A program made the translations under genes and the position numbers. A stretch of DNA of 64,000 bases from a virus, in IMG/VR virus record IMGVR_UViG_3300049830_000285, positions 64,001 through 128,000 of that record; one strand, written 5' to 3'. This document shows positions 1 through 64,000 of the stretch, one piece after another (position 1 is the first letter of the stretch; each line of letters opens with the position of its first letter). The notes under the pieces are model-generated. The model had not been told where the DNA came from. It searched no databases and saw nothing but the letters and a program-made list of their open reading frames with translations.

Positions 1-432
1 GTTGCGAATAAATCTATTTGCACGAAGATTAACCTGGCCCACTAATAGTCGTTCACCGTTTTGTATTTTAGCCAATTCTGTGTGAGCCCATGCTTCGCGT
101 TCTTTCTGAGAATCACTTCTCTGACGGTCTGCGCCCTGTAATCTTTGCTCCCAAATCATCTGAGCAGCCAGTAAAGCGGCAACAGATGGAATTGGTTGTG
201 GATATCCCACTTCTCCGCCCTGATTAACTTTGACTAAAGGTACATCAAATTGCGTGGCAAGAGCGCCGTCAATGTGCGAACATGCTTGTTGAATAAAAAA
301 ATCAACATCAATGTTGGTTAATGATTCCGGGTTGGGATTCATTGGATTCGGTGTCGGATTTTGTCCCTGTGAAACAATTCCCTCGGGAAGATATTGTTTC
401 ACGGAATCTTCATCGCAATAACTACGTGCCAT
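1..432 (-). CDS. Partial (runs off left edge) putative head-tail adaptor, Mu gp36/DUF1320-like
   Basis: Not in the ORF track; translated by hand from ATG at 432: MARSYCDEDSVKQYLP...FFIQQACSHIDGALATQFDVPLVK...PQPIPSVAALLAAQMIWEQR...AHTELAKIQNGERLL. Matches the YC..A...ID..L...VPL...P..IAA.LAA...L..I..G pattern. Start overlaps upstream stop (TAATG). Confidence 0.55.
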   Translation of the reverse strand, partial: MARSYCDEDSVKQYLPEGIVSQGQNPTPNPMNPNPESLTNIDVDFFIQQACSHIDGALATQFDVPLVKVNQGGEVGYPQPIPSVAALLAAQMIWEQRLQGADRQRSDSQKEREAWAHTELAKIQNGERLLVGQVNLRANRFIRN

Positions 433-1154
433 TATTGTTGTTGTACCTCTTGTGGATTATTGTTAGAAATGGGTGCATTAGCCTGCATTTGCTCGTCTTG
501 TTTTAAATACTGAGGTACAAATTCGGTTCCCTCTCCTTCTGGCAGCAAGCCAGTTGCCTCCATATCTTTGCGATGGATTAGAGTATATGTTTTGCTCGTT
601 TCAAGAGCATTGGGCGTATCTGAGGCAGAAGACACAAAACGTGGATATTCAACCTCAACATCCATATAACCACCGGAAACGTCATTATAAATTTCGATTG
701 CATCAGGGGCATAAATACTTCCTTTCATTTTATTTAGGTGTTGGGCTTGTCGCTTTGTTACATTAATTGCCATAACCCAACCGCCACGGTCGTGTGCGAA
801 TTGAATAGCTTTATCTATTGGAAGATTCAAATGCATTGGTTCCTTTAAATTGTAGACGACAATATGAAACTTATCAGCACACGTATAATCTTCCCCTGGC
901 GCTACATAAATATCTAATCCAGATTGTTTTGCGATTTGTGTTGCTTGCCATCCTACTTGTGGACTGTTCGGAGCCACAATACCCACCATATCTAATCCTT
1001 TAATGATAGCTGATGTAAGCATTGATTTCAAAACTGAACTAACATCATTTGTGTTGGCAACCTGGGACATATCGCCTGGATATACGCGCAAATCTACGCG
1101 CATTTGATGTTTGCGTAAAGATGTTCGTATAGATTGCGGTGTATACCAGGACAT
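432..1154 (-). CDS. PHP-fold (polymerase/histidinol phosphatase-like) protein with degenerate metal-binding motifs
   Basis: VDLRVY (cf. DLHxH), A..KGLDMVGIV, PGEDY..FHIVVY, AIQFAHDRGGWV, DAIEIYN follow the PHP motif order, but most His ligands are replaced. Confidence 0.6.
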   Translation of the reverse strand: MSWYTPQSIRTSLRKHQMRVDLRVYPGDMSQVANTNDVSSVLKSMLTSAIIKGLDMVGIVAPNSPQVGWQATQIAKQSGLDIYVAPGEDYTCADKFHIVVYNLKEPMHLNLPIDKAIQFAHDRGGWVMAINVTKRQAQHLNKMKGSIYAPDAIEIYNDVSGGYMDVEVEYPRFVSSASDTPNALETSKTYTLIHRKDMEATGLLPEGEGTEFVPQYLKQDEQMQANAPISNNNPQEVQQQ

Positions 1155-1189
1155 TCTATATTTGCTTTCTGCAAATTAGTCTGGATGTC

Positions 1190-1840
1190 CTATTGTCGTG
1201 CGCAACCACAATCAGAACAGAATTTTTCTCTATCATGAAACTTACGACCACATTCAATACAAAATAAATTAATCTTTTGAAGCCTGCCGCAACTAGAGCA
1301 AAACTTAGCATTATATGGCAAAGTTACATTACATTCTGAATCCGCACATAATTTAGTTCCAGCACTATAAATATCTTCACTCTCAGAAGAGTTTTTAGCC
1401 ACCTTGCGTACTCTATTGTCTAAAACAGCTAATTCTGTGTTAGAAGTTGAATGTGATGCGTTAGATGCCGTAAGCACGCGCTGCGTTGACTGTTGTAAAT
1501 CATCTTCGATGTTTAAAAGTAAATCATCCATATCTTTGTCGGTTATTCCAACACTAGACACTTGCGTTTCTTCTGGAAGCTCTTTCTCTGGTTCATCTTC
1601 GTCCTCATCAAGAGGCATGTTATATTTTTTTGCCAAGTCTTTCATCTGTTGCGAATCCCAAATACTAATATCTGCGCGAGGCATACCAGTTTCTGGGTCA
1701 ATTGTGAAATTTACCTTATCATCTGTAATCGCTGCATCTGGTTTGGCTTGCAACACAGTGTGCCCATATTGATTTTTGGTGATTTCTCTAAAACCAGGCT
1801 CACCGGGTTTTGCATTAAAATTAAAGCGTTCTGTACTCAT
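1190..1840 (-). CDS. Hypothetical protein with acidic linker and C-terminal double zinc ribbon
   Basis: C-terminus CADSEC..AKFCSSCG..FCIECG..EKFCSDCG. Confidence 0.65.
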   Translation of the reverse strand: MSTERFNFNAKPGEPGFREITKNQYGHTVLQAKPDAAITDDKVNFTIDPETGMPRADISIWDSQQMKDLAKKYNMPLDEDEDEPEKELPEETQVSSVGITDKDMDDLLLNIEDDLQQSTQRVLTASNASHSTSNTELAVLDNRVRKVAKNSSESEDIYSAGTKLCADSECNVTLPYNAKFCSSCGRLQKINLFCIECGRKFHDREKFCSDCGCARQ

Positions 1841-1879
1841 TTTTTGACCTTTTTTTGTTTCTGGCCGACTCCGAGTTGT

Positions 1880-2365
1880 TTATACAGCAGGTTTCATTTG
1901 TTTTGCTTCAGACTTAGACCATTTAAAACTTTCAACATCCACTCCAAGTTGGTCGCCAATACCCAAAATGTAATTCATCATATCAGCTTCAGAAACACCG
2001 TCAGGTGCTTTGAAGATAACAGTACACGTATGAGTCTTTCTGTCATCCACAACTGGCTCTTCGCCTGGACGCATTTTTACAAAACTAGAAATACCAGGGT
2101 TCATCGAGGATTCTTGTTCGCCTTCATCGGCTGTATCGCCCTCATCTGCCATATTTTGGAAAGACGGATTGTACCCGCCACTACCGCCAGCCATATTAGT
2201 TGATTGCCCAGTGTCTCCAAAGAATTGAGCGATTCTGCGCAACTCTTTAGCTCGTGGGTGGTTAATAGATTCCAATTTGCTTGCAATCCTTTCAATATTC
2301 TGCTTCATTTCTGCAACGTTCTCTTTCATTTGTCCACCTGTGGAATTTTTTACGATTTTTGACAC
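1880..2365 (-). CDS. Hypothetical protein (possible virion-associated)
   Basis: 161-aa ORF in a minus-strand run; N-terminal helix IERIASKLESINHPRAKELRRIAQ; small alpha/beta C-terminal domain. Confidence 0.6.
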   Translation of the reverse strand: MSKIVKNSTGGQMKENVAEMKQNIERIASKLESINHPRAKELRRIAQFFGDTGQSTNMAGGSGGYNPSFQNMADEGDTADEGEQESSMNPGISSFVKMRPGEEPVVDDRKTHTCTVIFKAPDGVSEADMMNYILGIGDQLGVDVESFKWSKSEAKQMKPAV

Positions 2366-2448
2366 CCTATAATTAGGCTATATACTTTACTTAGATACAA
2401 TTGTAGTTTTCTCCTACTTCATTAAAATTAGCATATAAGTCAAAATTG

Positions 2449-3618
2449 TTACTTATTAAGATTCGTTTCGAACTTTCTAAGTGCCTCTAGAATTTCTCCT
2501 TCAGAGGATTTATCGAGAATATCTGACATACTCATTCCTTTCTTTCGATATTCTACTGCTTCAGGCCAAATTTTATTGATTGGATGCTCGCTTAATATCT
2601 TGGGGTCAGTGTTATCAGCAATTTCTGCATATGAATCATTAACATATTTAGACAGTGTAAGCATTCTATTAATTAGCGATTGTGTTGAGAATATTTCCCC
2701 GGTTATTCCGCTGCTAAGCGAAGCATGACTACCAGTACCTCCTCCACCACTACCCGTGTTATAGCCACTTCCTGCATCCATCATGCGAATTTCTCGCAAA
2801 GCTGTAAGTTCATCTTGCGGAGAATAAAATTGAAGCATTTGAAGAAATTTGGGATTTCTTAATTTTAATCTGTGAAAATATTTGTCGATGAGAATATAAC
2901 CCTCGTAAGATAATGGGTCACTATTCTTCTCAATCAATTTTTGAGCACTTTCTAAATCTTTTACTTTCACGAAAGGTACTTTTAAATTTGGAAATTCCAT
3001 CTCATAAATATCTAATTCTTCTAATGTATCTCGGGCTATGGCAGCTATCAGAGTAACTTTTCTATCTGTGTAAACTACCACAACTCTATTTTCGGGTGAT
3101 GTTATTTCAAATGTGTAGAAAATATCTTGATTGAGTTGCGAAGTGAATGTATTCCAATCACTTCCCATGTCTTGAATGCATTTTTCCACTAGCTGTCGCC
3201 AAGTATAATTTGAAGGACTAGCGTTAATTGTGTAATTTTTGATATCACCATCAGTGGAATGTCTAGTACATACGCGCCATTCATTCTGATAATGGTAAAA
3301 TGTGATAAGAGCGCCATCTAATTTGGTCATAGCCCGAGCGCTTGACCAGTCAAAGTTAGCAATGGTTGGTGCTGCATAAGTTTCTTCTACTGCGAAAAAA
3401 GCCTCAGGCGACTTACTTACAACATTCCATGTTCCTACTTCCAGCACGAGTGCGCGACTCTCTTGTACAATTTTCGAATCCATTGGTGAAAGAACTCTGT
3501 AATTAAATACTACTCGTTGGTTGTCAGACGAGTAGTTGTGTTGAATCTCATATCTTTGGTATAAATCTTCTAGGGTTTTACCAGAGCGTAAAAAAGTTTG
3601 AATGGCGAGTTCTTTCAT
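2449..3618 (-). CDS. T4 Rnl1-family RNA ligase (divergent)
   Basis: ESRALVLE, TKLDGALITFY (KxDG), TFEITSPENRVVVVY, YEGYIL, RLKLR in the order expected for Rnl1. Confidence 0.8.
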   Translation of the reverse strand: MKELAIQTFLRSGKTLEDLYQRYEIQHNYSSDNQRVVFNYRVLSPMDSKIVQESRALVLEVGTWNVVSKSPEAFFAVEETYAAPTIANFDWSSARAMTKLDGALITFYHYQNEWRVCTRHSTDGDIKNYTINASPSNYTWRQLVEKCIQDMGSDWNTFTSQLNQDIFYTFEITSPENRVVVVYTDRKVTLIAAIARDTLEELDIYEMEFPNLKVPFVKVKDLESAQKLIEKNSDPLSYEGYILIDKYFHRLKLRNPKFLQMLQFYSPQDELTALREIRMMDAGSGYNTGSGGGGTGSHASLSSGITGEIFSTQSLINRMLTLSKYVNDSYAEIADNTDPKILSEHPINKIWPEAVEYRKKGMSMSDILDKSSEGEILEALRKFETNLNK

Positions 3619-3669
3619 GAATATGTTTTTCGCATTAAGGAATCAATTTACCTTATACGACAAGTGACC

Positions 3670-4515
3670 TCAATGTGTGGGCCAAATATCAAAAATCTCT
3701 TTAGAAGCATAGCAAACTTTAAGTAACTTGCTATAGTAACTGAACAATTTTATATCATCTCCTTGAATAATTTTTGTAAAAAAGTCTTTCGGGTCTGTGT
3801 TTCTGATATTACCGCACACGATAGTTTTAATATTTTGTGCAGCACAAAAATGAGCCAAAGAATTACTTGTTGTTATTACCCCGTCAGCAAGTTCAGCTAG
3901 CGCAAATACGTGATTCATGGTGGGGGTTTGATTTGTCAATCTAACAATGTTGTTGAAAGTTTCCAAAGGAGAATCATCCCATTCTTTTCCAATAGTCACG
4001 AATGTTTTTTCCTGGTCTCTTATTATCCATAAAATATATTCCCACCAATGCGGCCAATGTGCTTGACGATTAACGGTGTTGATGCTATATGGTTGAAGTA
4101 AATAAAACGGTCTCGGTATATTTACACAAACATTAGCCGCCCAATCTTTAGCTTCTTGTGGAAGATTTAAATTCCTTGCAAGAGGATAATCTGAGTTGTA
4201 ATGGCTACTTTCTTCAAATGACAGTGCGGTATTTACAATATCGTCTGGAGTCAACCCCGTGTTTCCAAGAATAGTCAGCAATCCTTGTTCATATAATTCT
4301 GGTGTCCAAAGCGCTTGCATTGTGGTTTGAAATTCAACAACATCTTTGTGTCGGGTTGTTCGAATGTCGGTGATAAACGTTTGGCATTTAAGAAAATCCT
4401 CCATTCCATCTATTCCACCAAAATACACAATCCCACCAGTACCTATTTTTTGTTGGAAGAAACCAAGTGCGCAAATTACATCACCCCAGTTTCCAATAGC
4501 AGTTCCGTATTTCAT
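3670..4515 (-). CDS. GT9-like (heptosyltransferase fold) glycosyltransferase
   Basis: N-terminal AIGNWGDVICAL and C-terminal LADGVITTSNSLAHFCAAQNIKTIV match the GT-B/GT9 GD and D/NS..xH.A.A motifs. Confidence 0.6.
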   Translation of the reverse strand: MKYGTAIGNWGDVICALGFFQQKIGTGGIVYFGGIDGMEDFLKCQTFITDIRTTRHKDVVEFQTTMQALWTPELYEQGLLTILGNTGLTPDDIVNTALSFEESSHYNSDYPLARNLNLPQEAKDWAANVCVNIPRPFYLLQPYSINTVNRQAHWPHWWEYILWIIRDQEKTFVTIGKEWDDSPLETFNNIVRLTNQTPTMNHVFALAELADGVITTSNSLAHFCAAQNIKTIVCGNIRNTDPKDFFTKIIQGDDIKLFSYYSKLLKVCYASKEIFDIWPTH

Positions 4516-6461
4516 TCAGTGTCTCCCAAATACGGCTGAATGAAATACAGGTCATCAATGTTATTTTCGGTTATTTGCTCTAGCTGAAGTCCAGCCGAAT
4601 TGAGTCTGCGATTTAATCCCGTAATATTACAAACCGGGAATTTGCTATCTGTTATGTAAAATTTTCCCTTTGGTGATAGCAGATTATAGGCTAATAATAT
4701 TTGAGAACTAACTGTGCGAAGACTATTATGAGTGCCACAGAAAATCAAATCAAATTTATCATCTGATTCTTGTTGGTTTTTTAAGTAAACCAAAATATCT
4801 TCATTAACTTTGATAATACTTTTCTGCTCATCTTCTGAAAGTGCAGAAATAATTTGGTCATATTCAACTGGGGGATTCATTTCAACAGATGTGATTACTC
4901 CATTAACACCCGAACATGCAGATGCTAAGCAAGCGGTCATTAATCCAGCTCTGGCATTAATTTCTAATATCTTTGGCTTATGTTTTTTTTCAATAATATC
5001 ACATAAATATTTGTAGATATAGACATGTTTTTGAATACTATCTATGTCAGAATACATAACTCTGAGTTGAGGCTGCGCTCTAATAGTTTTTGCGAAAGAT
5101 TGTAACAAGTATGTGATGTTTGAAAATGTGTCTAGGTTTTTAACACCAAATTGACAGTCGGGTGTGTGTGAAAATTTGTTTTCGAATTGTGCATATTTCT
5201 CCTTTCCGGGTAATCCGTTAAAATGTAATACATTTATCAAATGTTTGTCATGGAAAGCAACAATGAAATTATCATGTATTTGAATTTCTGGAGTGACGTG
5301 ACACATTTGAAAATTGAATAAGTGGCTTATTTCTGTGTAAAGACCTGTTTTAGCTAATGCTAAATTGAAAATCGCTTGTTCTCTCCATTTAATTGACGGA
5401 TTTTTCACATCCCACACTGAGCTTCTGGGCATATAAGAGCGCATGGTGCTATCTAACGACAGCCATGCTTTTCTACCGCCTGCAATTACGCCTCCATTAA
5501 CAATGAATGTATTTTCCCCTTCGTATCCTACTCGCAAAAACATGTCATCTCCCTCAGCTCCTTTATAGGGGAATATATCTGTTGATATCAAATGTCTTAA
5601 TGTAAAATTTGAAGGAATCAAATTTTCTTCTCTGCTGACTAAAATATTTCTTTCATCTGTGGTTTTCAATGTGTCAAATATCGGAGCAAGGCTTTTTAGG
5701 ATAATCATATCAGCATCAAGCATCAAATAATAATCTGCGTTAATAAAACTAGCAACGCTATAAACTAATGATTTCAATAGAAGAGTTTGCGTATTTTCTA
5801 CGGTAATAGAAAACATAGTAGCATTGTATTTCTTTGCCAATTTTTTGCATTTATCATCTGGATTCATTACAAAGAAAAATAATGATGCGTCTTGGCATTC
5901 ACCGTTGACAAATAGGGAACCCAACATATTATCTAACATATTAACGTAATTTGGAGTTAGAGTAGTGAATATACATTTTTCACATACGGGAAGTTTATCT
6001 GGTACTCGTCCATATGCTCGACCTAGTACGCTTGGAAACAAAACATGCTTCTCCTTGTGAACGGCTGGTTGAATCCAAACTGGGTGACATCCGATTGGGC
6101 TTTTTGTTTCCACGACAAGTTTAATCTTTTGCGCTCCGTTGAGATTCGCAAAAATTTCTCTTGGCTCGTCGCCACCCGCCACGTTACACGCAGCAGCAAC
6201 AAGAACATCATCTGCATACACTAGAAAATCACAGTAAGCACCAGGGAACGAAGAGTCGTTAAATCCTATTTGAGTAGTAAAGTATTCATAATCACCATTA
6301 ATATCATAAACCACTTGTCCATGGGGATGAAAAGATAATGCGTTGGTAAAATATCTTCCTCGCACTGACACCAATAAATCTTCATATCCCATCTTTCCGC
6401 CTATACCAAGTTCGCCGTACACGCACTCAAATAAAACTGGGTTAAGGTCACACAGGAGCAT
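4512..6461 (-). CDS. Tri-domain protein: NPCBM-like carbohydrate-binding module + GT8-like glycosyltransferase + class I SAM methyltransferase-like domain
   Basis: N-term LSFHPHGQVVYDINGDYEYFTTQIG..FLVYADD..LNGAQKIKLVV (NPCBM/NEW2); middle YYLMLDADMII, NGGVIAG, EQAIFN, HFNG (GT8); C-term ILEINARAGLMT, KFDLIF, LLSPKGKFYI. Confidence 0.7.
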   Translation of the reverse strand: MLLCDLNPVLFECVYGELGIGGKMGYEDLLVSVRGRYFTNALSFHPHGQVVYDINGDYEYFTTQIGFNDSSFPGAYCDFLVYADDVLVAAACNVAGGDEPREIFANLNGAQKIKLVVETKSPIGCHPVWIQPAVHKEKHVLFPSVLGRAYGRVPDKLPVCEKCIFTTLTPNYVNMLDNMLGSLFVNGECQDASLFFFVMNPDDKCKKLAKKYNATMFSITVENTQTLLLKSLVYSVASFINADYYLMLDADMIILKSLAPIFDTLKTTDERNILVSREENLIPSNFTLRHLISTDIFPYKGAEGDDMFLRVGYEGENTFIVNGGVIAGGRKAWLSLDSTMRSYMPRSSVWDVKNPSIKWREQAIFNLALAKTGLYTEISHLFNFQMCHVTPEIQIHDNFIVAFHDKHLINVLHFNGLPGKEKYAQFENKFSHTPDCQFGVKNLDTFSNITYLLQSFAKTIRAQPQLRVMYSDIDSIQKHVYIYKYLCDIIEKKHKPKILEINARAGLMTACLASACSGVNGVITSVEMNPPVEYDQIISALSEDEQKSIIKVNEDILVYLKNQQESDDKFDLIFCGTHNSLRTVSSQILLAYNLLSPKGKFYITDSKFPVCNITGLNRRLNSAGLQLEQITENNIDDLYFIQPYLGDTE

Positions 6462-7975
6462 TATTTTACCAACCAGGAATCAACAAGTTGTTTAGTCGAT
6501 TCAGAATAATAGTGATATGATTGAAACTTGTACAAATCCAACGACTCAATATATAGCGTCTGCCTATCAACACCGTCACCGTATACATCCCCAAAATATA
6601 CAAAATTGATATTATCGGAGATATCAAAGTAAGCTGAATCGGTCATCCTAGAATACATTTTTTCGCTTAATATTGCTTGCATTTTATTGCAATTTTTAAG
6701 TTGCAAAATATAAGGTCTCATTTCTTGGATTGCTTTTTTGGAGAATAATCCCATGTTAAGCCATCCTTCTTTAAACACGGATACGTAATTGGCTTTATGA
6801 CCAAATGCTGCAATTTTGGTCATAAAATTTTGACCAACTTTTGCCGTATCGTGCATTACGAACCATCTATCTCCCCCAAATCCCTTTTCAGCAATATCAA
6901 TTAATGCATTGTGGTCATAAGAGTTGTGTTGCACGTAGCTATAAAGAATGCCATTTTTGCGCTCTAAATATTCTTTTGGCGAACCGCCAACAACAACTAG
7001 TATTCTTTCTTTTTGAACTGCGGCTTCTTCTAGGCTTTTCAGCAATACGGGAAGTGTTTTTTGAACAGTAGAAACGTGTGATGAAATGGCTATATTTATT
7101 TCATCGTTATCCGAAATAAATAGACTACCAAGGGGAAATCCCATATCAAAATTGCTCACATCATCGTCACAATTATATTGTTTGTGATGTGATTCTATTT
7201 TACTATTTAGTGCTTGATAGCGGCTGAGTATAGCTGTTTTTTCTAGATAATCTAAGTATTTATCATCGGAAAACCATGAACATATAGAATTGCCGCATAT
7301 AGCGGAAAACACCGAGTCCATTTCTTTAAAATGATTTGCAAACGTGTCGCCGCGAGAAGCAAAAGCATATTTGTGCTTGGTTTCTTTCGAGGTGGGAATA
7401 TAGTATTCAAATTTCATATTTTCCACTCCCTTGGATTCAGCTTCATCAAGAAAACTTTCGTGAATTTGTTTTCTAAACTCCGGTTTTGCATCTTTTATCG
7501 TAAAGGTGTCGAAATATTCAGTATCCCATCGCCAAAGCAGATATGGCTTCAAATGATTGGTTACTTGATAAATATATGTAGTTCTGTCTGTATTAACAAC
7601 AGCGGGACAAATCAATTCATATTCTGGGTTGTTAATTACAAATTCTGATAAAGTTTCTATACATTTATTGTCAATGAAGCATATTTTATCTGCGAAATAT
7701 AAGCATAAATCTTGATTGGTGTGTTTTGTTTTTCTCAGAAAATCAGTAACAGATTGGTTGAAACTTTTATTTACGTTTAGCTGAGATATTGTGATTTTGT
7801 CACCATATTCTATAGCAACAGTTTGTAGGTAGCCCTTAGTATACGTGTCATCATGCCGCATAAGTAAGATAAGAGAATCTACACTCTTTTGAGCCAATAT
7901 TTGTGGAATGACTATTTTGGCATATTTGTGGTTGGATATAGCCAAATAAACAACTATTTTACAATCTCTTACCAT
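6461..7975 (-). CDS. Putative two-domain GT-A glycosyltransferase
   Basis: LYFADKICFID and C-terminal ILVVVGGS..HNSYDHNAL..WFVMHDTAKVG resemble GT2-type folds; coupled to the GT cluster. Start set at ATG 7975 (track start 7981 is TTG). Confidence 0.5.
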   Translation of the reverse strand: MVRDCKIVVYLAISNHKYAKIVIPQILAQKSVDSLILLMRHDDTYTKGYLQTVAIEYGDKITISQLNVNKSFNQSVTDFLRKTKHTNQDLCLYFADKICFIDNKCIETLSEFVINNPEYELICPAVVNTDRTTYIYQVTNHLKPYLLWRWDTEYFDTFTIKDAKPEFRKQIHESFLDEAESKGVENMKFEYYIPTSKETKHKYAFASRGDTFANHFKEMDSVFSAICGNSICSWFSDDKYLDYLEKTAILSRYQALNSKIESHHKQYNCDDDVSNFDMGFPLGSLFISDNDEINIAISSHVSTVQKTLPVLLKSLEEAAVQKERILVVVGGSPKEYLERKNGILYSYVQHNSYDHNALIDIAEKGFGGDRWFVMHDTAKVGQNFMTKIAAFGHKANYVSVFKEGWLNMGLFSKKAIQEMRPYILQLKNCNKMQAILSEKMYSRMTDSAYFDISDNINFVYFGDVYGDGVDRQTLYIESLDLYKFQSYHYYSESTKQLVDSWLVK

Positions 7976-7990
7976 ATGCAATGTTATACA

Positions 7991-9052
7991 TTAAACACCG
8001 CCTTTCCAAAGCTGCCTAAAGAATCTAGAGCGCCCGCCCGGAAGCATATGTGTTTGTGTAACAATGGTACGAATCTTGGGATAAGAAGAAATTGGAAGCG
8101 TTTTAAGTGCCATTTTCCACCATTCTTCATAAGACTTCATAGTTTCTCTAATGTCTTTAATGGCATCATATGCGTCCCTGTCAGGGTCTTGCACGAGCAA
8201 CCGCCATTCTCGGTCATTTAAGTTGGCTAAAAGCTGTCTGTAGAGCCAGAATGCAGCGCCTTGAACAACACCTTGCTCCCACCAAAATGGCATTTGTCCA
8301 ACGCTACTAATTTTTGGTGCCCCTGGCTGTGAGCTGATTGCTTGCAGGGCGTAAATTGTTGCAGCATTAATTTCATAGTTGGTGAACATTTTAACGGGGT
8401 ATGTTGCATATACTGTATCATAGTCATGAATCGTGTATGGAGAGCCATCTGAGCTTCTGAAAAAATGCACGCGACCCTGATAATCAAGTCTGTACAACAA
8501 GCCATCAGCATAGTTATCTGTACCTCCACTAATGGTTTTGAAAATAGGTGTGTTTTCACTTAATACAATAACGGGACTTCTGTCACCATCATTTGAAGCG
8601 CCAGAAATATGGATTTGCGGTCTTGGAAAGTAATTCCAGTTATTGTATGCGAATTTACACCAACTTCTGTCAGTTCCTTCAAAAACACCTTGCTCTCGAT
8701 ACACCATTTTTCTGGTAAATTGTCGAACTTCATACAGAATACTGGAAATGATTAAATATTCGTCACCAGAAAAAGGCTGAGTTGTGGCAACTACATTATT
8801 GCTAGCATTAATTTCTTGAATCTTATAGTAAGTGCTCGGGTTGCCTTTTTTATCTACATATTCATCCATTGGAAAATCAACAGTGCCAATAAGTGAATAG
8901 TTACCATCTAAGTGTGTAGAACTTAAAATATTGTATTTGATAATGCCACTGGTATTGATTCTATCCCATCGTACTAAAATCCCCGGTAGAGCCATACTTT
9001 GAAAATATGACTCTGCTACATCTTGATTTGCGCCTAATGGTGTATCTGCCAT
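7991..9052 (-). CDS. Hypothetical protein, probable virion component (N-terminal FN3/Ig-like strand pattern)
   Basis: ILVRWDRINTSGIIKYNILSS..YSLIGTV pattern; 353-aa ORF. Confidence 0.5.
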   Translation of the reverse strand: MADTPLGANQDVAESYFQSMALPGILVRWDRINTSGIIKYNILSSTHLDGNYSLIGTVDFPMDEYVDKKGNPSTYYKIQEINASNNVVATTQPFSGDEYLIISSILYEVRQFTRKMVYREQGVFEGTDRSWCKFAYNNWNYFPRPQIHISGASNDGDRSPVIVLSENTPIFKTISGGTDNYADGLLYRLDYQGRVHFFRSSDGSPYTIHDYDTVYATYPVKMFTNYEINAATIYALQAISSQPGAPKISSVGQMPFWWEQGVVQGAAFWLYRQLLANLNDREWRLLVQDPDRDAYDAIKDIRETMKSYEEWWKMALKTLPISSYPKIRTIVTQTHMLPGGRSRFFRQLWKGGV

Positions 9053-9064
9053 GTTGTTAAATTC

Positions 9065-9096
9065 GAAAGGCGATAGGGTTTTACCTATCGCCTTTC
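9065..9096. terminator. Perfect 13-bp hairpin, likely intrinsic terminator/processing site
   Basis: gaaaggcgatagg-gtttta-cctatcgcctttc just downstream of the 9117-10154 minus-strand ORF; U-tract weak. Confidence 0.65.
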
Positions 9097-9116
9097 ATAA
9101 AACACTTGATTACTTA

Positions 9117-10154
9117 TTAACCAAGTCGTCGCACGCCGCCGCTTGAATCATCAAAATCGCTTGCTAAATCAATCTCTTCTGCGTAGCCTTCGTCATCCTC
9201 AAGATTGTCTAAGTCAACAAAATCGGGAATTGGAGCGCCGTGTGGCATTGCATTTGGATTAAAAGGGTCAATGTACCCCTGGTCATTTTGCAAACTTCCC
9301 AAACCCATAGCAGAACTTCCAGCAAGTCGTTGGTCTCTGTTATAGTTGGTCATATTCACCTGGTTTACATTTGTGCCGTATTGACCGTCATTTCCAGGAG
9401 AAATGACTGTTGCTCGTCCGCGCCCAGTTGCACCAGAAATAACACCGTCATCAAACATATCTTCTCGATTAAGCAATCTAGCAACCAATGATGGCTGCTT
9501 TCGAACCATACCAGCAAAGGTGTGAGCGTCAAGAGTAACACCACGGTCTTCATATTGCATACGTGCTTCTGAAAATGCGGTGGCGTAAGACATTGGGTCA
9601 TTCGCATGTCCCGCAGTGCTTACTTGGTCTTGTGCTGCTCGTCCACCGTCAGCTTTGTTTAAGTTCAAAACTTCAGCTTCAAGAATTCGACCATCGGCAT
9701 TTACTGTTCGTGTGCGTCGATTACTAATTCGAGATGTTTCAGCACGAGCTTCAGCAGCTTTAATGTGCATGATTCTATCCCAACTATCTTGAGAAATTCG
9801 GATAAGGTGGCCTAAGCTAATAGCTCTTCGCAAATCCTGACTTCGTTTAACGATAGCCGGGTCTTCCCATGTAAGGTCTCGGACTTCCAATCCGCCAAAT
9901 TCCATTCCAATATCTGAAATATAAAGTGGGCCTTCGAATGTATTCTGAACAATAAATGTTTCAGTTACAGGCTGTTGTGGTGGAGCCACTTGCTGTTGCT
10001 GAGGGGCTACCCAAGCTTGCTGTGGTGGGGAAGTTTGAACAACTTCTTGTCGAATCGCCGCCGCACGAGTCTGCTTAACTGGTGTTTTAGCAGGGACTTT
10101 TGGACTTGCGGTTTTCTTAACCGCTGTTTTTGCAGGTTTCTTAATTTCACTCAT
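9117..10154 (-). CDS. Hypothetical protein with K/P/A/Q-rich N-terminus and acidic C-terminus
   Basis: 345 aa; AAGGAG Shine-Dalgarno before the ATG. Confidence 0.7.
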   Translation of the reverse strand: MSEIKKPAKTAVKKTASPKVPAKTPVKQTRAAAIRQEVVQTSPPQQAWVAPQQQQVAPPQQPVTETFIVQNTFEGPLYISDIGMEFGGLEVRDLTWEDPAIVKRSQDLRRAISLGHLIRISQDSWDRIMHIKAAEARAETSRISNRRTRTVNADGRILEAEVLNLNKADGGRAAQDQVSTAGHANDPMSYATAFSEARMQYEDRGVTLDAHTFAGMVRKQPSLVARLLNREDMFDDGVISGATGRGRATVISPGNDGQYGTNVNQVNMTNYNRDQRLAGSSAMGLGSLQNDQGYIDPFNPNAMPHGAPIPDFVDLDNLEDDEGYAEEIDLASDFDDSSGGVRRLG

Positions 10155-10206
10155 TGTATCTGTCTCCTTTGTTTTTTTTCCGAGGTCAGAATTTTATTCT
10201 TCTGTA

Positions 10207-10563
10207 TCATTCGGGTTTTGACCTTTTATTTTTTTCTGGGGCATCAATTACGCCATCAGAAATTTCAGAGCCAACCCACAATTCATTTGATTTTGCCTCT
10301 CTTGAAGTTGGGTCGTAATTCCGCTTTCTTTTTTCTCTTGCGTCTTTCATGTGTTTGCCGTGCTCAATAGTTTTTAGAGACGCACCTGATTTTTTTTGTG
10401 CAAGAGTTCTTCCTTGATGAATTGAAACGGTTGTAAAGACTCTTTTAGCCGCACTCGAACAATCTGGGCAAATTTGCTCAGGACTATAATCGGTTGCAGA
10501 CACCTGGATGTCAAAATTGCTTCCACACTCTTCGTTTGAGCATTGAAATTTATATTTCGGCAT
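10207..10563 (-). CDS. FmdB-family zinc-ribbon protein
   Basis: MPKYKFQCSNEECG.NF...ICPDC...AKRVF matches MPxYxYxC..CG..F..CP.C; start set at ATG 10563. Confidence 0.75.
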   Translation of the reverse strand: MPKYKFQCSNEECGSNFDIQVSATDYSPEQICPDCSSAAKRVFTTVSIHQGRTLAQKKSGASLKTIEHGKHMKDAREKRKRNYDPTSREAKSNELWVGSEISDGVIDAPEKNKRSKPE

Positions 10564-10574
10564 GGTAACTGAGT

Positions 10575-10596
10575 TTATACACCGAACATTGTATAA
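10575..10596. promoter_or_regulatory. Back-to-back TGTATAA boxes between divergent genes
   Basis: ttataca-ccgaacat-tgtataa: TGTATAA on minus (10581-10575) and plus (10590-10596), each ahead of a divergent start codon. Confidence 0.5.
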
Positions 10597-10616
10597 GAGT
10601 GTAGAAGGAGACAAAA

Positions 10617-10805
10617 ATGTCTGAAAACTTTTTAAATAACGTCGTGATGTATTGTGTTAAATGCCGAAGCAAGGTAAATGTTAACAACCCTCAGCAATTA
10701 ACGCTCAAGTCCAAAAGCAAGAAAAATAGTAGCCGAAAGGCATTGAAGGGTGTGTGCCCACACTGTGGTACTTCTACATACAAGTTTATTCCAAAGGATT
10801 CTTAA
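10617..10805 (+). CDS. Small zinc-binding protein, DUF5679-like
   Basis: YCVKCR..NPQ..TLK..RKALKGVCPHCGT; AAGGAG SD upstream. Confidence 0.7.
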   Translation: MSENFLNNVVMYCVKCRSKVNVNNPQQLTLKSKSKKNSSRKALKGVCPHCGTSTYKFIPKDS

Positions 10806-11101
10806 ACTTGATTTTGTAGTTGATTGTAAACTAACGCGCTAATACATACCACGAGAGTCACTGCGATGGTGAATAGCCATCCAAAAATGACTCCATTAAG
10901 GTAGATAATTGCTAATATGAGCAAAATGTTGATGGCAGTTACAATATAATCAGTGATAGTTGTGGCTCTAAGTTTTGGCATGAAAAATGACAAGATAAAC
11001 ACACATGTGCTATAAGCCACAACTCTCAAAAGAAGCAGAGTTATTAATATTGTCATTGGTAAAACTAACCACATGCTCATATACAGGTTCAATAGATTCA
11101 T
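10802..11101 (-). CDS. Small multi-pass membrane protein
   Basis: Two to three long hydrophobic stretches; start uncertain (11101 or 11080). Confidence 0.5.
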   Translation of the reverse strand: MNLLNLYMSMWLVLPMTILITLLLLRVVAYSTCVFILSFFMPKLRATTITDYIVTAINILLILAIIYLNGVIFGWLFTIAVTLVVCISALVYNQLQNQV

Positions 11102-11164
11102 ATGAGGAAATTTCAATAGTAGGATTGAATAACAAAATTTGAGAAACAATCAATAGCGTGCGCC

Positions 11165-12571
11165 ATGAGTGAACAGGAAAATTCAGAAGATTTAAGAATT
11201 CCAGATATTTTGCTGGATATACAGGGGATGAGAACATCTTCCAGGGAAGTTGATGCCGCGACTATCGTTGAAGCTCAGCGTATTTTGGAAGCCAATCGAA
11301 ATATTGAAGCTGGTATTGCTGATATTTTAACAAATCTTATTAAAAACAGAAGAGTCACACCGGAAGAAGTTTCTGGAATTTTGAATAAAATCAAAAGCAT
11401 TAAAGCTCCAGCATTACCATCAACATTACCAGCGGGCACTATTAATCCAGCGCAAGCACAACATGATGCTATGATTGATTTTCTAGAGCAACTTAATAAC
11501 AATACTCAGAACAAATTTCTTCACTCACCTTTTCACAAGGGAATGAATCCAAATTGGAAGCAGTTGGGCGAAGTTGCCGACCAAGCCAAAGCTGGTGCTC
11601 CAGGTTCTTTTGAGGCAATGCAACAAGCGATGGGCACCACCGCAAATGGTGTTGAAAATGCTTTGAAAAAGTATTGGAGAGTTGCAAAATGGTTCACACC
11701 TGTCGATGAGGCTATGCTGAATAAGCAAATGATTGGTGTTTACAAGCTCGGAGACCACGGACAGCAAATACAAATCACCTATAAACAGTTCTTTGAAGGC
11801 GCTGGTTCTATGAACTACACCCCTGGAATGGAAACAACAGGAAACATAGTGATGAGTAGCCCCGATGCAGTGAAAATTTCATTATCAAAATTGGCAACTA
11901 CTATTGGTGGTAGCGCGACTTTAAGAGGTTTAGCGCAAACTACAGCCACCGCCGCAGCTACTGTAGCTGCGATTCCAATGGCTGCTGGCGTGGCTGGTAC
12001 ACTTTGGGGATTTGGTCAAGGCATGAAAAATGCACCTGGACAGGTTGATTATGACAAAGCGCTTCCTGGTAATTCGGCATTAACTGTTGACCCATCTATG
12101 AATAATAATCCAGCATCAGTTGGCGCTCCGAAAACAAGTCCGTTGGGTGGAACAACTAATGGAAATAATATTGGCGGATTGGGTGGACAATATAGTCCAA
12201 AACCGAACATTGGTTGGACTCCCACAAAGCCAAATTTGCCATCTAATCCCAACGATTGGTTGCCAACCTCACCAACTGATTACTACAATCTTGTTGACCG
12301 CAAAAGTGATAGCGAGAATGAAAATATTCGTTTATCACAAATGGCTTCAACACCAGTTGATGATGTTGATACGGTTGTAAACAATTTGTTGACTATATTG
12401 GAGCAAGGGGCACCAGGCGAAGCTACTTTACAGCAAGCTCTAAACTATTTGTCTCATGAAGATTCAAAGGCACAACCTTTGATTCATCAATTTCAAATGC
12501 AACAAAATGCACAGCTATCACAAGCTCCTACAAACAACCAGGAAATACCAGACCAATTGCCAAAGAGATAA
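11165..12571 (+). CDS. Hypothetical protein, possible internal virion/ejection protein
   Basis: 468 aa, helical, Ala/Gly-rich hydrophobic segment TATAAATVAAIPMAAGVAGTLWGFG, then Pro/Asn-rich linker. Confidence 0.6.
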   Translation: MSEQENSEDLRIPDILLDIQGMRTSSREVDAATIVEAQRILEANRNIEAGIADILTNLIKNRRVTPEEVSGILNKIKSIKAPALPSTLPAGTINPAQAQHDAMIDFLEQLNNNTQNKFLHSPFHKGMNPNWKQLGEVADQAKAGAPGSFEAMQQAMGTTANGVENALKKYWRVAKWFTPVDEAMLNKQMIGVYKLGDHGQQIQITYKQFFEGAGSMNYTPGMETTGNIVMSSPDAVKISLSKLATTIGGSATLRGLAQTTATAAATVAAIPMAAGVAGTLWGFGQGMKNAPGQVDYDKALPGNSALTVDPSMNNNPASVGAPKTSPLGGTTNGNNIGGLGGQYSPKPNIGWTPTKPNLPSNPNDWLPTSPTDYYNLVDRKSDSENENIRLSQMASTPVDDVDTVVNNLLTILEQGAPGEATLQQALNYLSHEDSKAQPLIHQFQMQQNAQLSQAPTNNQEIPDQLPKR

Positions 12572-12573
12572 AT

Positions 12574-14769
12574 ATGTCAACTCGCCTAAAAAAAACCATT
12601 GTGGCGCAAATTCCGCCAGAAGTTATTCCAGCTATAGGCGAGGCAGTGGCCGAAGCTGGTCAATTTGCGAAGGGTGTTGTCAATAAAGCAGAAGAAGTCG
12701 GTGGGGAAAATCATAAGGGTGATAAAACAGAACAAGGTGCTGATTACTTAAATGATTTAAACTCGGCGCAGCAAGCTGTTAGAGAACAATTTGCGGGTTT
12801 TGGATTAGATAGTGCTACTGTAGACTTATATACTAAAAAGTTAATGACACTAGGAATGCCTAGTTTTATGACTGCTGCAAAATTTTTACAAGACGTGTCA
12901 GTAATAGCAAACACAGCATCCACTACTATTCAAGAAGTTTTTCCTGTAGCTGAAGCTATTTATCAACGAAATATTCATAGTCCAGAAAGAGCATTAGCTA
13001 TTTTGCGCGTCATTGCTAAATATGAAGCAAAAGCTCCTGGTATGGGTTTATTTAATATGGCTCAAGCTGCTGCCACTGGAAAATACAATCCACAAGCACT
13101 CGGCGTCATTCGATACAGTCTAATGGGCGCTCCCGGAAGCAAGGGAAATATGAATGAAAGTCGAGATTTGCAGCAGGCATTTGATGGAATTAATGCTCCT
13201 AACTCTGAACTCGGCACAGAGTTGAATGAAACAAATCTTGCTCATCAAAGAATGCAAGCCACTCAAGAAGCGTTGCTAATTCAATTGAAACGAATCAACT
13301 TGGAAATGGAAAAGAAACGCGACCAAAAATTAACCGAGATTTTCAATACCATGAGTCAACAGTTACCTTCATGGGTTAAGAATAATACGTTGTTTCTTAG
13401 GTCGATTATGGAAGGTTTGAAAGGTGTTACCATGTTTAACATGATTAAAAACACTGCCATACAGGGAATGGGAATCAATGGAAAATCTGGACTTGGTGTG
13501 CCTCAGGGCAGCACTGCTCCGCCTATGGGATTTATTAAAGCCTCTTCCGAAAGAATCTTGAAAACAGCGCAAGTAGCTGGTTCTGCGCCAGTAGATTTAA
13601 GTGGCGGCGCTGCGCCAAGTGCTTCACCAAGTGGTGCGCCTGTTATGCCTGGTGTTTCCCCAGGAGCCACCACGGTACCAGGCCCTCCGAATCAAGAACA
13701 GTTAGCATATCAAAATATGCAACAAGCAAACAATGGCGTAACAACTGACATTGCACAACAAGGCTATGCGGCAGGTGTTTGGAGCACACAAACTACAAGT
13801 GAAGTTACAAGATTAACGTCTTTAATTGCAAGTTACAAAGCGGCTCTAGATACTAATTTTACCAACTTGACACAAATGGTTGATGCTGGTATTGCGGGAC
13901 ATTCTCAATTCACAAGCGATATGCAAGGTGTAGCACCTTATGCTACACCAGAGCAGATGGAACATTTTGGTCAGATTGCAGATAAAGATGCCACAGCTTT
14001 AATTCAAGCTATCCAGTCGCTTATAACGATTTTTATTCAAACATCAGCGTCAATATCTACTCAGCAAATGGCTTCAAGTGGTGCAGGTATTTTACAATTT
14101 GCTGCAAATATGAGAAATCTGGAAGCCAATTATCGTTCTCAATTGAAAGAAGCACAACAAATTAAAATCAAGATTTTTGATATTTCGGTATTGGGCACAA
14201 TTGACCAACAGGTTAGATTATTGGAGCCAACTTATCAAGAGTTAAAAGCAAATATTGACATGATGAAATCATTCAACAATGTTGGCGCAGATGCGTTTGT
14301 AATGCCATTTGTTCAAGTAACACAACAAATGTCGGCTTTGTATTTTGAAGCATCTAAAAAATATCAACAAGCTTCTGGAAGAATTCAGGCAGAGCCAGCT
14401 ATGGCACAATATTGTCAACAGCGAGCAAAGCAAATGCACGCAGCAGGCACAAAAGCCAGAGCAGAGGGTGTTATTGCTCTTCGAGAATTAATGAAGCAGC
14501 AGGGCGGTCAGGCAGTTGCGTCTACTAATAAAAAGTTCGTTCGTTTAGCCAAGGAAGAAGAAACTCTTGAAAAAGATGAGCCAGAAAACGTCGAAGAAGT
14601 AGAAGGCGCAAAAGAAGTAGAAGCTAAGCCTATGCCAGTTGATGAATATTGGGACAAACTTTATAAAAATGACCCACCATACGGCGATGTAATTGTTCAC
14701 CCAGAACAACATCGCAATCAACCGTCATGGAAAATGAAGCGGAAACATCAGATTAAGCGCCTAAATTAA
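12574..14769 (+). CDS. Helical Ala/Gln/Met-rich protein, possible internal virion/ejection protein
   Basis: 731 aa coiled-coil-like composition; three K/R-x-A motifs at domain boundaries. Confidence 0.6.
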   Translation: MSTRLKKTIVAQIPPEVIPAIGEAVAEAGQFAKGVVNKAEEVGGENHKGDKTEQGADYLNDLNSAQQAVREQFAGFGLDSATVDLYTKKLMTLGMPSFMTAAKFLQDVSVIANTASTTIQEVFPVAEAIYQRNIHSPERALAILRVIAKYEAKAPGMGLFNMAQAAATGKYNPQALGVIRYSLMGAPGSKGNMNESRDLQQAFDGINAPNSELGTELNETNLAHQRMQATQEALLIQLKRINLEMEKKRDQKLTEIFNTMSQQLPSWVKNNTLFLRSIMEGLKGVTMFNMIKNTAIQGMGINGKSGLGVPQGSTAPPMGFIKASSERILKTAQVAGSAPVDLSGGAAPSASPSGAPVMPGVSPGATTVPGPPNQEQLAYQNMQQANNGVTTDIAQQGYAAGVWSTQTTSEVTRLTSLIASYKAALDTNFTNLTQMVDAGIAGHSQFTSDMQGVAPYATPEQMEHFGQIADKDATALIQAIQSLITIFIQTSASISTQQMASSGAGILQFAANMRNLEANYRSQLKEAQQIKIKIFDISVLGTIDQQVRLLEPTYQELKANIDMMKSFNNVGADAFVMPFVQVTQQMSALYFEASKKYQQASGRIQAEPAMAQYCQQRAKQMHAAGTKARAEGVIALRELMKQQGGQAVASTNKKFVRLAKEEETLEKDEPENVEEVEGAKEVEAKPMPVDEYWDKLYKNDPPYGDVIVHPEQHRNQPSWKMKRKHQIKRLN

Positions 14770-14792
14770 CTTGTATAAGTTAGGTGTTAATC

Positions 14793-15008
14793 ATGTGCAG
14801 CAATCAAAATCAAATCGTTTGTCCTAAGTGTAGTAAAAGGTATGTTAAATGCCCTTGTTGTGGTGAATTAATAGAAGAGCAGCACCAGCAGCAATTGAAT
14901 CCATGGCAAACGCCCAATCCATTGATGCCCATGCCAGTGTGGTCTCCAACTGATTTAAGGCCTGGTACTCCATATAATCCTAACGGCCCGTTTGTTCCGA
15001 TGTGTTAA
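14793..15008 (+). CDS. Small Cys-rich (zinc-finger-like) protein
   Basis: CPKC..CPCC; TAGGTG SD-like before ATG 14793. Confidence 0.5.
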   Translation: MCSNQNQIVCPKCSKRYVKCPCCGELIEEQHQQQLNPWQTPNPLMPMPVWSPTDLRPGTPYNPNGPFVPMC

Positions 15009-15010
15009 AA

Positions 15011-16333
15011 ATGCAAGATAATATTAATGCTTTTCATAAAGAGGCTTTTGCTACACCGCAGGGTTTTGAAGCCGATGTGGAAAATTCATATGATGAAGCT
15101 CCATATGAAAAAGGGCTACAAACACAGGGTATGGTTGCAGCTAAATACACATCTGGTGACACGAGATATCAAGCTGAACAGCCGTTAATTCAAAGTCATT
15201 TAACTACATTGCCTTCCAAAGTATCTAAGCGATATTCTCCTCAGAATGATGAACAAAACACAGGGATGCCACTTCCACCAGAACCAACTTTTATGAAAGA
15301 TAGTGGTCGTCCTGAAAGAATTACATCGGTGAGGGGATTAATTAACAGAGAGAATATACCTGTTAGTGAAAAAAGGAAATCTTCACCATTAGCGGGAGTT
15401 GATTTTGCTAGAACTCACTCGGAAGCTGCTGCTTTGTTGGAGAGATTGGGGAAAAAGGTATCTTTCGAAGCTCATCATAGCGCGTTAGTTCAAGAGGCTT
15501 CGCAAAAATCATTACAAACATCTGTGAACAATGATATTGAACGCATTACGGTTGATTTACGTAAAGCTAAAGCTGAAATTGCAGACCTTGGAAGTAAAAT
15601 TGTATTATCTTCTGTTCCAGAAAAGAATTATGATAATCTTAATTTAGTTGCCGTTGGTCAAGAAGCTTTTGCATTAGATAGTCAATTGCGCACTGCTAAA
15701 TCAGCAAAGACTTTTGTCGCAACACGTAATGTTCGACCAAGTGATGCCATATCAGCGAATGAACTATTTGCGCAAGAACAAGCTGAATATGAAGAAATTT
15801 TATCTCAATCAACCGAGGCATCAAATCGCGCTCAGGCACTTGCAACACAACGTAGCGCAAATTTAGTGACACTCATCGAAGATAAGTTGGCAAAAGCCAA
15901 AGAAGAGTCTGATGAAATTTTAGATGCCGAAGATGCCACAAAAGTAATTCGCAGAGTAATGGACGATTATGTTCAAATGCGTAGTAATAACTCCAAAGAA
16001 CAACATGTTCAGATGCGAAATGTTGAAACCAAGGTAAAGAAAATTATGCAAGCCGAACTACCAGAAGAAATAGAATCAAAGGTTGACGCAGTAAACGAAA
16101 TTAAAGAGATTATTCACGAAGTTGTGAAATCACACCCAAACCTAGTTCAAAGAAACTCGGGAAGTAATGATATGGAATTCTCCTTGGCGGCGAGAGATAC
16201 ATATTTGAGAGTTCAAATAGAACAAGAGCTTCGAGAGAAATTCGAATTAAGATTAGTGGAAAATAATAAATTGATGGAGAAAAAGAATCTAGTTGTTTTT
16301 GAAGAAATGATAGACAGATTCCTTAACCCATAA
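15011..16333 (+). CDS. Coiled-coil hypothetical protein
   Basis: E/K/A-rich heptad-like C-terminal half; stop overlaps next start (TAATG). Start may be GTG 15002. Confidence 0.65.
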   Translation: MQDNINAFHKEAFATPQGFEADVENSYDEAPYEKGLQTQGMVAAKYTSGDTRYQAEQPLIQSHLTTLPSKVSKRYSPQNDEQNTGMPLPPEPTFMKDSGRPERITSVRGLINRENIPVSEKRKSSPLAGVDFARTHSEAAALLERLGKKVSFEAHHSALVQEASQKSLQTSVNNDIERITVDLRKAKAEIADLGSKIVLSSVPEKNYDNLNLVAVGQEAFALDSQLRTAKSAKTFVATRNVRPSDAISANELFAQEQAEYEEILSQSTEASNRAQALATQRSANLVTLIEDKLAKAKEESDEILDAEDATKVIRRVMDDYVQMRSNNSKEQHVQMRNVETKVKKIMQAELPEEIESKVDAVNEIKEIIHEVVKSHPNLVQRNSGSNDMEFSLAARDTYLRVQIEQELREKFELRLVENNKLMEKKNLVVFEEMIDRFLNP

Positions 16334-19300
16334 TGCCAGATAGCTATTCTAATCCATCATATAAGCCGCCAACAAGACCCTATAAATGGGTACCAAACAC
16401 GATACCGAATGGTGGAGACACACCTATTGGTTTCTATCCTCCGCAAATAGTTCGCGGGGCATTCAGAAACGACATCACTATTCAAGAGGGATTTACAGGT
16501 AGTACCGTCACCGTCACTGCAACTGGAACAATGATAAGTTCCAAGGGCTCTGAAAACAACCCAATATTAGCAGTTCATCGTCCAATGGTTGACCCCGATA
16601 ACGACCGAGGCGTACCTCCTTCTGAGTTATTTGACATAAGTGGAAATTTCAAATGGCAAGTGGAATTATCACAAGCGACCCGAATATCGTCAATAACTAT
16701 AGAATATGCATTAGTTGTAGATGTTAATGACCCTGCACTTTTAGCTTTATTAGACCCAGGTGATGCCGCAGCTTTAGCATTGTATTTGCAACACCCAACT
16801 GGTGAACCACCAAGCATTGACTGGAGCAAATATAAATTTGCAAAAATCACTTTAGATGATAAAGAGTATCCAGCTAACGGAACAGATGGCAAACCAAAAG
16901 AGTTAGCTGTTACGGGTGTTACAAAGACTGTTAAATTACACACAGTGAAGTTTGTTGATTCATTTGTGGTAAGTGGATTTCCGATAACTAAAAGAATTGC
17001 TATTTCTAATAGGTCTGGTTTAGACACGCTTGAATTAATCTTGTCTAAAGTTTATATTTTTGATGCCGCAAGAGTCAATCTACATGATAATCAGCTACCA
17101 AGCGCCTTGATGGAATACGCATATCCAACTCGTTTTTCTTTTACACCATCTCCAAGTATGAACGCACAGCGTTTACCATTTCCCTCTGATGCTGATAATC
17201 CAAATTTTCATTTTAAAATATACTCCCCGGAGGAATTAATAGCCACTAAGTATGGTATGGCTCATTCTATAAATCTGAGATTTTTAGTATTTTCTATGCC
17301 AATATTAGGAATAGACCCAACTGGTGTAAACAATTTGTATTTCGCTATTTTTATTGGGCCAGCTCCTGGTAGGAGAACTGTCAAAACAGCCCTAAGTGGT
17401 GAGTTAGCACAATCACATATTGCAAATGCAAATAAAAATCGAGTGGTCGTGGCTGATAGCTTTACAATAGAAAAAGATACAAAGACCCTTCGATTAGAAA
17501 AAGTTGCCTCAGCAGCAGCTATTTCTCCACCAGCAAATAATGCAAACTGGATAAGAATAGATAATTCTACATACAATGTAGTCGGAAATAATACTTTTGG
17601 AGATGAGGGTTCTTATGTTAGTGAATATTTGTTTTTAGATAATTCAACTTCTGTAAACAATTGGTATAGAACAGTTCAATCGCTTGGCAGTGGCGCAGAA
17701 AAGATATCTGCCCCATTTCAAAATAAAACATATAGTGAACATATAGTTTACAAAGCTTTATCATCCGCTACAACATCCACCAAGAAAGATAGTGTTGTGC
17801 GCAGAATACCGATAATGTCTGATTTTATTGGTGGCTCGCCATTGAATGCTGAAAGACCAATATCAACGTTTGTTATGGATGGATTTAATGCTCTAGTGAA
17901 TCCTATACGTATTCGAAAAGGCTCATTCAAGTTAGCTATTAGAGCCAAGGTAGAAGACCCGAGCTTTTTATTAAACACTCATTTATATGCGCGTTTTTGG
18001 TTTGTTCCAGATGGTTCTGACACCGATGTGAATAATCTCTATCATTGGCGAGATTCAACAGAATTTCATTTTGAAACTTCTGCCACAGGTACAAAAGTGG
18101 TACAGGGAGCGCCGCGAAGTATGCAAGATTTAATTGTGTCACCCCCAATACCAAATAGCCTCACTTATCTAGAGATGGTTCGCTATAATGATGTAGAAGT
18201 GGATTTTCCAGAGAAGGGGCATTCCGCGCCATTTTCCGGTGCAAAGCTGATGGTGGCTTTATATGCTGTGGGTTATCCATCGGCTGATGGTACAGCACAA
18301 AATATCACAAAAAATACACCAAATTTACCAAAAATAACTATTGAACTTGATTCTCAGTATGGCACTTTTGAAACTCCAATACAATATGTTGAATCTAATG
18401 TGTTGTTTGCTCAGCGAGCGAGTAGATATAACTCGTCACAATTTATTGCAGTTGATGCACCGCAGATTGTAACCAAGGGTAAAATCGGTGGTGGCGAACT
18501 TGATTCTGGCGCTTATCCCAAATATGATTCTAAATTTAAATCCAATGATAGCGAACCATTCAATGGATTGCTGAAAATGAATAAATCGGATTCTGGCACA
18601 TTAGCTAAATTCTGTATTCCTATCACTGCCGTACCTGGGGAAAAGGATGAGCAAACATCAGTTTATGCAGATTTTGCGACAGCAGATAAATCACTGGATT
18701 CCGGTCGAGTGTTAGATGGGGATTGGAAAGTTTCATTTACGGTGAATAGAGGTATAGACACAACATTAGTAGCTATAGATTATCGCATTGAAATGTTCTT
18801 GGTGAGTGGCGATGGCAAGGTGACAGAGCGAATCTTCAGGTCTTCAACTGTTAATGGTGTGAAGATTTCTGGCACGGGTGATATTTCTTACACTGCGTCA
18901 ATTAAAATTCCAATGATTATCAGTGGCTCGGGTACACAATTGGTTATGCGATTAATTGGCTATCCTTACTCAAGAAGTGGAAATGCCGTGGATGTTGGTT
19001 CTATTCAAAATCAACTGGGCTCCACTCCTTTTGGAATCAGAATTGATTCTCTTCAAATAGTAAGCCATACTTTGTCGCGTTTGTCAATATCTCAAGTGGC
19101 ATCGTTTCTTGGTAGCCCAGCTTTTAATGAAAATCTACAAGTGGTGCCGAATCAATCTATTGGTGAAACTTCCGATTTTTGGTTTATTGCTTCGGATTTC
19201 TTAACACATGTATTTGTCGTTGACGCAAGTGTTGGTATTGATATTACTGGCTCATTATATAGTCCAGCTTGGTTTATTAACATGCCAAAAGACATGGAGA

Positions 19301-20595
19301 TACGAGCGCGGGGGCAGGGATTTTTAGACCAAGACGTTTGGAGTAGAACAGTTGTAGCTGATGGCACATCTGCTGGCGAGGGTGCAACTTCAGCGGTAGA
19401 AGATAAGCATTCAAAAACGGTACATGTTGCCCATGAAGACGTGGACACGGTTGGTGGTCAATCTATTTCTATGATGTCTGATTCTCCGGTTATTAAACAT
19501 AAAGTCTTTGATTCTCCATATCGAAAATCATTATTAGATGATAACGTTGCTGGTCGAAATGCTGGGGGTATTTCCGTTCTGGGTAACACTGCTCCTAATT
19601 TGCAATTTATCAATATGGGCAGCTTCACTAACGACAATCCCGCTGTACTTGGGCTTATATCACAGCACGAGGGCAACGATTATGCGTCAGCGCAAGCTAG
19701 TATGAATACATCTCTAGGTGGCTTTGGTACATGGTTTGGTTCTAATCGTGACATGGCTGCAAATGATTTTGCAACAGTTAAAAAATTCGCAGATGGATTT
19801 TTGTCTCCAGTAATGGCACAATCATCTGTTTCTTCTTTAGTATATGTCGCTGGTTGGTGCGAACCCGGCGCGATTCTCTTAAAAGAAGCTAGTATGTGGG
19901 ACAGTAACACAAACACTGCTTCTGGAAATATCTTCTTGGTTGACGGATTAACTAACAATCCTATCCCTGACAGCTCACCAATAACTCAACCATCGTTCAT
20001 TTCTGGTCTCAAAGCTGTTCAAACATTTCCAGGCATAATAATTGATGCGCATAACACTGTGACTGTAGCTTACACATTGGAGGGTAGAACAGGAGAATTA
20101 TATGCTCGTTCATTAATTGGTGGACAGGGGATGAGCAATCCGTATGTTATTGCTACATTCAGAAGTCCAGGTCACTTAACCTCTGATGTCAATATCTTTG
20201 CGCCAACAATGAGCTGGCATGAATCAACTCAAAGTTATTATGTAGCTATGTGGTGTGGCGGCAAGATATTTTTGACGACATTCTGCGGCTTAAGAACATC
20301 GCATGGCGTGTTAATGAATCCGTTACAATTAGTAGCCGGGGATAAGGATTTCACTAGCGGGAAAAACTCAGCCAATCCAGTCTTTCAGGCATTAGTACAA
20401 TCTGGCGGATTGATTAACAATCAACTTGGAACTGCTGAAAGTGATATTCCACAACAAAGAGTTGGCTTGTATGTAAGTGATAAATGGCCTTTCCAGGGTA
20501 ATGCTTTCGTATATTACAAAGATAGTAACAATAAATTGATGATGCGCCAGGTTCGAATTGGTGGAATCACTGGTGCGCAAAAAGAAATCAGTTGA
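16333..20595 (+). CDS. Large beta-rich virion structural protein (tail/baseplate region)
   Basis: 1420 aa, S/T/G/N/P-rich beta-sandwich-like segments and a propeller-like C-terminus. Confidence 0.6.
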   Translation: MPDSYSNPSYKPPTRPYKWVPNTIPNGGDTPIGFYPPQIVRGAFRNDITIQEGFTGSTVTVTATGTMISSKGSENNPILAVHRPMVDPDNDRGVPPSELFDISGNFKWQVELSQATRISSITIEYALVVDVNDPALLALLDPGDAAALALYLQHPTGEPPSIDWSKYKFAKITLDDKEYPANGTDGKPKELAVTGVTKTVKLHTVKFVDSFVVSGFPITKRIAISNRSGLDTLELILSKVYIFDAARVNLHDNQLPSALMEYAYPTRFSFTPSPSMNAQRLPFPSDADNPNFHFKIYSPEELIATKYGMAHSINLRFLVFSMPILGIDPTGVNNLYFAIFIGPAPGRRTVKTALSGELAQSHIANANKNRVVVADSFTIEKDTKTLRLEKVASAAAISPPANNANWIRIDNSTYNVVGNNTFGDEGSYVSEYLFLDNSTSVNNWYRTVQSLGSGAEKISAPFQNKTYSEHIVYKALSSATTSTKKDSVVRRIPIMSDFIGGSPLNAERPISTFVMDGFNALVNPIRIRKGSFKLAIRAKVEDPSFLLNTHLYARFWFVPDGSDTDVNNLYHWRDSTEFHFETSATGTKVVQGAPRSMQDLIVSPPIPNSLTYLEMVRYNDVEVDFPEKGHSAPFSGAKLMVALYAVGYPSADGTAQNITKNTPNLPKITIELDSQYGTFETPIQYVESNVLFAQRASRYNSSQFIAVDAPQIVTKGKIGGGELDSGAYPKYDSKFKSNDSEPFNGLLKMNKSDSGTLAKFCIPITAVPGEKDEQTSVYADFATADKSLDSGRVLDGDWKVSFTVNRGIDTTLVAIDYRIEMFLVSGDGKVTERIFRSSTVNGVKISGTGDISYTASIKIPMIISGSGTQLVMRLIGYPYSRSGNAVDVGSIQNQLGSTPFGIRIDSLQIVSHTLSRLSISQVASFLGSPAFNENLQVVPNQSIGETSDFWFIASDFLTHVFVVDASVGIDITGSLYSPAWFINMPKDMEIRARGQGFLDQDVWSRTVVADGTSAGEGATSAVEDKHSKTVHVAHEDVDTVGGQSISMMSDSPVIKHKVFDSPYRKSLLDDNVAGRNAGGISVLGNTAPNLQFINMGSFTNDNPAVLGLISQHEGNDYASAQASMNTSLGGFGTWFGSNRDMAANDFATVKKFADGFLSPVMAQSSVSSLVYVAGWCEPGAILLKEASMWDSNTNTASGNIFLVDGLTNNPIPDSSPITQPSFISGLKAVQTFPGIIIDAHNTVTVAYTLEGRTGELYARSLIGGQGMSNPYVIATFRSPGHLTSDVNIFAPTMSWHESTQSYYVAMWCGGKIFLTTFCGLRTSHGVLMNPLQLVAGDKDFTSGKNSANPVFQALVQSGGLINNQLGTAESDIPQQRVGLYVSDKWPFQGNAFVYYKDSNNKLMMRQVRIGGITGAQKEIS

Positions 20596-20610
20596 TGTAC
20601 AATATGTAGC

Positions 20611-20961
20611 ATGAACACCAATATTAAATCAACTCCAACAGAACCTGTAAATTTTCGCATCAATACTGAAATGGTGGTTAATTTAAAAAGACTCGCCAGA
20701 CATGTATCTTATCATCTTGATGATGATTATACTTATGTGGACATCATTAGATGTTTGCTGGCAGAACATTTTCCAGTTCCAGAGACAGACTTAATTGCAG
20801 ATACCCAATCAAAACAGGTACAAGATATTTGTTCACGTATTACCAGACAGGCTGCTTTAGCGGGCGTACCGTACATTTCCTCAACCTTTACATCCAGTAC
20901 ATCTATAGAAGGAACTACAATTTCTGGCTTAAAACAAAACAACCTAGATGAGAGCGAATAG
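20611..20961 (+). CDS. Putative ribbon-helix-helix DNA-binding protein
   Basis: EPVNFRINTEMVVNLKRLA..YVDIIRCLL: alternating strand plus two helices; TACAAT 7 nt upstream of ATG. Confidence 0.45.
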   Translation: MNTNIKSTPTEPVNFRINTEMVVNLKRLARHVSYHLDDDYTYVDIIRCLLAEHFPVPETDLIADTQSKQVQDICSRITRQAALAGVPYISSTFTSSTSIEGTTISGLKQNNLDESE

Positions 20962-21013
20962 GATTCGTTCAAATTAATGTTGAACAAATATTAAGCGTAG
21001 GTTGTAAATCATC

Positions 21014-23815
21014 ATGTGGTATGGAAAAATGTTGAAAGCAAATAAAAATGGAATCTCACGAGAGGAATTGAACATCCCTCTGAGCGGCGCTTTGCAACAA
21101 ATTCTACAAACATTGGTACAAAATGGCTGGAGAGGCTTGGTCGTTGGCGGGGCTGTTCGAGACGCTGTAACAGGTCATGTTCCCAAGGATATCGACGTTG
21201 AAGTTTACGGGCCTGATTTCAAACAGCTTGCGGCAGTTCTCAAGCAATATGGTCATGTACTTGGCGGCGCAGCGGATGAATCAGTAGACGATAATTCATA
21301 TCAAGAATTTGTGCCCATTCCTTATTTTCCAGAAAAGTTCAGGGATTCACAACCATCTCAAATGAGTTCAGATGGCCCAATTCCCAATCAAGGGTGGATG
21401 TACAATCTAAATCCAAAGCCTCAAAAATCTCCTGTTATTGGAAAGGCGTTCGGTGTTATCAAATTTAGAGATGCCGAAGGGAACGATTATGACTTCTCCT
21501 TACCTCGTCGTGACAGTAAGACGGGTGAGGGTCACACTGGATTTGATATTCAAGTAGACCCAAATATGTCTCCACTTGAGGCTGCATCACGGCGTGATTT
21601 TACGTTTAATTGTTTTTCATCTGAAACAAGAATGTTGACAAAAGCTGGAATTTTTAGTTTTTCAGAGTTGGTAGAACAGTATGTTGATGTTTTAAATCAA
21701 AACGGTGAATGGGTCAATGCTTTAATTAGAGCATGCGGACAACAGCCGTTAATGAAGTTAATTTTACAAAGAAATGGAGTTAAAAAAGAAATATTTGTAA
21801 CACCAAATCACAGATGGTTTGTGCGCAACAAACATACTGGAAATTACACATCTGTACGCACCACTGAAGAATTAAAAAAATGTCATTTTATATCATCTGT
21901 TTTTCCTAAAAATATTTCAAAAGATGTTATCCCAAATAATGATGCAATATGTCGCGGGTTTGTGTTTGGCGATGGGTCTTTAACATATGGTAGTAGAAAC
22001 ATTGCTAGTGTTGCAAATTTTTGTGGAGAGAAAGACAAAAATTTATTACCTTGTTTTTCAAAACTCCCTGTAGGTTGTTCTCCAAGAGAATACCCTGGTG
22101 TCATAAAAATTCAAGGATTGCCATTTGAGTGGAAAGCCCATGTTCCTGATTTAGAACACGAAGATACATCGTATTTATATGGATGGTTGGCGGGATATTT
22201 TGCCGCAGACGGCTGTGTTGATAAAAAAGGGTGCCCGACATTAAGTTCTGCATCGTTAGAAAACATTGAATATGTAAAAATGTTATGTCAAAAACTAGGA
22301 ATAGGAACTTTACACACAAGTGTTTCTCACGGAGGCGCTGGGGCATACAAACCAGACTCTGTGTGTTATATACTTGCTTTTGTAAGGTCAACACTATGCC
22401 CTGAGTTTTTTGTAATTCCTGAACACAGAAAAAGATTTGTGTCTCATCAATACAATAGAGAAAGAACTGGATGGAGCGTTGTTTCAGTTGAAGAAACTGA
22501 CCGTTACGAAGAAGTTTTTTGCGCAGAAGTGCCAATTGACCATGCATTTGTTTTAGAGCACAATGTATTAACTTCGAATTCACTTGCATACGACCCGTTG
22601 ACAAACGAACTTCATGATTACTTTGGCGGTAAAAAAGATTTGGATAATCGAATTTTGCGTGCTACAGATATGGAAAAATTTGGGGAAGACCCACTGCGCG
22701 TTTTGCGCGGTATGCAATTTGCTGCCAGAATGGGATTGACAGTAGACCCGCAAACTGCAAAGTTGGCGCAAAATCTTGCAAATGAAATTCCTAATCTTTA
22801 TAAGTCTCCAGAGAATCCAAATGGCATCTCTCGCGAACGTGTAACTGAAGAATTTATGAAGCTTGCTACCAAGGGTAAATTCCCAGGTAGTGCAATTCAG
22901 TACCTTCAAGATACTGGTTGGGTAAAATACTTCCCGCAAGTTCAGGCTATCATTGATGTACCGCAGGATGAAGAGTGGCACCCAGAGGGAGCTGTACATA
23001 TTCACACAGCACACGTCATGAACGCTGCTGCTGAAATCGCTGATAGGCGCGGTTTGAAAGGTGATGACAGGGCTGTTGCAATCTTTGCAGCGCTCGGGCA
23101 CGACTTCGCTAAAGCAACGACAACAGAGCAGCGCGAAAAGGGCGGACGAATGCGATGGACGGCACATGGGCACGAAGAGGCTGGCGGGCCGGTGGTAAAA
23201 GAGTTTTTACAGAGCATCGGAGTTAAAAATGACATTATTAATCGTGTTGTTCCGCTTGTCCGTAAGCATTTGAATCACATTCAATACAAAGACGAGAACA
23301 TTTCCAAGGGAACTGTTCGTGGTTTGTCGCATGATATTTACCCTGCGACTATAGAAGACTTGGTTGACTTGATTGAAGCAGACCATTCTGGACGCCCGCC
23401 TTTGGAGAAGATGCTACCAGAGCAAGCTCAATGGTTATTGGATGCGGCTAAGAAAGATAATGTTCACAATCAGAAGCCACAACAGGTTATCACTGGAAAG
23501 CATGTATTGCCATGGTTCCAGGGTAAAGTTGGCCCGCACGTCGGAAAAGCAGTTAAGGAAGCTTATGAAGCCTACTTAAAGGGCAGATACACCACCCCAG
23601 AAGAGGCAGAAGTATGGTTACGCAACTATATGAAGGCAAATGCTCAATTACTGCGTGGTGATGATGTTTTGCCATATTTTGGCGGTAAAGGCGGCGCTCA
23701 AGTCGGACAAATATTAGATAAAGCCTGGGACGCTCAATCTGCTGGTGAATATACTGACCAAGATGCAGCGAGAGCTTGGTTGGAAAACTATATGAAAACT
23801 AACCCATCCGCTTAA
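21014..23815 (+). CDS. cca: Class II tRNA nucleotidyltransferase (CCA-adding enzyme) with HD domain, intein-containing
   Basis: VGGAVRD..PKDIDVE, FSLPRRDSKTG, RRDFTFN|SLAYD, EDPLRVLRGMQFAAR, SRERVTEEF, WHPEG..HT, GHDFAK. Confidence 0.9.
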   Translation: MWYGKMLKANKNGISREELNIPLSGALQQILQTLVQNGWRGLVVGGAVRDAVTGHVPKDIDVEVYGPDFKQLAAVLKQYGHVLGGAADESVDDNSYQEFVPIPYFPEKFRDSQPSQMSSDGPIPNQGWMYNLNPKPQKSPVIGKAFGVIKFRDAEGNDYDFSLPRRDSKTGEGHTGFDIQVDPNMSPLEAASRRDFTFNCFSSETRMLTKAGIFSFSELVEQYVDVLNQNGEWVNALIRACGQQPLMKLILQRNGVKKEIFVTPNHRWFVRNKHTGNYTSVRTTEELKKCHFISSVFPKNISKDVIPNNDAICRGFVFGDGSLTYGSRNIASVANFCGEKDKNLLPCFSKLPVGCSPREYPGVIKIQGLPFEWKAHVPDLEHEDTSYLYGWLAGYFAADGCVDKKGCPTLSSASLENIEYVKMLCQKLGIGTLHTSVSHGGAGAYKPDSVCYILAFVRSTLCPEFFVIPEHRKRFVSHQYNRERTGWSVVSVEETDRYEEVFCAEVPIDHAFVLEHNVLTSNSLAYDPLTNELHDYFGGKKDLDNRILRATDMEKFGEDPLRVLRGMQFAARMGLTVDPQTAKLAQNLANEIPNLYKSPENPNGISRERVTEEFMKLATKGKFPGSAIQYLQDTGWVKYFPQVQAIIDVPQDEEWHPEGAVHIHTAHVMNAAAEIADRRGLKGDDRAVAIFAALGHDFAKATTTEQREKGGRMRWTAHGHEEAGGPVVKEFLQSIGVKNDIINRVVPLVRKHLNHIQYKDENISKGTVRGLSHDIYPATIEDLVDLIEADHSGRPPLEKMLPEQAQWLLDAAKKDNVHNQKPQQVITGKHVLPWFQGKVGPHVGKAVKEAYEAYLKGRYTTPEEAEVWLRNYMKANAQLLRGDDVLPYFGGKGGAQVGQILDKAWDAQSAGEYTDQDAARAWLENYMKTNPSA
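21611..22579 (+). mobile_element. Intein (323 aa) with LAGLIDADG homing endonuclease
   Basis: Starts CFSSETRMLT, has VTPNHRW, RGFVFGDGS and LAGYFAADGCV, ends VFCAEV..AFVLEHNVLTSN with Ser +1; removing it restores RRDFTFN-SLAYDP. Confidence 0.92.
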
Positions 23816-24173
23816 ATTTGGATGAGGTATTTGCTTGTAAATTCAAGTTATTGACCTGGCCTGACATAATGGATTGATACATTTGTCGGGCAGCGTCATC
23901 ATTTAAGCCAGACGGGTCGATTCCAGCACCTCTTAATGCGGAGTGTATGTTCATCATTTCCATTTGGTCATTCATTTGATTACCCATTTGTTGATTTCCC
24001 ATCATACCATTCATGAAATCTGGCATTTGTGATTCATCACCGCCAGAATTAAAATCTTGAATAGGCCCGTTTATGTTTGATAGACGCACCATTACTTGCG
24101 TTATTACCTCTGCCTCTTTGTGCATCCCTACTTCATCAAGTTGATTGGCGATGATTTCAAGTTTATCTAGCAT
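23799..24173 (-). CDS. Hypothetical Met/Gln/Asn-rich protein with N-terminal helical leader
   Basis: MLDKLEIIANQLDEVGMHKEAEVITQVMVRLS; AAGGGA SD before ATG 24173; 3' end overlaps the cca 3' end by 17 nt. Confidence 0.55.
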   Translation of the reverse strand: MLDKLEIIANQLDEVGMHKEAEVITQVMVRLSNINGPIQDFNSGGDESQMPDFMNGMMGNQQMGNQMNDQMEMMNIHSALRGAGIDPSGLNDDAARQMYQSIMSGQVNNLNLQANTSSKFKRMG

Positions 24174-24279
24174 TGTGTCCCTTGTATCTTTTTTCGAAAT
24201 AGAGTTTGCCACATCCTTGTATAAATGAAAATACAGGTTATTGAATAGTAAACACCAAAATTTCAACTAAGACTATCAC

Positions 24280-27200
24280 ATGAACACAGAACCCAAAGAA
24301 TATAAAGTAAAGTGTCTTTTAGGCGCGGTATATGCCCCGGATATTGGCTTTATATCAGAAATGGCAGCCAGGTCTAGAGTTTCGAAAGACCCTGCAAATC
24401 TTATTCCGCAAACATATTATTTGCGAAGCAACTATGCTGGTGAAGCTCCTAAAATGCCATCGGTATCTCAGCGCCTTAAATCTGTACTACAAAGTTCAGG
24501 CGGATTGATTCCCGAACCCAATCCATACATTGGCGCACCAATGTCTACTTTTGTTTATGGCGGATTAGTGCCAGAAGAGAATCATCCACAATTGGATAAT
24601 ATTCTCGGCCCGTCTAAGGCAAAAGCTTTTGAATTTGAGAAAGGTGTGTTTTATCAATATAATCCAGTTTTTGATGGCGGAGAAGCAGACCTTGGAGGAA
24701 CCGGACGGGACGGCAGCGATGCCCCTGAATTTCAAAACCCATCTAATTTTGGGCCTACACCAAATTTCGCTTTTGAGGGTGCGCAATATCCTTCGATTCC
24801 ATCTATGAAATCTGCGCCATTTAATGTAGAACAGCAGCGGTCTACATATAATATTTGGCAACATGTTAATCTTGATGAAAAGAAAAATCCCGTAAAATAT
24901 AGAAAACATTTAGGCCCGGTTTATCCCGATGGATATTCTGGAGGAAGAATGCGACAAAATGTGTCTGTTGATGGTGATGCATATGTAGTTGTCACATCAC
25001 AAAATACTGTCACGCAACTAGAGAGGTTGTTTCCTATTGCCGCTGATTTAGCATACGAAAATGACACCAAGATTTATTATCCCAACGCTGGTAATATCGC
25101 AATCGCTCCAAAAACCATCAAAGCGCGACCATCTGATAATTGCGGTTTTCAGGTTCACCTTAAACACTCTGAAGTAGCAAAGATGAGTAATCCACAAAGT
25201 GGAAAAGTGGACGGCGGTGTGCGCATTGAATTCGGTGCATCTGAATACCCAAAGAGTGGAAACTTTATTCAAAATTTTCAGATTAACTTAATTGCTGGTC
25301 AAACACCCGAGCTACATTATTATCACCCGTTGAAACAAACATGGGAGCAATTTCCGTTGAACGGGGCACCGTTTGGTTCTGGAGATTTCAAATTATTTGT
25401 CCATTATGCTGGCCCAAACATGTTGATTGGGTTTGATGAAAACGTGGAAAGTTGGAATGCATTTGTCCCGCTTGATAATGAAGATGACAACAAGCAACAA
25501 ATTTATGCTCGTACACCTGTTAATTCTAAAATCAGCATGACGTTTAATAACATCACGGCAGCTTTCAAATACGGGCCGATTGCATTTAACAACTATCATC
25601 CAGAAAATGTATCCTCCGTTCGTGAGACAGACCCAGACGTGGGCGAAATTGACCACATGGGGCAGTTACAAACGAGTTTTAGTGCCCAATCAAAGATTGA
25701 CCCAGGGCGTCAATCAACAGACCGTAGCGAGGCTTTAAATGCCACTAATATCAATTCTCAATTTCAAGCACAGCGATTATATGGGATAAATGCTGGTAAT
25801 CCCGATGACCCAGAGCGTATTGAGAGCCGAGAATCATCTGCGTCATGTTATGCAGATTGGCGTAGACCATCTGCGGAGATGATTTATCGTGAAATTAGTT
25901 CAACAACTGATGCGAGTACGGGTGAAAAATTTTCCAAGGGTCGTGTAATTTTTGACACCACCATCGAGGGCCCGCAATTTCAATTTGTTAGAGCTGGAAA
26001 TAATCAATCAGCCGATTCTTCGAGCCAGAGTAGCTTAAAGAAATATTTTGGTCAATCATTAGATGGCAAAGACAAACCAACATCTTCTGCTTTAGCTGAT
26101 ATTATTGTTCAAATGCCCTGGGGAGATATTTCTGATTATGTCGAAAGCTGGACAGTGAGTGTCTCCTATCCGCTTGGAAGTGGAGGTAGTAATAGTAATC
26201 ACTCATATATGCAAAAACAAGCAAGTGTTGTGTTGAGAAATCTAAAAATGACTACACTTGGTCGTCAAATATTGGATTCTATTGAAAAAAATAATTTGAC
26301 CATTGAGCTTGGCGCAGGCCCAAATACTGCGGAAACTTTCTTCCAGGGTGTTATCACTGAAAGCGAAACTGAGAATACACCAAACGGTAGTATCACAACA
26401 GTAAAATGTACAGATATCGCCACTCAAATCTTATCTGATGTACCGTGTTCAACAGTTTTGTTTTTTCAAAGTATGAGATATGGAAGAATTATTGAATATG
26501 CTGTTGCGATGTCTGGTTTATATGATTGGTACGACCAAACAAATGACCCCAAATTGGCAGATGCTTTGAATTTAAGATTAGGTTATAGTCCAGTGGAAGG
26601 TAGCTTAGCAACTCAAGTTCTATCGGCTTCTCCACAGAAAAAAGTCATTGATGTTTTAAAACCTGCACTTTCGCTGGTTATTGATTCTGACGCTCTGCCT
26701 GTTTTTTATTGGGACGAATCTACACAACGACTGAAACTCGACAGAAGACAATCTCCGCTATTGTTGGATGAATTAACCTTTGCTGGATATCTTGACCCTG
26801 ATATTAGTGCTTCATATTTACCAAATAGTTTGGTGGAAGGTCAACATGGCGTATTGCACAATTCTGGTTGGAGAACAACAACAAATAATAAGCAGTTACA
26901 TGCTGGAATAGTTTTATATGGACAAAATTGGTACGGAAGAGTAATAACATACACAAAAATTAACGAAGATGAATTCGCTAATCGCTTCACCAAAGAAGGG
27001 TTGGCGAATCTTATTAATTCTGTTGGCGAAGCTGCTGATTTTAAGGATTTAACTGGAGGGTATATTGGTTATAGAAAGATTTTTATTGACCAAGCACAAT
27101 CCAATCTATTTCCCGACTTGTTGTCTTTAAGAAATTACGGTTCACGTCTAAAATCATTTATGATATTGCCATATCAGCGAATTGCATTTAAATGTTATGT

Positions 27201-27405
27201 TACACGACCATTAAAGCACGCTGGGCAATTTCAAATCAAAACATTTTTAAATCCACCTGGATTATCTGCTGATGATGATAGTGAAAACGCAACAACTGGC
27301 AACTATTTATACTCTGAGGTAACGTACAGTTTTACGAAAAGCAACAACTTTATCTTAGCCGATGTTAAAGGGGAACAGCTTCCACCTCTCGCATATAATA
27401 ACTAA
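24280..27405 (+). CDS. Putative baseplate hub / tail-associated protein
   Basis: C-terminal half ISDYVESWTVSV..ASVVLRN..IELGAG..FFQGVITE..TVKCTD resembles the hub/gpD-type fold; position in tail block. Confidence 0.5.
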   Translation: MNTEPKEYKVKCLLGAVYAPDIGFISEMAARSRVSKDPANLIPQTYYLRSNYAGEAPKMPSVSQRLKSVLQSSGGLIPEPNPYIGAPMSTFVYGGLVPEENHPQLDNILGPSKAKAFEFEKGVFYQYNPVFDGGEADLGGTGRDGSDAPEFQNPSNFGPTPNFAFEGAQYPSIPSMKSAPFNVEQQRSTYNIWQHVNLDEKKNPVKYRKHLGPVYPDGYSGGRMRQNVSVDGDAYVVVTSQNTVTQLERLFPIAADLAYENDTKIYYPNAGNIAIAPKTIKARPSDNCGFQVHLKHSEVAKMSNPQSGKVDGGVRIEFGASEYPKSGNFIQNFQINLIAGQTPELHYYHPLKQTWEQFPLNGAPFGSGDFKLFVHYAGPNMLIGFDENVESWNAFVPLDNEDDNKQQIYARTPVNSKISMTFNNITAAFKYGPIAFNNYHPENVSSVRETDPDVGEIDHMGQLQTSFSAQSKIDPGRQSTDRSEALNATNINSQFQAQRLYGINAGNPDDPERIESRESSASCYADWRRPSAEMIYREISSTTDASTGEKFSKGRVIFDTTIEGPQFQFVRAGNNQSADSSSQSSLKKYFGQSLDGKDKPTSSALADIIVQMPWGDISDYVESWTVSVSYPLGSGGSNSNHSYMQKQASVVLRNLKMTTLGRQILDSIEKNNLTIELGAGPNTAETFFQGVITESETENTPNGSITTVKCTDIATQILSDVPCSTVLFFQSMRYGRIIEYAVAMSGLYDWYDQTNDPKLADALNLRLGYSPVEGSLATQVLSASPQKKVIDVLKPALSLVIDSDALPVFYWDESTQRLKLDRRQSPLLLDELTFAGYLDPDISASYLPNSLVEGQHGVLHNSGWRTTTNNKQLHAGIVLYGQNWYGRVITYTKINEDEFANRFTKEGLANLINSVGEAADFKDLTGGYIGYRKIFIDQAQSNLFPDLLSLRNYGSRLKSFMILPYQRIAFKCYVTRPLKHAGQFQIKTFLNPPGLSADDDSENATTGNYLYSEVTYSFTKSNNFILADVKGEQLPPLAYNN

Positions 27406-27424
27406 AGGAATTTGAAAATGAGGA

Positions 27425-27664
27425 GTGAGTAAGGTGACAATAAAATCGAGTTTCAGGTCGTTTGACGAAATAATTAGCAACCATATTGAAAGACATAGTT
27501 CGACTAATGAAATTCCGATGGGTTCACCAAATGCCGTTCTTGCTGCCCAGAGTCAGCCTTTCTTTAATTCTTCATCTCAAGTCAAAGGTGTGTTACAGTG
27601 GGGTTTTTCGACTTGGGGAGTTGAGCCAGTCATAGGCATCGACGAGCCTCAAAACAGGAAATAA
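27425..27664 (+). CDS. Small hypothetical protein
   Basis: 79 aa filling the gap between two structural genes; WGFSTWG motif. Confidence 0.45.
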   Translation: MSKVTIKSSFRSFDEIISNHIERHSSTNEIPMGSPNAVLAAQSQPFFNSSSQVKGVLQWGFSTWGVEPVIGIDEPQNRK

Positions 27665-27667
27665 ACC

Positions 27668-30600
27668 GTGGGAAATACAGATATTTACAAGCTAGGGTTT
27701 TTAGAAGCCTTTCAAAAAGTCGGTGAAGTCATCGACATGGATGAGCGTCGATTTCGAACGATTGAAGCGCAGACATATGCTATTTACACTATTTTTGGTA
27801 ATGGCGTGCTTGACGACGACCCTCTTAATCCATCTTGGCGTATTCAAAATGTACCAGGAGATATCACTGGACAAGTCGTGCAAATTACCCCTGGCGGCGG
27901 ACATGTTGCTTGGAAATCTGCTGTTACAACTGATGTCACACAAGTTAAGCTTCCTCCACCATCTGGCGCTACCACTGGCAACTTATATACATTTTGGATT
28001 TATGCCAGAGCTAATGACACAACTCACGATAAGAGAACAGTAGATTTTGTTGCCTCTACTGTGGAAATTGCTGATTTTGATAATTATATTGGCTTAGGCG
28101 CGGTTATAGTTGATTACAGTTCAAGTCCACCATCTGTTACATGTTATAATGACGCAAGTCACGGCAGGGTTAATATTTCCTTATTCAATACGCTTGCCAC
28201 ATTAATCAATAAACATAAGCATATTGGTGGCGCTAATAATCCGAGTCGTGTGGATTTAGGTTTGCACGTACAGGGGAAACTTGATGGAACATTTATTGAG
28301 AATTTGGATTTAGGTACTGTTACAAAAGGAAATTTAGCCCCAGAAAGACTTCCTTTAATAAGCCACACCATTTTAGCTGACATCGGAACTCTTACACACC
28401 CGGAAATAGATTCTCTGCTTGAAACATTGGAAAATCCATCGTCATACAGATTATCCGATTTACATATTGCGAATCTTTTGCAACTCGTTTTAGCTTTGAA
28501 AAAACAAAGCGGTCTTGGTACAGTTGATGCAAAACTTGTCAACGCTATTTTCTATACTCCTGGATACAATGCTGATGACCATTTAATTGCTTATTATTCT
28601 ACTTTTGCAACCTATGGATTATCGGGAGTCGTTGCTGATTATGTACCTGGCCCAAATGGTGCTGGAAAAGTAGATTTAGCCATAGTTGACAAGAATTTAC
28701 ATGAAATCTATGGCACAAACCCGTCTGCTATTAACAGTGATGTTATTGTATGGACAACAGATTTAGATTTCACAACAGCTTTAGAAAATCACCAAACACG
28801 AGTGAATTCCCCGGAGCCATACTCGCATGATATTGTTATTACGGGAACTGGTGTAAATGGTGAAATTGATATTGATATTCCCCTTGAATATAAAGCGATT
28901 ACATCTACCAACCTAGCTGCGTCAGCTAACTCCTTTGCATGGGATGGCGGTTACAAATTTATTGATAACAAAACACAAACAGCTATTGTTCCACCGCCAC
29001 CACCAACATTAACAACTCCACCATTTAATAATGAATTCGTAGACACATATGCTGTTGAGAGATATTTCTTTGGTACTTTCTCCAGTGCTCAAGACTGGTC
29101 AACTCGAACCAAGCTGGGTATTGGATGGGGTCTTTCTTCTATTAGTCACCCAGGCGATGTGTTCATTTATTTGATTTACGATGGTGGTACAGCAACAACT
29201 GTTGTTCAAAATGGCGTCAGCACCACCGTTAAAATTTCTTCATTGGTGACACTAAGAGACGGCGATTTACAAACATCTGCTACTAGGCTTTATCGAGCTA
29301 TCAATATTTCTGAATTTAATGTCACTGATATGACAAAGATTACAGGTGTCGGTGTTGCTTGGAAAACTGCTACTGGATGGGATGGCAGTGAAGTAGATTT
29401 TTATTTATTGCATCCAAATGATGATGAAATAAGCACAATTGAAAGCCCAAATCTTGCAGTTGTTGAAGAGCGACAAACGCTACCCGACACTACATCTGCT
29501 ATTTTCATATGGAATGATAGTCTTTATGCTGAAACTGCTGAAATAGTCTTCAGATTTGATAGCGGTTTTACAACAACAACGTATAGTTTATTGAATTGGG
29601 ACACCACGGAGCCATCGAATACACAAGTAAAGTTTAGAACAAGAGCTGGAGATAATGATGTTAGCATGGGCGCATTTTATGATGTTGACCCAGACACTCA
29701 TTTGATTGATTCCAATTCATCTGTGGGTAGATATTTTGATATTCATGTGAAATTGGTATCAGCACCAGGTTTATCATTGGCACCAAGTCTGCAAACACTA
29801 TCGCTAGCTTTTGAAAGCGCGGGCGTTCCAGTAATTAAAACTTGGAACAAGAGACTTACGGATTCTACAAACGACCAAACTGGATGGATGGAGGGTCGGT
29901 CATTTGTTAATACATTAATTGGCGCTGATTACGTAGATGGTTTGTTGACTAAAAACTCCTTAACGCTGGAGTCTTCAAGCGGAGTTGGCGAATTTCAATA
30001 TATTCGCAGCGATAATAGTTACAACGCTTTTCAACTTGACGGCTCAGACGAGTCTTCTTATCAAAATGGCGAGACACTATACACTACACCATATCAAGCA
30101 TGGCACGGTAGTGTTCGCAGCGGATATCAAAGCCCGCTTGATTTTGAGATTCTATCTGATAAAAGTGTAGTATTTGCTGATACAAACAATGACCGATTGG
30201 TTCATGTCGATATTGACGGTAATATGATTCGCTCTATACAGGGCAATATTAGACTAAGAAATATTGACAGAGACTTTGTAGCATTAACAGCAGATTATAA
30301 CCCAAGACTTGGTAAAATATGGATTGCATTTAGTCAAAATATTACCATATCAGATAAATCTAAAATCTATCTACAAAGTGACCAAAATAGTTTGTCATTC
30401 AGTTTGTCAGATATAAATTGTGTGCCGTTTTCACCAATAGATAATAAAAGCGCCACAATACAAGCCACGTTGTCAGCTAGTTTGCAAGCAATAGTTAATT
30501 CTTGGACAAGTCCAATGAAAATCTTAATCCTTAACGGAGCTGTTACTTCTGCTGGGAGCGGCGGAAATACAGGTGGTGGCGGAAATACAGGTGGAGGAAC

Positions 30601-31330
30601 AGGTTCAGGCGGCGGGACATCTGATTGTCCACCAACAGGCCTGTATGAAAACCTTGGTACTGGTGATTTATCAGGAAAATTGGCTTGTTTTACTGGCTTG
30701 GAAGACAACACAGCCTCTAGTGCTGATTCGGGAGATTTTAATGGAGATGGTAGTATCACAAGTGTACTTCAAGGGCCTGGTGGACAAATTAGTAATATTA
30801 CTTTGAACGTATTTAGCGGTGAAGTGGTTTACTATAATCTATTTAATCCGATAAGTGTACAAGTATTTGAGGATACTAATTCATGGTTGGTAAGCACAGC
30901 GGGGGCTGATTCAGTTATTCGTTTTGATTCTAGCAGTGTAGCCTCTTGGACTATTCCATCTACATTAATTACTATGCGAGAAGGCTACGGTGGTTCTGCT
31001 TATTTGTTGAGCAATGGTAATGTTCTCTTAGCCGCCCCTGCGAGTGATTCAGATGGGGCAAAGGGCACGTTAATGGTTGTGAATCGGACTACTGGAAACG
31101 TACCATTGTTCAGCGTTCCTATTGATGGAGACCCAGTTAGAGCATTGCCATATACAAATTCTTTTGAATATTGGGTGGCTATTAATGACCGCTCAAGCAC
31201 TGGTTCGGCGTCTAGATTGGTTAGAGTCAATACTTCTGGAAAAATTACATGGAACTGGGGTAGTGGTATTTTAACACACCCATCGGGCATGTCTATATTA
31301 GAAAACGGCACACTGTTGGTGTCTGAATAG
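27668..31330 (+). CDS. Tail/baseplate-associated protein with C-terminal NHL-like beta-propeller
   Basis: 1220 aa; PLDFEILSDKSVVFADTNNDRLVHVD and HPSGMSILENGTLLVSE; N-terminus paralogous to ORF 47359-55983. Confidence 0.6.
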   Translation: MGNTDIYKLGFLEAFQKVGEVIDMDERRFRTIEAQTYAIYTIFGNGVLDDDPLNPSWRIQNVPGDITGQVVQITPGGGHVAWKSAVTTDVTQVKLPPPSGATTGNLYTFWIYARANDTTHDKRTVDFVASTVEIADFDNYIGLGAVIVDYSSSPPSVTCYNDASHGRVNISLFNTLATLINKHKHIGGANNPSRVDLGLHVQGKLDGTFIENLDLGTVTKGNLAPERLPLISHTILADIGTLTHPEIDSLLETLENPSSYRLSDLHIANLLQLVLALKKQSGLGTVDAKLVNAIFYTPGYNADDHLIAYYSTFATYGLSGVVADYVPGPNGAGKVDLAIVDKNLHEIYGTNPSAINSDVIVWTTDLDFTTALENHQTRVNSPEPYSHDIVITGTGVNGEIDIDIPLEYKAITSTNLAASANSFAWDGGYKFIDNKTQTAIVPPPPPTLTTPPFNNEFVDTYAVERYFFGTFSSAQDWSTRTKLGIGWGLSSISHPGDVFIYLIYDGGTATTVVQNGVSTTVKISSLVTLRDGDLQTSATRLYRAINISEFNVTDMTKITGVGVAWKTATGWDGSEVDFYLLHPNDDEISTIESPNLAVVEERQTLPDTTSAIFIWNDSLYAETAEIVFRFDSGFTTTTYSLLNWDTTEPSNTQVKFRTRAGDNDVSMGAFYDVDPDTHLIDSNSSVGRYFDIHVKLVSAPGLSLAPSLQTLSLAFESAGVPVIKTWNKRLTDSTNDQTGWMEGRSFVNTLIGADYVDGLLTKNSLTLESSSGVGEFQYIRSDNSYNAFQLDGSDESSYQNGETLYTTPYQAWHGSVRSGYQSPLDFEILSDKSVVFADTNNDRLVHVDIDGNMIRSIQGNIRLRNIDRDFVALTADYNPRLGKIWIAFSQNITISDKSKIYLQSDQNSLSFSLSDINCVPFSPIDNKSATIQATLSASLQAIVNSWTSPMKILILNGAVTSAGSGGNTGGGGNTGGGTGSGGGTSDCPPTGLYENLGTGDLSGKLACFTGLEDNTASSADSGDFNGDGSITSVLQGPGGQISNITLNVFSGEVVYYNLFNPISVQVFEDTNSWLVSTAGADSVIRFDSSSVASWTIPSTLITMREGYGGSAYLLSNGNVLLAAPASDSDGAKGTLMVVNRTTGNVPLFSVPIDGDPVRALPYTNSFEYWVAINDRSSTGSASRLVRVNTSGKITWNWGSGILTHPSGMSILENGTLLVSE
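30560..30594 (+). repeat. In-frame tandem repeat ggcggaaatacaggtgg x2 (GGNTGG linker)
   Basis: Identical 17-mers at 30560-30576 and 30578-30594. Confidence 0.8.
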
Positions 31331-31337
31331 GTCAAAA

Positions 31338-32459
31338 ATGCAATCAATACCCAATTTAACTTTTGAAACTTTAGATGACAGAGCTGGATTTACTCTTACA
31401 GCGCCTTCGAATAATTATATCAATATCATCTTTTCTGATGCACCTGAAAATTTTAACATTGGACAAACACAAGATGCTTTAATTATGATGATATCGCCAG
31501 ACATTCGAGCTACGGCATTTAATGCTGGTGATAACATAGCATTATATTTGAGTAAATCAAGTAGTATGCCCCAAAGCTTTAGCCTTGCGTTTGAAAATAT
31601 CGTGAGCCTAGATGTAAGAAATCATCAAGTAATTCTTCATATGTCAAATATGAAGATTTATATTGACTTTTCCGATTGTGTTGTTGTTGCTTCAGACCCA
31701 ACAACTATTACTGTTTCAGTGAGTAATGCTGATTCTAAATTAGAATTTTCCACTCAAATCAAATCCGCCTTTGCTGTTATGAATCAAAATGTATCTATGC
31801 AAAGTATTGATGGTGGACGAATGTTGATTCCATCATCTCGAAGGATTCCAGAATTTATTATTTCCATTTATGACGATAGTAGTTTTGTTCGACCGAGACC
31901 ATCGCGTTTTGGTGTTCCGGTTATATCTACGGTGCCAGGATTTATACCAGACAGCTCTTGGAGCGTGACGGTGCCGCAAGAAGATAAAGATTTAATGGAA
32001 TTGGGTGTGGGAACTGAGAAGCGAAAAATGTACTTCAAAATTATTAGTGACCAAACTATTGAAGGTTCTTTGCGTGATAATCTTCAGCTTGAAATTGATA
32101 TGCCAGCAGGGGTTGACACCGTTGTCGAAACTGTCTCTCTTCCATTGACTTATATCAGCTCAGCCGATGTAAATGATATATTTACTGGCTCTTATGATTT
32201 TCACAAAGAAGATACTGTTAACTTTGTAGATGGATTCGCTTATTTATCAGTGCGATTGCCGTTAAAAATTCAAAGAAATCTTCCGTTAATCTTCCAAGTG
32301 AGCACCGATGGTTCTACTTTTACTAATCCAACAAGTTTGCCAGTAAGTTCTTTACCATTTGATGCTTTAAGCATTGAAAATAATGTACAACCTAAATTAG
32401 CCAATTCCAAACAGGGTTCGAAAGCTGAAAAAGGGAAAAATAACAAGAATGGTCAATAA
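31338..32459 (+). CDS. Hypothetical beta-rich structural protein
   Basis: 373 aa within the tail gene run. Confidence 0.6.
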   Translation: MQSIPNLTFETLDDRAGFTLTAPSNNYINIIFSDAPENFNIGQTQDALIMMISPDIRATAFNAGDNIALYLSKSSSMPQSFSLAFENIVSLDVRNHQVILHMSNMKIYIDFSDCVVVASDPTTITVSVSNADSKLEFSTQIKSAFAVMNQNVSMQSIDGGRMLIPSSRRIPEFIISIYDDSSFVRPRPSRFGVPVISTVPGFIPDSSWSVTVPQEDKDLMELGVGTEKRKMYFKIISDQTIEGSLRDNLQLEIDMPAGVDTVVETVSLPLTYISSADVNDIFTGSYDFHKEDTVNFVDGFAYLSVRLPLKIQRNLPLIFQVSTDGSTFTNPTSLPVSSLPFDALSIENNVQPKLANSKQGSKAEKGKNNKNGQ

Positions 32460-32491
32460 CCCACAATGTAATCTGGCCATGGTGCTATATT

Positions 32492-35400
32492 ATGTCAATT
32501 GAAGTCAATCTTGTGCTCCCTGATAACCTCAGAAGCTCATTTTTAAGAGGAGAATTTATTGAACAGGGTCAAACATATACGACTCTGCTACAAAGCAATA
32601 ATCCAGCAAGGGACTTAAATCGTCATACTTTAAGTTTTGGTTTTGAATTAGTTGACACAGAAACTCGCGAACCAGTAGCATTGACGAGAATTAAATCGTT
32701 AAAAATTTCCAATGACCCTGATTTTGACGCAGAATCTACTTTAGAAATCACCAATTGGCCTGTTGGCACATTTGATAGCGCCACCACTTACACATATACC
32801 TTTAACCCGTCATATTTCTTTGACTCAGCAAACGTTTCACCTCAGGGTACAGCAGACGACCCAGGTGCAGTAACTGGTAATCCGGGATTCTTTGTTGAAA
32901 ATTGGCCTTTGTCTGGCAACGGCGGATTGTCCACTGTGTACTTTAAGGCAATCCTTGAAGCTGGTTCAGATGAAATCACATATCCAGGCTCATATAGTAT
33001 TTTTGACCAAATATTTTGGGAAACAGAAAGACCGTCAACCCCAGGTAAACCAGAAGTATTAACATTCACTGATGGTTGGGTTGGTCGAAAATATGCGTGT
33101 AAATTTAGAGCTTCAGAAGAATCATCCACGGGACGATTTAGCGCAGGTGTGTCTCGATATATCGGTGATATTATTGAAGTTAGAAAAAATGCTATTTCCA
33201 GCGGAATTTACAATCTATATTCCACGCTCGGCTCTTCTTTGACGGGAGTTTCGAGAAGTATCTTACCAGATGAACCAGCTACAGCAATGACTGTTACTGG
33301 ATACAACGTTCAGTACGATAATACAGGATATGCAGCAAATGCTGGCAGAACTATCAACACCAATCTATTACTCAATACTAGTGCTATTTTACGCGGCGCA
33401 GCTTTATATTCTAATACGGCAACAAAGATTACATTGTCTACGACTGCTCCTGATTTTTGTGTTCAGGCACATGTTCAAATGTCGGTAGCTGATTTAAACA
33501 CAGCGAGTCGCTACTATATTAAAGCGTATACAGGTGTATTTAATGCGACATCTGGTTCTGTAGATGAATTGGTGGTCAGAGTTAACCTTCCTGCTCTGAA
33601 AGACATTCTGAATTCCACTTCACCACAGCAACCTACAGCAGACATTTATCGACTATCTGCATCATATACTCCAACAAGTGTATATAGTGTAAACCTACCC
33701 ATGCACATTGTTCCAGCATTACTTGCCGGGGGATTATTAGAGTTATTTCTTAGTAATTTTGATTCTCGTGGTTTGATGCAAGTATCTGCATACTTTACAC
33801 CAGACGGCGCACCTTCAGAATCCATTTTGATTGCAAGCACATTAATGGCAAATAAATTCTCTGACACGGCTGCCATGGGCGGTGCTATTGTTGGAGCCGT
33901 GACGGGCGGTGATGGTACTTTTCAATGCGATGAGTTGATGATTGCCTCTGGTAGATTCCTACTTGATATTGATTTGGGAGATTGTTTTAACGACGACCGC
34001 TCGGAAAACACATGGTTAGCGGCAAATACTACTTCTAAAAATTGGAATACTTTATTAGCAAATGGAAATTGGCTTTATTACACCGAGTTTGTCAGCAACT
34101 TAGCTGATTCGACTCGTGCTGAAAATGTTTCTGGCCCATCTAAGTCAGTGGCTTCTGATGCATTAACACTTTCAGCACCAGGTTATTTAAATCAAAAATC
34201 TGTCGCTGAAATACAATGCTCTACTCCAACTATGTCATCTCGCGCTCAGGTAACATTCGATGCAGACGTAAATGGAAGCACCAACTTTGGAGAATATTAT
34301 GTTGCATTTAGCCCATATGCTGTAACAGAACAACTTTCAACGTTGCGACCTATGGTTTCTCGATGTGACCCATATCAAAATGAAGCTGACGAGCCAATGT
34401 TGTTGCCCACTATTATCGTGGGTTTCTCGCCAGTTCGTGGAATTTATGTTACACAAAGAAATAATGACAATAGTTTAACAACCAAAAAAATAATGCACTT
34501 TACACCAGATGAAAATGGTGCAGAAACATGGAAAGTTGTTATTTCTAATGAGCCGACTGCTGGCAGCGGTGATACTACCAGTTTGGTGATTTTGCGAAAT
34601 AGTGAAGTCGTGGGAACTGTATTTGTCGGCAATTTATTACCATCGAAAGATATGGGGCTTGGATTCTATGTGGCACTTGGCGTTCGCTCCGAGAAAGCCA
34701 CGCAATCCGAGGCATCTGATATATATAATGCAGATTGTATCTTTTCAAATATCTTAATTGAAGGTTTACAAGCAATACACTCAATCGGTGATGACGACCC
34801 TGTTTCTATCAGACATTTTGCTAAATATGATACTGGCGCAACAACTCTTAAGCCGTTAATGGGTCAATATTTGATTGATGGTTCAACTGATGCTGGAGAT
34901 TTTAAATACTCTCTTTATCCTCAGCGAACTATCGTGGCTGATTCAGACACCGATTATATCATTGAAGTTGCGGCAGCTACAGTTGGTGCAAATATTCCAA
35001 AAACATTTGATTGCCCATCGTATCAATTAGATTTAGTCGAAACTTCTTTAGGGGGATTTGTTTTAAACTATGGAGACCTTGTGTTGGTTAAAGACCAAAC
35101 AAATCCACTTGAAAATGGTGTCTACCAAGTTAAATATGACATTGTTACATTTAGGTACTATTGGGAGCGATGGGCTGACTTAAATGAAGGTACGACTATT
35201 ACCGCTAGCACCACGCATCGCTTATACGTTCAAATGCGAGATAGATGGCTTTGGTGCCAAAACTGTCGCGTGGCAACAACAACTGTTGTTGCTGATTTCA
35301 ACAATGTATCCACCACTATTGACGGAGTAGTTGTTAAAGTTGGTGATAGAGTTTTGGTATGTAAAGAATCTTCCAACTTTATTGCACAAGGAATTTATAC

Positions 35401-38400
35401 CGTTGCATCTATTAATTCAAATGGTGTAACTTGCGTACTTAGCCGTGCATCTGACATGAATGTTGATTCACAACTTTCGCCACGCAGCAGAGTTAAAGTC
35501 GAGCTAGGAAACACTTGGGCTGGAACATACTGGGGATTTAAGCTTATAGCGGAATTGCCACCGTCAGCACCATATGTGTTTGGTGTTACCAATATTCACA
35601 TTCATCAACAACCATTTAATTTGTCACTTGAACCATGTCGATACGCCTCTAATATAAATCTGGTTCTCAGCGGACTCGTGGTTGGCCCATATACTCTTAT
35701 TGATGGTGATAGATTGTTGATTAAATCACAAACTAATCAAGTTGAAAATGGTATTTATATCGCACATGCTGGTGCTTGGACAAGAGCCACGGACTTTGAT
35801 GCACCGAGCGATGTATTCCCGCAAATGGTAATACCAGTAAAAGATGGTGTTGTCAATAAGATAACTAGATGGACAATAGACCCAACTATTCACGACAGTT
35901 TATTAGTCGGAACTATTAACATGCGATTTGTAAAAGTCCCTAATCTAGAGGGTCTCACTTGGTTTTTGGACACCGATGAAGAAACTGTTATCGGCACAAC
36001 TGATATTAAGTTTACAAGTTCCAATTATGCACAAAGCTTTGATGTTGGACAGATGGGATTGAATACATCATTCACAAGTGAACTTTTAGATTTGAAAGTT
36101 CGTAATGATGGTACTGATTTCACATCAAATATGTTTCCATCAGTACGCTTACATCTACACGATGCAAGCACTGGTAAGATTGGAGCGCCACTGACTGACT
36201 GGATACCGTCTGGAAGAAGGTTGTACGAAAGTTTTGCAGAACACGGTGGTTTAATTTCTCAAAATGACTTGGTTCAATTTGAAATGACAAGTCAACCATT
36301 ATATTTAGATTCCGGTCGAAAATATTGGTTGATTGTTCGCACTCCTCCTGCCACATCCTTGCGTTCCGCAAATGCGAGCGAATTAAACTTTGATAAAATG
36401 GTAGACACTAATGAATTTACAGGTTTGAATTTGATTAATGATTTGTATTTCAAATTATTTGCACGAAGCATCGAACGATACGATAGCACCACTCACGCCA
36501 CAGCCATTCATTCTCGTGTCAGAGCTGATTCTCACGCAAGGGTAGAAAGCTCAGCTAGTTTATTATCTAGCGTTGTGCGTGTTGATTTGCAAGCGCCTAC
36601 GTCATCTTCTGTGACGGGTCGTCCATTTGTGGAACCAACTATTATTCCTTCCGTAAGAAGCGCCGTATTGAGTATTGATGCAACAGATGATGATTCTGGA
36701 ATGCTTGCTTTTAGAATCGGAAAAGAGGGGCACTATGGTATGGTTGATTTTACTTGTTGGCAACCATGGTCGGCTTTTGAGAACGCTGGAATCATCGAAT
36801 ACACAACATATCTTTACAATACTTGGTGGAACAACTCACTTGGGGAAAACAATGCTTTGATATTTGATTCTACAGGCACAGGACACGCTATTGCTGGTTC
36901 TACATCAGATGGCTCACGAAGAGTGTGGGTTCAGGTAATGGATGGTGTGGGTAATATTTCTGAATCCTATCCACTTACATTGATTGCCCAGGGATTGGCG
37001 CTAGTGGATACAGTTGCTCCAGCGGGAGCTTTGAGTTTTTCTAATAATTTAACTGGATTAACGGCAAACATTACAAATACTTCTTCTACACTACTTGCCA
37101 CTTCTGGCGCAGATAGAACAAGTGCAGTCAAAGATATTCGCTTCCGCGCTCTTAAAGCAGGCTCTGCCAGAACATGGTCTCCTTGGTATTCTTCAGAAGA
37201 ATACGTTCAATGGGCTATTGATAATGATATTAATAGTGTGACAGACGGTTTAAAGAGAGTTGAAGCTCAATTTAGAGATTATGGTAATAATATTGAATAC
37301 GAAGCTGCATTATGGGATTCTATTTATGAGTCTGCGGATAAAAATGTGCTCTTTATTGCCATGGCAACTTGGAAACCATTAAGCGCCACCGATGAAACAT
37401 TATATTTGTCTGGCATTAAGTCTGAAAATTACACTGGAGTCAGTTTGTCGGATAGCTTCAGTAAGGATTATCCTGACAATACCGCATATTATGCTGTGTC
37501 CACTGAAGTTGGAAGCATTGGAAGACAAATTCGAGTAAGAAGTTCTGACCATGTTACGGCATATATTAATGCATCGCCTACAACAGATTTTGTCATAGAT
37601 GGTACTCGCGGTTTAATCGTATTCAACACGCCAACAACAGAAGGAGATGTGCTAACTGCCGACATTCATCGCGACTATGCCGTTATTTATAAGTGGGACG
37701 GGAACGCTGTGTTGAAAATAGTTGACATGGGATATTACGAGGAGCCAGCTATTATATCTATGTGCTCCACTCATTTGTTTGCCACAACAAGTGATGATAA
37801 CTTTGTGCTACTCGGCGGTGCCTCTGGAAGAGTTTGGAAATTTAACGGAAGCAATGTATCCGGCCCAGTCTTCACTGGCACAGAGGATAATTACGCACTG
37901 CCAATAACCACTCTTACGATTCATCAATTCCCACATGAAAGCAATCCATATGTTTACGCAGGAACAGCTAACTTCCCGCGATTATATCGAGCTTCCCTTC
38001 CAAATTCGGACACAAGTACCGCATGGAGTGCCGTAGCTGATATTGGATTCTTACAAAGCGGAATAGGTGATATTACATGTGCGTGCAGTGCTTACGGTAT
38101 GTTGTTCCTCGGAACAAATAGCGGACGAGTGTTGCGCTATGAAAGAACGTTAATCAATACAACAGATTCCACAGAACAAGAGACGCTTGAAGAAAGTCTT
38201 TTGCAAAATGAATACATTGGAGAATATGAATCCAATGTATTACCAGTGTCATGTTTATTGGCAACTCAGGAGCAAATCTTAGCTGGTATTGGTGATAGAC
38301 CAGAAATATGGAATTTTGTTTTAACACATCAAATTCAACCAAAGCCAAGCGAGCTATGGGCAAAGCAATTGTTCAATAAATGGTTCATTCACGACTCGGT

Positions 38401-40390
38401 GCCATGGCAATATTACAGCACAGTTGAGAAGGGCTCTTTGTTAAATTCAAGCGGAAGAACTCACCTCAGGGGCGACAGCAGTGTAGTTGCCGAATCCATT
38501 AGTGACCCAGATACAGAAAATGGCTATAGAGATTTGATTCTACTGTCAGGTGGCGCAGCGGGAACTCAAACAGAATTTATAGCTAATACTGGCACAGACT
38601 GGGAGCAATTAATTAGTAATAATACGCCAAGCAATACCTTGCAAAATGTAGTTGCTGCTACAGTAGATGAACTCTCGTTCGAGCCAGTATACAATAATGG
38701 AGCTGCTGGAGTTGGTGCAACCCTCACAGCGACCATTCACGGCGTTTTAGTTGTTGATGGCGTCACTATTGCAATAAACAACAGAATCTTGGTTAAAGAC
38801 CAAGCAAATAGCGCTCATAACGGTGTCTATTCATTAACACAAGTTGGCACTAGTGGTGTTTATTACATTCTCACTAGAGTTGTTGATTTAGATGGGTCAG
38901 CCGATTTCATATCCAATCTATCTGTCAAATCGACTGGCGGCGATTTGAATGCAAATAATAGCTGGTTGCTCTATTCCGAGGCATCATATGTAACTGGAAC
39001 AACCGCGATTATATGGTTGAAGCCAACGTGGGCTATGGAATTCGATATGATGTATTTCACCGGAGCGAAGCAAGGTTTCCGCGTGAGCGATGGATATTAT
39101 GTGACTGATGTTTCATTGTCTTCAAGCGAGTTGACTTTAAGTAGCGGCGGAAAAACCAAAACTGTGCCATTTAGAGACACCAATATTCAAACAATGTCTA
39201 TTGGTGGCGCAAAATACCCAGCCTCAAACGTTAAAAAGATTTGGAATTTCTTTAATACAGGCTCTATTCAAGACAGAGGCCCGTATTGGACTGGGGAAGA
39301 GTCTTCTGCATCCGCTAGTGTCGAGGATTGGAATACTTATCGTTTTGTTATCCCGAGTAATGCTACAATGGGTGTCGGGGCAGAGGAACCAGAAACTAAT
39401 GCTTCCTTTACTACTAAAACTCAATTTGTTCGCATAACACCAACTGCAACAAGTGGAGCGCCAAGATTTGGTATTACAAATCTTGCCTCACCAATATCTG
39501 TAAACACAAGAACAAAAGTCTATGTTCGACTTCGTATAACTGACAATTCGACTTCAAATAGTGTGGAGCCCGCCATTGATTCCTTCGACTTGTCGAAGGT
39601 TAAGATTAGATTTGCCTGGTCTGAATCTAGCAATATTAGTGAAAATACTTCGTGGTATGAACTAGCTGCTAAAAACACTAATGGATTTGAACTTTATGTA
39701 TTCGAACCTTCGTGGAACCAATCATTGCGCTCGTTATCTGTTGAAGTGTCTGGACTTGACGAGGGCATAGGTGCTTCTAGACCATATGTGGATGTTGATT
39801 ATGTTGCCCTAGTAGCTGATGAATTGGCACCAAATTTTGCAGATAACTTCACACAAGTTCGAGTTGCTGTTGAGGGAAGAGATGTTAAAGTTTGGCTGGG
39901 CAAATCGGAACAACCACTTTTAAATGAGATTAATTTCTTGACATTGCCAACAACGCAGATGGAAGTAAGATTTGGAAAGATTGATAGTCTGCAAGAAGCA
40001 AGCACCTGGGGCTGGGGATATGTGCAATTTGTTGTGGGTGGCACCGCCGCCGATAGATTAGAGCGAGCGCCAACAAAGCGTTTAATATACGATTTTACAT
40101 TGCAAAGCAGGCTGCCGTCCACTGGCGGAGTTCGATGTTTGGTCAACTATCAGGGTTCAGCTTGGGCACTTACAGATGGAATATCAGAAATGAAAATATC
40201 AGATAATCCAAATGATAGAGCGGCTAAAACTTTTGAATATATTGCAGAACAAGAAACCTGGAGCATGAGAGAGCCACCATGTCCAAAAGAAACATCTGGA
40301 AAAGGATTAATTCATCCTTTGGCGGCAACTTCTTACTACGGAACACTAATTGTTACTGGTGAACGCGGGAATATTCGCTTTACAACTTAG
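32492..40390 (+). CDS. Giant tail fibre/receptor-binding-type protein (2632 aa)
   Basis: Four RxLVKxQ..NGxY modules, two DxxAP..W..DxxGN Ig-like modules, a propeller segment and lectin-like sandwiches. Confidence 0.7.
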   Translation: MSIEVNLVLPDNLRSSFLRGEFIEQGQTYTTLLQSNNPARDLNRHTLSFGFELVDTETREPVALTRIKSLKISNDPDFDAESTLEITNWPVGTFDSATTYTYTFNPSYFFDSANVSPQGTADDPGAVTGNPGFFVENWPLSGNGGLSTVYFKAILEAGSDEITYPGSYSIFDQIFWETERPSTPGKPEVLTFTDGWVGRKYACKFRASEESSTGRFSAGVSRYIGDIIEVRKNAISSGIYNLYSTLGSSLTGVSRSILPDEPATAMTVTGYNVQYDNTGYAANAGRTINTNLLLNTSAILRGAALYSNTATKITLSTTAPDFCVQAHVQMSVADLNTASRYYIKAYTGVFNATSGSVDELVVRVNLPALKDILNSTSPQQPTADIYRLSASYTPTSVYSVNLPMHIVPALLAGGLLELFLSNFDSRGLMQVSAYFTPDGAPSESILIASTLMANKFSDTAAMGGAIVGAVTGGDGTFQCDELMIASGRFLLDIDLGDCFNDDRSENTWLAANTTSKNWNTLLANGNWLYYTEFVSNLADSTRAENVSGPSKSVASDALTLSAPGYLNQKSVAEIQCSTPTMSSRAQVTFDADVNGSTNFGEYYVAFSPYAVTEQLSTLRPMVSRCDPYQNEADEPMLLPTIIVGFSPVRGIYVTQRNNDNSLTTKKIMHFTPDENGAETWKVVISNEPTAGSGDTTSLVILRNSEVVGTVFVGNLLPSKDMGLGFYVALGVRSEKATQSEASDIYNADCIFSNILIEGLQAIHSIGDDDPVSIRHFAKYDTGATTLKPLMGQYLIDGSTDAGDFKYSLYPQRTIVADSDTDYIIEVAAATVGANIPKTFDCPSYQLDLVETSLGGFVLNYGDLVLVKDQTNPLENGVYQVKYDIVTFRYYWERWADLNEGTTITASTTHRLYVQMRDRWLWCQNCRVATTTVVADFNNVSTTIDGVVVKVGDRVLVCKESSNFIAQGIYTVASINSNGVTCVLSRASDMNVDSQLSPRSRVKVELGNTWAGTYWGFKLIAELPPSAPYVFGVTNIHIHQQPFNLSLEPCRYASNINLVLSGLVVGPYTLIDGDRLLIKSQTNQVENGIYIAHAGAWTRATDFDAPSDVFPQMVIPVKDGVVNKITRWTIDPTIHDSLLVGTINMRFVKVPNLEGLTWFLDTDEETVIGTTDIKFTSSNYAQSFDVGQMGLNTSFTSELLDLKVRNDGTDFTSNMFPSVRLHLHDASTGKIGAPLTDWIPSGRRLYESFAEHGGLISQNDLVQFEMTSQPLYLDSGRKYWLIVRTPPATSLRSANASELNFDKMVDTNEFTGLNLINDLYFKLFARSIERYDSTTHATAIHSRVRADSHARVESSASLLSSVVRVDLQAPTSSSVTGRPFVEPTIIPSVRSAVLSIDATDDDSGMLAFRIGKEGHYGMVDFTCWQPWSAFENAGIIEYTTYLYNTWWNNSLGENNALIFDSTGTGHAIAGSTSDGSRRVWVQVMDGVGNISESYPLTLIAQGLALVDTVAPAGALSFSNNLTGLTANITNTSSTLLATSGADRTSAVKDIRFRALKAGSARTWSPWYSSEEYVQWAIDNDINSVTDGLKRVEAQFRDYGNNIEYEAALWDSIYESADKNVLFIAMATWKPLSATDETLYLSGIKSENYTGVSLSDSFSKDYPDNTAYYAVSTEVGSIGRQIRVRSSDHVTAYINASPTTDFVIDGTRGLIVFNTPTTEGDVLTADIHRDYAVIYKWDGNAVLKIVDMGYYEEPAIISMCSTHLFATTSDDNFVLLGGASGRVWKFNGSNVSGPVFTGTEDNYALPITTLTIHQFPHESNPYVYAGTANFPRLYRASLPNSDTSTAWSAVADIGFLQSGIGDITCACSAYGMLFLGTNSGRVLRYERTLINTTDSTEQETLEESLLQNEYIGEYESNVLPVSCLLATQEQILAGIGDRPEIWNFVLTHQIQPKPSELWAKQLFNKWFIHDSVPWQYYSTVEKGSLLNSSGRTHLRGDSSVVAESISDPDTENGYRDLILLSGGAAGTQTEFIANTGTDWEQLISNNTPSNTLQNVVAATVDELSFEPVYNNGAAGVGATLTATIHGVLVVDGVTIAINNRILVKDQANSAHNGVYSLTQVGTSGVYYILTRVVDLDGSADFISNLSVKSTGGDLNANNSWLLYSEASYVTGTTAIIWLKPTWAMEFDMMYFTGAKQGFRVSDGYYVTDVSLSSSELTLSSGGKTKTVPFRDTNIQTMSIGGAKYPASNVKKIWNFFNTGSIQDRGPYWTGEESSASASVEDWNTYRFVIPSNATMGVGAEEPETNASFTTKTQFVRITPTATSGAPRFGITNLASPISVNTRTKVYVRLRITDNSTSNSVEPAIDSFDLSKVKIRFAWSESSNISENTSWYELAAKNTNGFELYVFEPSWNQSLRSLSVEVSGLDEGIGASRPYVDVDYVALVADELAPNFADNFTQVRVAVEGRDVKVWLGKSEQPLLNEINFLTLPTTQMEVRFGKIDSLQEASTWGWGYVQFVVGGTAADRLERAPTKRLIYDFTLQSRLPSTGGVRCLVNYQGSAWALTDGISEMKISDNPNDRAAKTFEYIAEQETWSMREPPCPKETSGKGLIHPLAATSYYGTLIVTGERGNIRFTT

Positions 40391-40442
40391 TTCAACGCAG
40401 GCCATGGGCTTCCCGTTGTATAAAAAGTAATGGAAGCATACA

Positions 40443-43400
40443 ATGGCCGCACCAACTTTTACATCAGCACTGACGAGCCAAGACGGATTAACAGTTGAAA
40501 TCTTACTTGGTGGCTCTGGGGTTACATCAATCATCCCTGCCACGGGAGCTATTACGGGCTGGACATTAGTCCAAGACCCCGCTGGTTCGGCAACAACTAT
40601 TCCAATTACGACAGCTTATCGAAAGGGCTCGTCTGGTGCTGATGCACTTACTGTTGTTCTTACACTTCAAACTAGATTAACCGCCTTAAGTGTATTGAAA
40701 TTATCCTATTCATCTGGAACAGGAAATATCACCGACCAAACTGCTGCCTTCCCAATGGCAACTTATGCTGGCAGTAACAGCAACTGCGTTAATTATACTG
40801 GGCGTCCCGTATTTTTATCTGCTGCCACCAGTTTAGATGGTCAATTTATTGACATTGTTTTTAATGATTATGATAGCACTTCTATTTTGCCATCTAATCA
40901 GGGAATTCCTGGATTCATAGTCAAGGTTGGTGGTAGTGGTGGAACCTCCCAAACCTTTCCAAACCCAATTAGAAAGGGCGATTCTGGCTCAGACCTTAAA
41001 ACTGTTCGAATCACATTAACGACACCGCTGCTTTATACTGATTCAAACATAGTTGTTAAATACACACCAGATGTTTCTGTATTTATTACTGATAATAGTG
41101 CCCCTCCTGTTCCGACTCTGGCATTTGATTATCAATCAGTTACACAAAATACTATTGAAAGAATAGCCCCAGCATTTGCAAGTGCTCACACATCAACAGA
41201 TGGTTATAGTGTCTATGTAGTATTTACAGAAACGGGCCCGCCGTCTCCGGGTAAAATTTTACCAGAAAGCATTAATATCGCTGGATTTACGATAACAGAA
41301 GATGTCGGCGCTGGTTATGTTACTAGAAATCAAGTTAGTGCCATTCGAAGTACCGATACTATGGATGCAAATTATTTGCGAACCATAATTATCACTCTGA
41401 ACACGCCTTTAACATACAATAAAGTATATAAAATTGCATATGCTAATGTAACTGGCAAACCAAAAGTAACTGATGGAGCCACAATACCTAATAATCTTTT
41501 GGCATTCACTTCTTCACCAGTAACCAACACCACCACATATGAGCGCATTCTTCCAGTTTTTCTTAGCGCCACTACTAGTAGCACAAATCTTGTTTTAGTG
41601 AATTTTACAGAGGCTAATTCTGTTCCATTAGCGCCAACATCACCAAGTGGCTTTATTTTACGAGCAAATGGCGCAAATATTCCATTTAGTATAACTAGAA
41701 CAAGCAACACTCAATACACACTAACGCGAACTGATTATAAAACCTGGGGTGCAGAAGATTATATCACCGTTGAATATGTTCAACCAACTTCTAATTTTGT
41801 AACTGATGCAGCTCCAGCTAGTAATAAATTAGCTAGTTTCGGGCCAAATGTTGTAACAAACGCTATTGTAAATAATACATCAGCACCATTGTTTGTTCGT
41901 GCTGCTACAAATGTTACCGGGAATAGTATTGTAGTTTATATTCGCGAAAATCACAGCTTTCCACCATATATTAACCCATCAACTGGAATTACAGGGTTTT
42001 ATGTTACTGTAAATGGAGTTCCCAGAGACATTATTTCCGCAGTTCGTGGAAATACTATCACAACATTTACAGATGTAAACCGCACCATCAATTTAGCTTT
42101 GGCTTATCCAGTTAGGGCAAAAGATTTGATTAAACTAAATTATTACAATGGTAATGTGGTTGATGTAGATACAGATTCTTCTCCTAATAATTTAGGAAAT
42201 TTCTCATCATTGGTGGAAAACACGACTGCGGCTAAAATCTTTGGAACCAATGTTGCGTTTGCTACTTTTGACTCTGATGAAATATTTAGAACTCAACAAT
42301 TCGATATTCTTCGTTCTTATGGAATACAGTGGATAAGAGATTATCAAGTAGACGGACAGGTGGACACTAATCCGGGTACCCAAACTGTGAATCGTGCGCA
42401 TGCTGTTGTTGTTGCTCGTCAGGCATTAGATTTAGATATCACACCATCTATTGTTTTGGCTGATTCCAATTACGGAATCGAGAATTCAGATGGAGTTAAC
42501 TTTACAGCCGCTAATTTTAATGCTTTCAAACATCGTTTTGCTGACCCAGCAGAGAAATCTGATGTACGACGAGCAATGTTGTGCGCCGCTATTGCTGGCA
42601 ACCTAACAACAGTCTTAACCTGGGTTTTAAATGACGTAAGTGCATTAAATGAACTATTCCCATATGGAACAGTTGGAGAAGAATTTAATGGGCCTAGATT
42701 ATATGAATGGAGATATTTAGCACCAAATGGTGGCTGTTCATGGGATGCATTTGAGCGCGTTTTATCCGGGACACGCGGAGCAGTTGTGTTTAATGTCTCT
42801 GGAAATGTAACGTCTGGAAGTGCATTACCAACAAGCACGGATTTTGCAACATTTTGCGCAGCATTGCCAGTACCTATTAACTTTACTGCTGTTTCAGAAA
42901 GTACATTGAGGTCGCGTTTCGAAAGCTTCAGAGCTTCGTTAGCTACTCGATGGACTAAGGGCGGAACATTGGGTAAAAGCGTCTTAGTGGAAAATGACGA
43001 TAGTAGCACCCTGGAAATTGGAGATTCTTCTTCTCGTGTTGTAACAGCTTTCAATTACAAACGATATGATTCTATTAGCGGTGACCCAGTAGTGAATAGG
43101 GGAGCTAAACAAATAGCTTTGGCACAAACTTTATATAATGCGAATTATCACACGGTGTTATTAGACGAATGGACTGAAAGAACTATAGATATTACTTTTA
43201 CTCTTGGTTCTGGAAAAACCATGCCTTTATGGACTGCTGGAACAGCAGCAGGTTCTTATTATGCTTTATTGGCAAATGATGTTACAAATTACGGTAATCT
43301 TTCTGCGTCACATCTTTGTATAGACCAAACAGACTGTGACGCGGCTATGCATTCAATTTCCCAATTGTTTGAACTTACGCAAGCTTCAAATGATTTATCT

Positions 43401-46400
43401 AGCATTCCTTTTAATCCTTTACACTGGATACTTAGTGGCTCATCGAGTATGGATAGCAGAACTGGATATTTGTTAGAAAGAAGACTTGGCTGGCCATTAG
43501 CTTCTACCATTTTAGATACCACTCCACCTATTGGAAGCTTGGTAATTAATGAAAGTCCAGGAAGTGGCGGTATTAAGGTTCATCATTTCGCAGCATATGG
43601 TTCAACAACATTGAGCAACGGCGGCGGTGGACAGGATGATTTAAATAATAAATATGAAGCCACTCAATTGCTTTCTAGCGGTGCATTTGATATTACTGCC
43701 ATCAGCTTAAATTTCAAGAAAGGCGGAACAATCACCAATCAAAGCGAGAGAATAACGGTTAGTTTATACTCAGACAGCGGCGATAAGCCTTTGCAACAGC
43801 TTGCTACTTCAAGTGACTTTGTTTCTTATGGAGATTTAACAACATCATTCCAAGCATTTGAATTCAAGTTGGATTACAGATTGGAAGACAATACAAAATA
43901 TTGGATTGTGGTTTTCCGCAGTGCTGCTCCATTGGGTACGAGTGCATTTATATACATCTCAACAAAATCACCAGCGGCTGGAGAATATGCAATTTCCAGC
44001 GATGCAAGTTCGTGGACTTTGGAAACAGGCAAGAGTTTTCAATATTCCTTTACAGCCTCAGATGCATCAGCACAACCACAGTCAGCAATTAATGAGTTAC
44101 AAGATGCTCTTGAAATACCAATTTATGATACGGTTACTTTTGGTGGGTCAGATGATGAAACAATTTATGAATTAATAGGTGTTGGAGACAGGCGCTATAT
44201 CGTTATGAGAATTAATCAAGTAACAGAAAATAACGTGTTGGTATATCCAGCTATTAGTAGTGTGGAAGTCGGTCTTACAGCAGATAAGCCAAAAAGCTAC
44301 TTAATAGAAGCTAAGGTTAATCCAACAGATGCCTGGACTTCTTTGTTCACAATGATTGCCGACAATGAATCGCGAGAATACTTTAGATATACTTTTTCAT
44401 CTCCTGTGCGGTTATCTGATATTCGATTGAGCTACAGAGGCGATTTCTATACATCATCTAATGATGGAACCATTACAGTTTCTGGAACTGACCCTCTCAC
44501 ATCGGTTACTGCATTTCAGGCTTCACATTATACTGATTTCCACGACGCAATCAGCTTTCCAAATGCTGATTCAGATGGATGGGTTCCATTTACCGATGGT
44601 ATTTCATTGTTTGATTGGAAAATGATTAATGATTCAGAAACATGGTTGAAACAAGCGGGAAATTCGCTTGCCGGCCCGTTAAGTAATGCAACGATTTTTG
44701 GCGGATTTATTGTTGCACATGACCACACCACTTTGTACACATTCAGTGCATCGGGTACATTAACATCCAGAAAAACTATAACAAGTGGTCAGGAACCAAT
44801 TTTATCCATTGCTGTACATAAAAATGTGTTATATGTAGGCTTAGAAAATGGACAATTGCTTTCTAGTTCTGATGCAAAAATATATTCAACGGTGCCTATT
44901 TCAACTATCACAGCTCCGATTCGAGCATTGGTTTCGTATAGAAGTAAGTTATGGATTGGAACTGGTAGAGACACTGATAATTTATCAAAAATTTATACCT
45001 GGGATTCAACATCGCTCATCTTAATTCGAACACTGGTACAGCCTCAAATAAATGCTTTTGCAGTGGCACACGGTAAATTGTTTGTTGGTGCTGGTAGTGA
45101 TAGTGGAGTTCAAGCAGCTTCAGTGTATTACTATGATGGTCAACAATGGTCATTGACATTCTCAGCTCAATCGGTTGGTGTAGACGCCCTGACGTTCTCC
45201 ACGGCAGATTCAAGACTCTGGGCTGGTTTGGAGGGTGGCAGCGTTTATGCGCTGACTTTCAAAGAAACTGGAGATTTAGACACATGGAAGCAGGCTTATG
45301 ATGGAGATGCCACTCATTATATCTCCATTAGTGATGACCCCAATGGAGATTATGTTTGGCTTTGTTCAGATACGGGATTGGTTGTTTATAACAAATCAAC
45401 GTTAACATTTGCATCTGTTCCATTGCCAACTCCAGAGTCTGGTTTACAATCTGTGTGGACAAACAGCGATGCTGCAAACTACCTAACTATTGGTTCTGGA
45501 ACTCGTAAAATTTATTACAATGATGACCAAATTAACTGGGCGGATTTTAGTGCTAGCCGACCATCTAATGTTAATGCCACTTATTTCAATACTTCGTGGG
45601 AAGAATATATTACTCCGTCTCAAACAGCTAATTGGAAATTCTTTAGCAACACAACACTCGGTGTGTCAAGGCTATACATTAATGATGAGTTGATTATTGA
45701 TGAAGTAACGACTCCTGCTGTAACGACTGGTTGGGCTCAATTGACTGAAGGTAAGTATTACAAATTCAGATATGAATATTTCAAAGATGGGTCATCTGGC
45801 GGCAGCGCAGTTTTGAATTGGCAGGCTAATGGTACTGGTGGAATCACAAATGTTTCAAAGCCTTACTTTGGTAAACCAAATGAAATCACAAAAATTTCAT
45901 ATATCGGTGCAGCACCATATGCAATGAGTAGCTCTGGCAATATTTACTTATTGGATACAAGTGCTATTGCAACCAAAAAGCGAACAGCATATGTTCGCTT
46001 TAAGGATGAAGCTGGCAATACTACAACGCTACCAGGCCTTTCCGATACTATTATTCAAGACTCACCGACCAGAAACGGGGTGAGGATATCAGACGGAAAT
46101 ATTTATCAAATCAACACGAATGATAAGCGTGTTTTGGCAACATTTGCATCACCGATATCTGGTGCTCTCAAATCACCGAAACGAAAGACGCGAGAAGATG
46201 GTTCGTATGAATCAGAACCGTTCTATTCTCCGACATTAACTCGATGGGATAAAATTTCTTTCTTGGCAGTTATGCCAGCGGGAACTTATCAAGAAGAGGG
46301 ATTGGATATCGGCGTAGAAGTAACGCTACAAGTGCGCTCGGGTAAAACACGTGAAGAATGTCTAGCAGCAACTTGGGGCAACGATATGACATACAGCACG

Positions 46401-47324
46401 ATTATTGACCCAGGTATTGCAGGCACTGTGGATACGGCATTAAACGGCGATTTTAGCATTGCTGGCATAAGTGATAAGTGGATACAATATAAAGCTATAT
46501 TAGTTACAGCAACTCGCGGAACAACACCAGAACTTAAAGCTGTTGTGTTGTCTTATCTTGCTGCTCATGCAAGTTATTTCTTCACAACATTGTTAGATAC
46601 TTCTGCTGAATCAGAGAGTCCATATCCACAATTCAGAAGAGGATTGCTAACTGCAAATATGGCACCAAATGGCGGAGCTATTAAATTTGGTTACACAACT
46701 GAAACTGTGTCGCCAACAACTTTCAACTTCTCAAATTACACAGAAATTACACCAAATACAGTTTTTGAGCTTCCCTCTCCATCTCAATATTTGCGATTTG
46801 GTATTTTATTTGTTTCTGTTATGTCAGATGCTGCTCCGACAAAATTGTATCCAAAGACCGCTTGTGTGGTTGCCACAACACAAGTTTTACCTTCGACTCT
46901 TGCTATTGTTTATAACAATGGTGCCGCAGGGGTAGGTGCAACGCTCACAAGGGGAGAAAACGGAGTATTAGGCGCTATTGATGGAGTAACCCTTTCAGTG
47001 AACGACCGACTTCTGGTTAAAGACCAGGCGAACGCCATACAAAACGGTCTGTATAAGGTTACTAATGTCGGTAGTGGTGGAGCACCCTATGTACTTACTC
47101 GGGTGACAGATGCTGACCAAGCTGCGACAGAAATGCGCTATGGTTTGTATACTACCATCACTTCTGGAACAACCAATGGAACTAAGAATTACTTTATGAA
47201 AACCGCAGACGTGATTGTGATGGGAACATCGTTGCTGTCATTTACCGAATTTACACCAGCAATAGTTGATGAATTTGGTGTTCAGCTAGACGCAGGTACA
47301 GCGGACATGAAGTTTATGGATTAA
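40443..47324 (+). CDS. Giant tail fibre/adhesin-type protein (2293 aa)
   Basis: Five SwmB-like repeats, TIM-barrel-like segment, propeller, PA14-like domain and C-terminal RLLVKDQ..NGLY module. Confidence 0.7.
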   Translation: MAAPTFTSALTSQDGLTVEILLGGSGVTSIIPATGAITGWTLVQDPAGSATTIPITTAYRKGSSGADALTVVLTLQTRLTALSVLKLSYSSGTGNITDQTAAFPMATYAGSNSNCVNYTGRPVFLSAATSLDGQFIDIVFNDYDSTSILPSNQGIPGFIVKVGGSGGTSQTFPNPIRKGDSGSDLKTVRITLTTPLLYTDSNIVVKYTPDVSVFITDNSAPPVPTLAFDYQSVTQNTIERIAPAFASAHTSTDGYSVYVVFTETGPPSPGKILPESINIAGFTITEDVGAGYVTRNQVSAIRSTDTMDANYLRTIIITLNTPLTYNKVYKIAYANVTGKPKVTDGATIPNNLLAFTSSPVTNTTTYERILPVFLSATTSSTNLVLVNFTEANSVPLAPTSPSGFILRANGANIPFSITRTSNTQYTLTRTDYKTWGAEDYITVEYVQPTSNFVTDAAPASNKLASFGPNVVTNAIVNNTSAPLFVRAATNVTGNSIVVYIRENHSFPPYINPSTGITGFYVTVNGVPRDIISAVRGNTITTFTDVNRTINLALAYPVRAKDLIKLNYYNGNVVDVDTDSSPNNLGNFSSLVENTTAAKIFGTNVAFATFDSDEIFRTQQFDILRSYGIQWIRDYQVDGQVDTNPGTQTVNRAHAVVVARQALDLDITPSIVLADSNYGIENSDGVNFTAANFNAFKHRFADPAEKSDVRRAMLCAAIAGNLTTVLTWVLNDVSALNELFPYGTVGEEFNGPRLYEWRYLAPNGGCSWDAFERVLSGTRGAVVFNVSGNVTSGSALPTSTDFATFCAALPVPINFTAVSESTLRSRFESFRASLATRWTKGGTLGKSVLVENDDSSTLEIGDSSSRVVTAFNYKRYDSISGDPVVNRGAKQIALAQTLYNANYHTVLLDEWTERTIDITFTLGSGKTMPLWTAGTAAGSYYALLANDVTNYGNLSASHLCIDQTDCDAAMHSISQLFELTQASNDLSSIPFNPLHWILSGSSSMDSRTGYLLERRLGWPLASTILDTTPPIGSLVINESPGSGGIKVHHFAAYGSTTLSNGGGGQDDLNNKYEATQLLSSGAFDITAISLNFKKGGTITNQSERITVSLYSDSGDKPLQQLATSSDFVSYGDLTTSFQAFEFKLDYRLEDNTKYWIVVFRSAAPLGTSAFIYISTKSPAAGEYAISSDASSWTLETGKSFQYSFTASDASAQPQSAINELQDALEIPIYDTVTFGGSDDETIYELIGVGDRRYIVMRINQVTENNVLVYPAISSVEVGLTADKPKSYLIEAKVNPTDAWTSLFTMIADNESREYFRYTFSSPVRLSDIRLSYRGDFYTSSNDGTITVSGTDPLTSVTAFQASHYTDFHDAISFPNADSDGWVPFTDGISLFDWKMINDSETWLKQAGNSLAGPLSNATIFGGFIVAHDHTTLYTFSASGTLTSRKTITSGQEPILSIAVHKNVLYVGLENGQLLSSSDAKIYSTVPISTITAPIRALVSYRSKLWIGTGRDTDNLSKIYTWDSTSLILIRTLVQPQINAFAVAHGKLFVGAGSDSGVQAASVYYYDGQQWSLTFSAQSVGVDALTFSTADSRLWAGLEGGSVYALTFKETGDLDTWKQAYDGDATHYISISDDPNGDYVWLCSDTGLVVYNKSTLTFASVPLPTPESGLQSVWTNSDAANYLTIGSGTRKIYYNDDQINWADFSASRPSNVNATYFNTSWEEYITPSQTANWKFFSNTTLGVSRLYINDELIIDEVTTPAVTTGWAQLTEGKYYKFRYEYFKDGSSGGSAVLNWQANGTGGITNVSKPYFGKPNEITKISYIGAAPYAMSSSGNIYLLDTSAIATKKRTAYVRFKDEAGNTTTLPGLSDTIIQDSPTRNGVRISDGNIYQINTNDKRVLATFASPISGALKSPKRKTREDGSYESEPFYSPTLTRWDKISFLAVMPAGTYQEEGLDIGVEVTLQVRSGKTREECLAATWGNDMTYSTIIDPGIAGTVDTALNGDFSIAGISDKWIQYKAILVTATRGTTPELKAVVLSYLAAHASYFFTTLLDTSAESESPYPQFRRGLLTANMAPNGGAIKFGYTTETVSPTTFNFSNYTEITPNTVFELPSPSQYLRFGILFVSVMSDAAPTKLYPKTACVVATTQVLPSTLAIVYNNGAAGVGATLTRGENGVLGAIDGVTLSVNDRLLVKDQANAIQNGLYKVTNVGSGGAPYVLTRVTDADQAATEMRYGLYTTITSGTTNGTKNYFMKTADVIVMGTSLLSFTEFTPAIVDEFGVQLDAGTADMKFMD
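40446..42230 (+). repeat. Five tandem ~120-aa SwmB-like repeats
   Basis: Units start APTFTSALTS (40449), PVFLSAATS (~40806), PAFASAHTS (~41168), PVFLSATTS (~41552), PLFVRAATN (~41886); each has LP...GF.V and ends ..N.L..F...V.N. Confidence 0.7.
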
Positions 47325-47358
47325 GCTAAAAAAATTGGTATAATGGCATTACAGAGCG

Positions 47359-50300
47359 ATGATTAAAACATCAAAATATTCATATAACATGTTGGAGCTA
47401 GGGGACATTTGGTACCCCGGCTATGACCGTGAAAATATGGAGACGGTTGAAAATCAAATCAATGCTTTAATTAGCTTTGTTGGGCCTGGTGTTATTGATG
47501 GCTGGGATGTAACAAAAATTAGTATTCCGAGTGGAGATGACGTTACTGATGCCACATATAGGTCTGAACAACTTGCATTAATCCAAGCATATGATGCAGA
47601 CCCATATTCAAGACTTGGGCGGCAATTTGCCTTACTAGGCCTTGTATCTTCACTAAATAGCTGTCAGGCGGCGTCTGTATCGAACTTAACACTCTCTGGA
47701 TTGCAAAAAATTGACGGAATAGACATAGTTGCTGGCAATCGTGTTTTAGTTAAAAATCAAACCACACAAACACAAAATGGTATTTATGTGGCAGCTAGCG
47801 GCGCATGGAGTCGCTCAACTGATTTCGATAATAATTCAGAACTATCCGCAAATATGATAATTCGTGTTTTGAGCGGTTCAGATAACGCCAATACACTTTG
47901 GGCGCTATCACCGCCTATAACGGCAAGTGCCTCGCCTTATGCATATACCATTGGAACAAACAAATTGTTTTTCCATGATGCTTGGGAACAAGTGATTCGA
48001 GTAACAACGGGACATGGATTTGTTGGCAAATGGGCAGCTAGAACTGATGTTATAGCTTATTTCAGATTCACGACAACTAATATTTACTACGCCTGGGTGG
48101 AAGCAAGCAATTGTTTGGTAACCGAGGGGTTGGCAGCTATTGTAGTTCCTCTTGACCCAGATATTGATTTTGATTTAACGCACACTGCTGCGTTTCTTTC
48201 AGAAATCTGGGTAAGTCAAAAAAACAACGCAAATAATAATGGCGATTATCGAATTTATATCGACCGTATTGTTTACAGTGATAAAAGACAGGTGTTAAAA
48301 GATTTAGCATCAGCCTTAGACAAAGCGCTGAAAAAAGCATTTTACAGACACGTTCATCTTGGCGGCAGCGACCATCCTAGTAAAATCAACCTAAGCACAA
48401 AGCTTGTGCTCGATGCAGTTGGGCCAGAGGGAAGCACAATATTCTTAATTAAGGATAGTAAGGGTAATACTTTCACCTGGAACGCATCGGATTATGGATT
48501 GCCGATTGTAAAGCTAAACGATGTTGAGCTTCCGATTACATCATATGTTATTAATTCTACTCAAGGTAAGTTGTATCTTCAAAATAGTATCAGCTCAGGC
48601 TCAACCTTAAAAGTGATTTTGCCATTGGCTAAACAAGTTAAATTAACAATTCAATCAGATTCTGATATAGTTGACGCATTTATTTATCTTACTGATGGCA
48701 CTAAAAGATTTGATTCGGATGGAAACCCTAATGGTAATCAAATTTATACCTGGGATGCAGGATTATATCATACTCCAGTGGTGATGTTAAAAGGCGATGT
48801 TGTTGACCCTCTGGTCATTCCTTATACGATTAATGCAAGCCGTGGCGGAATCGCATTTCTTCCCGCATTAGATGGTGCAACATATGTCGATACTGACTTA
48901 GAAGTAATTATCACTCATATTGCTGATGAAATTACTGGAAAACTATCTGGCAAGAGATTAAAGAATATTGATGCATCTACATTTACTATTGGCAAATTAG
49001 ATACTAAGAGAATGTACGGTCTGAGCCATGTTGGTCAAAATAGGCACATGGAACTAGCTGAGTTGCGCCCAACTCTAAGATTGTTTGATTCTGGCGACCA
49101 CACTACATTTTACGCAGAAGTTCCCGGTAGCGAGCTACAGCACACAACGGATATATTTGCGATTTATCAATCTCAAAATTTCATAGGACAAAATACACTT
49201 CTTGGTTCAAAACATGGCTTATTGCAAACATCAGACTATGTTGCTGCTATATTGCAGCCAAATTGGATAGCTGACAGTGGACAAATTGTTCAGATTATTG
49301 ATAATCTTTTGATACCTAAAAATACGAATCATTTTGCAAATACTTTTGTGCGAACATGGGATGATTCTTTAACCCCTCGAACTGGTAGAATATTTTCCAC
49401 TAAAGACCGGGGTTTATCTTGGCAGCGATTAAAGATGCCGACAATTGCTACAGACACAAGCACCATAACAGCACTTGCAACAGCGTTTCAGGTTTCAACA
49501 GAGCGTATCGAAACTTCCACGGGATTGGCGAAAACATATGAATGGTATACGATATATAATCTTGGAACCAACCATGGTTTATACTCAGCGCAAATCAAAG
49601 AAGGCTTGGCGGATGATGAATGGGAGTGGACTTATCAATCTTATTTATCAACTAACACTAAAGTTTACGCAGTTTTGGAAATAGTTACCTTACACGAAAC
49701 ATGGGATAATGACGGTAATCTCACCGAGACATTTGACAGAAGTGTCTACGTCGGCGCTGAAACTGGATTTTTTGTCAACGGATATCTTGTAAGTAATGCA
49801 ATTGTAAAAGGCATTTACTGGCTTCAAGGTGGCACAGACCCAAGAAAAAATAATATCATTTGGCATACAGACCATGAAGTGTATGTAACGCATACATCTG
49901 AATTAATTGAAACAGATAATGCTCGATATTACAATCATCCATTAGTGTATTTCAAGCAAGCTGATATTGTTCAACTAACAGATGCTAAAGCTTCAACTAC
50001 TAGCAATATCACTGATTTCGTGACTTCATGCCCATCTACTGTTGATGGCGTGGCTTTAATTGCCAATGACAGAGTATTAGTAAAAAATCAAACTAATAGT
50101 ATTCAAAATGGAGTTTATACAGTTACAACTGTTGGTGCTGGTTCGAATGGACATTGGATACGCGCCACAGATATGGCGGCAGCAGTAACAGCTACAAGTG
50201 AATTCTACATTCGAGTGACCAACGGCAATATTTTTGGTGGAAGCGCTTGGCATGTTAAAACCACTACATTAATTAACACTGATGCATTGAATTGGATAAA

Positions 50301-53300
50301 TTTGATTTTACGCCCAATTAACGATACATCTCGCACATTCAACAATTTACATCAACATGCATTTGACCCTAGTATCTATTTCGCTTTAACAGACAGCAAT
50401 ATTTATCGTATTGATGATGTGTATGATGACGGAACTGATTCATGGACTGCGTTATCCGCATCTCAATTGATTTGGGAGGAAATGAATCAAGGAAGTCCAA
50501 GATGTATTATTTCGGACAGCACCGGAGATTTTGGAGTATTACGAGTCGGGACTAACAGGGGCATTTGGAAAAGTGCAAAAGCTGTCTGGGATAATACTGA
50601 TGTTAATGCGCCCTGGGTAAGAACAAGCCAACAATTCTTGACTTCACATGAACCCACTGTCTTCGTTGCAACTGATTTCTCAGACTATACAGAGTCGGTT
50701 GAATACAGCCACACACCGCCGACACCAACTTTGCAGCACAGCGTTGCTTATCAAGGATTTATTTGGGATACACCTAAACAACCTTGGGATAATTTCGTCT
50801 TTGAAAAAGATTACACAACATTTTGGGTAAATCCGTGGAATGGCGATAATGCCGATGTTGTGGTGTATATTGGAAACACCCCGAGTGATACGAACTATAT
50901 TTTAACACCAGAGCTGGGCAAAATACAATTTACATCAACTATTGGTCGCACCAATGCTCGCAAGGTCAAAATCACTATTCTTAGACCGGGCGCGTTTATT
51001 TCTGACATTGGCACAATTCCACACGGTGAAATGCCCAATAGTTTTGTAACAAATGCCACTCAATCAACTGTTTTGAGTCAGGATTTTACTGCTCAAGATA
51101 CGATTATTCATGTTGCTGATGAGGGGGCAATTCCTGTTGGAACCAATTATATCGAACTCAGAAACAGTATTAATCGCGAAAGACTTAATATTGTGGTGAA
51201 TCCAAGTACAAAAGAAATTACATTAGCTCATCCGCGCTCTGGAATTGTTACATTTCCAAAAACTACAACAAAGGTCTATGTAGTCAATGTTCAATCAGTT
51301 TTGGGTATTGAAGATGAAATAACTAAAAAACAAACCAACGAAACATATCATTTAAATTCTCTTGGCGGCGTAAATACAATCCAGCTTTCTATTGCTGCAA
51401 AAAATCATTACACTTCACCATCACTGTTTGACAATTATGGAAGTTATGCAAGACATGGATATAATGCTGACCGCGGCCCAAAAAATGCAATGTTTTTTGA
51501 TTTTGGAACAGACCCATATGATTCCACAAAATCCTCGTCAGCTTTTTACGTGGGCAACGACCCATTTGGTGGCATAGATTCTGCTGTAGAACCAACTTCT
51601 GTTTACTCTATTTATGGCGCTTCTCCATCAGGTGATAACATGCAGGTTGGAACCGACCAGGGCATGTGGTATTATTCATTATCAGAATCTCGATGGCTCA
51701 AATCCAGCTCATTGGGTCAGGCGCATAGAACTTATTTTATTCAAAATGTAGACTCTGTTTTGACAACTGGTACTGATTCGGGTGTTTATCAAAAAAACAA
51801 CAATAGCTGGGCTTTAAACGCAACATATCCACAAACTGCTTTTGCCCAAGTTGACAATCAGCCCTGGAAAACAATTGGTGATGTCACCTATACTTATGAT
51901 GCATGGGGTAAAGAAGATGGTTTGGCTTTCATTTTGCATCAAAGCGATTCATCAACTTTTGTTTCAGACCATTTTGATGCATTAGATGGAAGACGAGTTT
52001 ACGGGTTGCACCATGACCAATTTATTCGCGTTAGCACAGATAGCCAGGGCAATACAACGCAAACTCTAGTAAATACATTGTATTTAGCCACAGAAGATGG
52101 ATTATTTGCTGTTACCGAGGGTGGAAGAGATAGTAAATATAGTTCTGTTTTAACTGGCAGACAAATGTTTGGCGATAGCCGACCTATGATTGATGTGGCA
52201 CTTCCAAGCGGCGGCACACAATCAGTTCCTGTAAAATTCTATAGCATAACAAAATCGCAAAGACCAAATAGTATTCCAATGATACTGTTCTCAAGTAATG
52301 GTGTTTATGTTGTTCGAAATTGGAGATGGTGTGACCCAGACCCCGCAGCCGCCCCTCCTGTTCTAGATTTCTTCGCGGAATCTCACAGTTTAGCTGGAAT
52401 TTCATGCTACAGTTATCTGCAAACTTCTGAAGGCACAACACCAGTTGTCTACAAGCTCTTTGTAGCCACAGAAAAGGGTGTGTATAGAAGTTATAACGAT
52501 GGTTATACCTGGGAGCGCTGTGAGCGCATTGCAGGCGGTGATACGGCTGTTTATACTCTTGTGTCTTCTGGAACTGGTATTCTCGCAGGAACTGAACTTG
52601 GCTTTTATTATTCCGATGACGACGGAGATACATGGTATCTTCCAGAAGATAACGGAAATGGTGTAGCTGAATTTGCCTCAGTTGTGTCAACTTCTATTGC
52701 TTTCAATGGTGGATATTTAGCGCAAACTTTTAAACTAGATGCAATATCTAATGATGTTACCAAAGTCGCACTCCATCTATCTCTTAAAGATTTGACGAAT
52801 AACCCTGCCTATAATGCATCGTTGAACAACACCCTTCAAGTTGCAATCTACACCACTAGTGGTGGTCAGCCAAATTCTCCAATCGCGACAGTCGGGACAC
52901 CTGATACAATTTTAGCTAGCGATGTTGCTTTTAGAGGTTGGCATTATGCCAATATATCTGTTACTGGATTAACACCCGGTGCGACCTATGCTCTCGTTGT
53001 CAATGAAAATATTGCACCGGGTGGCGTGTCTGCTTTCAAATGGCACACCTCCAAAGTGTTGAATCCCTACCCTGAGGGAAAAGCGTTTCAAGGGGCGTCT
53101 TGGACTTCTTTAACAACTCAGGATTACTACTTTAGAGTGTATCAGCCAGCACCTCCAATTGCTACTGAAACTATTGAGCCTGTTGGCTATTATGACAACA
53201 CACATCCTATCGGCTGGAGAGAAGGCGAGGGCAGGGGATGGTATGTATCAGGCGGACAATTAACTTCTAATATCAATCCATTAATTAGTTTAGTGGTAGA

Positions 53301-55983
53301 TGACTCCCGTTCTGCAAAATGGAGTGACCCAAGTGTGACTAATCCAAGAGAAATTGCGATTAGCAATTTCTTATCCACAATCTTTCAGTTTACTGATGTT
53401 GTCCTTTCTGGAACTATATTTCCTGAGTTAGCGGGCGAAACATTTTATCCAACATTTGCTGATTTCTGGGTGTTTGGCTCTGGAATATTAGAGCGAACAA
53501 ACGGTTACACTAATGATTTAATTGGAACTATTCAAGTTGTGGCATCAGCATTATATGAACGGGGTTCGTTAAGTGAACCTTATGATACATCAGAAATAGC
53601 TTTTGGTGCGCTTTCGCCACAGTCATTAGCCGATGCAATCGTAAAAGATAATGATGAAGATAACAACATTGAAAGAACAAAACGCATAGTTGAATATATG
53701 AATTCAATCGGAGCTTTAAATCATGATGATATCGTTACTTATTGGAATTCATTAGCTGTCAGCGAACAAAGTGAATGGGGCACTACTGGTGGATTTTTAG
53801 ATTCTAATATTCCATATTACTCTGACGTTAGAGGTTTTGTTCTTGGAAGATTCGGAGAATTATTCTGTCCGTTGGCAGTTGCTATTGTTGATGGTGACGG
53901 CGAGGGAAATCCATCAGATGTAGCATTAATGTTACAAAGCGGCTGGGATGCAGACGGCATCAAGCCATTAGTTCTAGGATTGGGTTCTGGTCATCGACAG
54001 CAAGGGCTTAGAACAATGGCAACAGAAGCGCTTGGAAAACATGTTTCAATTGTAGATGGAACAGTCTCTACTGGAGATTGGGATAATACCATAATATCTA
54101 TTTTACCGGGTGGCGAAAATACGGTTTATACTGCTATTTGGAATAGGATTTATGATTATGAAGAACCCACTTTCATTAGTGTAGTCGGAGCAAATTGGAT
54201 TTCAACTATCGGGTCAAGCGTAGTTCTTCAATACCGATATACCATGGATAGAGTAAATTGGTCTCCTTGGATAACACATAGTGGTGGCGGGTCTGAACTT
54301 ACCATCGGTCTTAAGCTTCTGGGAATTGAATATCATGTAGAATTGCAAGAAGGTATAGACTTTGGGGAAAAATCGCTATCTAGTATTAGCTCTCTATATC
54401 ACAAAGTTATCACTCCTGGGTATAAGTATTTATTTACAAAACCGCAAGATGTTGATGGTATGGTGTTTGAGTATTTGTTATCTCAAGACACAGGAACAGA
54501 TTGGCCTTCAACTGCCGATTTACAATGGGGAATCATAAGAGGCGACTCTGTTGATTTCGCTGATTTCGAACAAATGCGCAAAAACCGAAAGGGCGCTTTG
54601 CCAAATCGACAGGCAAGCTTGCAATTTACAGAAGAAGTAAAGCAAGATAAATTAGCTACCGTTACAAGTGATTTTCATTACTATTATGTAAAGAATAGCG
54701 CTGGACAAACAGTTACATGGTCAACTACAGACATCATTACCGTTTATGCGCTTGTGCTGGGGCAATATCGCGAAGTAGTCCCGGATGGTTCTGATGGTGA
54801 TTTTGGATTTGTGTATTTTGCAAATGCTCAACCATCAGATTTGATTATCAAAGTAACAATTGTAACACCTCAGCATTTGTACACATCTAGCGGAGAAGCC
54901 ACCACTACAAAAGATGGGCGAACTTATGTTCTGGCTAATGGTAGCTGGCCGAAAGACGCAACTGCGATAGTTATTGTTAATGGAAAAATCAAACGCGGGG
55001 GATTCTGGTTATCTCCAGATGATGGTACTGTCACTTTTTCCAAAGAAAGAGAGAGAACAGACCTCGTAACAGTATATATTGAATTTAATCATAAATTCCG
55101 CGTGGGAGTGGAAATTAAGAACTACTCTACTGTTTCAGATGTTACACCGTCGAACTTTGGTTTGTTCTATACAGCTAAGCCAGATGGAAGATTGGTTTTC
55201 TTATATGACAATACTAATCCTCCAGCTATTGTTGACAATCTTGTTTCTATCTTACCAAATGGATATCATGAGCCAACATCGAGTCAGAGATTGCTTTTGA
55301 ATTATGTGTTTTATTCTAGTGACAACAACACTGAGCGCGGCACAAAAACAACATGGTGGAGAAAAAGACCATCAGACCCGGCTACATATTCACTGCCAGA
55401 AGACCCCGATTATCCAGGACAAAACTTCCGGCAAATGACTTATGAAAATATTGAAACAGTTGGAATGACCAATAGACACTTCCCGGAATACAACAATCGT
55501 ACTGTTGAGCGAAAAGCAGATGTTAATGCGAGCGATTGGTTTAAGACTTCAGATATTATTCGAGTGAAAGTCACTCCATCTGATGGAATATCTGATGGAA
55601 TTATAGTTCAATCGTCTGCGACAACTCTTACAGGTGAGCATGTTCCATATGTATCTGGTGTAACTATTTCTGCGACTGGCAAGGTTGAAGAGCCTGCATC
55701 TAGTGGTAAGTTTTACGTTCCTGCTGGAACCGAGCTGCGAGCTTATTATTCATACACAGACACGGACACGGGAACTGTTGTTATCAATGGCACCACCCAC
55801 ACTAGTTTAGTGGAATGGTTTGTTAATGACTCAACTACTGTTTATTCGACGCTGCCAGCGATTCCAGCGGGAACTATTACGGCAGGCCAATCAATTAGCT
55901 TTAGAGTTACACCAAGAGACGGGGCTTTACCTAGCGCTCACATTGGAATTCCAGTAATGAGCGAAAATGTGGTTGTTCGTTAA
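47359..55983 (+). CDS. Giant tail-tip/adhesin-type protein (2874 aa) with Asp-box propellers and vWA domain
   Basis: TKDRGLSW, SYNDGYTW, SDDDGDTW Asp-boxes; VVDDSRS MIDAS; two RVLVKNQ..NGxY modules. Confidence 0.7.
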   Translation: MIKTSKYSYNMLELGDIWYPGYDRENMETVENQINALISFVGPGVIDGWDVTKISIPSGDDVTDATYRSEQLALIQAYDADPYSRLGRQFALLGLVSSLNSCQAASVSNLTLSGLQKIDGIDIVAGNRVLVKNQTTQTQNGIYVAASGAWSRSTDFDNNSELSANMIIRVLSGSDNANTLWALSPPITASASPYAYTIGTNKLFFHDAWEQVIRVTTGHGFVGKWAARTDVIAYFRFTTTNIYYAWVEASNCLVTEGLAAIVVPLDPDIDFDLTHTAAFLSEIWVSQKNNANNNGDYRIYIDRIVYSDKRQVLKDLASALDKALKKAFYRHVHLGGSDHPSKINLSTKLVLDAVGPEGSTIFLIKDSKGNTFTWNASDYGLPIVKLNDVELPITSYVINSTQGKLYLQNSISSGSTLKVILPLAKQVKLTIQSDSDIVDAFIYLTDGTKRFDSDGNPNGNQIYTWDAGLYHTPVVMLKGDVVDPLVIPYTINASRGGIAFLPALDGATYVDTDLEVIITHIADEITGKLSGKRLKNIDASTFTIGKLDTKRMYGLSHVGQNRHMELAELRPTLRLFDSGDHTTFYAEVPGSELQHTTDIFAIYQSQNFIGQNTLLGSKHGLLQTSDYVAAILQPNWIADSGQIVQIIDNLLIPKNTNHFANTFVRTWDDSLTPRTGRIFSTKDRGLSWQRLKMPTIATDTSTITALATAFQVSTERIETSTGLAKTYEWYTIYNLGTNHGLYSAQIKEGLADDEWEWTYQSYLSTNTKVYAVLEIVTLHETWDNDGNLTETFDRSVYVGAETGFFVNGYLVSNAIVKGIYWLQGGTDPRKNNIIWHTDHEVYVTHTSELIETDNARYYNHPLVYFKQADIVQLTDAKASTTSNITDFVTSCPSTVDGVALIANDRVLVKNQTNSIQNGVYTVTTVGAGSNGHWIRATDMAAAVTATSEFYIRVTNGNIFGGSAWHVKTTTLINTDALNWINLILRPINDTSRTFNNLHQHAFDPSIYFALTDSNIYRIDDVYDDGTDSWTALSASQLIWEEMNQGSPRCIISDSTGDFGVLRVGTNRGIWKSAKAVWDNTDVNAPWVRTSQQFLTSHEPTVFVATDFSDYTESVEYSHTPPTPTLQHSVAYQGFIWDTPKQPWDNFVFEKDYTTFWVNPWNGDNADVVVYIGNTPSDTNYILTPELGKIQFTSTIGRTNARKVKITILRPGAFISDIGTIPHGEMPNSFVTNATQSTVLSQDFTAQDTIIHVADEGAIPVGTNYIELRNSINRERLNIVVNPSTKEITLAHPRSGIVTFPKTTTKVYVVNVQSVLGIEDEITKKQTNETYHLNSLGGVNTIQLSIAAKNHYTSPSLFDNYGSYARHGYNADRGPKNAMFFDFGTDPYDSTKSSSAFYVGNDPFGGIDSAVEPTSVYSIYGASPSGDNMQVGTDQGMWYYSLSESRWLKSSSLGQAHRTYFIQNVDSVLTTGTDSGVYQKNNNSWALNATYPQTAFAQVDNQPWKTIGDVTYTYDAWGKEDGLAFILHQSDSSTFVSDHFDALDGRRVYGLHHDQFIRVSTDSQGNTTQTLVNTLYLATEDGLFAVTEGGRDSKYSSVLTGRQMFGDSRPMIDVALPSGGTQSVPVKFYSITKSQRPNSIPMILFSSNGVYVVRNWRWCDPDPAAAPPVLDFFAESHSLAGISCYSYLQTSEGTTPVVYKLFVATEKGVYRSYNDGYTWERCERIAGGDTAVYTLVSSGTGILAGTELGFYYSDDDGDTWYLPEDNGNGVAEFASVVSTSIAFNGGYLAQTFKLDAISNDVTKVALHLSLKDLTNNPAYNASLNNTLQVAIYTTSGGQPNSPIATVGTPDTILASDVAFRGWHYANISVTGLTPGATYALVVNENIAPGGVSAFKWHTSKVLNPYPEGKAFQGASWTSLTTQDYYFRVYQPAPPIATETIEPVGYYDNTHPIGWREGEGRGWYVSGGQLTSNINPLISLVVDDSRSAKWSDPSVTNPREIAISNFLSTIFQFTDVVLSGTIFPELAGETFYPTFADFWVFGSGILERTNGYTNDLIGTIQVVASALYERGSLSEPYDTSEIAFGALSPQSLADAIVKDNDEDNNIERTKRIVEYMNSIGALNHDDIVTYWNSLAVSEQSEWGTTGGFLDSNIPYYSDVRGFVLGRFGELFCPLAVAIVDGDGEGNPSDVALMLQSGWDADGIKPLVLGLGSGHRQQGLRTMATEALGKHVSIVDGTVSTGDWDNTIISILPGGENTVYTAIWNRIYDYEEPTFISVVGANWISTIGSSVVLQYRYTMDRVNWSPWITHSGGGSELTIGLKLLGIEYHVELQEGIDFGEKSLSSISSLYHKVITPGYKYLFTKPQDVDGMVFEYLLSQDTGTDWPSTADLQWGIIRGDSVDFADFEQMRKNRKGALPNRQASLQFTEEVKQDKLATVTSDFHYYYVKNSAGQTVTWSTTDIITVYALVLGQYREVVPDGSDGDFGFVYFANAQPSDLIIKVTIVTPQHLYTSSGEATTTKDGRTYVLANGSWPKDATAIVIVNGKIKRGGFWLSPDDGTVTFSKERERTDLVTVYIEFNHKFRVGVEIKNYSTVSDVTPSNFGLFYTAKPDGRLVFLYDNTNPPAIVDNLVSILPNGYHEPTSSQRLLLNYVFYSSDNNTERGTKTTWWRKRPSDPATYSLPEDPDYPGQNFRQMTYENIETVGMTNRHFPEYNNRTVERKADVNASDWFKTSDIIRVKVTPSDGISDGIIVQSSATTLTGEHVPYVSGVTISATGKVEEPASSGKFYVPAGTELRAYYSYTDTDTGTVVINGTTHTSLVEWFVNDSTTVYSTLPAIPAGTITAGQSISFRVTPRDGALPSAHIGIPVMSENVVVR

Positions 55984-56765
55984 TCTAAAACGACATGTGG
56001 ATATTGTGCTACATCATCAAGCAAATCTTGATTGGAAAATTGTTTTCTGTTAATAGTTCTCCAACCATTGCTTGAAAGTGTTTTGTCCGAGGGACAGATG
56101 CTTCTCGTGGTTCTTCCATGCTCACCGTAATGCAAAATTTGAGCATTGTGAATTCTGTCATGTGGATTTTTCGACCTATCAAGGCGAATAAAATCATCTT
56201 CAAGAAATCTCTCCAATCGCACTCTAAATGCCCACATTAATTCTCCATGGCAAACAATTACAACGTTTTTGTCACCAGAATATTCACGATGTAAAGTGTC
56301 TAACACTCTATCTACGCGAAGGCAAAGATTAGAAATTGATTCTCCGTTTGGCGGAGCACCATAAAATGGGTCTTCTTGCTTGAAAGAAGAAGCGCCTGTT
56401 CTTTCAACAAAATCGCGTAATCCGACATCTCCCCAATCTCGCTCACGAAGATATGGTTCAACTTTCCATTGGGCATCTTTAAGATTTAAAGCAGCAGCGG
56501 TTTCTTTTGCGCGAACAAAATCAGATACAAAAAAACCATCGAATTTCAGCTTGATGTTATGCCTTAAATAATCGCCAGCCACTTCAGCTTGTTGGTGACC
56601 AAGTTCGGTTAATCGCCACTTCGAACCAGTTCTGCTCAATACAGATTTGTCTAATGCATCGAATTGCCTAGTTCCTTGGCGCAATTCATGCACCAATTTG
56701 TTAAATTCTGATTCACCATGTCGAACTAAGATGATATTTTTTGGTAACACATTATATGTTACCAT
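55980..56765 (-). CDS. Histidine phosphatase (phosphoglycerate mutase superfamily)
   Basis: IILVRHGESEFN, SDFVRAKETA, LRERDWG, VIVCHGEL. Confidence 0.9.
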   Translation of the reverse strand: MVTYNVLPKNIILVRHGESEFNKLVHELRQGTRQFDALDKSVLSRTGSKWRLTELGHQQAEVAGDYLRHNIKLKFDGFFVSDFVRAKETAAALNLKDAQWKVEPYLRERDWGDVGLRDFVERTGASSFKQEDPFYGAPPNGESISNLCLRVDRVLDTLHREYSGDKNVVIVCHGELMWAFRVRLERFLEDDFIRLDRSKNPHDRIHNAQILHYGEHGRTTRSICPSDKTLSSNGWRTINRKQFSNQDLLDDVAQYPHVVLD

Positions 56766-56773
56766 AAATATTC

Positions 56774-58108
56774 TTAAGCTGCGCTTTTAACCCAGATTTC
56801 TAGCATATCGCCGTCAACACCATTATCAGATGCGATAGAGATAGCAGACAAGGTGATACCAGTAATCGCGGTGGCACCAATCGCAAATCGAGTACCAACA
56901 GAAGAGCCAACTGGAATAGTAACAGTCTGAAGACTGGTAGTTAAATCAGCTTTTTGCACAACAAGTGTCGCAATAATTTCATCTGTAGTGGCTGCACTAC
57001 CATTTCCAACAATTCTGACTTCAAGATTTGAATTTAATGAAATACCACACATAGTAGTTTGAGTGAAAGCTAGTGCTGTTGTGCCCATAGTAATAGCCGC
57101 GTTAGTGGACATATAGAACTTTTTAGAGCCATTTGTTGAACCAGATGTGACATAAACTGCCATTCCATATGATACTTCGGTTGCTGATGAAGCGTCTGCA
57201 TCAGTAGCTCGCACAAGCATCCAGGGTACTGATGCACTTCCGATACTGGCAACTACATATACACCATTTTGGAACGCAGAAGCTTGGTCTTTAACCAACA
57301 GTCTGTCTCCAGCAGCTAAGGTGATACCATCTTGCGCAGCCAATGCTGCGTTTCCGCCAGCAGTCAGGGTCGCGCCAACGCCAGCAGTACCATTAGCATA
57401 GGTGGGAGTGTTGGGAAGAACTCCAGTTGTTGCTGCTTTGGCATCTGTAACATCATGAACAGTGGTGAGAGTGGCAGGCCAAGCTCCGCTGGCTTTTGTA
57501 ACTGTTCCTACTTTAACAATTAATTCTTCTACCATTTGGTCGCGCCACAACTTTCTAAACCCCGATGTGAAAAACGGGTCATTAACGCCAGTTGAGGTTG
57601 CGTTCCATTTGTCTCTGAATTTCTTGCTGGAATAAGCGGCTTTAGAATATGTTTCAAGCGCTGTGCAGCAAGCTTTCATGACTGGCTGAACATCAGATGT
57701 CATTTTCTTTTCAACTGTGCGAAAAGATGATGCGAGAGCGGCGGCATTATCATATTCAGTTGACACCATGTTAGTATTTACTGTTTGTCGTGCGTTAGCG
57801 ATTGTTGTAAGTGCATCAATGCCACCCGCCACCGTTCCTAACACCGATGTATAACCTGTACCCAAATCAGTTGTGATACTTAAAACTTTTGTTTTGTCGT
57901 CAAGAGCCATAATACTTACCTCGAAGTCCATTGCCTGTACTTCGTTCTTAATAGTTTCTTCTGGAATTTCTGACAAAGCCCCTACTGACGGCTCAACCAT
58001 TTTTTCTACTGTTTTTGCAGGGCTTTCAACAGCTTTTACTTTCTTATCTTGAATAACAGGTGTAGATTCCTCGTTTTCTTCTGGTGTGATTTTCTTTTCG
58101 TCTGCCAT
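56774..58108 (-). CDS. Probable virion protein carrying the RLLVKDQ..NGVY module
   Basis: Acidic N-terminus, helical middle, then DGITLAAGDRLLVKDQASAFQNGVY..RATDAD; GAGG SD. Confidence 0.65.
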   Translation of the reverse strand: MADEKKITPEENEESTPVIQDKKVKAVESPAKTVEKMVEPSVGALSEIPEETIKNEVQAMDFEVSIMALDDKTKVLSITTDLGTGYTSVLGTVAGGIDALTTIANARQTVNTNMVSTEYDNAAALASSFRTVEKKMTSDVQPVMKACCTALETYSKAAYSSKKFRDKWNATSTGVNDPFFTSGFRKLWRDQMVEELIVKVGTVTKASGAWPATLTTVHDVTDAKAATTGVLPNTPTYANGTAGVGATLTAGGNAALAAQDGITLAAGDRLLVKDQASAFQNGVYVVASIGSASVPWMLVRATDADASSATEVSYGMAVYVTSGSTNGSKKFYMSTNAAITMGTTALAFTQTTMCGISLNSNLEVRIVGNGSAATTDEIIATLVVQKADLTTSLQTVTIPVGSSVGTRFAIGATAITGITLSAISIASDNGVDGDMLEIWVKSAA

Positions 58109-58133
58109 GATGCCCTCAAGATATGTTTAAAAT

Positions 58134-58172
58134 AAAAAAGCCCAGGAACCTGTTGGTTCCTGGGCTTTTCTT
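58134..58172. terminator. Intrinsic terminator, possibly bidirectional
   Basis: aaaagcccaggaacc-tgtt-ggttcctgggctttt: 15-bp stem with A/T tracts on both sides, just downstream of ORF 58181-58495. Confidence 0.85.
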
Positions 58173-58180
58173 TGTTTTTC

Positions 58181-58495
58181 TTAGTGTCCGCCGCGTCCAC
58201 CTGAGCCAGCGTTTCCGCCGTTATTTCCACCAAAGCCACCATTATTTCCGCCGAAACCGCCATTGTTTCCGCTTCCAAATCCTCCACCGCCGAATCCGTT
58301 GTTGCGATTACCCATTCGAGATAAGCTTGTTGGTTCGGGAGACATGTCAAATGTATATTTGCCAGATAAAATCATAGCAATCAATTGCGGGTCTGCGCTT
58401 CGGATGATGATTTTTCGAGTAACCTTACCATCTTGTGCAAATGCTGATGCTGCTAAAATAGCAGATAGTGTGAGAATTGTGAAAAGTTTTTTCAT
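58181..58495 (-). CDS. Small secreted protein with Gly/Asn-rich tail
   Basis: Signal peptide MKKLFTILTLSAILAASAFA|Q; C-terminal GGNNGGF repeats. Confidence 0.7.
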   Translation of the reverse strand: MKKLFTILTLSAILAASAFAQDGKVTRKIIIRSADPQLIAMILSGKYTFDMSPEPTSLSRMGNRNNGFGGGGFGSGNNGGFGGNNGGFGGNNGGNAGSGGRGGH

Positions 58496-58533
58496 GTTAT
58501 TGTTCTTTTTTACACGTGTTGTGTTGTTTTCCT

Positions 58534-58941
58534 TTAGAGTAATTTTAATTCTCCAGTGACTTCATTAATGCGGTGAGCGTAGTTTGGGCCAATAGCTAAA
58601 CAAGTATATGTTGGCACTCCATCGAATTCTGTTCTGCCAGCATCTAAAATCAAATGTACGCGCAACCCCTTTTCTTTTGCTCGTTCATAGATTTGATGCA
58701 ACTCTTCTTCGCTTTCTACCCGGACGCATACTTTTGTAAATGCATCTGTTAGCCAAGCTCGTTCTTCGGAATCAAATTCGATTGTTTTAGCTTGTTTTCC
58801 GTTTTTACGAAATCCAACTTTGTCAGATAAAAAACTCAAGCTAGCATGTGCGCCTTGGGCTACCATTTTGCCCTTACGCATATTCAGGTCATTGCGCATC
58901 ACGATAACCTGTTTAACTTCTAAACCTGGTGTTTCACCCAT
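58534..58941 (-). CDS. pth2: Peptidyl-tRNA hydrolase, Pth2 type
   Basis: KQVIVMRNDLNMRKGKMVAQGAHA, KVCVRV, DAGRTEF, TCLAIGP, VTGELKLL. Confidence 0.92.
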   Translation of the reverse strand: MGETPGLEVKQVIVMRNDLNMRKGKMVAQGAHASLSFLSDKVGFRKNGKQAKTIEFDSEERAWLTDAFTKVCVRVESEEELHQIYERAKEKGLRVHLILDAGRTEFDGVPTYTCLAIGPNYAHRINEVTGELKLL

Positions 58942-58943
58942 TA

Positions 58944-59270
58944 CTATTTCCTTTTCTTTCGTTCTTTCGAATTGTTAGACGAGCCACCCTGCGGTGTGTT
59001 TTGCTCATATTTTCTTCCAGTGATGTGTTGCTCGCTGTCAAGCCACCCAAGCCATTGCTTAACTTGAGAATACGCCCCACTATCAAACAAATATTGAATC
59101 ATCACAACCTTTTCGTTGTATTCGGTTCGTCGCTCCTTACTCCATCGGTTGGCGTTTTCTTTTTTACTAACCGAACCAAGGGTGAAAATTTTGTTCATTT
59201 CAGCAGCGGCGAGTTTTCTATCAATTGATGCGTCGGATTGATAGTTTCCGTTTTTTGTATTTTTAGCCAT
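58944..59270 (-). CDS. Basic hypothetical protein
   Basis: 108 aa coupled to neighbours. Confidence 0.55.
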   Translation of the reverse strand: MAKNTKNGNYQSDASIDRKLAAAEMNKIFTLGSVSKKENANRWSKERRTEYNEKVVMIQYLFDSGAYSQVKQWLGWLDSEQHITGRKYEQNTPQGGSSNNSKERKKRK

Positions 59271-60255
59271 AGATTAAACCGTGTAGTTGTTCTGCCTGTT
59301 CCATGATAACATTTCCAAGCTCTAATTCTTGCAATAACAGGACTGGTAATGATTGTACACCATTTTGCGTGCCAATTAGCTGTCCTGTGATACTTCCTGT
59401 AGAATCTGAATCTCCACTGTGATTTACAGCATTAATTATCGCGTCTAAAAAGGTGTCATTTTTCAAAGCACAATAGATACTCATAGCTAGTGCTTCATCT
59501 CCAGTCCATCCTTCTCCAATGTCGCTGAAATGCTCATGATTAAATTTGCTATCCAATGCATGTAATTCTTGAGCTAATTCCCATAATTTTATTGTTCCGC
59601 AGCTATTTTCTTCTTTCTTAATAAAATCAAAAGTGTCAGATTGTGCAATTTCAAATGTTTTATTATGATGGGTTATTAACGAAATCATTCGAGCAAGTGC
59701 CCCAGCGGGAATAAATCCATCAACATCGTGGTGGGTGACAAGAGCACACATCTTACCAGCACAATAAGCTTCATCTGGGTCATTGAGGGTTAATCCAATA
59801 GGTGCAGAACGCATTACGCCACCACAACCTTTACTTCTATTGTTAATGGTTATTCCCGTGTCTTTTAGTTGTTTTAGCGACCCAAGGCAGGTTAGTCCCG
59901 GCGCTCTTTGTGACCAAAGTTCTTTATGTTGCATGATTTTTAAACGAGCGGCACCATCATAATCATTTTCTTGAGTTTCAAGCCAATATAAATATGCCTG
60001 TGTTAAAATCACTTCAAATGGAATGCTTTGTCTAGATTGAAAAAATTGGCACAATGCATCAACGGTAAACATTGTCATCTGGGTGTCGTCAGTGATGGCA
60101 CCTTTTCTACCATAGGCAAAATCAAAATCTTGAATACCTTTTTCGCCATAAGCATGTTTTATGGCTCCCCATTTCATAAACTCAACCGGGGCACCCAAGG
60201 CATCTCCGATAGCGCCGCCAGCCAAACATCCTTGAAAGCGCTCTAATGTGGTCAT
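59263..60255 (-). CDS. ADP-ribosylglycohydrolase (DraG/ARH family)
   Basis: GCLAGGAIGDALGAPVEF, TDDTQMT, GCGGVMRSAPIG, GDSDSTGSITGQLIG; start set at ATG 60255. Confidence 0.92.
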   Translation of the reverse strand: MTTLERFQGCLAGGAIGDALGAPVEFMKWGAIKHAYGEKGIQDFDFAYGRKGAITDDTQMTMFTVDALCQFFQSRQSIPFEVILTQAYLYWLETQENDYDGAARLKIMQHKELWSQRAPGLTCLGSLKQLKDTGITINNRSKGCGGVMRSAPIGLTLNDPDEAYCAGKMCALVTHHDVDGFIPAGALARMISLITHHNKTFEIAQSDTFDFIKKEENSCGTIKLWELAQELHALDSKFNHEHFSDIGEGWTGDEALAMSIYCALKNDTFLDAIINAVNHSGDSDSTGSITGQLIGTQNGVQSLPVLLLQELELGNVIMEQAEQLHGLIYG

Positions 60256-60261
60256 GTGTAT

Positions 60262-60271
60262 ATTATACTCT
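60262..60271 (-). promoter_or_regulatory. -10 box (AGAG-TATAAT) 6 nt upstream of ATG: leaderless-type promoter
   Basis: agagTATAATatacacATG; same arrangement at 60863-60872. Confidence 0.55.
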
Positions 60272-60274
60272 ATA

Positions 60275-60856
60275 TTAAAATCCTCTAGCTTTCCTAGCAT
60301 GGTGCAGTAGACTTCTGGCTGCCTCTTCTGCTTCTTCTGGCTTTAAAGCCATCCAAGAAATGGTTTGCGAGAAATCAGTTACAACACAACCGTCTTCATG
60401 ACCTATTCTCCATTTGAAATCCTGCGATGGCGCTGCTTGCTGTGTGGTTTCGGATTCATAAAATGGAACAAATTCACCGACAATAAAGGAGGATATCTTC
60501 CCGAGATTCATGTATTTTTTGTCTGCCTTCGGTAAAACAACAATAGCTAACACAGAGTCGTCTAACGGCTGAATTCTCAACGAGTGCTCTCCGCTAATGA
60601 TTTCATATTCAAAACCAGTTTCGCCAATGACTTTACTCCAATGCTGCCCGTGGCTTATGTGTAATTCACACATACCTGAAATAATTTTCACAGCAAAATT
60701 ATTCATCCAATCCCATGATTGAATTTTATCAATTTTATGAAGTTCTAACACCCAATCATCAACGACGCAATGAACAGAACTCGTGCCGCATGAAATCCAC
60801 TTGCCCTTTAATAGCCGTGGCATATCATTTTCCAGTTTACGCAAAGCGTTAAGCAT
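60275..60856 (-). CDS. Hypothetical protein
   Basis: Start set at ATG 60856 after agagTATAATaacatc. Confidence 0.6.
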   Translation of the reverse strand: MLNALRKLENDMPRLLKGKWISCGTSSVHCVVDDWVLELHKIDKIQSWDWMNNFAVKIISGMCELHISHGQHWSKVIGETGFEYEIISGEHSLRIQPLDDSVLAIVVLPKADKKYMNLGKISSFIVGEFVPFYESETTQQAAPSQDFKWRIGHEDGCVVTDFSQTISWMALKPEEAEEAARSLLHHARKARGF

Positions 60857-60862
60857 GATGTT

Positions 60863-60872
60863 ATTATACTCT
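60863..60872 (-). promoter_or_regulatory. -10 box (AGAG-TATAAT) 6 nt upstream of ATG, with TTGATA 18 nt further upstream
   Basis: ttgata-N18-TATAATaacatcATG on the minus strand. Confidence 0.55.
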
Positions 60873-60907
60873 TTCCTCAAACTGTATATCAAATGTGGTA
60901 AGAAAAA

Positions 60908-61492
60908 ATGCTTCAAATAGGTATCACTGGCGGAATTGCATGCGGAAAAAGCACAATTCTAGAACAAATCAGCTCACTTGGATACTCCGTCTTTTCATCT
61001 GACGCCGCTTTTAAGGCTATTTTTGACACCGCAGAGGTACAAGAGTGGCTGAAAGAGCAAATAACCCAACGCAAGGGAGAAGATGGCTGGAAAGAGTATC
61101 AAGAAGTTGGTAAAACCATGATTCGATATTTGGTACTAAGCGACCCACAATTTAAAACCGATTACGAAAGTTTTGTTCACCCGATGATTCGTAAAGCAAT
61201 GATTGAAGCCAATGCAGATGTTTCAGAGGTTCCGTTATTATTTGAGACTAGCGGAGAGTCATGCTTTAGGCATATTTGGGTTGTGGCGTGTGACCCGGAA
61301 ACTCAAATATCAAGATTGATGGAGCGCATGTCTTGCAATCGAGATTATGCTCTTGCTTGGATAAACAAACAAATGTCGCTTCGAGACAAAATAGAAAGAG
61401 CAACTCGTGTCATTTACACTGATGAAACGCCCGATAAGGTTTTTGAAATAGTTAAACAATCATTGGCTGAAGATTTAACAATGGTAGGTTAA
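60908..61492 (+). CDS. coaE: Dephospho-CoA kinase-like P-loop kinase
   Basis: IGITGGIACGKST, FVHPMIR, EVPLLFE, WVVACDPETQISRLMER, KQMSL.DK. Confidence 0.85.
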   Translation: MLQIGITGGIACGKSTILEQISSLGYSVFSSDAAFKAIFDTAEVQEWLKEQITQRKGEDGWKEYQEVGKTMIRYLVLSDPQFKTDYESFVHPMIRKAMIEANADVSEVPLLFETSGESCFRHIWVVACDPETQISRLMERMSCNRDYALAWINKQMSLRDKIERATRVIYTDETPDKVFEIVKQSLAEDLTMVG

Positions 61493-61918
61493 GCCAAGCT
61501 CTTTGAAAATAACTCGATTACGTTCATGGGTTTCTGCTCTGATTTTTTCAGCATTTTTAGGATAATTTTCTCCATCATTTCTGCACTCCCACAATTCTGC
61601 ATGACATCGGTCACAATTTGTTCTGCACCAGCCGCCGTTTCTCCATGTGCCCTCTAAGCCACAATCTTCGCAAATTTCACCAGACTGTTTTTCCGCATCA
61701 CTAATCAAAGCACTAAATTTTTTATCTACATCAACCGCGCTCGATGCATAAAATCTCAAGGTGCCAAATTTTTCCTTTACTTGCAAAACGGAATATGTTG
61801 GGTCGAGCTTAATTAATTCAATGTGTAATCTAGCTACCAATGGTAGCCATCCATCACCTACGCCGCTCCAACATGCATCATTGCCTATGTTGGGTTCTAA
61901 AAAATGTAAAGTTTTCAT
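61475..61918 (-). CDS. Conserved phage-type hypothetical protein (QVKEKFG.LRFY motif, C-terminal CxxC pair)
   Basis: GDGWLPLV..QVKEKFGTLRFY..CEDCG..CDRC; start set at ATG 61918. Confidence 0.6.
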   Translation of the reverse strand: MKTLHFLEPNIGNDACWSGVGDGWLPLVARLHIELIKLDPTYSVLQVKEKFGTLRFYASSAVDVDKKFSALISDAEKQSGEICEDCGLEGTWRNGGWCRTNCDRCHAELWECRNDGENYPKNAEKIRAETHERNRVIFKELGLTYHC

Positions 61919-61925
61919 GTTTGCT

Positions 61926-62327
61926 CTAAAATATGACAATATCCTCTGGGTGGTCAACAACGATTCCGTTATCTTCTTCAATTGGAATAAAATCCTGCTC
62001 TTCTGGTTCCACTGGCTTCATCACTGCTTTGGTGCGCTTCTTGGGGGTTGGTAATAATGCCGGGTCTGGAATATATCGAATATCTGTAATAGCTGATGTT
62101 GGCATTAAATTTGTTTTGAAACTTTTTGCAATCAACTCAGCTTGCTTAATGTCAGAAAATACACCGAGTGTTCTTCCATCCCATGTTTTCACAACGTATT
62201 TATTATCTATTTGGCAAATCTCCAAATAGATGCCCAGCGCATTGGTGGTGGCTACCTTAGTAGCATTAGACATATTTCTTGCTGTCGCAGATGTTGCGTT
62301 CCAGCCTCTTGGATTTACTTTTCTCAT
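61926..62327 (-). CDS. Hypothetical protein
   Basis: Start set at ATG 62327, 2 nt after the upstream stop. Confidence 0.5.
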   Translation of the reverse strand: MRKVNPRGWNATSATARNMSNATKVATTNALGIYLEICQIDNKYVVKTWDGRTLGVFSDIKQAELIAKSFKTNLMPTSAITDIRYIPDPALLPTPKKRTKAVMKPVEPEEQDFIPIEEDNGIVVDHPEDIVIF

Positions 62328-62329
62328 TA

Positions 62330-62638
62330 TTATGCCACAGTTGTAGTATTCGCCCAAGCTCCAGCAAAGAACATAGCCCCGACTCCGGTTGTTGTGCTTG
62401 CACTCACCATTGTAATCGTCATAGATGTTGTTGTACAAGCTGTGTGAGTGACAGCGTATGTGTTGCCATTTCGCTGCGCCCATCTGTCATCTGTAATAAT
62501 ACCATCTTTAACAACGCGACAGTGTTCATGATTGCAATTCGGACAGTTTAAAACATGATTGCCGTTAAGCTCCATATCAATTTCGAACTGTACGTATTTA
62601 TCACAATTGTGACACCAAAGCTCTTGCTTCTCATTCAT
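62330..62638 (-). CDS. Small zinc-finger protein with Thr-rich tail
   Basis: WCHNC..CPNCNHEHCR; tgcTATACT 7 nt upstream of ATG 62638. Confidence 0.6.
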   Translation of the reverse strand: MNEKQELWCHNCDKYVQFEIDMELNGNHVLNCPNCNHEHCRVVKDGIITDDRWAQRNGNTYAVTHTACTTTSMTITMVSASTTTGVGAMFFAGAWANTTTVA

Positions 62639-62684
62639 ACACAAAAGTATAGCACATAATGAGGAAAAACGAGTAAGCATTCGC

Positions 62685-63479
62685 TTACTCGTTTGCGGTT
62701 AGTTCATGCATTCTAGATTTACGCCTCGCGTCACAATCTATATGCCTTTCTACATTCCAGTGCTCTGGAAGATACTGCGGATTCATAACACTCACAAAAT
62801 GTTCTCTCCACATTTTGGTGAACTCATTATAGTCCTGAATATTACTTACTGCTTCTTTCCAAACAGCAGCGGAATGGTATCCGCCGAATCGCTCATTTGC
62901 CAACTGTGCCACAATATCATCATTGAAGTCACCAGCATACTCTTCAATACGCAACATTAATCGCAGCGCACTGTCATCGGGAATTTTGTCAGCATATCTA
63001 ATCAAAGTCTTTGCTGCTTTAATTGCTCGAATATGAGTAACATCCTCTTCTTCCATTGATGTTACATTGGTGCCGCATACTAACTTCTTTTTCAATTCGG
63101 TAGCATGTACTTCATATAATTCGTGACAATCACGACATACCAATAAGACATCATGCGAATCATATCGCTTAAGATACGAAGGGAAGTGCTTTCGAAAACA
63201 TCTGGGTAAAGCGTGATGCTTGGTTAAATCACTCTGAATTCCACAAACAACACAAACATTTTCTTTTTCAGCAAGATAGTAGTCGTCGTTGTAATTTCCT
63301 AATCCATTAGGTTCAAACAAAAGCTGAATTGTATGCGGGTCAGAGCTAACAACTTTTGCAAGCCCCCTTTCAACATACCAATCCACCCTTTTCTTGCCCA
63401 TTCTGCACATGAAAACTCCCTCAGGAGATAACATTTTGCAATTTGAGTAAGCAGGCGTTCTCAACGTCTGTAAATGCAC
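62685..63479 (-). CDS. HNH-like Zn-binding nuclease domain protein resembling the EXD2 C-terminal domain
   Basis: NCKMLSPEG..WYV.RG..LLFEP.G..KENVCVVCG..FRKHFP..SHDVLLVC..CH..MWREHF..LPEHW.V. Confidence 0.7.
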   Translation of the reverse strand: MHLQTLRTPAYSNCKMLSPEGVFMCRMGKKRVDWYVERGLAKVVSSDPHTIQLLFEPNGLGNYNDDYYLAEKENVCVVCGIQSDLTKHHALPRCFRKHFPSYLKRYDSHDVLLVCRDCHELYEVHATELKKKLVCGTNVTSMEEEDVTHIRAIKAAKTLIRYADKIPDDSALRLMLRIEEYAGDFNDDIVAQLANERFGGYHSAAVWKEAVSNIQDYNEFTKMWREHFVSVMNPQYLPEHWNVERHIDCDARRKSRMHELTANE

Positions 63480-63500
63480 GATAACTCATTATATCCAAAT

Positions 63501-63983
63501 TTATTTGTTTTTTCGCTTGTTTGTTGCAGAAGCTGCTTTCTTTTTCTTTTTTATTGCGACAGAACGTGCAGATTGGGCAGAAGGAATTTTTGCTTTTATG
63601 TCTGCTTTTGTAGTTTCCAGCTTTGCTTTTTGTGCTGGAGTGGCACTTTTTCGCAATCCACTTGTTTGCTCGGGTGGGTTTTCAGCCTTGTCTTTAAACT
63701 CAGCCATTGTTTCTTTGCTGTCAGCAATGTCTTGCGCATCTTTTAATTTTCCAACCAAACTATTTGCTTCTCCAGCAAAATTGCCAATTACTTTCTTGTG
63801 AGCATCCGTTACCATTCCATGAAGCATGGCATCTCGCGTGACTTGCTTTAGTTCCTCGGAAGGCGGCTTGGCATTTCCATCACTAATCATTCGACGCGCT
63901 TCATCAGTGGACACAAAGAGTAAGCCGCTGACTTGATGACCATAAACAGGTGGTTCTGGCGGCGCAGTTGGTCGAGCGGGCAT
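63501..63983 (-). CDS. Hypothetical protein with Lys/Ala-rich C-terminus
   Basis: 160 aa ending KKKKKAASATNKRKNK. Confidence 0.6.
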   Translation of the reverse strand: MPARPTAPPEPPVYGHQVSGLLFVSTDEARRMISDGNAKPPSEELKQVTRDAMLHGMVTDAHKKVIGNFAGEANSLVGKLKDAQDIADSKETMAEFKDKAENPPEQTSGLRKSATPAQKAKLETTKADIKAKIPSAQSARSVAIKKKKKAASATNKRKNK

Positions 63984-64000
63984 AACATCTGGTGTTTTTA

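Follow-up and report, generated by a model that had tools for sequence, protein, structure and literature searches.

The locus described here raises the question of how a phage enzyme that adds or repairs the CCA end of tRNAs can be encoded with its head domain split by 323 codons, and whether the sequence that splits it can still move between genomes. It lies in the window, the whole 64,000-nucleotide stretch that was analysed (positions 64,001 to 128,000 of IMG/VR record IMGVR_UViG_3300049830_000285). A first-pass annotation had proposed a LAGLIDADG intein in the RRD motif (motif B) of a phage CCA-adding enzyme, a class II tRNA nucleotidyltransferase, and the open reading frame, Pfam matches, predicted fold and continuous homologues all bear this out. 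The insert is very probably a functional, still mobile homing intein in the enzyme with which a jumbo phage adds or repairs tRNA 3′ (CCA) ends.

The features of the gene are collected in Table 1. Pfam places PolyA_pol (PF01743) on both sides of the intein and also recovers HD and PolyA_pol_RNAbd; the HD phosphohydrolase match (PF01966, E 4.9e-9) falls in the C-extein and represents the same C-terminal domain as in E. coli Cca. Class II head-domain motifs A, B (RRDFTFN/S, where the slash marks the insertion site) and D (EDPLRVLR) are all present in the extein, whose best NCBIfam match is PRK10885 (multifunctional CCA addition/repair protein) at 135.5 bits, below the equivalog cut-off of 451; a CCA specificity, as against A-adding, CC-adding or poly(A) activity, is putative. 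The insert is in frame and reads ...RRDFTFN/CFSSETRMLT...NVLTSN/SLAYD, so that its original placement between RRDFTFN and SLAYD is exact to the codon. Intein-less homologues (P0008-P0010 and others) run unbroken across the site (RRDFTFNSLAFDP), and their alignment with E. coli poly(A) polymerase (3AQL) and the Bacillus CCA enzyme (1MIV) is likewise continuous. In tblastn searches the C-extein matched 294 phage cca genes at 25-30% identity, and the intein matched none of these 294. A megablast of positions 20000-25000 against INPHARED gave no match, and the phage therefore has no close sequenced relative in that collection. No tRNA genes were found within the window, and no further inteins or RtcB in the 177.7-kb phage record.

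Table 1. The cca precursor gene and its intein, in window positions. Conservation counts are over 139 representatives of the intein family; positions B:12, F:4 and G:5 are as defined in PMC2807308.
Feature	Positions	Strand	Description	Basis or conservation
Precursor gene	21014..23815	+	933 aa, class II tRNA nucleotidyltransferase (CCA-adding/repair type), head and HD domains, one intein	ORF list, Pfam, NCBIfam
N-extein	21014..21610	+	199 aa	Pfam; alignment with empty alleles
Motif A	21146-21202	+	GGAVRD...DIDVE, in N-extein	
Motif B	21590-21610	+	RRDFTFN, end of N-extein	
Intein	21611..22579	+	323 aa, 969 nt; Hint splicing domain split by LAGLIDADG homing endonuclease domain	
Cys1	21611..21613	+	Block A nucleophile, TGT codon	Cys in 137/139
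Block B	21782..21823	+	Thr64 (B:7), His67 (B:10), Trp69 (B:12, 21815-21817)	T 138/139, H 139/139, W 139/139
LAGLIDADG motif 1	21944..21982	+	AICRGFVFGDGSL, residues 112-124, catalytic Asp121	D 137/139
LAGLIDADG motif 2	22175..22222	+	LYGWLAGYFAADGCVD, residues 189-204, catalytic Asp200	D 136/139; matches PI-PfuI motif 2
Block F	22511..22558	+	Cys304 at F:4 (22520-22522, TGC)	Cys in 139/139
Block G	22559..22582	+	Thr321 (G:5), Ser322 (penultimate), Asn323 (G:7; AAT 22577-22579), Ser+1 of C-extein (TCA 22580-22582)	
C-extein	22580..23815	+	411 aa plus stop; rest of motif B (SLAYD), motif D (EDPLRVLR), HD domain, C-terminal tail	
HD domain	about 22997-23290	+	In C-extein	Pfam

The Cys1, Ser+1 and two LAGLIDADG-like blocks reported at first pass are all present. 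The splice-junction set is complete (C1, T64, H67, N323 and S+1) and is kept in 137-139 of the 139 relatives. The helices of the two LAGLIDADG motifs end in GFVFGD121G and GYFAAD200G, each with its catalytic acidic residue; G116, G120, D121 and G122 of motif 1 are invariant in the alignment, and Lys141 of the endonuclease domain is also conserved. Among profile matches, LAGLIDADG_3 (PF14528, residues 191-246, E 7.4e-10) scores above its cut-off, Intein_splicing (PF14890, E 4e-6, 27.1 bits) below the gathering cut-off of 35.8, and TIGR01445 (15.7 bits) below that of 24.5. The low intein scores reflect divergence of the family from the seed alignments, and it is fold and homologues that decide the assignment. 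The best Foldseek matches of the AlphaFold2 intein model (pLDDT 96.5, pTM 0.92) are homing-endonuclease inteins, namely 7qsu (3.5e-13), 1dq3 and 1vde, and a probability of 1.00 to the intein structures 7qsu, 1dq3, 1vde and 1ef0 identifies the Hint fold. The endonuclease fold matches I-DmoI (4unb among others, E about 4e-6), as well as the PI-SceI and PI-PfuI nuclease domains. As a group, the best structural matches (PI-SceI, PI-PfuI and TliVMA/PhoVMA; 1vde, 1dq3, 7qsu and 7qst; Foldseek E 3.5e-13 to 5e-10, TM 0.55-0.65 on the query) have the same domain arrangement at 12-19% identity, but they exceed the CCA-site intein in size (361-454 aa) and contain an additional DNA-recognition region. At F:4 they have Asp, and their penultimate residue is His.

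Gene order around cca is conserved in related phages (1420-aa protein, small ORF, cca, small reverse ORF, 1041-aa protein). At this syntenic locus the insertion site is filled in one relative (L004) and empty in two others (L002 and L003), and the extein identity of syntenic relatives with an empty site reaches 93%. The search for filled and empty alleles that had been suggested for this junction thus recovered both, the filled ones being few. Host and site are as uncommon as had been supposed: filled sites occur in seven clusters among the 120 CCA homologues listed, and the public clusters with a filled site all come from uncultured sequence. A back-translated pattern for the filled-junction DNA retrieved one other contig from IMG/VR (L007) and two from the metagenome collection, which by size and length are probably the contigs of P0006 and P0023, and was absent from 185,579 GTDB species genomes; an intein-based search for related loci in IMG/VR gave no match. 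Our literature search turned up no intein reported from a CCA-adding enzyme or from this insertion site. The class II CCA-adding/repair enzyme is an added intein host protein, and RRDFTxN/S in motif B an added site, which fits the rule that inteins occupy nucleotide-binding motifs and extends it from DNA metabolism to tRNA 3′-end repair in huge phages.

The seven CCA-site inteins are 49-77% identical, keep their catalytic residues and form one clade in the intein tree (SH-aLRT 94). All seven end in LTSN, followed by Ser in six and by Cys in one, whose sister has Ala. In the extein tree (33 rows) the nearest neighbour of each filled allele is empty, and at least five gains or losses are needed. 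The +1 residue of empty alleles is Ala in 63, Ser in 48 and Thr in one; an Ala+1 allele, about half of the total, would therefore not splice after invasion unless its +1 codon were co-converted, which would limit homing. Over C-extein codons 1-7 the window is 86% identical to the filled L004 vs 67% to L002, otherwise its closest empty allele, and over the next seven codons the order is reversed (48% vs 95%). This junction-proximal switch, seen in windows of 21 nt, may be a short co-conversion tract.

Between the window and L004, dN/dS is 0.11 for the whole intein, 0.10 for its endonuclease domain and about 0.1 for its splicing part; extein values of 0.02-0.09 indicate strong purifying selection. 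The intein dS of 1.4, against 2.4-3.0 in the same comparison, is at most suggestive, since all values exceed 1 and are saturated. In base composition the intein (35.8% GC, GC3 22.9%) stands apart from its exteins (44-46%, GC3 35-40%), with the same contrast in L004; such a foreign composition supports active homing, of which it would be one sign.

If the intein is functional, cca would be translated as a 933-aa precursor with its head domain interrupted within motif B, and a precursor split at this point most likely has no activity. Excision of the 323-aa intein by the Hint domain would join Asn199 to Ser+1 and so recreate motif B exactly as in intein-less relatives. Cys1, Thr64 and His67 of block B, the invariant Cys304 at F:4, Asn323 and Ser+1 are the residues expected to carry out splicing. 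The first step could fall to Cys1, as in class 1, or to Cys304, by the class 3 route or by a relay from Cys1 to Cys304, the sequence being compatible with either. F:4 in class 1 inteins is usually Asp; with Cys in its place and the penultimate His absent, the predicted chemistry departs from the textbook. The two-motif LAGLIDADG endonuclease would cut intein-less cca genes of co-infecting related phages at RRDFTxN/S, and repair of the cut allele would then copy the intein in. Such homing, already proposed from the first reading, is supported indirectly by the syntenic filled and empty alleles, the sporadic distribution, the conserved nuclease residues and the low endonuclease dN/dS.

A phmmer search of 1.84 billion representatives returned 1,753 intein homologues at E<=1e-3 and 551 at E<=1e-30, the 1,753 being representative proteins of clusters at 50% identity. 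Their host proteins include RtcB, primases, the CCA enzyme and many others, and most have Cys at +1. The penultimate residue among the 139 family representatives is Gly in 99, Ser in 16 and His in 12. The "His-less" TSN ending that had been singled out does carry Ser at this position, but it is nothing special: the family is usually without a penultimate His, so the ending is a family trait, and this His is often absent from phage inteins (PMC5050341). Beyond the CCA site, some of the closest relatives are inteins of the tRNA ligase RtcB (metagenomic P0125, P0126 and P0130; 44-47% BLASTP identity), which form a neighbouring clade on the intein tree and share Cys1, WCT and LT(G/R)N. RtcB is also a tRNA repair enzyme and a long-known intein host (PMC4760082); its intein differs in being inserted ahead of the CxHN(Y/F) motif and in having Cys+1. 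Phage ribonucleotide reductases (Vibrio phage ICP1 NrdA, Thermobifida phage P318, Morganella phage MP1 and Staphylococcus Kayvirus-type) carry inteins with the same Hint plus double-motif LAGLIDADG build; these likewise reside in nucleotide-handling enzymes of large lytic phages, but they occupy another host protein and site, and their low identity (23-29% over the full length) means that they are not the same intein allele. The "nucleotidyltransferase" inteins of mycobacteriophage cluster C1 differ in site and intein lineage, and their host falls under IPR018775, not PF01743 (PMC5050341; bioRxiv 10.1101/2025.01.02.630785).

A feature overlooked at first pass is that the class 3 WCT triplet (W69, C304, T321) is complete beside Cys1. 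Class 3 inteins such as mycobacteriophage Bethlehem DnaB and Msm/Mch DnaB1 share Trp B:12, Cys F:4, Thr G:5 and Ser+1 with the CCA-site intein (PMC2807308, PMC6195587, PMC7664689), and a phage origin has been proposed for both; class 3 inteins, however, are without an N-terminal nucleophile and splice through a block F branched intermediate that requires Cys F:4 and not residue 1, whereas the CCA-site intein keeps Cys1 and Thr B:7. Class 3 itself was rejected as an assignment, with Cys1 present here and in 137 of the 139 relatives.

Cys304 might nevertheless be obligatory, taking the N-extein thioester directly or from Cys1 and handing it on to Ser+1, an alternative that leaves the identity of the element as it is, changes only its chemistry, and in our judgement has somewhat less than an even chance of being right. 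The full triplet with its invariant Cys F:4 speaks for such a route, as do the Ser+1 found in nearly all class 3 inteins and a penultimate His that is dispensable in the class 3 prototype (both PMC2807308), and in solved class 3 structures F:4 lies between both splice junctions (PMC7891396). The near-universal Cys1 with invariant Thr B:7 and His B:10 is, however, what a class 1 first step would predict; class 3 is defined by the absence of an N-terminal nucleophile (PMC2807308) or of an N-terminal Cys (PMC7891396), Cys+1, found in most of the family, is rare in class 3, and WCT grafted on a class 1 intein gave no class 3 splicing (PMC7664689). Class 1 features are in place here (Cys1 at the N terminus, the position that forms the linear (thio)ester in class 1, and the assisting T64 and H67 of block B), and the two that are absent, Asp F:4 and penultimate His, are common in class 1 without defining it. 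A profile search of PDB sequences returned only PI-PfuI (E 0.001) and no class 3 intein structure, so we claim no sequence kinship to class 3. WCT inteins with an N-terminal nucleophile have reportedly been tested by Tori and Perler in 2011. The family is large and combines the class 1 Cys1 with a complete class 3 WCT and an invariant Cys F:4; that it represents a very large, largely unrecognised lineage is a tentative and rather doubtful reading. If true, this reading would be relevant to the debate about the origin of class 3, by divergence from class 1 or by convergence (PMC7664689), and the cysteine pair could also be a redox switch on phage tRNA repair. Conditional splicing, a possibility raised at first pass, for example gated by a disulfide of Cys1 or Cys304 so that tRNA 3′-end repair is switched on in suitable cell states, is nonetheless quite improbable. 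The intein is Cys-rich (13 of 323 residues), both catalytic-site cysteines are invariant in the family, and in the class 3 Msm DnaBi1 a disulfide of the F:4 Cys blocks splicing reversibly under oxidative stress (PMC6195587); but the Cys1 and Cys F:4 pair occurs whatever the host protein (RtcB, primases and many others) and so marks the intein lineage as a whole, being no adaptation to cca, and a selfish element accounts fully for the data.

The mobility of the element can likewise be doubted. Splicing could be intact with the endonuclease inactive or without a target, the intein being inherited vertically and occasionally lost precisely. Protein identity between the window and L004 is similar for intein (78%) and exteins (71-80%), filled alleles are as rare as described above, and about half of the potential targets have Ala+1, all as such descent would have it. 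We nevertheless consider this unlikely, because both catalytic Asp residues and Lys141 are retained, the endonuclease domain is under constraint as strong as that on the splicing domain, which is unexpected for an inactive nuclease, filled alleles always have an empty one as their nearest relative on the extein tree, and a short tract beside the junction resembles another filled allele. A decayed, non-splicing remnant, with cca either a pseudogene or functional with the insert in place, would fit the sub-threshold intein profiles and the missing penultimate His, but is highly improbable: all 933 codons are open in frame, no nucleophile or assisting residue has been lost, and all are conserved despite a saturated dS of 1.4 (dN/dS 0.11), the model is confidently folded, and the exteins are themselves under strong constraint. 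An intron or decayed insert was rejected on the open frame, the conserved catalytic residues and the same dN/dS.

With a splicing and homing intein as the favoured reading, the close filled and empty alleles of syntenic phages form a natural experiment in which Ala+1 alleles should resist productive invasion, and the locus offers a compact system for homing, co-conversion and target immunity. The combination of Cys1 and WCT with a natural Ser+1 makes this intein a convenient member with which to test the splicing mechanism of the hybrid family, and its endonuclease, judged from sequence, is a candidate new rare-cutting enzyme.

A 933-aa reading frame of the cca gene contains an in-frame insert of 323 codons, as placed by the TGT, AAT and TCA codons in the frame of that ORF. 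Together with Pfam matches, these bear out the position and all of the intein features listed in the first-pass annotation. The PolyA_pol head domain flanks the insert on both sides and the C-terminal portion of the precursor holds an HD domain and the PolyA_pol RNA-binding region; within the insert, Pfam detects LAGLIDADG_3 (E 7.4e-10) and, below threshold, Intein_splicing. The top NCBIfam match of the precursor is PRK10885, a multifunctional CCA addition/repair protein, with a score below the equivalog cut-off. In class II nucleotidyltransferases RRD constitutes motif B. Motifs A (GGAVRD...DIDVE) and D (EDPLRVLR) are present in the exteins too, as is the HD domain, which is shared with E. 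coli Cca. By family the extein is a predicted class II CCA-type enzyme, a placement from which CCA-adding, A-adding and poly(A) specificity cannot be told apart. The N-extein head domain also has a ~45-aa Pro/Gln-rich insertion between a GHVLGGAAD stretch and VIGKAFGVIKF, present in the close relatives P0005, P0008 and P0022 and absent from P0006, P0007 and P0010, which reads as a variable loop.

Features of the cca locus and related elements (window coordinates unless another record is named)
Feature	Position	Strand	Basis or detail
cca precursor ORF, 933 aa	21014..23815	+	ORF call
Pro/Gln-rich N-extein insertion	21275-21427		~45 aa
Intein, 323 codons	21611-22579	+	...RRDFTFN / CFSSETRMLT...NVLTSN / SLAYD
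Cys1 codon TGT	21611-21613	+	frame of 933-aa ORF
W69 (B:12)	21815-21817	+	WCT triplet
C304 (F:4)	22520-22522	+	WCT triplet
T321 (G:5)	22571-22573	+	WCT triplet
Terminal Asn codon AAT	22577-22579	+	frame of 933-aa ORF
Ser+1 codon TCA	22580-22582	+	frame of 933-aa ORF
Upstream large ORF	16333-20595		1420 aa
Downstream large ORF	24280-27405		1041 aa
L002, HD-domain insert	6868-7539
L002, ORF in HD-domain insert	7500..6871	antisense	209 aa; Pfam HNH_3
Full record, tRNA	G000:C1:43328-43402		anticodon CTA (ARAGORN)

Sequence and predicted fold identify the insert as a real intein, one of the two-domain homing type. A phmmer search of 1.84 billion representative proteins returned 1,753 matches at E<=1e-3 and 551 at E<=1e-30. 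In tblastn searches of 50,697 phage records, annotated RNR inteins matched full-length at 23-29% identity, including those of Thermobifida phage P318 (7e-17), Morganella phage MP1 and ICP1 NrdA. The AlphaFold2 model (pLDDT 96.5, pTM 0.92; input alignment of 47 rows) had as its top Foldseek matches in the PDB the TliVMA intein (7qsu, 3.5e-13), PI-PfuI, PhoVMA and PI-SceI, and its nuclease domain was matched by I-DmoI. Each LAGLIDADG motif keeps an acidic residue, Asp121 in 137/139 relatives and Asp200 in 136/139.

The comparison of filled and empty alleles proposed in the first-pass annotation, between RRDFT(I/F)N and S, was made among 120 listed homologues from the 1,312 found in a search of 5.8 billion proteins. 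In seven clusters (the window's own, P0005, P0006, P0016, P0019, P0023 and P0025) precisely this site was filled, and 112 were empty. Empty homologues read uninterrupted through the site as RRDFT(F/M/I)N(S/A)(L/M/I)A(Y/F)DP, the +1 residue being Ala in 63, Ser in 48 and Thr in 1. P0008, for one, aligned with 3AQL, the E. coli poly(A) polymerase, continuously across the motif and also matched 1MIV, the Bacillus CCA enzyme. All seven inteins start with CF(A/S)x(E/D)T and end with (I/V)LTSN, and are followed by Ser in six cases and Cys in one (P0016). A back-translated junction pattern revealed a further filled allele on L007, a 478,840-bp IMG/VR contig, and two contigs in a metagenome collection, judged by size and length to be those of P0006 and P0023; none of 185,579 species genomes of bacteria and archaea had a filled junction. 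The inteins at this site come so far from uncultured sequences only, mostly from contigs that look phage-like and reach 479 kb, and none of the filled-allele proteins found bears an intein annotation. In P0025 (1401 aa, metagenomic), the cca homologue is joined to a ~600-aa N-terminal region with a Phage_Mu_F (PF04233) match, possibly by fusion, possibly by run-through in gene calling.

The view that host and site are uncommon holds up against these counts and the literature. No description of an intein in a tRNA nucleotidyltransferase or CCA-adding enzyme was found in full-text literature searches (InBase lay outside the search scope), and a 2016 survey of inteins in bacteria and archaea names RtcB in its main text and makes no mention of nucleotidyltransferases there. 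Mycobacteriophage "nucleotidyltransferase" inteins, in contrast, have hosts annotated under InterPro IPR018775, a family other than that of the window's extein. By these searches, both extein and insertion site are new for inteins, and rare.

The first-pass annotation overlooked a WCT triplet beside Cys1, which is supported across a family alignment of 139 inteins. Position 1 is Cys in 137/139, B:7 Thr in 138/139, B:10 His, B:12 Trp and F:4 Cys in 139/139 each, G:5 Thr in 127/139 and G:7 Asn in 137/139; +1 is Cys in 129 and Ser in 6 among the 136 that align from end to end. The penultimate residue is Gly in 99, Ser in 16 and His in only 12, so that the His-less TSN ending, correctly reported for this intein, is a trait of the lineage and not peculiar to it. 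Phage inteins commonly lack this His, and a Gly-to-His change even impaired splicing (PMC5050341). Closest relatives at other sites include inteins of RtcB tRNA ligases and DnaG-type primases (zinc ribbon). One metagenomic protein, P0122 (936 aa), consists almost wholly of two related inteins of this family in tandem (starting CGAAETRF and CFAGETEY); its short extein abounds in CxxC motifs.

Most likely, the precursor would be inactive before splicing, because 323 residues split motif B and the head-domain sheet; the Hint domain would then splice, restoring ...TFN-SLAY..., and the LAGLIDADG enzyme, freed or embedded, would cut empty alleles in co-infection. The first acyl shift could occur at Cys1 or Cys304, a choice not readable from sequence. 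Class 3 inteins were defined by the WCT triplet together with an absent N-terminal nucleophile (PMC2807308), and in 2009 no more than three inteins were known to combine WCT with Ser1 or Cys1 (PMC2807308). A later survey took class 3 as lacking Cys at position 1 and having Cys at F:4 (PMC7891396), which places the present family outside it, as that definition bars Cys1. Splicing by a class 3 or relay variant, with the acyl shift via Cys304, is a serious contender, if somewhat the less probable course, and the hybrid Cys1 and WCT chemistry adds some mechanistic interest to this intein. Redox-conditional splicing is known from DnaBi1, a class 3 intein (PMC6195587), but we consider it unlikely here, as the cysteine pair goes with the intein lineage irrespective of host protein.

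The seven CCA-site inteins group together (SH-aLRT 94) in a 64-member tree of the intein family, on long internal branches, which suggests that the site was colonised once, long ago. On the extein tree (33 rows), the nearest neighbour of each filled allele is empty, with starred support (window-P0007, P0005-P0015, P0006-P0017 and P0016-P0029), and at least five gains or losses of the intein are required. P0016 has Cys at +1, against Ala in its empty sister P0029; at -2 and +1 the window reads Phe and Ser, its sister P0007 (93% identical) Met and Ala. Gene order (1420-aa protein, small ORF, cca, small reverse ORF, 1041-aa protein) is kept in three related contigs; of these, L004 has a filled cca, and L002 and L003 an empty one. 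The intein is foreign in composition to its exteins (GC 35.8% versus 44-46%; GC3 22.9% versus 35-40%), with the same contrast in L004. When the window is compared with L004, the intein has a dN/dS of 0.11 (0.10 in the endonuclease domain); its dS of 1.4 is lower than that of the exteins (2.4-3.0), a difference that is only suggestive since these values are saturated. The first 7 C-extein codons after the intein are 86% identical to L004 and 67% to L002, otherwise the closest allele, and this closeness is reversed over the following 7, a switch that fits a short co-conversion tract, in windows of only 21 nt.

Other inserts occur in the HD domain of relatives, outside the window. A ~224-codon in-frame insert between WHPEG and VH(I/T)HT is found in P0006, P0007, P0011, P0013 and P0027; P0006 carries the motif-B intein as well. 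The copy in L002, the closest empty-allele relative, has a Ser/Thr/Ala-rich sense translation, and its antisense ORF scores above the cut-off for HNH_3 (2.1e-7). The insert is apparently a second mobile element of the same gene, with a putative endonuclease on the antisense strand and an open sense frame. P0016 and P0022 have a different ~150-aa insert at the same position after WHPEG, which looks like an insertion hot spot.

With a completeness judged at 47%, the full IMG/VR record (177,708 bp) probably belongs to a jumbo phage; CCA-adding enzymes are already known among jumbo phage RNA-repair genes (PMC7824862). All 22 of its tRNA genes lie beyond the window. The CCA end is encoded in 20/22, and the next genomic base completes it in one more (tRNA-Met), so the enzyme would more likely serve 3'-end repair than de novo maturation. 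One of the 22, with anticodon CTA, would decode the amber stop; recoding of stop codons is not evident in the window, as its ORFs are long under table 11. Counterparts of the two very large ORFs flanking cca have no Pfam match on record in relatives. As their order is conserved in L002-L004, the tRNA-repair gene lies within a conserved block of uncharacterised large proteins, possibly virion proteins.
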